Shown here piece after piece: positions 1-32,000 of a DNA stretch of 32,000 nucleotides. The stretch is from Caldivirga maquilingensis IC-167 (GTDB taxonomy: Archaea > Thermoproteota > Thermoprotei > Thermoproteales > Thermocladiaceae), in the NCBI RefSeq assembly GCF_000018305.1, contig NC_009954.1, forward strand, positions 1,380,001 through 1,412,000. Direction: 5' to 3'. Every line of letters begins with the position of its first letter. Position 1 is the first letter of the stretch. The notes under the pieces were generated by a model. The model searched no databases. It saw only the letters and a program-made list of their open reading frames with translations, and had not been told where the DNA came from. Position numbers and translations under genes: made by a program.

Positions 1-734
1 TGCCTTAACGCTAAAATAGCTTGAAGCTCAATCCTATTCCTCTCACTAAGCGGTCTATCCAGTAACCCTGGGGTATCAATAACCTGGACAGCGTACATGC
101 CGTATACCTTAACGTGGCCTATTATGATTTGTTTAGTTGTGAATGGGTAATCGGCTATTTCAGGCTTCTTCGTTGAGACGCAGGCCACTAGGCTACTCTT
201 ACCGGTATTGGGCATTCCTGAGATGACTATTGTGGGCTTCTCAACGCTTACGGATGGTAGCCTACTAATCTTAATCGCAGCCTCCTTCAATGTCCTTAAC
301 TCTGGTTCTAAATCATTTATTAGGTCAATTATTCTTGATAAATACATTCTCCTAGCCTTAATTATCTCATCCTTATCCTGAGCGTACTTAATCATCCTTA
401 ACGCGTCCCTACTTATACTACTCACCGCCTTACTTGAATTAATGAGTTTACCCAGTGAATGCTTATAATCATCAATATTAATTATAATGCCTATCAACTC
501 CCTGTAGAAGGGGTGTAGATCATTCATGAAAGGCATGTTATATACAATACCCCTAAATAAGCTGAGCAACCAGCCTGAAGTCCCCTTAACCCTAGCCACC
601 TCAAGTCTCCTCAACCTTTCAATACCGGGAAGTGAGGTCGGTGACTTAGCTTCCATTGACCTATACTTACTAATGAACTGCCTAACAGCCTCCTCTGCAT
701 TGGGAATGTATGGTAACGTTGACTTGAAGTTCAC
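1..734 (-). CDS. Nog1-type GTP-binding protein (gene runs off the left window edge; C-terminus missing)
   Basis: Absent from the ORF track because it is open at the edge. Hand translation of the minus strand gives VNFKSTLPYIPNAEEAVRQFISKYRSMEAK...EKPTIVISGMPNTGKSSLVACVSTKKPEIADYPFTTKQIIIGHVKVYGMYAVQVIDTPGLLDRPLSERNRIELQAILALR. This carries a G1 P-loop (GMPNTGKS), G2 (YPFTT) and G3 (DTPG). The GTG start at 734 is my guess. The + ORF 526..738 is its antisense shadow. Confidence 0.8.
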   Translation of the reverse strand, partial: MNFKSTLPYIPNAEEAVRQFISKYRSMEAKSPTSLPGIERLRRLEVARVKGTSGWLLSLFRGIVYNMPFMNDLHPFYRELIGIIINIDDYKHSLGKLINSSKAVSSISRDALRMIKYAQDKDEIIKARRMYLSRIIDLINDLEPELRTLKEAAIKISRLPSVSVEKPTIVISGMPNTGKSSLVACVSTKKPEIADYPFTTKQIIIGHVKVYGMYAVQVIDTPGLLDRPLSERNRIELQAILALR

Positions 735-837
735 GTGAACGTTACTAAACCACCTATTAATAAACCGTCCGCCTCCTAGTTTGCCTCCTAGTTAAAGTTT
801 AAAACGCCTCAGTGGAGGGAAGTGAAGGTGTACTGTA

Positions 838-1440
838 ATGTCTGATCAACTCGAATTAATGACTGGAACCACGGTTGGTATAAAAGCTAAGGATGGTGTT
901 GTCCTGGCAGCTGAGAAGAGGGTTTCATACGGCTTCTACCTAATGAGTAAGTCAGGTAAGAAGGTTTACCCAATAACTAATAGGATTGGGTTAGCCTCAT
1001 CAGGTATTTTAGCTGATATTCAAACAATAACTAAGGTAATTAGGGCTAATATAGCTAACATGGAGATAGAAATGAAGAGGCCTGTCTCAGTTAGGGCAGC
1101 CGCCAAGTTACTGAGCATAATGCTGTTTCAAAACAAGTACATGCCCTACATAGCTGAAACCATGGTTGGTGGTATTGATGAGGAGGGGCCTAAATTATTC
1201 ATACTTGACTCATGGGGTTCATTAATTGAGGATGACTTCGCGGCTCTAGGTAATGGCGCTAGAACAGCCATAGGCCTAATAGAGACAGGTTACTCAAGCA
1301 GTATAACTGTTAAGGAGGCTAAGGAGTTAGCCATAAAGGCGATTAAGGAGGCTATTGCAAGGGACCCAACCTCAGGGGATGGTATAGATACCTTAGTAAT
1401 AACCGGCAACGGCTACTTAGAGGATTCAATTAAGCTTTAG
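838..1440 (+). CDS. psmB: proteasome subunit beta
   Basis: A short propeptide is followed by the catalytic Thr motif (MTG|TTVGIKAKDGVVLAAEKR). The length of 200 aa is typical of archaeal 20S beta subunits. A GGTG Shine-Dalgarno-like motif sits about 9 nt upstream of the ATG, and a TATA-like AAAGTTTAAAA lies at 794-804. Confidence 0.92.
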   Translation: MSDQLELMTGTTVGIKAKDGVVLAAEKRVSYGFYLMSKSGKKVYPITNRIGLASSGILADIQTITKVIRANIANMEIEMKRPVSVRAAAKLLSIMLFQNKYMPYIAETMVGGIDEEGPKLFILDSWGSLIEDDFAALGNGARTAIGLIETGYSSSITVKEAKELAIKAIKEAIARDPTSGDGIDTLVITGNGYLEDSIKL

Positions 1441-1472
1441 TGAATTACACAGGATCCTAAAGTGGCTGCGTA

Positions 1473-2186
1473 ATGCTTGTTGACTCCCACACCCACTTAT
1501 ATGAATTCAACAGTGATGAGTTAAGGAGTTTCAGTGAAATAGTTCTTGTCTCCGTGGCTGAGGATGTTGAATCATCAATGCTTGTCCTTAAATTAACAGA
1601 GGAATTCAGTAATGTTAATCCATGCATTGGTATACATCCATGGAACGTTAATAAAGTACCCTTCAGTGACGTCAATGTTATTGAGAATTTAGTGAAGAAT
1701 AATGATGTTAGGTGTCTTGGGGAGGTTGGTTTGGATCTTAAGTTTGTACCAGATACCATTGATAAGCAGAGGAGGTTCTTCAATGAGTTCCTAAGGATGG
1801 CTAGGGAATACGACCTAGTCCTCAACATCCACTCCCCTAACGCATGGGGGGAGGTGTTTGAAATGCTCATTAAGGCCGATGTAAATAGGGTAATGTTCCA
1901 CTGGTACACTGGGCCTCTTGACTTAATAAGTGACTTAACGGAACAGGGCTACTACATATCGATTAACGCGGCCATTAAGATTCAGGAGAAGTCCAGGAAG
2001 GTTGCTGAGGCTGTGCCGCTTCGCTTCATGCTTACTGAAAGCGATGGCCCATATGAGTATAGGGGAATTAAGTTAACACCACTCATGATTAAGGATACCG
2101 TTAATGAAATCGCTAAGGTAAGGGGGGTGGATGCGGAGACTATTGAGGACTCAGTCTACTTCAACTACACGAAGTTATTCAAGTAA
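1473..2186 (+). CDS. TatD-family metal-dependent hydrolase/DNase
   Basis: N-terminal DSHTHL metal-binding motif, an internal H.W and GE.GLD motifs, and a C-terminal TESDGP motif. 237 aa. Confidence 0.85.
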   Translation: MLVDSHTHLYEFNSDELRSFSEIVLVSVAEDVESSMLVLKLTEEFSNVNPCIGIHPWNVNKVPFSDVNVIENLVKNNDVRCLGEVGLDLKFVPDTIDKQRRFFNEFLRMAREYDLVLNIHSPNAWGEVFEMLIKADVNRVMFHWYTGPLDLISDLTEQGYYISINAAIKIQEKSRKVAEAVPLRFMLTESDGPYEYRGIKLTPLMIKDTVNEIAKVRGVDAETIEDSVYFNYTKLFK

Positions 2187-2288
2187 ATTACCTAACTTAC
2201 TTAAAGCCTTTTATAATAATGTGAACTCCTCATGGTTAGTTTAAGTATTGCGGAAATTTAATTAAGAGGTAATACTCATCTTCCACTA

Positions 2289-3431
2289 ATGTACGTGATT
2301 CAGAGGGAGGGTGCAGTCTCCTTCTATGCACCGGACTTAAGCAAGTACATTGCTGGTGGTCGTATTGAGCCTGCTTGGGCGCCAGTATTCTATAATCCAG
2401 CCATGGCTAATAATAGGAGTATATCAGTTATTATTGTTAGGGCTTACTTGAGGCTTCTTGGTAGGAACGGTGTATTATGTGAACCATTCACCGGTACCGG
2501 TGTGAGGAGTATTAGGTATGTTAAGGAGGCTGGGGTTGAGAAGGTTATTGCCGGTGATATTGATGATGCTGCGGTTAACTTAGCCTCAAGGAACGTTGAG
2601 TTAAATGGGTTAAGGGATCAGATTAAGGTAACTAGGAGTGATGCCAATGCCCTACTCGCTAATAATAAGTGCGATATAATTGATGTGGATCCCTACGGTT
2701 CACCAGCCCCATTCATTAACTCCGCCTTACTCTCAATTAAGCATGGTGGATTACTATGCGCCACGGCCACTGACTTAGCGGTACTGCAGGGTAGTTACGT
2801 TAATAAGGCGATTAGGAGGTATGGCTTTAGGCCACTTAGGGGCTTCTTATCTAGGGAAATAGGCTTAAGGGGTTTACTGGGGTTCATTGCTAGGCAAGCC
2901 CTGGTTATTGATGCTGGGGTTAAACCATTATTGGCGTATTGGGAGAGGCATTACTATAGAGTGTGCTTAATAGTGAGTAAGGATAGGGGGACTGCCAGGG
3001 AGACTGCGGGGAATCTGGGTTACGCCTACTACTGCAGTGAATCCTTGAGGAGGGGCTTCATTAAGGGGTATCCAATTGGCGTTAAGGGTGAGTGCGCGGT
3101 TAGTGGACCCCTGTGGATTGGGGCTATTGGGGATGTTGAATTCCTGGACTACTCATTATCATTAATTAATAATACTGATTACGAATTGAAGGCTGCTGAA
3201 ATAATTAAGGGGACACTGCCTGATAACCTACCAATACCCTTATACTACACTGTAACGGAGCTGGGTAGGGGTTTAGGCTTCGTACCGAGTCCATTGAGGC
3301 TTAGGGCATATTTAATGGAGAATGGTATTGAGGCCTACGGTACGCATTTCACTACTGATGGGGTTAAGACTAATGCTGAGCCATGGAGGTTAATTAGGAT
3401 TATTCACTCAATCCCTCTTACCAACAACTAA
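2289..3431 (+). CDS. trm1: tRNA (guanine26-N2)-dimethyltransferase Trm1
   Basis: [14 protein letters not shown], the SAM-binding [13 protein letters not shown], and the [10 protein letters not shown] motif, all characteristic of Trm1. 380 aa. Confidence 0.9.
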
Positions 3432-4118
3432 GGCATGGGCCACATCATAGGGCTCTAGGTGAACCATGTTTATTATATCGAATCCCCTCTCCTTAATGGT
3501 ATCTATCTCCCTCTTAAAGGTTTCAGAGGGTTCCTTAGTGACGTCAATGGACATTGCCTTTATGACTAAGATTATGTAACCACCCTTAACTAAGTATACG
3601 TCTGCATTATCCGCAAGTATCTTAGCTTGAAACGGCTGGGCAACATCAATGTAGGCTACATCAACACCCTTAACCAGTGAAATATACTGCTCAGGATACC
3701 TGGCGTCGGCGAGTATTGGTATTACGTTTAACCTACCTTGATCTATGATATTCTGCATAAACTCCCTGAAAACCCTTGGACTAAACTCAACACCGTAAAT
3801 TAAGCCATTTAACCCAACTATATCACTAACATGGCTAACAGTTGTACCGCTTGCTGCACCAAGGTAAAGCACCTTAGAGCCTTCACTAATAGGCATGGCT
3901 TCAAGCTTATTCATTATTGCGGCACCAAGCTTAGACCTATAGGGGTTCCAAACCCTATACTCAACACCACCTAGGTTAATTAACTGCTCACCATACACCC
4001 TCTTCCCCGGCGTCAAATTCCTTGTGGCTAACCTGGTTGAGCCATCCTCAAACTCAATCCAGTAAACACCCTTAAACCTCTCATGCTCCTTAACATCCAC
4101 TGCCCTTACACTAGACAT
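3408..4118 (-). CDS. flpA: fibrillarin-like rRNA/tRNA 2'-O-methyltransferase
   Basis: [31 protein letters not shown], and DVAQP motifs. 236 aa. The 3' end overlaps the trm1 3' end convergently by 24 bp. Confidence 0.95.
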
Positions 4119-4509
4119 ACTTAACCTTATTAATTAAGGTATTTAAGCCTTAGCGTCACTTCCTCATGAATACGTACGTGCCTTAACATTACTTGACTCC
4201 ATGCGGCTTAACGTTGGTTTACCCAATGAATCTAAGGTCTTATCCCCCTTAAGCCTGGGATTCATAGTCCTTATAATTACGTGCCTTCAACTAGCCTCTC
4301 CCGCCTTCATTGTCTTAATGGTTTAATGCCTTTTAAGGGTTATTCAGCCTTAATCTGGCTTAATTAAGTAATGCACTCAATGGGTGAATTAATTAGATGA
4401 GTTAGGTTGATGCTTGATATGTGTCAAATATCCATTGAGGATGCGTAATTCATTCATATGGTTAAGCTTAGTATCGTGAACATGCAATACTTTAAAGGCG
4501 GCGGCTCCT

Positions 4510-6636
4510 ATGGATAATATGAGTAAGGAGATTAGGGTTGAGGACTTAAGCCTTGAGGAGAGGGTTCAATTACTTGTTGGTGCGTCATGGCGTTTAAGGA
4601 GAATTCACGGTACCGCTGGTGAGACTAGGCCTGTTAGGGGTTTACCAATGGTTGCTATGGCTGATGGTCCTTCAGGTATTAGGATTGAGCCTAATCCAAT
4701 CAGGAGGTGGCCTGCCACAGCCTTCCCAGTACCCACTATGCTTGCTTCAACCTGGAACCCTGAGTTAGTGGAGGCTGTGGGTAGGGCTATGGGTGAGGAG
4801 GCTAGGGATTACGGTATAGGGGTATTCCTTGCACCCGGTATTAATATTCATAGGCATCCACTCTGTGGTAGGAATTTCGAATACTTCTCAGAGGATCCGC
4901 TCCTAGCCGGTAAGATTGCCTCAGCCTACGTTAAGGGTGTTCAATCAGTTGGTGTTGCCGCAACACCTAAGCACTTTGCTGCTAATGAGCAGGAGACTAA
5001 TAGGACTACAGTGGATACTATTGTGGATGAGAGGACTCTTAGGGAGATTTACCTTAAGCCCTTTGAGATAGTGGTTAAGGAGGCTAAGCCGTGGGCAATA
5101 ATGAGCTCCTACAATAAGCTTAACGGTAAGTACGCCTCCCAGAACGAGTGGTTGTTAACTAAGGTGCTTAGGGAGGAGTGGGGGTTTGATGGCATAGTTA
5201 TGAGTGACTGGGGTGCAGGTGATAATCCCATTGAGCAGGTTAAGGCGGGTAATGACTTAATAATGCCTGGTAGTGATGAGATTGTTTCAAGGCTTATTGA
5301 TGCTGTTAAGAGGGGTGAGTTAAGTGAGGATTACGTTAATAGGAGTGCCGCTAGGGTTCTTGAATTCATTAAGAGGACCCTAGCTTATAAGGGCTATAAG
5401 CCAACTAATTCCCCTAACCTTAAGGAACACGCCAAGTTAGCCTATGAGGCTGCTGCAGAGGGCGTGATTCTGCTTAAGAATAATGATGCACTACCACTTA
5501 ATGCAAACGCCAGGATTGCCTTATTCGGTACTGGGCAGGTTGAGACTAATAGGGGTGGTTTAGGTAGTGGGCATACTCATCCAAGGTACTTCATTAATAT
5601 TCTCGATGGTTTAAGGAGTAGGGGGTTGAGGATTGATGAGGAGTTATCATCAATATACGTTAATTACGTTAAGGAGAATAGGGGTGAGGATTACTTATGC
5701 GCCCTATACTACGAGGAAGCTTACTCAGAGCCCCTGCCCCAGGACATTATTAGTGAGGAGCAGGTTAGGAAGTACGCTGAACGTAATGACGCAGCCATTG
5801 TGGTTATTTCAAGGAATTCAGGTGAGGGTTGGGATAGGAGGGCTGTTAAGGGTGATTACTACCTAACTGATAGTGAACGCAGACTCATTGAAATTGTTTC
5901 AAGGCAATTCCACGCATTAGGTAAGAAGGTTACTGTTCTACTCAATATACCGGCGCCAATCGAGGTGGCCAGTTGGAGGGATTTAGTGGACGCCATACTG
6001 CTTGTTTGGCTCCCTGGACAGGAGGCTGGTAGGGTTATTGCCGATGCCTTAATAGGTGTTGTTAACCCGTCAGGTAAACTACCAGTGACCTTCCCTAAGG
6101 ATTGGGGTGATGTACCTACATCCAAGTCCCCTGAATGCTACCCAGGGATACCTAAGGAGAACCCTGGGGCTGTTAGGTATTGTGAGGGAATCTACGTGGG
6201 TTATAGGTATTACGATAAGTACAGCGTTGAACCAGCCTATGAATTCGGCTACGGCCTATCATACACCAGGTTTGAGTATAGGGGATTAAGCGTGGTTAAG
6301 GATGGTGAATTAATTAAGGTATCCTTCGACGTGGTTAATGTGGGTAAGCACCCAGGCAAGGAGGTTGCCCAGGTTTACGTTAAGGCTCCGCAGGGTAAGC
6401 TTGATAAGCCCGTGCAGGAATTGAAGGCGTTTAAGAAAACTAGGTTACTGAATCCAGGTGAGTTAGAGCACGTTGAGTTAACCATTAATGTTAGGGACTT
6501 GGCAAGCTTTGATGAGAGTAGGGGCATGTGGATTATTGATGATGGTGAGTACGAGGTTAGGGTTGGGGCATCATCAAGGGACATACGCCTAACAGGTAAA
6601 TTCACTGTAAGCGGTGTTATTGAGTTTAAGCCATGA
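4510..6636 (+). CDS. glycoside hydrolase family 3 beta-glucosidase (no signal peptide; cytoplasmic)
   Basis: GH3 N-domain motifs are present (GPSGIR, NIHRHPLCGRNFEYFSEDP, and GFDGIVMSDWGA with the nucleophile Asp). The alpha/beta sandwich domain and the C-terminal Fn3-like domain (EVAQVYV...ELKAFKK) follow. The start could be ATG 4519, which fits better with the TATA-like ACTTTAAAGG at 4486-4495. Confidence 0.9.
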   Translation: MDNMSKEIRVEDLSLEERVQLLVGASWRLRRIHGTAGETRPVRGLPMVAMADGPSGIRIEPNPIRRWPATAFPVPTMLASTWNPELVEAVGRAMGEEARDYGIGVFLAPGINIHRHPLCGRNFEYFSEDPLLAGKIASAYVKGVQSVGVAATPKHFAANEQETNRTTVDTIVDERTLREIYLKPFEIVVKEAKPWAIMSSYNKLNGKYASQNEWLLTKVLREEWGFDGIVMSDWGAGDNPIEQVKAGNDLIMPGSDEIVSRLIDAVKRGELSEDYVNRSAARVLEFIKRTLAYKGYKPTNSPNLKEHAKLAYEAAAEGVILLKNNDALPLNANARIALFGTGQVETNRGGLGSGHTHPRYFINILDGLRSRGLRIDEELSSIYVNYVKENRGEDYLCALYYEEAYSEPLPQDIISEEQVRKYAERNDAAIVVISRNSGEGWDRRAVKGDYYLTDSERRLIEIVSRQFHALGKKVTVLLNIPAPIEVASWRDLVDAILLVWLPGQEAGRVIADALIGVVNPSGKLPVTFPKDWGDVPTSKSPECYPGIPKENPGAVRYCEGIYVGYRYYDKYSVEPAYEFGYGLSYTRFEYRGLSVVKDGELIKVSFDVVNVGKHPGKEVAQVYVKAPQGKLDKPVQELKAFKKTRLLNPGELEHVELTINVRDLASFDESRGMWIIDDGEYEVRVGASSRDIRLTGKFTVSGVIEFKP

Positions 6637-6671
6637 TTCATAAAGCCCCTTAAACACTCAACGCTTCTCCC

Positions 6672-7160
6672 TTACATAGAGTTAAGCCTCAACACACAGG
6701 GTGTGTAACCCATTCGCCTAATTAACGAGGCCACTAGTAGTGATGGATCCTGGTTAGTCTTAAGCTTAAAGAAGTGGCTTACACAATTGCAGTCACTGGA
6801 GCCGAAGCCCCTGGCAGCAACCTCAGTATCCCTACACTCAAGGAGTGCTTGAGCAACCTCATGCTCTATGAATGATTCATTAACGTAGATTATGCTATAT
6901 GGCTCAACACTATTATTAACTAGAATGTAATCCAGATGCCACCTGAGTTTACCAGTCTTAAGCCTAACCAACCTAAGATGCCTACCCACCCTAGTCTTAA
7001 CCCCCACCTTAGCTGAACCAACGTATGCATAATACCCCTCACTTAACGTAACCCAACCCAGTGAGGCAACCTTAACAGAGACCGGTGCTGAAACCTTAAG
7101 GATAAGCACATACGTTCCCCTCTCCACGCTTAACTCATTAAAATCCACTACACACCGCAT
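6672..7160 (-). CDS. DUF123 / GIY-YIG (Uri) superfamily nuclease-like protein
   Basis: GYYAYVGSA...RVGRHLR...KLRWHLDYI...GFGSSDCNCVSHFF matches the DUF123 pattern (GxYxYVGSA, RH, WHIDY, GFGSSDC.C.SHLF). Confidence 0.75.
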   Translation of the reverse strand: MRCVVDFNELSVERGTYVLILKVSAPVSVKVASLGWVTLSEGYYAYVGSAKVGVKTRVGRHLRLVRLKTGKLRWHLDYILVNNSVEPYSIIYVNESFIEHEVAQALLECRDTEVAARGFGSSDCNCVSHFFKLKTNQDPSLLVASLIRRMGYTPCVLRLNSM

Positions 7161-7198
7161 TTGAGTGAGGTTTATCTGCCCTAGATTTAAACTAGCAT

Positions 7199-7945
7199 GT
7201 GGCTAAGGTATACATTGTTGGGGCTGGTCCAGGGGATCCTGAGTTAATTACAGTTAAGGCTATTAAACTAGTGGAGTCAGCTGATGTAATTATCTACGAT
7301 AGGTTAATCCCAGTGGATGTTCTTAAACATGCCAAGGAGGGGGCTGAGTTAATATACGTTGGTAAGGAACCTGGTAAACACACCATGGAGCAGGGTGAGA
7401 TTAATGAATTACTCCTCAGGAAGGCCCTTGAAGGTAAAATGGTTGTTAGGCTTCATGGAGGCGACCCATTCGTCTTCGGTAGGGGTTTCGAGGAATGCCA
7501 ATACTTAATTAAGAATGGGGTTGAATGCGAAGCAGTACCCGGAGTAACCAGCGCCATAGCGGCACCGGAGCAGTACCTGGTCCCAATACTACTTAGGGGT
7601 GTGTCCAGTAGTGTCGCCTTAGTGACTGGTAGGGAGGATCCGGGAAAGGGGTTTAGGGAAGTTGACTTTAAGAAACTAGCCACGGTCGTTGGCACAATAG
7701 TAATACTAATGGGTGCCTCTGAGGCATGCAGGATAGCTGAGGAGCTTATTCAAGGAGGCTTAGATTCAAGTACACCTGTGGCGGTAGTGACGAGGGCCTA
7801 CATGAGTGATTCAAGAATTCAATTCACAACCCTAAGTGAAATATCTAAGTGCAGAATCACCGTGGAGAATCCATCAGTAATAATAGTGGGTAAGTCAGTC
7901 AAGCTCAGTCCACTATATGAAGATACCGTAGACCACTCAGCATGA
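7199..7945 (+). CDS. cobA: uroporphyrinogen-III C-methyltransferase (SUMT)
   Basis: VYIVGAGPGDPELITVKA, VVRLHGGDPFVFGRG, and VPGVTSA motifs of the tetrapyrrole methylase family. GTG start. Confidence 0.88.
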   Translation: MAKVYIVGAGPGDPELITVKAIKLVESADVIIYDRLIPVDVLKHAKEGAELIYVGKEPGKHTMEQGEINELLLRKALEGKMVVRLHGGDPFVFGRGFEECQYLIKNGVECEAVPGVTSAIAAPEQYLVPILLRGVSSSVALVTGREDPGKGFREVDFKKLATVVGTIVILMGASEACRIAEELIQGGLDSSTPVAVVTRAYMSDSRIQFTTLSEISKCRITVENPSVIIVGKSVKLSPLYEDTVDHSA

Positions 7946-8024
7946 TGAACCTTAAATTAATACCTAATCCTGCATCTTAGCCTACTTCATTACTAATCTT
8001 CCTTTCGATTCATTACCTCAGTTC

Positions 8025-8655
8025 ATGGTGAGAATCAACCCGCCTGGGTATAGGAAGAGGCGTGGGTTGAGGGTGCTCTGGGTTGTGCTTAGGAACGACC
8101 AGTACAGGATTGAAGGAGACAGGATAGTTCTGAGGGGGTTAGGAGCTGTGGGTGGGATTGAGGTATGGTATAAAGGACTTATACACATCAGGGGTAAGCA
8201 GGGTAGAATGGAGATGCACCACGACCTAGACGGAAAGAAGTGGTACGCCCACATAGTGTTCGAGGTTGAGGAAAAGATGGTTAGGGGTAGTAGCTTTAGA
8301 ATCCCCCTCAAGCCAGTAGGCGATAAGGAGGCTGGTGTTGATGCGGGTGTCAACAATCTCCTAGTCGTCTACATTGATGACTCAGCACTACTGGTGAGTG
8401 GGAGGCCTCTGAAGGCAATCAGTCTCTACTGGAGGGGCAGGATAGACATCAATAACATGCCCAATATGCAGAACAACGGAGAGGCATGAGAGGATAAGGA
8501 GGGGTTTATTCAAATGCCACGCGCACGACAAGGTATTCAACGCAGACCTAGTGGGGGTATTCAACATACTAGCAGGGAGGAAAGCCATAACCCCAATTCC
8601 CTCCCTCACGGGAGGGATAAGGGTAATTGGGCCAGAGACCCAGCCCATTGGCTGA
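8025..8655 (+). pseudogene. tnpB: IS200/IS605-family TnpB (OrfB) remnant: 5'-truncated, internally deleted and frameshifted
   Basis: Frame 3 (8025-8489) encodes NPPGYRKRRG...LRNDQYRI...GKQG...KKWYAHIVFEV...AGVDAGVNNLLVVY, which includes the RuvC-I Asp region. It then runs into a stop. Frame 1 (8491-8655) encodes FKCHAHDKVFNADLVGVFNILAGRKAITPIPSLTGGIRVIGPETQPIG*, the TnpB zinc-finger end plus the RuvC-III NADxNAA.NI-like motif. The two pieces together give about 210 aa against about 400 aa for an intact TnpB. Confidence 0.8.
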
Positions 8656-8877
8656 ACCAGGCAGGAACCCGGGATGCAGCCGCAAACCAATGAACCACCC
8701 TAAAGAACGGGGAGGAGGTTAGTCATTAAGTTTATTGTGATTTGTCTCTAATGTCCGATCAACTTTAGGATGCTTAAAGTATGTATTGAATAATCATTAA
8801 TGTGTGATGAATTTAAAGAGAATGAAGGATGAAGGGAAAAGAAGATAGTTTTAATTTAATTAATCATTGATTCATCC

Positions 8878-11244
8878 TCATCTTCTTCTTAATGCTATTA
8901 TTGCTGCTATTGCTGCTATTACGATTACTATGATTACTATTCCTGCTATTAGTGCTGTTGATATTACTGGTTTAGTCACGGTTACGGTTGATACTGCCGT
9001 AGTGGTTGCTGTTGATGTTACAGTGCTTACGGCAGTGGTTGTTACTGTGCTTGTAACAGTGCTAACAGCCGTAGTGGTTGTTGTAGCAGTAGTAGTGGTT
9101 GTGGCAGTAGTCGTTGAAGTAGTAGTCACCGGCGTAGTAGTAGTTGTGGTGGTTGAAGTAGTAGTAGTCGTGGTTGAAGTAGTGGTTGATACTGGAGTAT
9201 ACGGTATATGGAAGTATGAGGCTATGGCTTCTAGGTTCACTGTGCTTGGGCTCCATCCTAAGAATGCAGCTAACTGCGGGTCAATTCTCCATAGTGAGCC
9301 ATTGACGGCAGCCTGCGCTAACGGTGGTACTACACCTGGTGGTGCTATTGCACCGAATCCAGCATTCCAAAGCATTATGGGTAGTGTTTCACCCCATGGT
9401 CCCTGTACAAAGGGTATCCATGAGAATAATGTTAAGCCTTTAACCCACCATTCAATATCAAAGTCAGCTGGATTATAGTTGAATTGCTGGTTCTGGGTTA
9501 AGCTTGGTATCACTGGCATGTAGTATTCATACCATGCGAATAATACCTTCAGAAGCTCATCATACTGAGACATCCCTGGTGCAGTGGCCGCAAATGCTAC
9601 GCCCCAGTTGGTTAAGTTAATGTAGCCGAATGTTGAATTAACACACCATACTATCGTACTATTAGGTGGAGTAAAGCCTGGTATGCTAGGTGCTGTTACT
9701 GGTGTGCATGTTCCATTAGGCCACTGGAATGGCCAAGCCTTGGAGAGATTGAATGCTGGGAAAGTCCACCATGGCGATGCTAGGAAACCGAAGTCACCGT
9801 AACCCCTTGACCACGTCATCCATGTTATAGCCATTTCATACTCACCATTAGGGAATATTGTACTCCAGTATGTTGAAGTATCCAAGGCTAATAATGTTGT
9901 AGGTATACCGAACTGGCTTATTGAGACAGCGGCAGCTGATGAGAATGTAGCCCAGTCAGTGAAACCTGATGGCACTATTAAAGTTAACTTAAATGGGGTC
10001 CCATTAGGCAGATACCATTGACCATTCTTATAGGTTAAACCGGCTGATTCCAGTAATTGAGCAGCCTTAGTCCAATTTGTTGTACAATGCACAGTTACAA
10101 TACTCCACACGCTTGATGGGTATGATTGTATTGATGGCTGGAAGTTGGCTACAGGGACTGGGTATGGGTCAGGTGCATATAATCCACCCCAGGCCAATGA
10201 TTCAGCCGTTCTATTAATAATGTAGCAGAATGCTTGCCTAACCTGAGGAATATTGAATGGGTAAATGTTTGGATTAAGCGTGAAACCGTTCGTCGCATAA
10301 TTCGGCCCATTATATTCACCAAAGCCACTGGCATTGAGCGTAGCCTCCTGCTGTAGTGATAATCCAATGAACCCTAAATTAGCCTTACGAGCCAGGAAGG
10401 CAGTCATTGCTTGAGTATTACCACCAACCCACCATCTAACGTACTTCGGGTAGATGCTCCAATCATTGAATGGGAATATTTTAACCCATGATGCTAGTAA
10501 TGGAACACCATTAAAGTACATTGGTTCAAGTAACAGTGTCTGGTAGGTTGCGCTCAATGTTGATAATTCAACATAATATGGACTTAAGCCCCAGTATGGT
10601 GCAGCAAACTTAGTAACATTATTACCGTATGCTGATGCTTGAGTAACATTCATTGTTTGAAGCTTCTCAACAATAGGCTTCCATACTGCGTATGGTGTAT
10701 CAATCGTAGTTGTTAATATATAGTATATTTGCTGCGGGCTCCAGGTTTGGAATAGGAATTGTATCGTGTAATTATTCAATACTCTAATGTCTTCATCGGC
10801 GTATTGTGGTTGCATGAATGGATAATACCAGCTGAATGCCTTAACACCAATATAGAACTCCGCATAAACATCCCATGCGGTGAAGGGTATTGTGGCTGAA
10901 CCATTAAACCAGTATAAGCCAGGCCTAAGGTAGATTGTGAATATACCTGATCCATTAGGAAGAACTTGAGCAGTCCAATTCTCAGCCAAAACAGGATAGA
11001 ATTTAGCTGTAATTGGATTGTATAATGCAAGTGGCATGTATGTTCCCACAGTACCTATGAAGTTGTTGGGTGCGTATGGATTCCAGATAGGTTGACCAGG
11101 AGTGTAAATGGTTGTACCTGGAATAGCCTCAATTATTGTCACTGTATTTGAAGCCGCATAGGCTATGTGACCCCCAAGGATTACTGTGATTAAGGCGGCT
11201 ACTGCTATTGAGACTAGTACGTAAGGAATTATTGACCTACTCAT
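8878..11244 (-). CDS. ABC transporter substrate-binding protein, family 5 (Opp/Dpp type): N-terminal signal, C-terminal poly-Thr linker and TM anchor
   Basis: SBP_bac_5-like core (FTIYLRPGLYWFNGSATIPFTAWDVYAEFY) with many N-x-S/T sequons. The N-terminal hydrophobic signal is IIPYVLVSIAVAALITVILGG..AYA. The C-terminus has a 74-aa Thr/Ser/Val tract, then ISTALIAGIVIIVIVIAAIAAIIALRRR. The track start at 11247 is TTG; ATG 11244 is more likely. Confidence 0.88.
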   Translation of the reverse strand: MSRSIIPYVLVSIAVAALITVILGGHIAYAASNTVTIIEAIPGTTIYTPGQPIWNPYAPNNFIGTVGTYMPLALYNPITAKFYPVLAENWTAQVLPNGSGIFTIYLRPGLYWFNGSATIPFTAWDVYAEFYIGVKAFSWYYPFMQPQYADEDIRVLNNYTIQFLFQTWSPQQIYYILTTTIDTPYAVWKPIVEKLQTMNVTQASAYGNNVTKFAAPYWGLSPYYVELSTLSATYQTLLLEPMYFNGVPLLASWVKIFPFNDWSIYPKYVRWWVGGNTQAMTAFLARKANLGFIGLSLQQEATLNASGFGEYNGPNYATNGFTLNPNIYPFNIPQVRQAFCYIINRTAESLAWGGLYAPDPYPVPVANFQPSIQSYPSSVWSIVTVHCTTNWTKAAQLLESAGLTYKNGQWYLPNGTPFKLTLIVPSGFTDWATFSSAAAVSISQFGIPTTLLALDTSTYWSTIFPNGEYEMAITWMTWSRGYGDFGFLASPWWTFPAFNLSKAWPFQWPNGTCTPVTAPSIPGFTPPNSTIVWCVNSTFGYINLTNWGVAFAATAPGMSQYDELLKVLFAWYEYYMPVIPSLTQNQQFNYNPADFDIEWWVKGLTLFSWIPFVQGPWGETLPIMLWNAGFGAIAPPGVVPPLAQAAVNGSLWRIDPQLAAFLGWSPSTVNLEAIASYFHIPYTPVSTTTSTTTTTTSTTTTTTTPVTTTSTTTATTTTTATTTTTAVSTVTSTVTTTAVSTVTSTATTTAVSTVTVTKPVISTALIAGIVIIVIVIAAIAAIIALRRR
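8971..9192 (-). repeat. coding low-complexity Thr-rich linker with 3 copies of a 12-aa unit TTTAVSTVTST(V/A)
   Basis: Read directly from the translation. The DNA copies differ at synonymous positions. The antisense strand produces the artefactual poly-Val ORF 8867..9478. Confidence 0.85.
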
Positions 11245-11341
11245 CAAGTGGGTAAAAATATAAAGTATTTAAGTTTTATTCCAATATCTGAAACTATTGA
11301 GTAATATGGTTCTTCACATTAGAATGTAATTAATAAATAAA

Positions 11342-11629
11342 TTAAGTATCCATTAGGTGAGACTTCATTAATGCCTCCAAGTTATTAATTAATTCCTCAG
11401 CAATATGCATTGGTGGTATTGTTGCTCTCAAGCAGTCCTCACACATTACTTTACCGCTTAGGTTCCTTAGTATGAAGCCCCTCTTAAACAACCCCTCATA
11501 CACTTCATTCGGCTTAAACACGTGGAATGTTATGAAGTTGGTCACTGAACCTAATGGTCTTAAGCCCAATTCACTAAACCTCCCATACAAATACTCCCTA
11601 ACCTTAATCGTACTTAGTACGATAATCAA
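11342..11629 (-). pseudogene. C-terminal fragment of a class I/II (HisC-like) aminotransferase
   Basis: Only about 95 aa. LGLRPLGSVTNFITFHV...EGLFKRGFILRNLSG....CLRATIPP matches the C-terminal small domain of histidinol-phosphate aminotransferases (S.aNF..., GI.vR, lRiTig). There is no PLP-lysine domain upstream and no ATG (TTG only). Confidence 0.6.
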
Positions 11630-11797
11630 GGTGTTATTAAATTCATGTTAGTGAAAGTTGAGTGGTTGTTCAGCACGGTTAGTGTCTTCACCTATCAATG
11701 GAAAGACCCGTAGCTCATCACTCCCTACGGTTAATTGCTTTAAGGGTTTAAATTAATAGCGTTAATTCAGTTAATTAATGAAGTGTCTGTATGATTT

Positions 11798-13438
11798 TTA
11801 ACCAACTACTTTTGCCTGGTTAATCTCCTGGATTAGCTTCATTGGTGTGAATCTCTGCTCAATGCCCTGGTTCTTAAGGTTGGCTATTATTTCATCTAAT
11901 CTATCCTCTATTTCATTAACCCTCTTCTCAATGTAGTTTATGAAGTAGTTTATCCCAATCTTAACTGGGAACAGTAATGGTCCCTTCAGGTAGAATTTAT
12001 TCACAATATCCCTTGACCAGTAGACTGAGTGCCTAAAAATAACCCTGAGGAGTTCAATATGCTCTGGGAGTAGGTTATACCTATATAGCCATCCCTCCTT
12101 ATCAGTTCTAACGTGATTCATTGGTACGTAGAATAGTGGTACGACTAGGCTCCTGTATGGTTTAATTCTCTCAATGAGTTCAATTGTCTCATTAACGTCA
12201 TCAGCAGTCTCCCCGGGTAAACCAACTATAATGGTTAAGGCTGGTATTAGCTTAATCTCATGCATTATTGACAACGCCTCAGTGACCACGTCCCACCAAT
12301 TCTCAATCTTATATGGTGCAGCCTTACCAGGCATTATTAACTTAGCTAATCTACGTGACCCGGTCTCCAAGCCAACCTGCGCACCCCACCATTCCTGGTT
12401 CTCATCCTCAATAATCTCAGCTAGCTTACTCATTAGCTTACCCTGCATTTTCTCACCGTAAAGCACCGCGGCGAGGGTTGTGTGGCTCCAGGCAAGGGTC
12501 TTATAGTACCTTTTAGCAAGTTTATGTAACTCAATCAGTTTCTCAGGCTTAGGTATTATTGTTGGTGAACCGTATAGTGGAACATCCTCGGAGTGAATTA
12601 ACCCATTAACCACACCATTCCTCACATTAACCTTAAGCTCCTCCTCAATCTTACTTAAGGGGTACCAGCGTAGTGCCCTTAATGTGACTGAACAGAAGGC
12701 GCAACTCCTAGGGCAACCGCGCCCAATCTCCACAAGCCCATTAACGGACGCACCCTTAATCGTCTTAATCTCATCAATGCTTGGTGAATCCCTCCTACCC
12801 AAGTAAACGTACCTGGGGAGTGGATCCCCATTAAACACCCTCTTAGCTAAATCAACAACGGCAACATCACCCTCACCATCAAATACCAGGTCAATCCCAT
12901 AGTAGTTCATGATTTCAGGGAAGTAGAGCCACTGCCAAGCTGAGGGGCCGCCTACGAAGACCTTAAGTCCATTAGTCTTCTTAGCGTCATCAATGTAGGG
13001 CTTAAGGTTATTCATCGTCTTCCTGAAGAGGTAAGCATTCAACGGTTCCTTACCCACTATAACGGCCCATGTGGATGATGGTGGGTTAAGGCCGAAGTAA
13101 TCATGGTGACTGAGCATAAGTATCTTAGCCCCATTCTTAATGTACTTAGCCACGTAATCAGGATCAATAACAGCAGCCTTAAAGCCGGCTTCAATTAATG
13201 CAGCCTCAATCTTCCTTAAACCGTAGGGGGCCTCCCTAGGCCTACCAAGTCTATCAACCTTAGGCTTAGGTGCAGCTAACCAAACGTGGAACCACTCGGA
13301 GAGTCTATGGAATGGGCCTAGGGAGACGAAGATTGGGCCTGTAGATAGGAAGCCTAGGAATTCCTTACCATGGTGATTAGTCATCATTGATCTATCCGTT
13401 GTTAGCACTATATCAAGTGATTCACTTTCCTTAACCAT
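11798..13438 (-). CDS. radical SAM enzyme with N-terminal Rossmann/B12-binding-like domain
   Basis: CxxxCxxC cluster motif in EIGRGCPRSCAFCSV. The N-terminal ~200 aa follow an alternating beta/alpha pattern (ILMLSHHDYFG, LKVFVGGPSA) as in class B radical SAM enzymes. 546 aa. The subfamily cannot be assigned by eye. Confidence 0.8.
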   Translation of the reverse strand: MVKESESLDIVLTTDRSMMTNHHGKEFLGFLSTGPIFVSLGPFHRLSEWFHVWLAAPKPKVDRLGRPREAPYGLRKIEAALIEAGFKAAVIDPDYVAKYIKNGAKILMLSHHDYFGLNPPSSTWAVIVGKEPLNAYLFRKTMNNLKPYIDDAKKTNGLKVFVGGPSAWQWLYFPEIMNYYGIDLVFDGEGDVAVVDLAKRVFNGDPLPRYVYLGRRDSPSIDEIKTIKGASVNGLVEIGRGCPRSCAFCSVTLRALRWYPLSKIEEELKVNVRNGVVNGLIHSEDVPLYGSPTIIPKPEKLIELHKLAKRYYKTLAWSHTTLAAVLYGEKMQGKLMSKLAEIIEDENQEWWGAQVGLETGSRRLAKLIMPGKAAPYKIENWWDVVTEALSIMHEIKLIPALTIIVGLPGETADDVNETIELIERIKPYRSLVVPLFYVPMNHVRTDKEGWLYRYNLLPEHIELLRVIFRHSVYWSRDIVNKFYLKGPLLFPVKIGINYFINYIEKRVNEIEDRLDEIIANLKNQGIEQRFTPMKLIQEINQAKVVG

Positions 13439-13558
13439 TATAAGGCCTACTGTGCTTTAATTTAAATATTTTATACCATTAAACACTCCCACTTTACCAG
13501 CTGAGGCTCCCTTAATAACTAAGTAGTTGACGCTGGTTCCGTGGATTAACGAAGTAGT

Positions 13559-13569
13559 GGTTAAATAGG
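13559..13569 (+). promoter_or_regulatory. TATA-like box (GGTTAAATAGG) for elp3
   Basis: Centred about 24 nt upstream of the TTG at 13588. This suggests a leaderless mRNA that starts at or near the TTG rather than at ATG 13618. Confidence 0.35.
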
Positions 13570-13587
13570 GGTCCTCGTTAACGTATC

Positions 13588-15135
13588 TTGAGTGGTGGGG
13601 GAGTGGTTGGTAAGGGTATGGTTGCTAAGGGGAGGTTCTTCAGTGGGGTTAAGAAGCCTGTGAGGGTTATTTCAGGGGTAACCCCATTAGCCGTAATGAC
13701 GGCTCCATTACCCTGCCCAGGTAAATGCATCTACTGCCCCGGCGGCCCTCAGATGAATACGCCGAAGAGTTACCTACCTGATTCACCAGTACCCATGAGG
13801 GCGGCTAGGGTTAATTACGACCCTTACATGCAGGTTGCCTCAAGGATTACCCAGTATAGGGCTATGGGTCACCCTGTTAGTAAGGTTGAGGTTATTGTAA
13901 TGGGTGGAACCTTCACTGCACTGCCACTCAATTACCAGTACTGGTTCATTTTAAACATCTACAGGGCGTTGAACGACTACCCAGTTTGGAGGGGTTCCTC
14001 TCCCTTAGGTGACCTGGAGCTTGAGGAGAGTAGGAATGAGGATGCCTCAGCTAGGGTTGTTGCATTAACCATAGAGACTAGGCCTGACTTCGCCCTTGAG
14101 AAGCAGGTTAACTGGATGATTAGCTTCGGCGCAACTAGGGTTGAATTGGGTGTTCAGTCTATTTACGATGACGTGTTGAGTAGGGTTAAGAGGGGTCATG
14201 GCGTCGCGGAGGTTGTTAAATCCACTAGGGTGTTGAAGGACTCAGCCTACAAGGTGTGTTACCACGTTATGCCTGGCCTACCGGGCTCTGACCCTGATAG
14301 GGACTTAGCCATGATTGATGAATTATTCAGTAACCCTGACTTTAAGCCTGATTGCGTAAAAATCTACCCAACACTGGTTATACCTGGCACTGAGCTTTAT
14401 GAAATGTGGCGTAGGGGTGAGTACTCAAGCTACAGTGAGGATACTTGGTTAACCCTACTGGCTAAGGTAATGGCTAAGGTACCTAGGTGGGTTAGGGTCA
14501 TGAGGTTTGGTAGGGATATACCACTGCATTGGGTTGTTGATGGACCAAGGATAGGTAACCTGAGGGAGGAGGTTTGGGCTAGGATGAGGCAAATGGGTCT
14601 TAAATGCCTTGAGATAAGGTGCCGTGAAGTCGGGCATAGGATACTTGAGAATGGTGAGTTACCCAAAGCCACGACACTTAGGATCAATAGGATTAACTAC
14701 GAGGCCTCAGGGGGTGATGAAGTTTACCTAGAGGTCATTGATGACGAGGACACTTTATACGGGATATTGAGACTAAGAATACCCAGTAATCCCCATAGGC
14801 CTGAATTAAGGGGAAGGACTGCATTAGTCAGGGAGCTTCACGTATATGGGCCGCAGGTCATGGTTGGTAGCAGGCCGGTTAATCAACTTTGGTGGCAGCA
14901 TAGGGGTATTGGGAGGGCCTTAATGGCTAAGGCTGAGGAGGTGGCTGAGGAGTACGGTGCATTAAGGATAGCCGTAATATCAGGTGTGGGTGTGAGGGAG
15001 TATTATAGGAGGCTTGGATACAGGAAATACCCAGGTTCAATATACATGATTAAGGACTTAAGGAAAGGAATGAGGATTGAATATAACTTAAATAGTGACG
15101 TAGTAATGCCGAGTGAATACTTAGTAATGGATTAA
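13588..15135 (+). CDS. elp3: Elp3-family radical SAM/GNAT tRNA U34 modification enzyme
   Basis: PCPGKCIYCPGG cluster motif, VEVIVMGGTFTAL, IETRPD, and RVELGVQS. The C-terminal GNAT motif is QHRGIGRALMAKAEEVA. The alternative start is ATG 13618. Confidence 0.92.
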   Translation: MSGGGVVGKGMVAKGRFFSGVKKPVRVISGVTPLAVMTAPLPCPGKCIYCPGGPQMNTPKSYLPDSPVPMRAARVNYDPYMQVASRITQYRAMGHPVSKVEVIVMGGTFTALPLNYQYWFILNIYRALNDYPVWRGSSPLGDLELEESRNEDASARVVALTIETRPDFALEKQVNWMISFGATRVELGVQSIYDDVLSRVKRGHGVAEVVKSTRVLKDSAYKVCYHVMPGLPGSDPDRDLAMIDELFSNPDFKPDCVKIYPTLVIPGTELYEMWRRGEYSSYSEDTWLTLLAKVMAKVPRWVRVMRFGRDIPLHWVVDGPRIGNLREEVWARMRQMGLKCLEIRCREVGHRILENGELPKATTLRINRINYEASGGDEVYLEVIDDEDTLYGILRLRIPSNPHRPELRGRTALVRELHVYGPQVMVGSRPVNQLWWQHRGIGRALMAKAEEVAEEYGALRIAVISGVGVREYYRRLGYRKYPGSIYMIKDLRKGMRIEYNLNSDVVMPSEYLVMD

Positions 15136-15204
15136 GCAATACCCTGAGGCAATGCATGCATAGGGAAAATACTTATATCTTAATCTATAAGCCAGTGACC
15201 GTGA

Positions 15205-15771
15205 ATGTTCATTGAAACGCACCTAGTAACCAGTGATGAACATGTTTTACGCAGCCTACTGAGGCTTAACTACATTGCAGTGGTTTCATTAGCTAGAATT
15301 AAGGATGCGGGGGATGATTTACTAATCCTCAGGAAGATTCGTGGCCTAAGGCGAAGAATACCATTCACCGTAACCTTCATTGAGGGTAATAATAGGTACA
15401 TGTTGAATAAGTACATCACTAATGATAACATTGATGTAATCACAATACTACCTGGACCAGAGTACCCGAGTAGGAGGCAATTATCCATTATTGAGGATGA
15501 AGGCAAGTACATTGAGTTAGTTGCATTACCATTCGTAAGGAGAGGCTTAATTGGGGATTTAAGTAAGGTGGCATTAGATATAATGGATTACTCAACTAAG
15601 GCAGTGTTAACAATTGGTGTTGAGTCGATTAATGATGTTAAGAACCCTATTGATTTAGTTAACTTAATGACTCTATTAACAGGGGATAAGGGCTACTGGA
15701 TTAAGGCCATTAAAGATAACCCAATAAGCCTAATAGTTGATTCAATTTATAAAAGCGGTGTATGCATTTAA
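15205..15771 (+). CDS. rnp3: RNase P protein component 3 (Rpp30 homolog)
   Basis: The pattern matches archaeal Rpp30 TIM-barrel proteins: N-terminal FIE.H, IDVITILPG, IELVALPF, and VLTIGVESINDVKNPIDLVNLMTLL (compare the SSA....R.PRDL..LG pattern). The match is by eye only. Confidence 0.55.
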   Translation: MFIETHLVTSDEHVLRSLLRLNYIAVVSLARIKDAGDDLLILRKIRGLRRRIPFTVTFIEGNNRYMLNKYITNDNIDVITILPGPEYPSRRQLSIIEDEGKYIELVALPFVRRGLIGDLSKVALDIMDYSTKAVLTIGVESINDVKNPIDLVNLMTLLTGDKGYWIKAIKDNPISLIVDSIYKSGVCI

Positions 15772-15864
15772 GGATTATTAAAAGGCTAAATCAACGCCAC
15801 TTAACCATGAGTCCCTTAATGAGGGAAAAAACTAATTAAGGTTAACTGAGTACAGTGGTGAAGA

Positions 15865-15940
15865 GGCCCCGGTAGTGTAGCCTGGTATAACACGCGGGCC
15901 TGTGGAGCCCGTAACCCGGGTTCAAATCCCGGCCGGGGCC
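15865..15940 (+). tRNA. tRNA-His (anticodon GTG)
   Basis: Full cloverleaf. Encoded G-1 is at 15865. The acceptor stem is GCCCCGG/CCGGGGC, the D stem GTGT/ACAC, and the anticodon stem CGGGC/GCCCG. The anticodon loop is CTGTGGA with GTG at 15902-15904. The T arm is CCGGG-TTCAAAT-CCCGG and the discriminator is C73. There is no intron and no encoded CCA. Confidence 0.93.
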
Positions 15941-16178
15941 ACCAGGTGAAGAATCCTTACCTTCACTAAATCATTACATTAAAATACAATTAAGGTGCTA
16001 ATTACCCACCATGGGCTTAAGGAATGCGTTAAGTAAGGTAAATGAAGAACACGTAGGCTATGGAATTAGTATCAGGGGTGAATAGTAGGGTATTAGCTTC
16101 TCTCATAATTATTTTCAACGTCCTTATCATGCGTTTCCACACTCATTGATGGTAATTAATCCACCTAGTTACTGAACC

Positions 16179-16592
16179 TCATGCGGTAGTATTCTTAGGG
16201 AACCAACCATGCTTAGTCCTTACCAGTCTCATCTCCTCAATATACTCGTTAACCCTACCTTTAACCACCTCAAATATTCTAGAATCCCCGCAAAGCACCT
16301 TACCATCAGTTACGGCGTCAAGTATTATCATTGAGTTCTTAAGTACATTATTAAGCCTACTTAGAGGCAGCCAAACCACCTGCCCAACATCCATTATCTC
16401 AACCCTGTATTCACCATCAGCAACAATGGCTAGCAGATCCCAGTCACTTAAAGGCGTATAATCACCCCTAGCCCTTGAACCAAATAATACTACGACAAGC
16501 GCCCTACTGCATAATTCATTCAAAGTCTCCTTAAACCTATTCTCCCTAATCCTAGAAACCTCACTGAGGGTTGTTAACCACCTGCTGAACAT
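16179..16592 (-). CDS. minimal nucleotidyltransferase (MNT) domain protein
   Basis: LFGSRARGDYTPLSDWDLLAIV is the GSxxRG...SDxD nucleotidyltransferase signature. I place the start at ATG 16592 (MFSRWLTT...), which overlaps the HEPN stop by 32 nt. The track's longer ORF to 16733 runs through the HEPN coding region. Confidence 0.82.
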   Translation of the reverse strand: MFSRWLTTLSEVSRIRENRFKETLNELCSRALVVVLFGSRARGDYTPLSDWDLLAIVADGEYRVEIMDVGQVVWLPLSRLNNVLKNSMIILDAVTDGKVLCGDSRIFEVVKGRVNEYIEEMRLVRTKHGWFPKNTTA

Positions 16593-16944
16593 AACTCCAC
16601 ACCACCTCCATACACTTAATGGCTTCTTCAGCCTCCCAGCTTTTATACTCATTAATCCTAGCATCAGGATACCTGGCCTGCACATAGTGCTGCTCAAGAA
16701 GCTCAGAACACCTAATGACGTCCTGTGGTGCATCTTTATTCAGAATCTTGGTAAGATACGTCAAGAGCTCTGACGTAGAGTGGGTTATGGGTCTTGAACC
16801 TGTTAATCTTATTAAAATACCCTTTAACAGTAGTTCAACGGACTGTTGAGCGAAGAAGGATGCAGAGTCAAATCTACCATTTATAAAATCCTCCCTAGCA
16901 TAATCCTTAAGTCTCCTAGCCTTATTAACCCACGCCTCAGCCAC
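16561..16944 (-). CDS. HEPN domain protein (toxin-type partner of the downstream nucleotidyltransferase)
   Basis: 127 aa and all-helical. SASFFAQQSVELLLKG, RPITHSTSELL, and HYVQARYPD are typical of HEPN proteins paired with minimal nucleotidyltransferases. Confidence 0.85.
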   Translation of the reverse strand: MAEAWVNKARRLKDYAREDFINGRFDSASFFAQQSVELLLKGILIRLTGSRPITHSTSELLTYLTKILNKDAPQDVIRCSELLEQHYVQARYPDARINEYKSWEAEEAIKCMEVVWSYVQQVVNNPQ

Positions 16945-17363
16945 TGATGAAAGAATTATGCCTTAAGTTATTAAACTTTATATGATGGAGAAGGCGATTA
17001 ACTAATCCGAAAGCTGGAGCCATTAATTAATGCTTATTAAATTACATACGGGGTCCTTTAAAGGAAATAAGAGTGACCATGGTTTAATCTTAAGTAGCAT
17101 TTTCCTTTAAACCTCACTAGAATAATGTTACTAAGGTCCGTGAACTAAAGCTAAGTAAGGAACCTCCTCATGAATTATGCTAGATTATCCCGGAGAATTG
17201 AGGAGGGCTGAACCTGAACTCCTCAAGTAGTATTGGGTGGTTAATATCTTTTAAGATTTCAAGATTTGAGGTTTATTATATTGCAGTGATTCACTAAATT
17301 CATTAAGTTAAGGTAGTTTAATGTGAAATAAGGATTAAATACAATGCTAATGAGCATTAATGA

Positions 17364-17720
17364 ATGAGTGAAGGTAAAGGTAGAATAATCTTCTTCACCA
17401 CAATACCTCCCTCGGAGGAGGATAGGATTCAGGCAATGTTAAGGATTGCGTTAATAGCATCATCACTGGGTTATGAAGTAATAATCTACCTCGCATTACA
17501 CTCAGTAATGATTGTTAAGAGGAGTGTGTTTGAAAAGTTAAGTGACAATATAAGGAGTATGATAACTGATGCGGTGAAGAGGAATGTTAAGATTATGGCG
17601 TGTAAAGTGGCAATGGAGGGTTTTAATGTTAAGGAGGGGGATCTTATAAGTGGTGTTATTACCGCTGAACCAAGGGATCTTTTTGAATACGCTAGGAACG
17701 CTATTACCGTATCTTGGTAA
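17364..17720 (+). CDS. DsrE/DsrF-like sulfur-relay family protein
   Basis: 118 aa with a Rossmann-like layout: IIFFTT....D, VIIYLALHSV, KIMACKVAMEG (conserved Cys), and a C-terminal VITVSW. The match is by eye only. Confidence 0.6.
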   Translation: MSEGKGRIIFFTTIPPSEEDRIQAMLRIALIASSLGYEVIIYLALHSVMIVKRSVFEKLSDNIRSMITDAVKRNVKIMACKVAMEGFNVKEGDLISGVITAEPRDLFEYARNAITVSW

Positions 17721-17913
17721 TTAAAGTGATTCACATAGTGCATTAATTTACATGATTACTAGATTAAACCATAGTTAATGATGCTTATGTGCCTTTAAGG
17801 TAAACGTTCATGGACATTGATTTAAAGCTTAATGTGAATCATACTTCTTAATGATGCAACTAAGAATAGTATCTGACCCTATGAATAAAACTTAAATATA
17901 GTATGGTTCTGCA

Positions 17914-18945
17914 GTGTTTATGTCTTCAATGCCTGTTTACATTACCAGAAGGATTATAAACATGATCATTACGCTACTACTCTTAATAGCCATTGTCTTC
18001 ACTCTAATTCATGTGCTTGCACCATCACCTTACGCCTTAGCTAGGATTTGGGTTGGGGCTAGGGTTACTCCACAGGCTCTTCAAGCAGTGATTAAGACTT
18101 ATGGACTCGATAAGCCACTTTACATTCAATTCATAAACTACGTGGCTGATGTGTTCACAGGTAACTTCGGTATTGACACTATGTTCAAGAAGCCTGTACT
18201 GGAGGTAATGGCCACATACCTACCGTACACTCTTCAATTAGTCCTAACTGGTACAGTGATAGCGCTCATAATAGGTGTATTCACTGGGGCTATAGCTGGC
18301 GCTAGGAAGGATACTGGTACTGATTATGCAATAAGGATAATTTACCTTGTAACCTGGTCAATGCCCCCATTCCTAGTAGCCATACTACTACAATTACTAA
18401 TAGCCTACTACCTAGGCCTACTACCAGCCACTGGTGTTGTTAACCCAATATACACTCCACCTAAGCCAATTACCGGTTGGCCACTGTTGGATGCGGCTAT
18501 TGAGCATGATTGGCCATACTTCACCAGCATGATTAGGCACTTAATACTACCAGCCACCTCATTGGCATTAGTCTCCTTCGGTTTAACCACTAGGTTAATG
18601 AGGAACACGATGATTGACGTCATTAATAAGGATTACATTAGGACTGCAATAATGAAGGGCCTACCTGAGAGGAGTGTAATATATAAGCACGCCATGAGGA
18701 ATGCCCTAATACCAATAATAACAATAGCCGTATTAGCCTTCGCCACCTCAATAGCCGGGGCAGTGGTTATTGAGGATATATTCCAGTACCACGGTATGGG
18801 TTGGTTCACTACACAGGCTTTATTCAACCTTGATTACCCAACAATACTGGGCTTCACATTCATAGTGGGTATATCAATAATGGTAGCTAACCTGGTGGCT
18901 GACATACTCTACGCTGTAATTGACCCAAGGATTAGACTTGAGTAG
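17914..18945 (+). CDS. ABC transporter permease (DppB/OppB type)
   Basis: N-terminal ITRRIINMIITLLLL, six TM segments, and the EAA-like loop DYIRTAIMKGLPERSVIYKHAMRNALIP. The likely true start is ATG 17920, 25 nt downstream of the TATA-like AAACTTAAATATA at 17888-17900. Confidence 0.9.
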   Translation: MFMSSMPVYITRRIINMIITLLLLIAIVFTLIHVLAPSPYALARIWVGARVTPQALQAVIKTYGLDKPLYIQFINYVADVFTGNFGIDTMFKKPVLEVMATYLPYTLQLVLTGTVIALIIGVFTGAIAGARKDTGTDYAIRIIYLVTWSMPPFLVAILLQLLIAYYLGLLPATGVVNPIYTPPKPITGWPLLDAAIEHDWPYFTSMIRHLILPATSLALVSFGLTTRLMRNTMIDVINKDYIRTAIMKGLPERSVIYKHAMRNALIPIITIAVLAFATSIAGAVVIEDIFQYHGMGWFTTQALFNLDYPTILGFTFIVGISIMVANLVADILYAVIDPRIRLE

Positions 18946-18954
18946 GGTGGTTGC

Positions 18955-19857
18955 ATGTCAGTGGCTGTATTTGAGAATCCTAAATTAACCCTTAGGATTC
19001 TTTTAAGGAATCCATTATCGGCAATTGGTTTAATCATAATTGCGCTCTTCCTGGCTTGGTCACTTATCGAGGGTTCACTGCAGATTATCGGCTCATTAAC
19101 TAGGCACCCAAGCCTAGGCTGGGTTCTACTACCCCATAATCCAATGGCTGTTAATTTAGCCGCTGGTAATGAACCCCCATCTCCCAAGTACCTACTCGGT
19201 ACTAATGCTGAGGGTCAGGATATACTCAGTAGGATACTTTACGCAGCGCCCATTGATGCCTCAGTGAGCATTGTAACAGTCCTATCAGCCATAATTATTG
19301 GTGGCCTCCTAGGTATGTTAGCCGGTTACTACGGTGGGTGGATTGATGAGGCTATTGGTAGGATAACTGATGCGTTCCTTTCAATACCAGGCCTAATACT
19401 GCTTCTAGCCTTAACAATACTCATTGGTTCAGGCTACTTCCAGTCAATGATGGCTTTAATAATTGTTTGGTGGCCAATATACGCTAGGTTATCTAGGGCT
19501 CAGACGCTTTCAATAAAGGGTAGGTACTTCATTGACTCAGCAAGGTTATCCGGGTTAAGCGACTTCTGGATACTCATGAGGCACGTTTTCCCAAACATAA
19601 TAGACCCAGTCCTAGCCTACGCCACGTTAGACTTCGGTAACGTAATATTAACCTACGCCACATTAGGCTTCCTGGGCATTGGCATTAAGCCACCCACACC
19701 TGAATGGGGTGAGATGGTTAGTGCCGGGTTGAATGAGTTACCAGCCTACTGGTGGACTTCAATATTCCCGGGCCTGGCGATAACTATAATAGCCCTCAGC
19801 TTCGCCCTTGTTGGTGATGGGTTACAGGATATCCTAGTGGGTAGGGTGAATTACTGA
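18955..19857 (+). CDS. ABC transporter permease (DppC/OppC type)
   Basis: PLGTNAEGQDILSRILYAA (OppC N-terminal motif) and the EAA-like loop YFIDSARLSGLSDFWILMRHVFPN. Confidence 0.9.
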   Translation: MSVAVFENPKLTLRILLRNPLSAIGLIIIALFLAWSLIEGSLQIIGSLTRHPSLGWVLLPHNPMAVNLAAGNEPPSPKYLLGTNAEGQDILSRILYAAPIDASVSIVTVLSAIIIGGLLGMLAGYYGGWIDEAIGRITDAFLSIPGLILLLALTILIGSGYFQSMMALIIVWWPIYARLSRAQTLSIKGRYFIDSARLSGLSDFWILMRHVFPNIIDPVLAYATLDFGNVILTYATLGFLGIGIKPPTPEWGEMVSAGLNELPAYWWTSIFPGLAITIIALSFALVGDGLQDILVGRVNY

Positions 19858-20291
19858 TAGTAACCCAACTCCCTAAGCCTATTAATAATAATACCCTGCA
19901 CCCTCCACGGGTCCTTTACATCCCAAAGCCTAACACCGTAACCACCACCAATAATCATTACCCTCCCCCTACCCCCACTGGATGTGATTAAAATGACTGA
20001 ACCACAGTTGAATAACCTAGCCAATAGGCCCTGCGACACTAACACATCCTCAATATCCCAGTACCTCACCCTCACTCCCTTGCCGATTAACCCCTTAAAC
20101 TCAATGTAATCACTGGTTATTTCATAGGTGTGGGTGTGCTTGAATAATGCGTAGGCCATTACCATTACCCAGTATATTAGGATGAAGATGAGTAATGATG
20201 TGAGCTTATTAACGTTCAGTAGTGGTAGGATAATGAGTAGTGGTATTACTGCCTTAACCAGGGTCTTATTGATGACTGGTTTAAGAATCAT
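19851..20291 (-). CDS. membrane protein with two N-terminal TM helices and a bacterial-type PH (bPH_2/DUF304, YdbS-like) domain
   Basis: The TM helices are VKAVIPLLIILPLL and LTSLLIFILIYWVMVMAYALF. They are followed by YEITSDYIEFKGLIGKGVRVRYWDIEDVLVSQGLLARLFNCGSVILIT, the bPH_2 pattern (Y.iT...i....G......I....I..v...Q....r.....G.v.i.t). I place the start at ATG 20291, 1 nt from the ATPase stop at 20293-20295. The track's extension to 20345 overlaps the ATPase gene. Confidence 0.7.
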   Translation of the reverse strand: MILKPVINKTLVKAVIPLLIILPLLNVNKLTSLLIFILIYWVMVMAYALFKHTHTYEITSDYIEFKGLIGKGVRVRYWDIEDVLVSQGLLARLFNCGSVILITSSGGRGRVMIIGGGYGVRLWDVKDPWRVQGIIINRLRELGYYQ

Positions 20292-20292
20292 A

Positions 20293-21270
20293 CTACCTCT
20301 TGGCGTATAGCCAGCAGGCAACGTATATACCATTCTTAACCTCAATCATAGGCGGCTCCTCCCTACGGCAAATATCCATGGCGAATGGGCACCTTGGATG
20401 AAACCTACAACCCGGAGGCGGGTTAATTAGGCTACCAACCTCACCACTGGGTGGTTTTAAATCCCTCTTCCCAATATCAGGTATTGACTCTATTAAGGCT
20501 TGAGTATAGGGGTGTTGAGGCTCCTTCAACACGTTTAATGTATCTCCTGACTCAACTACCTTACCCATGTACATCACCATTATCTTATCGCTGAGGTACC
20601 TTGCCACTGATATGTTATGTGTTATGAGTAGGTAGGTTAACTTATGCCTCTCCTGGAGTTCAGCCAGTAGATTAAGTACCTGTGATTGAGTGGATACGTC
20701 TAGGGCTGAGGTTGGTTCATCAAGAACAATGAACTCTGGATTACTTATCACAGCCCTAGCCACCGCAACCCTCTGCCTCTGTCCACCACTAAGGTCACTG
20801 GGTCTTCTTTCAGCGAGGGATTGCTCAAGCCCAACCTCCTCCATAATCTTAAACACCCTCTCACTTAACTCACTCCCCTTAATCCCCCTAGCTACTAATG
20901 GTTCAGCAATAATATCCCTAACCCTCATCCTTGGGTCCAGGCTTGAGTAAGGGTCCTGGAAAACCATCTGAACCCTCGTCCTAAACCTCTTCAATTCATG
21001 ACCCTTAAGGGAGGTTACGTCAACATTATTGAAGAATATTCTACCTGACGTGGGAGTCTCCAGTGTTGTTAATAACCTACCTAGGGTTGTCTTACCACTA
21101 CCACTCTCACCCACTAGGGCGGTTGTTAGAGCCCTCTCCACTGTTATGTTAACGTTATCCACAGCCCTAACGTATATTGGCTTCTCCCTGAAAATCCTCT
21201 CCAATAAGCCGTACTTCTTAGCCAGGAACCACTTTGATAACTCCTTCGTTCTAATTAAGGCTTCAGGCAT
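20293..21270 (-). CDS. ABC transporter ATP-binding protein (OppF/DppF type)
   Basis: Walker A (GESGSGKTT), signature (LSGGQRQRVAVARA), and Walker B (FIVLDEPTSALD). The C-terminal Opp-type Cys motif is PPPGCRFHPRCPFAMDIC. Confidence 0.93.
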   Translation of the reverse strand: MPEALIRTKELSKWFLAKKYGLLERIFREKPIYVRAVDNVNITVERALTTALVGESGSGKTTLGRLLTTLETPTSGRIFFNNVDVTSLKGHELKRFRTRVQMVFQDPYSSLDPRMRVRDIIAEPLVARGIKGSELSERVFKIMEEVGLEQSLAERRPSDLSGGQRQRVAVARAVISNPEFIVLDEPTSALDVSTQSQVLNLLAELQERHKLTYLLITHNISVARYLSDKIMVMYMGKVVESGDTLNVLKEPQHPYTQALIESIPDIGKRDLKPPSGEVGSLINPPPGCRFHPRCPFAMDICRREEPPMIEVKNGIYVACWLYAKR

Positions 21271-22231
21271 AGAGGTGGCACCTCACCCTCCTATTCTCAA
21301 CATTCTTAAGTTGAGGCATTACCTTAATACACGTGTCAGTGGCGTATGGGCACCTTGGGTGGAATCTACAGCCTGAGGGTGGGTTAATTAGGCTTGGTAC
21401 CGCACCGCTTATTATAGGTAACTTACCCTCATACTTACTTATCCTCGGTAAACTACTCAATAACCCCTGCGTGTATGGGTGGTAGGGTTTAGTGATTACA
21501 TCACTCATTAAACCCTCCTCAACTATTTGACCAGCGTACATTACCATTACCTTATCCCCAATTATTGACGCCACCGCTAAGTCATGGGTTATGAATATTA
21601 TTGATAAATTATATTCATTCTTAAGATCCTTAAGCAGTTTAAGTATTTGGGCCTGAACAGTCACGTCGAGGGCTGAGGTTGGTTCATCAGCAATATATAG
21701 TTTAGGCCTCATGAGGAGGCCCATGGCTATCATAATCCTCTGAATCTGTCCACCACTCAATTGATGAGGGTACCTCTCTATAATGATCTCAGGGTCAGGC
21801 ATCCTCACATCCCTAAGCGTACTTATTATCTCCTTCAAGGCCTCGCCCTCATCAAAGGGCTCATTACTCCTAAGTCTCCTAATCCTAACAGCCTCCATTA
21901 ACTGATCCTTAATTCTATAAACTGGGTTAAGACTATTAGCCGGCTCCTGAAACACCATGAATATACCAGTACCCCTAATTACCCTTAATTCACTTGGACT
22001 TAACCTAGCTAAATCCACGCCCTCAAAAATAATACTACCCCTAAACCTAGCATTAGGCGGCAGTAATCTACTTATGGCTAATGCAAGTGTTGATTTACCT
22101 GAACCGCTCTCACCAACAACAGCAATGGCCTCGCCCTCATTCAGTGTAAAGGATACGTCATCAAGAGCCTTAACAGTACCGAAAGGTGTCCTATATGTGA
22201 CGCTAAGATCCTTAACCTCCAATAGAGCCAC
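21263..22231 (-). CDS. ABC transporter ATP-binding protein (OppD/DppD type)
   Basis: Walker A (GESGSGKST), LSGGQIQRIMIAMGL, and LYIADEPTSALD. The C-terminal motif is PPSGCRFHPRCPYATDTC. An 8-nt overlap joins it to the downstream ATPase gene. Confidence 0.93.
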   Translation of the reverse strand: MALLEVKDLSVTYRTPFGTVKALDDVSFTLNEGEAIAVVGESGSGKSTLALAISRLLPPNARFRGSIIFEGVDLARLSPSELRVIRGTGIFMVFQEPANSLNPVYRIKDQLMEAVRIRRLRSNEPFDEGEALKEIISTLRDVRMPDPEIIIERYPHQLSGGQIQRIMIAMGLLMRPKLYIADEPTSALDVTVQAQILKLLKDLKNEYNLSIIFITHDLAVASIIGDKVMVMYAGQIVEEGLMSDVITKPYHPYTQGLLSSLPRISKYEGKLPIISGAVPSLINPPSGCRFHPRCPYATDTCIKVMPQLKNVENRRVRCHLYA

Positions 22232-22310
22232 TTTAAAGCCGAAGTAGTGATTAATTATAAACTTTACCCAAATTCAGCTTGCTTCACGCCACCAGTATTA
22301 ATAAACTGGT

Positions 22311-22326
22311 ATAATGAATTCATTAT
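22311..22326. promoter_or_regulatory. perfect 16-bp palindrome ATAATGAATTCATTAT in the divergent ABC promoter region, abutting the inverted repeat ACCAGT-N8-ACTGGT (22291-22310)
   Basis: Read directly. It lies between the ATPase operon start (22231, minus strand) and the binding-protein start (22417, plus strand). Its function is inferred only. Confidence 0.3.
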
Positions 22327-22385
22327 AGTAATTGCTCCTAAAATATGGGATTAACGTAATAAAGTGATGCGTCATTATAATAAAA

Positions 22386-22394
22386 CTTTTAAAC
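22386..22394 (+). promoter_or_regulatory. TATA-like box (CTTTTAAAC) for the binding-protein gene
   Basis: Centred 27 nt upstream of ATG 22417, the spacing expected for a leaderless crenarchaeal mRNA. Confidence 0.4.
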
Positions 22395-22416
22395 TATTAG
22401 AGGTTACAGACAATTT

Positions 22417-24621
22417 ATGAACATGAATGGAATCTCCAGGAGTGTTTTGGCTGCTGTGGTTGTGGTTGTTGTGGTTGTTGCTGTGGCTGGTTATGTGGGG
22501 TATTATTATGCGACTCATCCTAAGGTTGTTACGACTACTGTGGTTTCAACGTCAGCCACAACAGTAACCACCACAACAGCCGTAACCACAACAACCGCTA
22601 CAACAGTAACAACATCAACAGCAACAACAGTAACCACAGCCACCACAGTAACAACATCAACGGCTACAACATCCACCGTAGCTGTGGTAACCACCACTAC
22701 TACCGCCCCATACACGGTTAAGTTAACTGCACCTAATCCAAGTGAGTTAATTGATGTATCCCAGGTAGCTGCACCGGATTGTCTTGACCCGGCAACTGGA
22801 TTCTATGTTCAGGATGGGCCAATATTCGCTGTGGTGTTTCAGGGGTTGGTTGGGTTTAATGGTAGTAATTATATGCAGATTGTCCCAGTCATTGCTAAGA
22901 ATTGGAGCACACCTGATGATCAACACTGGTACTTCACCATTAGACACCACGTGTGGTTTAGTAACGGTGACCCAGTTAACGCCACTACTGTCTGGTTCAG
23001 CATATATAGGACTATACTCATGGGTCAGGGCCCAGGAATAAGTAATTACGGTAACATACTCTATAATATTACTAAGGCTACTTTAACCGGTTACTTCATA
23101 CCATGGGGTGCATGCCATGCCTTAGCCTACGCAACGGGTAATAACGCCTACCTAAGTAATGCAACCCTATGCGCCTACGCCTTGGCTAATGTTTTAAGCA
23201 ACTTCAATGTTGCTAATGCGACGATACAGAAGATAATGAGTTACCCCAATCAGGCAATAGTCGTGTTGAATCCCTTTGAAGTTGAGATAACAACATTGAA
23301 GCCTTACCCACTATTCCTATCTGATATTGCGGCCTGGTGGGGTTTCGTAGTTGACCCAGTCTTCATTGATTCACACGGTGGTGTTCAACCCAATACGCCT
23401 AACTCAGAGCTATGCACTACACCAATGCCTGGCACTGGACCATATATCATTAAGAGTTACACACCTGGTGAGGAGCTCCTACTAGTTAATAATACTGATT
23501 ACTGGGTTTACTACTACTATAACCATGGTATGGCAAGTGAGATTCCGTGGATTATTCAACCAGCCCACATTACCTACATTGATGTTAAATACGGCCTAGA
23601 CACCACTGATAGGATTGAGGACTTCGTTAAGAATATTGCGCAAATAACAACAGTATCAACAATAACTATGCCTGAATTGGTTAAATTATACTCATCAGCC
23701 ACAGGTATACCGAGCGGTAACTGGAGCCTATACATTCACAACTTCGGGCCAAGTGGCTGTGTCTTCTACTTAAGCTTCAATAACTACGTCTGGCCTACTA
23801 ACGACACTGACTTTAGGTTAGCTATAGTTCACGCCTTAAATGCAACAGCATTGCTTCAACCATACTATGCATTAGGCATGTACTGGGCCACAACCTATGT
23901 TGGACCTATCGCACCCAACTTCAAGCCATACTACAACCCAGATAACTTACCTGTTTACCAGTATAACCTAACCCTAGCCTTACAGTACCTTGTTAAGTTC
24001 CTTGATAAGTACGGTTACTACGTTGTCTTACCCAATGGTACAGCAATAGGTGATACTAGTGGTACTCAATTACCGACAATTAACATAGTTACCATTGCGC
24101 CGTTAACCACGTTCACTAAGGAGCAGTTTGAGATTATTCAAAGTGAATTAGCACAAATAGGTGTACCGGTTTCACTCCAGTTGGTTACTGCGTCAGCCAC
24201 TGATGATTGGGTTACCCCAAGTGGAACACCGGCTATAGTGGATTTAGGCTGGTGCCCAGATTGGCCTGACCCATTATTCCAGGAAATGTGGCCACTGACC
24301 AATATAATAAATGGTGGTATTAGCGGTAACTTAGCTTGGTTCAACAATAGTCTAGTCAATAATATTACTAATGAATTACCCTTCATAACTAATTTAACTG
24401 AGCAGTTGAGGCTTGATGCTGAGGTTTATAAGATAACGTATAATGAGGCACCGTACTACTGGCTACCAACTGGTTTAGAATACATGATTGTTCAACCATA
24501 TGTGAAAGGCGTGATCTACAACCCATACTTAAGCTACTACTACAACACAATGTACTATGTACCATTCACCGCCACATTCTATAAGACAGTAACCACAACC
24601 ACTACAACCACGTCAAGTTAA
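22417..24621 (+). CDS. ABC transporter substrate-binding protein, family 5 (Opp/Dpp type), with N-terminal TM anchor plus poly-Thr linker
   Basis: N-terminal VLAAVVVVVVVVAVAGYVGYYY is followed by about 60 aa of T/V/A/S. The SBP_bac_5 core follows (HWYFTIRHHVWFSNGDPVNATTVWFSIYR). There are many N-x-S/T sequons and a short C-terminal TVTTTTTTTSS tail. Confidence 0.88.
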   Translation: MNMNGISRSVLAAVVVVVVVVAVAGYVGYYYATHPKVVTTTVVSTSATTVTTTTAVTTTTATTVTTSTATTVTTATTVTTSTATTSTVAVVTTTTTAPYTVKLTAPNPSELIDVSQVAAPDCLDPATGFYVQDGPIFAVVFQGLVGFNGSNYMQIVPVIAKNWSTPDDQHWYFTIRHHVWFSNGDPVNATTVWFSIYRTILMGQGPGISNYGNILYNITKATLTGYFIPWGACHALAYATGNNAYLSNATLCAYALANVLSNFNVANATIQKIMSYPNQAIVVLNPFEVEITTLKPYPLFLSDIAAWWGFVVDPVFIDSHGGVQPNTPNSELCTTPMPGTGPYIIKSYTPGEELLLVNNTDYWVYYYYNHGMASEIPWIIQPAHITYIDVKYGLDTTDRIEDFVKNIAQITTVSTITMPELVKLYSSATGIPSGNWSLYIHNFGPSGCVFYLSFNNYVWPTNDTDFRLAIVHALNATALLQPYYALGMYWATTYVGPIAPNFKPYYNPDNLPVYQYNLTLALQYLVKFLDKYGYYVVLPNGTAIGDTSGTQLPTINIVTIAPLTTFTKEQFEIIQSELAQIGVPVSLQLVTASATDDWVTPSGTPAIVDLGWCPDWPDPLFQEMWPLTNIINGGISGNLAWFNNSLVNNITNELPFITNLTEQLRLDAEVYKITYNEAPYYWLPTGLEYMIVQPYVKGVIYNPYLSYYYNTMYYVPFTATFYKTVTTTTTTTSS
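22525..22707 (+). repeat. coding Thr-rich low-complexity linker with internal repeats (ATTVTTSTATTVTT)
   Basis: Read directly. acagtaacaacatcaac(a/g)gc recurs with about a 42-nt period. The antisense strand produces the artefactual ORF 22515..22715. Confidence 0.85.
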
Positions 24622-24773
24622 TTAAATCATTAGTGTTAAAACATTCAAATTCTTATTACTTTATTATTTAATCCCTATTCATTAATCAATGCCCCTTAAT
24701 GCAATGCGTATTGTCCCTAAATCCACGAAAAATAACTGAACGTAAGCCTTATATTAGGTAATTGACTTGAAGA

Positions 24774-26648
24774 TTGATTAAGTTTATGACTGGTTCCAGT
24801 ACTGTGGGCAGTAGGTTAATGCCGTGGGTAATGATAATTGCATCACCTATTCTAGCAGCCATCCAGTTAAGTAGGGGGAGTTGGGTTATTGACTTAGTAT
24901 TTTGGTTAATGCTAATTGGAGTCACTGCACAATTCCTAAGCATGCTTAATGCTAAGTGGAGTTTAGCTGCATTACTACTAGTCGCTGGCTTCTCCTTAGC
25001 ATGGTTGGGTAGGATTGGTTTAGTCTTCAATTACTTCATAATAACTAATGGGCTTTATCAATTAATTGGCGCGGAAAGCTGGGGTCCAATGCCTGCATCA
25101 GTGGCTTTAGCCATTATAATGGTTGCTGGTTTTGACACCTATAGTGTGGGTTTAATACTCATGGGTTATGAATCAGGTAATTTAACCATTAGGGAGGCAC
25201 TGCGTGGGGTAATGAATTACTTAGTTGATTTCATGCTTAAGTACAGTTACCTCATAGCCTTCCTAATACCATTCATTATCCGTCTAATCCCGGAGATAGT
25301 GTCATGGCCGTGGTTCGTCGGCTACGATACACCTGAATACGCGGCAACACTCATGGACATGCTTATTAGGCCTGAATTCATCCACACCTGGTGGTATGAT
25401 GGATGGACAATGCTTCCCCCATTACTATTCCTAGTACTTTACCCAATTGCCCACGTTGCATCACCCTGGTTAATATTTAAGTTTAATGACGCCGTATTAC
25501 TTGGCTTAATTGGAGTCTCAATGAATCTAATGTTGAGGAGAATGGGGTTTAGTAGGGGGGATGCGTTATTAGCTTCATTACTGGCTGCACTTTACCCAAC
25601 CATGTATACGTTATCCTGGGAATTCGCAATGCTTATGCTTGGCCTAATCATGCTGATGCTAACCCTTACTGTGATGCATGTTCACATTGAGTCGGGTAAA
25701 CGCCACTGGCTAGTGCTAATGGCCTTAACAGTATTATCAGCCTTAGCCCACCAGGTCTCGGCAACGTTAACGGCATTAGTATTCATAACGTACTTCATCA
25801 TTAAGGATAGGGACCCAAGGTGGCTTGGGTTAGCATTAATAGGCATTGCCGCTGATGCAGTCTACACAAACTTCACTATACTAAATGTAACCCGAACCAC
25901 CAGTGGTGCCTTAACAGTATCAAGCAGTCTCATAGCTGGCTCAACTACCTCACCATATCAGGCTCTTGAAGGGTACTTGATTCAACTCATAATTAATTAC
26001 TGGCCATTAATCATCCTAGTCAGCCATGGGTTAAGGAGGGGTAACTTCATAATCTACTCGCTATTAGCCTGGATACTGATTATACTACTGCCTTCAGCCC
26101 TAATACCCAGTGAAAGCTTTGTATCATGGTGGATTTGGTCACTAATGTTACCAATACCATTAGCCCCATTATTAACTAGGCCTAGGGCTCTTTCATTAAT
26201 TATCTTAGCCTTGGTGATTTTACTTGATGTATCGTGGTCATGGTCAACTTTAGTGAATTACATATTCTCCACCATTGGGCCTGAAGCCACACTGGTTCAG
26301 GGTATTTACCCAAGGGCCTGCGTTATGACTCCAATGGAGAATTACGCTTATGATGCTGGATTATACATTGTTAATCACCTTAATGGTACATACGTCACTG
26401 GTTACTGCCTATACACCTTCATACACTTAGCTGATAGGTTTGGGGCCAATGTAATAGCATCATACGACCCATTAGGCACAGCGTTGAGGCTGAATGGTAC
26501 AGTGTACCTTGTCACCACCCAGTATTTAAGTAACTACACGTTAATAGCCAGGTTTGGGAATGTTGAAATACTCCCATATAACACTGGTGTGGCGTATCCA
26601 GTGTACGTATTCCTTATCAAAAACGATACGAGTAGCCTTAATGGCTAG
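24774..26648 (+). CDS. polytopic integral membrane protein (>=12 hydrophobic segments) with a C-terminal soluble domain; possible GT-C-type glycosyltransferase
   Basis: Hydrophobic helices run from about aa 15 to 500. An early extracytoplasmic-loop motif, WPWFVGYDTPEYAATL, resembles the acidic D/E-x-x-x-Y loop of GT-C enzymes. The C-terminal ~120 aa are non-hydrophobic and carry N-x-T sequons. The likely start is ATG 24786, 32 nt after CTTATATTAGG. The functional call is weak. Confidence 0.35.
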   Translation: MIKFMTGSSTVGSRLMPWVMIIASPILAAIQLSRGSWVIDLVFWLMLIGVTAQFLSMLNAKWSLAALLLVAGFSLAWLGRIGLVFNYFIITNGLYQLIGAESWGPMPASVALAIIMVAGFDTYSVGLILMGYESGNLTIREALRGVMNYLVDFMLKYSYLIAFLIPFIIRLIPEIVSWPWFVGYDTPEYAATLMDMLIRPEFIHTWWYDGWTMLPPLLFLVLYPIAHVASPWLIFKFNDAVLLGLIGVSMNLMLRRMGFSRGDALLASLLAALYPTMYTLSWEFAMLMLGLIMLMLTLTVMHVHIESGKRHWLVLMALTVLSALAHQVSATLTALVFITYFIIKDRDPRWLGLALIGIAADAVYTNFTILNVTRTTSGALTVSSSLIAGSTTSPYQALEGYLIQLIINYWPLIILVSHGLRRGNFIIYSLLAWILIILLPSALIPSESFVSWWIWSLMLPIPLAPLLTRPRALSLIILALVILLDVSWSWSTLVNYIFSTIGPEATLVQGIYPRACVMTPMENYAYDAGLYIVNHLNGTYVTGYCLYTFIHLADRFGANVIASYDPLGTALRLNGTVYLVTTQYLSNYTLIARFGNVEILPYNTGVAYPVYVFLIKNDTSSLNG

Positions 26649-26662
26649 TTTAATTGGGTAAA

Positions 26663-26672
26663 GGTTAAATAG
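26663..26672 (+). promoter_or_regulatory. TATA-like box (GGTTAAATAG) for rpl14
   Basis: Centred 27 nt upstream of ATG 26694. Confidence 0.4.
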
Positions 26673-26693
26673 ACCAGGTTAGCGTGTTTCACT

Positions 26694-27128
26694 ATGGCTA
26701 AGAGAGGTGGACCGCGTACAGTAGGTGTACCGTGGAGGTTTCATTTAACGCCAGGAATATTCATGAATAGTCTAGTTAATGTTGCCGATAACAGTGGTGC
26801 GAAGGTGGTTAAGGTAATTGGTGTTGTTGGTCACTACTCTAAGAACGTGCATAGAAGGATACCCGGGGTTAGCGTGGGTGATATGGTTGTGGTTAGTGTT
26901 CAGGAGGGTAAGCCTGAAATGAGGAAGCAGATACTTAGGGCTATTGTGGTTAGGCAAAGGAGACCCTTCAGGAGGCCTGACGGTACGTGGGTTGCCTTTG
27001 AGGATAATGCAGTAGTTATAGTTACCGAGGAGGGGCAGGTTAAGGGAACTGAGGTTCATGGGCCAGTTGCCATGGAGGCCGCTCAGAGGTGGCCTCAAGT
27101 AGCCTCAATAGCAACCATGATTATTTAA
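26694..27128 (+). CDS. rpl14: 50S ribosomal protein uL14
   Basis: [26 protein letters not shown], ...[29 protein letters not shown]. The match to uL14 (L14/L23e) is unambiguous. Confidence 0.95.
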
Positions 27129-27138
27129 AACATTGAGT

Positions 27139-27191
27139 AGTGATGAGTGCCAAAGACCTGACTCGGTGAGTGAGGGATTTGAACGCTGACT
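27139..27191 (+). ncRNA. C/D box sRNA (dual guide)
   Basis: The element reads ag-[G]TGATGA (C box, 27140-27146), then the 11-nt guide gtgccaaagac, then CTGA (D', 27158-27161). A 5-nt linker leads to TGAGTGA (degenerate C', 27167-27173), the 12-nt guide gggatttgaacg, and CTGA (D, 27186-27189)-ct. The flanking AG/CT can form a 2-bp closing stem. Box order, the 11-12-nt spacers and the ~53-nt size are canonical for archaeal C/D sRNAs. It starts 11 nt after the rpl14 stop. Confidence 0.78.
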
Positions 27192-27408
27192 TCCCTTGGT
27201 GATTAACTTAATTCAATTAATGATAATGCGGAATTTCAAGTAAGGTTCCATTCATAGGCACACCCACTTCTTAGGGATGCGGTGGGATCTTGAAGTATTT
27301 AAAGCGCCTAATGATCCAGCTAGGTAATAATAATGTGGTTCCATAATAAGCGTTTAGAGTGTGGGGAATAGCATTTATGTCTCTCTTGCAATTACGTAAA
27401 GCTTAATA

Positions 27409-28422
27409 GTGGGTTGGCTTAACCACAGTGTTGAATACGTAATGAAAATAATTGTATTTACTAAGGATGGTGAATTACCTAGGGAGTTCACTAAGAGTGA
27501 TGAAGTGGACTCATACCCCCTTACCACTGATGAAACCGTCTTCTCAAGGTATGACTTCATCGGGGTACTTGGCACTGATAGGTTTATACTCAGTGCCCTT
27601 CATAAATTAGCCGGGGTGGATAAACCAATAATAACCATAGGCTACGGTGCAGGTTACTTGAATACTATTAATGTTACGGATTTCGGTGATTTAATGAGTA
27701 GTCTTAAGAAGGGTAATTACACCGTTGAGGCGATACCAACCTTAACCACTGGTCAAGGTTACGTTGCGATTAATGATATTGTCGTAGCACCCACCAGGAG
27801 CGCTACTTTAATGGAGTACACGCTCATTATAAATAATGAATTCGCATGGAGGGATAGTGCTGATGGCTTAATAATAGCCACACCAATAGGTTCAACGGCC
27901 TATGCCCTTAGTGCCGGTGGTGTACTCATATACGGTGGCTTAAGGTCCTTTGAAATAGTACCAATTAATTCAACAAACATAGCCAGGGTTCCAGTCATAG
28001 TTCCTGATGATTCAAGAATAGTGATTAGTGACTTACTTTCAAGAAGTAAGATAGAGGTTATTGCAGATGGATTAGTTAGGAGGAGTGTCAACACAACGAA
28101 GGTAACTGTATTTAAGGGTCCTGAAATTAAACTAGTTAAATTATCCACAGCCACTGCCCTTGACCGCTATAGAAGGATTATTGAATCAATGATAAGTGAC
28201 CTACCTCCAAGCGCTAAACTAATACTTAAGGTACTTGAGTACGAGGGTCCATTAACGCCTAAGGAGATTATTGAAAAGACACTCATACCTCAAAGGACTG
28301 TTAGGGCATCATTAAGATTACTCCTAAGGAAGGGGTTGGTTAATAGGCTTATAGTGCCAAGGGGTAGTAGTAGGTTGGTTGCATACGCGATAAGTAATGG
28401 AACTAAGCTTAACATTAAGTGA
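27409..28422 (+). CDS. nadK: NAD kinase-like protein with C-terminal winged helix-turn-helix domain
   Basis: NadK motifs are present: NDIVV and ADGLIIATPIGSTAYALSAGG. The GGDGT motif is replaced by VLGTDRFIL (27562-27585). The C-terminal 74 aa (28198-28419), LPPSAKLILKVLEYEGPLTPKEIIEKTLIPQRTVRASLRLLLRKGLVNRL, look like a MarR/ArsR-type wHTH. The likely true start is ATG 27442 (MKIIVFTKDG). Confidence 0.65.
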   Translation: MGWLNHSVEYVMKIIVFTKDGELPREFTKSDEVDSYPLTTDETVFSRYDFIGVLGTDRFILSALHKLAGVDKPIITIGYGAGYLNTINVTDFGDLMSSLKKGNYTVEAIPTLTTGQGYVAINDIVVAPTRSATLMEYTLIINNEFAWRDSADGLIIATPIGSTAYALSAGGVLIYGGLRSFEIVPINSTNIARVPVIVPDDSRIVISDLLSRSKIEVIADGLVRRSVNTTKVTVFKGPEIKLVKLSTATALDRYRRIIESMISDLPPSAKLILKVLEYEGPLTPKEIIEKTLIPQRTVRASLRLLLRKGLVNRLIVPRGSSRLVAYAISNGTKLNIK

Positions 28423-28498
28423 GACTAAAAGTAATATTAGCGTGATTTAGGGTAATACACTGAGAAAAGACTTAATAACCACTCCACTTGATGCATGT

Positions 28499-30028
28499 GT
28501 GGTTATTGTAAGCGTAACGCCTGAAATAGGACTGGATGAGGGATACACCTACTCAGGTGGGTTAGGGGTTCTGGAGGGTGATAAGTTCTACGCCATGGCT
28601 AGGATGAATAAGCCGTACGTAGTCATAACGCTACTCTACAATAATGGCTACGTAGACTACATCTTCGATAACAATAATAACCCAGTACCAGTGCCTCAAA
28701 GACACTCCAAGACCTTTAGAAGCATGCTGAACCCAGCGGGTTACCTTAGGATTAACTTAAAGGATACTGAAGTATACGTAAGCGTACTGGAGTATAGGCT
28801 TAATAATGCTAAGGTAGTCTTCCTAAGCCCTCAATCACCCAGGTGGGCGTATGATTTAGTTGATAGGTTGTACATTGAGAATGACATTGATAGTAAATTC
28901 TACAAGTACGCCCTATTAGCTAAAGGCGCCGCTGAATATATTAGGAGTAGGATTGGTTTAAGGAATGTTGATGTAATAGATCTTCAAGAAGCCTACACCG
29001 CAATGCTTCCACTAGTATTACCTCTACCACCCCAGAAGTACAGGATCATAATACATACACCTGGACCCTGGGGTCATCCATCATTCCCAGCTGAATTATT
29101 TAGGAGGGAATTCGGCTTCAGGTTCTTTGAGGATCCAGTAATATTAACTGAATTAGGCTTATCCATGAGTAGTGAGGTTATTGTTGTTTCTAAGAAGATG
29201 AGGGATGTGGTTTCCAAAGTCATACCGCACCACATGCATAAGGTTAGGGCCGTAACTAATGGTGTTGATGTAATTAGGTGGGTTGATGGGAGGGTGCTTA
29301 AGGCCTACATGGAGGGTGGGTTAAACATTGATGCTTTATCGAGGATAAAGAGGGAGATGGCTAGTGAACTTGAGGCTTACTTATCTAAGTATAAGCCTGG
29401 TTTAAGGATTAATGACTCATTAACGGTGGCTTGGATTAGGAGGTTAACAAGGTATAAGAGACCTGACTTCATACTAAGGTTCATTGAGGAGAACCCCCAA
29501 AGGGATGATGTAGTCTTTGTACTGGGGGGTAAGGCGCATCCATTTGATGAGTGGGGGTTATCAATGATGAGGAGGTTCAGGGAGTTAGCCGCTAAGTACA
29601 GTAACGTGGTTTACATTCATGATTACGACATTAGTGTAGCTAAGAATATTCTACCCAAGGTTAAGCTACTCCTCTTCACCCCCTTCCCAGGTTGGGAGGC
29701 CAGTGGTACATCATTCATGAAGTCATCAATGAATGGAACCCCAACACTAGCCTCAAGGGACGGTGCAGTACCTGAGTTAATCACCGACGGCTTCAATGGT
29801 TGGTTATTTGGGTTTGATGAAAGATACCTAGTGGATATTGGAAGTGACCCAAGGGCCAATGAGATTAATGAGAAGGAGTACTCTGAATTCTCATATAAGC
29901 TTAATCAAGTAATTCAACTATACTATAATAACCGCGACGAATACTGGAAGGTGGCTGTTAACGCCTCATTAACATTAATAAGTAATGCAGATATAGTTAA
30001 TACACTTAAGCAGTATTATAAGCTTTAA
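28499..30028 (+). CDS. glgP: alpha-glucan (glycogen/maltodextrin) phosphorylase, short archaeal GT35 form
   Basis: N-terminal TPEIG...YSGGLGVLEGDKFYAMARMNKPYVVITLLYNNGY. The C-terminal GWEASGTSFMKSSMNGTPTLASRDGAVPELI..GFNGWLFG matches the EASGT..MK PLP-lysine motif. GTG start. Confidence 0.8.
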   Translation: MVIVSVTPEIGLDEGYTYSGGLGVLEGDKFYAMARMNKPYVVITLLYNNGYVDYIFDNNNNPVPVPQRHSKTFRSMLNPAGYLRINLKDTEVYVSVLEYRLNNAKVVFLSPQSPRWAYDLVDRLYIENDIDSKFYKYALLAKGAAEYIRSRIGLRNVDVIDLQEAYTAMLPLVLPLPPQKYRIIIHTPGPWGHPSFPAELFRREFGFRFFEDPVILTELGLSMSSEVIVVSKKMRDVVSKVIPHHMHKVRAVTNGVDVIRWVDGRVLKAYMEGGLNIDALSRIKREMASELEAYLSKYKPGLRINDSLTVAWIRRLTRYKRPDFILRFIEENPQRDDVVFVLGGKAHPFDEWGLSMMRRFRELAAKYSNVVYIHDYDISVAKNILPKVKLLLFTPFPGWEASGTSFMKSSMNGTPTLASRDGAVPELITDGFNGWLFGFDERYLVDIGSDPRANEINEKEYSEFSYKLNQVIQLYYNNRDEYWKVAVNASLTLISNADIVNTLKQYYKL

Positions 30029-30124
30029 GGGAGCAACCAAGCCTCATAACTGCCTAATACCGGTGTAGTAAAGGTAGGTTTTCTACTGGAAATGAAGTAA
30101 TACTTAGTGTTAAATTATTGTTAA

Positions 30125-30676
30125 TCACATTACAGTGGGTTTACTGCTTTTACGCGTGTTTATGATTATGTATTTTCCATCATCTGGTACTGGCCTGTGT
30201 ACGTGATCCCTCATGTCTACTATTATCTTAATGCGTCTTGAGTTGCTTAAGCACTCATTAATCATGAATCTAATAACCTCAACTGGGGTAACACCCCTGG
30301 CCGTGCATATTCCTAATTCCTCAAATATATTCTTAAGCAGTAATGAACATGCCTGCAGCCTTAGGCACCGTTCGCATATTGTGCCGCATATTGATGATAT
30401 TACGTGGAGTTCCTTATTCTGATACAGTAATGCGAAGTCCAGTATCCTTATTGAATCATCATTAACCTCAAATGAGGCCAGGAGAAGCGGGTTAGTGGCC
30501 AACTTGACAATACCCTTATTCACTGTTAATATACCCATTTTCTTAAACTTCCTTACCCTACGGTAAACCGGGGGTGATTTATCACCCCTAATAGCCTTAT
30601 TAATGTAAGCTAAGTCTCCAAGTAACTTATCCAACTCCCCCTCGTTTACTAGTATTAGGTTAATGGACTTCTGCAT
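30125..30676 (-). CDS. hypothetical protein, Cys-rich (CX3CX2CX5C), possible N-terminal HTH
   Basis: 183 aa with no family I can recognise. The cysteine cluster SSICGTICERCLRLQAC lies at 30347-30388, and two further Cys follow. The basic segment SPPVYRRVRKFKKMGILTVNKG could be a recognition helix plus wing. A TATA-like box sits 26 nt upstream. Confidence 0.5.
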   Translation of the reverse strand: MQKSINLILVNEGELDKLLGDLAYINKAIRGDKSPPVYRRVRKFKKMGILTVNKGIVKLATNPLLLASFEVNDDSIRILDFALLYQNKELHVISSICGTICERCLRLQACSLLLKNIFEELGICTARGVTPVEVIRFMINECLSNSRRIKIIVDMRDHVHRPVPDDGKYIIINTRKSSKPTVM

Positions 30677-30695
30677 ATGTATAGTTTATTTCGCA

Positions 30696-30707
30696 TATTT
30701 AATAAAA
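30696..30707 (-). promoter_or_regulatory. TATA-like box (minus-strand TTTTATTAAATA) for the orphan Cys-rich gene
   Basis: Centred 26 nt upstream of the ATG at 30676 on the minus strand. Confidence 0.4.
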
Positions 30708-30764
30708 GCGGAGGAATTATGCAGAAAAAGCATATGTTAAATATATAGATGCGATCATGCGGCA

Positions 30765-30820
30765 TATATTACATGAACATAATTACGTAATTTATATTAC
30801 ATGAACATAATTACGTAATT
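30765..30820. repeat. perfect 28-bp tandem direct duplication (2 copies of TATATTACATGAACATAATTACGTAATT), each containing the 12-bp palindrome AATTACGTAATT
   Basis: Copy 1 is 30765-30792 and copy 2 is 30793-30820, identical at 28/28 positions plus one extra matching T. Copy 2 contains the last codons and stop of ksgA (AAA ATT ACG TAA on the minus strand). Confidence 0.95.
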
Positions 30821-31632
30821 TTCCCCATGTTGATTAAAACATTAACCAGTTCAGCAACCTCATTAACGCTTAACTCCCTAACCCTCTTATTAAGTAAGTA
30901 ACTAGGCGCTTCCCCCTCTCTTAAACCGTAAAACTGCTTAATAACTTTAATAGCCTTCTTATTAGGCTGGGTGAATAATTTACTTGTTAAGGATTCTAAA
31001 GCCCTAACATCAACGCATGGTTTAGGTAAGGGCTTCAACTCAACAATTGCTGAATACACCTTAGGCCTTGGCCAAAAGGCCCATGGAGGCACATGCTTAA
31101 TTACCTTAACTAGACTCAGGCATTGGGTAATCACAGAAAGCCTACCGTAATCCGTGGAGCCAGGCTTAGCTGCAAGCCTTAAGGCCACCTCCCTCTGCAG
31201 CGTTAATATTAGTTTCCTAGCCCCGTAATCGGTTAGTAATCTTAACAGTAACCTTGATGTAATGCTATAGGGTATGTTTGAAACCACGGTTAATTCAATA
31301 GGTGGCTTGTAGGTTAATGCATCACATATGAATAAGTCAGCGTTAACTTCACTCAACCCAATAGCCTTAATGGCCTTGATCATCATTGGATTCACATCAC
31401 ATGCGAACACGTGTTGAGCATACTTAGCTAAGTAATGCGTTAAGTAACTTAAACCAAACCCCACCTCAAGAACCTTCTCATCCTTAGCTAATTGCGCAAT
31501 GGTGTTAAGGTAAACTGGATCAACCATGAAGTGCACATCGCCACCAACCCTAATTCCAAGCCCTAGGGCTGACTTAGCTAACTTAATTAGAGTCCACTTA
31601 TCGACTGCGTAAAAGTCATTAAGCGACACCAC
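30811..31632 (-). CDS. ksgA: 16S rRNA (adenine-N6,N6)-dimethyltransferase KsgA/Dim1
   Basis: HFMVDP (HFL.D), VLEVGFGLSYLTHYL (SAM motif I), VFACDVNP, and VVSNIPYSITSRLL. I place the start at GTG 31632 or 31629. The track's ATG at 31770 would overlap the divergent HD-domain gene by about 130 nt. Confidence 0.8.
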   Translation of the reverse strand: MVSLNDFYAVDKWTLIKLAKSALGLGIRVGGDVHFMVDPVYLNTIAQLAKDEKVLEVGFGLSYLTHYLAKYAQHVFACDVNPMMIKAIKAIGLSEVNADLFICDALTYKPPIELTVVSNIPYSITSRLLLRLLTDYGARKLILTLQREVALRLAAKPGSTDYGRLSVITQCLSLVKVIKHVPPWAFWPRPKVYSAIVELKPLPKPCVDVRALESLTSKLFTQPNKKAIKVIKQFYGLREGEAPSYLLNKRVRELSVNEVAELVNVLINMGKIT

Positions 31633-31642
31633 AGGGGTGATT

Positions 31643-32000
31643 ATGCTTAACCTATGGAGACTTTTAAAACTAGTGGATTCATTATCCGGGATACCTAGGA
31701 TAGGGTGGGTTAATGCCGGTGTCAAGAATCCTGAAACCGTGGCTGAGCACACGCTCCTGGTATCATACATAGCCGCCTCCCTAGCTAAGTCAATGGGTTT
31801 TGATGCAGGTAAGGCATCATTATTAGCGTTAATTCATGATGCCGCGGAATCAGTGACAGGTAATGTGGCAAGGGTTGTTAGGGATAGAATGGGGTTAAGC
31901 CAGTGGAGGATGATTGAGGCAAGCATAGTTGGGGAATTGGGGTTCAGCAACGAGTTTGATGAGTACGTTAACTTAAAGAGCCCTGAGGCAATTATAGTTG
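31643..32000 (+). CDS. HD-domain phosphohydrolase (YfbR-like), 3' end beyond the window
   Basis: Absent from the ORF track because it is open at the edge. Hand translation gives MLNLWRLLKLVDSLSGIPRIGWVNAGVKNPETVAEHTLLVSYIAASLAKSMGFDAGKASLLALIHDAAESVTGNV..., carrying R.GW, the E.VAEH motif and the HD motif. Confidence 0.75.
   Translation, partial: MLNLWRLLKLVDSLSGIPRIGWVNAGVKNPETVAEHTLLVSYIAASLAKSMGFDAGKASLLALIHDAAESVTGNVARVVRDRMGLSQWRMIEASIVGELGFSNEFDEYVNLKSPEAIIV

Follow-up and report, generated by a model that had tools for sequence, protein, structure and literature searches.

In the window analysed here, a stretch of 32,000 nucleotides of Caldivirga maquilingensis IC-167 (NC_009954.1, positions 1,380,001 to 1,412,000, forward strand), the gene rpl14 (26694..27128, +; ORF assignment, PF00238) encodes the 144-residue ribosomal protein uL14. 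The protein is 97% and 94% identical to its counterparts in Caldivirga sp. UBA161 and MU80, respectively, and an exact match was found only in two Logan assemblies. At 26649-27128, rpl14 stands alone between genes for a 624-residue membrane protein and an NAD-kinase-like protein, and is not part of a ribosomal-protein operon. The downstream gene (27409-28422, +) encodes an NAD-kinase C-terminal domain, with a weak C-terminal match to a MarR-type winged helix in Pfam. Following rpl14, in a region that is intergenic on either strand according to the ORF list, lies a candidate small RNA (sRNA) at 27140-27189 on the plus strand, the first element of which begins 11 nt (27129-27139) after the uL14 stop codon TAA (27126-27128).

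Box architecture of the candidate sRNA

As read from the sequence, the RNA starts with a canonical C box (RUGAUGA) of the form GUGAUGA at 27140-27146, followed by the 11-nt D' guide GUGCCAAAGAC at 27147-27157 and a canonical D' box CUGA at 27158-27161, which is kept in the copies of Caldivirga, Thermocladium and the Thermoproteaceae metagenome-assembled genome (MAG) L011. The spacer CUCGG (27162-27166), corresponding to the loop of the K-loop, leads from D' to a degenerate C' box, UGAgUGA (27167-27173), which differs from UGAUGA by a 1-nt insertion; an alternative reading of C' is GUGAGUG at 27166-27172. The 12-nt D guide GGGAUUUGAACG (gggatttgaacg in DNA letters) occupies 27174-27185 and is followed by the D box CUGA at 27186-27189. 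In archaeal box C/D sRNAs, the guide spacers usually measure about 10-12 nt and the whole RNA about 50-60 nt. Here, box C to box D spans 50 nt, and the two guides of 11 and 12 nt fall within the usual archaeal range. On re-reading, the layout C-11 nt-D'-5 nt-C'-12 nt-D given in the initial annotation, placed 11 nt past the uL14 stop, proved exact. Its description as a textbook arrangement is apt for the C, D' and D boxes and for the spacings, but not for the non-canonical C' box, which the Rfam C/D models also align as UGA-g-UGA with a 1-nt insertion. Degenerate C' boxes are common, and this one has no effect on the target prediction, because the target is counted from box D.

A comparison with C/D covariance models, proposed in the same annotation, gave a divided outcome in Rfam: the layout aligned end to end, and all scores stayed below the gathering thresholds. 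No family was assigned to the sRNA at gathering level in searches at gathering and permissive thresholds, nor did any of seven orthologous loci yield a gathering-level match. The best score was 15.4 bits against a gathering threshold of 42, with E values of 0.3-3.5 reflecting a generic C/D similarity. The models sR2 (RF01139), sR5 (RF01304) and sR3 (RF01133) align with the RNA end to end in box layout and length, at 10-15 bits against gathering thresholds of 40-42; the likeness lies in the boxes only, and the sRNA is therefore not a member of these families. Folding gave no significant secondary structure (z = -1.15) and no terminal stem at the sRNA, and the lack of a significant fold is as expected for an unstructured guide RNA.

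The boxes are individually short and the Rfam scores lie far under gathering, which raises the question of a chance cluster of short box motifs next to a T-arm-like string. Against this, the four-box regular expression without any guide constraint matched once in the window and in 0 of 300 shuffles, and the full pattern matched once against 0 in 100 dinucleotide shuffles. In addition, the arrangement is conserved in 18 other Thermoproteales genomes, as described below. We regard a chance origin as extremely improbable and effectively refuted.

A second candidate box C/D sRNA is present in the window at 11668-11725 on the minus strand, in an intergenic position 3' of the ORF 11798..13438(-). 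It shows the boxes C GUGAUGA, D' UUGA, C' GUGAAGA and D CUGA, and matches the Rfam model sR28 with an E value of 2.6e-4, below gathering. The D' guide of this candidate, CGGGUCUUUCC, is complementary to GGAAAGACCCG, a string that we take to be the conserved stretch of domain V of 23S rRNA.

Predicted pairing of the two guides with tRNAs

The D guide can pair, in antisense orientation, with tRNA positions 52/53-63. The only target that the window offers is tRNA-His(GUG) (15865..15944, +), a gene that encodes its own 3' CCA at 15942-15944. With the T-arm of this tRNA, GTTCAAATCCC (GUUCAAAUCCC; 15920-15930), the guide forms 11 contiguous Watson-Crick pairs from G53 to C63. Counting five nucleotides back from box D gives g27181, whose pairing partner is C15923. 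In the structure line of the Rfam tRNA alignment, C15923 is base three of the 7-nt T-loop and thus C56. Both the 11 pairs with tRNA-His and the placement of C56 by the N+5 rule had been put forward from the sequence beforehand; the former held upon recounting, and the latter agreed with the Rfam alignment.

Two tRNAs were compared with the D guide: the tRNA-His of the window, the only one from the host, and a tRNA-Val from Pyrobaculum. The T-arm of the latter carries G57 and forms 10 Watson-Crick pairs and one G-U pair with the same guide; therefore, both common variants of the T-loop are tolerated by the guide U that faces position 57. ARAGORN, with introns allowed, detected no further tRNAs in the window or in the Thermoproteales loci. 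In one Pyrobaculum MAG (L018, 1205-1443, -), an intron-containing tRNA-Val gene follows the Cm56 guide on the same strand, the guide being 81 nt upstream. We consider it very probable that the segment 27140-27189 (+) specifies an archaeal box C/D sRNA of about 50-55 nt, the D guide of which targets tRNA C56.

A possible tRNA target of the D' guide did not figure in the initial annotation. The guide GUGCCAAAGAC is antisense, at 11 of 11 positions, to GUCUUUGGCAC, nucleotides 30-40 of tRNA-Gln(UUG). This target reads as an anticodon arm, with the pairs G30-C40 and U31-A39, the loop CUUUGGC and the anticodon UUG, and the N+5 nucleotide counted from box D', a27153, stands opposite U34. A metagenome scan for GTCTTTGGCAC plus a T-arm returned at least 120 loci. 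Of the 121 matches listed, 114 were identified by ARAGORN as tRNA-Gln(ttg), and the tRNA-Gln genes among the matches listed were mostly bacterial-looking. A viral scan for the D' target gave no match, and the target string had no significant match elsewhere in the window.

The Caldivirga copies vary in this guide. The window and UBA161 have A at the D' N+5 position, and MU80 and RSNS23 have G for A exactly there, which would be Watson-Crick to C34 of tRNA-Gln(CUG). The D' guide of UBA161 shows an A-to-G change at which pairing with U31 is kept as G-U. We hold the case for position 34 of tRNA-Gln as the predicted target of the D' guide to be evenly balanced. In Lui et al. (2018), the Pyrobaculum sRNA family sR27 is predicted to target U34 of tRNA-Gln (PMC6009581), and would share with the Caldivirga D' guide its predicted target, the wobble position of tRNA-Gln(UUG). 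In Pyrobaculum, sR27 is reported as a separate sRNA family, whereas the Caldivirga guide shares one RNA with the Cm56 guide.

Conservation and genomic setting in the Thermoproteales

A scan of one genome per species across 185,579 species with the pattern TGATGA-N15-30-TGA-N0-8-GGATTYGAACNCTGA gave 26 matches, 18 of which belong to the Thermoproteales: three Caldivirga, three Thermocladium, four Pyrobaculum and eight MAGs labelled Thermoproteaceae, Thermoproteales or Thermoproteota. No Vulcanisaeta-labelled genome was among the matches. In all 19 Thermoproteales copies (the 18 scan matches plus the window), GGAUUUGAACG followed by CUGA is identical, the N+5 base is Watson-Crick to C56, and the guide string is framed exactly by the C' and D boxes. 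Most invariant columns of the alignment of these copies (A1) are imposed by the scan pattern, and the invariance of UGAUGA in box C holds by construction. However, two positions left free by the pattern are also invariant in 19/19 copies, namely the Y position, which is always T, and the base beside box D, which is always G. In the eight matches from outside the order, the base beside box D reads C, C, T, C, A, G, A and C. If relatives had lost the boxes or the complementarity to the T-arm, this would have spoken against the guide, as named beforehand; the opposite was seen, the D guide being kept in 18 Thermoproteales genomes.

The other guide and the flanks are less constant. The Caldivirga copies are almost identical to the sRNA of the window. 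Between clades, the D' guide changes from GUGCCARAGRC in Caldivirga to UAGAUCACUAA or CAGAACACGAG in Thermocladium, a CAGGCAGAUGA-type sequence in Pyrobaculum and GAGGUAGAAGGA in a MAG clade, and the flanks of the sRNA are unrelated. Given that the D' guides and flanks diverge while the D guide stays identical, selection acts on the T-arm guide specifically.

The eight matches outside the Thermoproteales, seven in bacteria and one in a Lokiarchaeum, bear on a further reading, by which the string is a minus-strand relic of a tRNA 3' half, for instance at an integration att site. The minus strand of the window indeed reads CGTTCAAATCCC, and on inspection of the sequences the bacterial matches appear as reversed tRNA genes; several of the eight outside matches look like a tRNA T-arm read in reverse, with no D'/C' frame. 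In the Thermoproteales, by contrast, none of the sites overlaps a tRNA gene and the string keeps its exact frame of C' and D boxes throughout. Neither ARAGORN nor Rfam found a tRNA or tRNA fragment on either strand at the window locus, and the flanks CAGCG and CCCTC are unable to form a T-stem; the element is therefore not a tRNA relic. The chance that this reading is correct is practically negligible, and it is effectively refuted.

The sRNA is linked to rpl14 in seven genomes, in which uL14 is 70-97% identical to that of the window. It lies directly 3' of rpl14 in the window, in Caldivirga UBA161 and MU80, in the Thermoproteaceae MAG L011 and in all three Thermocladium genomes. It is absent downstream of rpl14 in the Vulcanisaeta and Thermoproteus/Pyrobaculum-MAG loci. 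In Thermocladium modestius (L017, 3050-3486, -), tBLASTn reports rpl14 as two segments that overlap, which suggests a frameshift or a draft-assembly error.

Archaeal promoters have a TATA box centred near -26. In the window, the TATA-like sequence TTAAATA (26665..26671, +) is located 26 nt upstream of the rpl14 ATG, a distance that suggests a leaderless mRNA; it is likely the promoter of a leaderless rpl14 transcript, which may run into the sRNA. In the copies not linked to rpl14 (L012, L013, L018, L027, L010, L024, L031, L016, L021 and L015), TTTAAA-type boxes precede box C by about 25-33 nt; these copies thus look like independently transcribed genes. The only TTTAAA-type box of the Caldivirga copies overlaps the rpl14 stop codon, 11-16 nt before box C, with its end 11 nt from that box; no TATA box is found at the canonical distance of about -26 from the Caldivirga sRNA, the only candidate being too close. 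The lack of a well-spaced box of its own, combined with the leaderless-mRNA geometry of rpl14, suggests read-through from rpl14, with subsequent trimming to the RNP-protected core. Lui et al. 2018 (PMC6009581) discuss such a route for sRNAs that lie in sense orientation at the 3' ends of genes.

This setting could also fit a K-turn element in the rpl14 3' UTR that binds L7Ae and regulates the stability or translation of the mRNA, with no guide function in trans. The element begins 11 nt past the rpl14 stop with no canonically spaced promoter, its linkage to rpl14 is kept in three genera or clades, and L7Ae-binding K-turns in archaeal mRNAs have been discussed (PMC6009581). Nevertheless, the same RNA occurs away from rpl14 with promoter-like boxes in Pyrobaculum and in a MAG clade, and a regulatory K-turn would have no need of an invariant 11-nt antisense match to tRNA. 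We thus judge a purely regulatory element to be very unlikely, and retain the box C/D guide as the preferred reading.

Proposed function and relation to known Cm56 systems

The protein aTrm56 is a SPOUT methyltransferase (COG1303, PF01994; PDB 2yy8, 2o3a and 8x6k). Renalier et al. 2005, as cited in reviews, reportedly described a Pyrobaculum aerophilum box C/D sRNA that guides Cm56 formation in tRNA. Almost all Archaea make Cm56 with aTrm56, and in P. aerophilum, from which this enzyme is missing, Cm56 is made by a C/D sRNP; reviews up to 2021 treat the sRNP route as an exception confined to P. aerophilum (PMC7912444, PMC6313347, PMC5372735, PMC2651775, PMC5372725). The present scan indicates that the same guide is conserved in Caldivirga, Thermocladium and Pyrobaculum, as well as in several uncultured lineages of the Thermoproteales. 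Literature searches that combined Trm56 or Cm56 with the Thermoproteales, Caldivirga, Vulcanisaeta or Thermocladium returned nothing relevant.

We searched for the enzyme itself with two queries, PH0461 (an exact match to PDB 2yy8_A) and 8x6k_A (read off an alignment). By tBLASTn, aTrm56 had no match in the window or in 25 related loci (about 150 kb), which cover a small part of any genome. A protein search with 8x6k_A retrieved 2,772 PF01994 proteins, and the best 120 of these 2,772 were Thermoplasmata-like. In the Caldivirga genome, aTrm56 has likely been replaced by the guide RNA. The restriction of the guide to the Thermoproteales is as expected if the enzyme was replaced there, and is no proof of it.

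Conversely, the RNA may be a genuine C/D sRNA in an organism whose Cm56 is made by aTrm56, the guide then being redundant, a chaperone of pre-tRNA folding or directed at another target. The aTrm56 search covered the window and some 150 kb of related loci, and Lui et al. 2018 (PMC6009581) note guide-target interactions whose role may be in folding instead of methylation. On the other hand, every copy has an N+5 base that is Watson-Crick to C56, Pyrobaculum, a genus with a documented sRNP route, carries the identical guide, and the guide family is restricted to the Thermoproteales. We thus consider a role other than Cm56 formation to be unlikely.

Based on a guide function in Cm56 formation, we propose a putative model for this locus. 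In Caldivirga, the sRNA is probably transcribed together with rpl14 and trimmed to its protein-protected core. It would then assemble with L7Ae, Nop5 and fibrillarin, as in other archaea. The D guide would pair with the T-arm of new tRNAs, from G53 to C61-63, ahead of or during folding of the T-loop, and fibrillarin would methylate the 2'-OH of the nucleotide that faces the N+5 base of the guide, converting C56 to Cm56. As tRNAs hardly vary at positions 53-61 and the guide U can pair with A as well as with G at position 57, one guide can serve most tRNAs. In this manner, the C/D sRNP would stand in for aTrm56. The D' guide probably directs 2'-O-methylation of the wobble U34 in tRNA-Gln(UUG).

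If this model is true, a guide RNA replaced a protein enzyme once, early in the order, and has been kept since. The locus would also represent a case of a tRNA-modifying guide riding on a ribosomal-protein transcript, and a possible dual tRNA guide for C56 and the wobble position of tRNA-Gln. A reduced type T RNase P is also specific to the Thermoproteaceae, including Caldivirga, and in a model of the P. aerophilum RNase P the tRNA C56 stacks on a T-loop base of the S-domain, as in the T. maritima RNase P structure (PMC13462272). The occurrence of type T RNase P and RNA-guided Cm56 in the same lineage may speculatively be seen as a linked remodelling of T-loop recognition. Tentatively, and with less confidence than in the guide assignment itself, we suggest a wider scenario, in which RNA-guided Cm56 is ancestral to the whole Thermoproteales and the guide became a passenger of the rpl14 3' UTR in Caldivirga and Thermocladium. 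In this scenario, the Caldivirga RNA would be a dual guide for C56 of nearly all tRNAs and for the tRNA-Gln wobble position, with the A/G exchange at N+5 switching between the UUG and CUG isoacceptors, and type T RNase P in the lineage, the counterpart of which in other organisms touches the tRNA T-loop at C56, would hint at the linked T-loop remodelling.

Compared with aTrm56, the sRNP would yield the same product, Cm56 in archaeal tRNAs. The two systems are unrelated in mechanism and ancestry, one being a stand-alone protein and the other an RNA-guided fibrillarin RNP. The closer counterpart is the Pyrobaculum guide, to which the initial annotation had already likened the Caldivirga RNA. This equivalence is supported by the D guide GGAUUUGAACG-CUGA, which is identical in four Pyrobaculum genomes (L012, L013, L018 and L027), where GGATTTGAACGCTGA lies inside a C/D frame. 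Like the reported P. aerophilum sRNA, the Caldivirga RNA has a D guide complementary to the T-arm, with C56 at the N+5 position. Judged by sequence, the Caldivirga RNA is set apart by three local features: its linkage to rpl14, a D' box of canonical form with tRNA-Gln as a plausible target, and the 1-nt insertion in C'. Its D' guide is GUGCCAAAGAC with a canonical CUGA, whereas the Pyrobaculum D' guide is of the CAGGCAGAUGA type with a degenerate D' box; its C' box, unlike that of the Pyrobaculum guide, contains the insertion; and it lies directly 3' of rpl14, whereas the Pyrobaculum copies stand behind a TTTAAA box of their own. Thus, the Caldivirga RNA is best filed as a further member of the known Pyrobaculum type of Cm56 C/D guide, with the mechanism unchanged.
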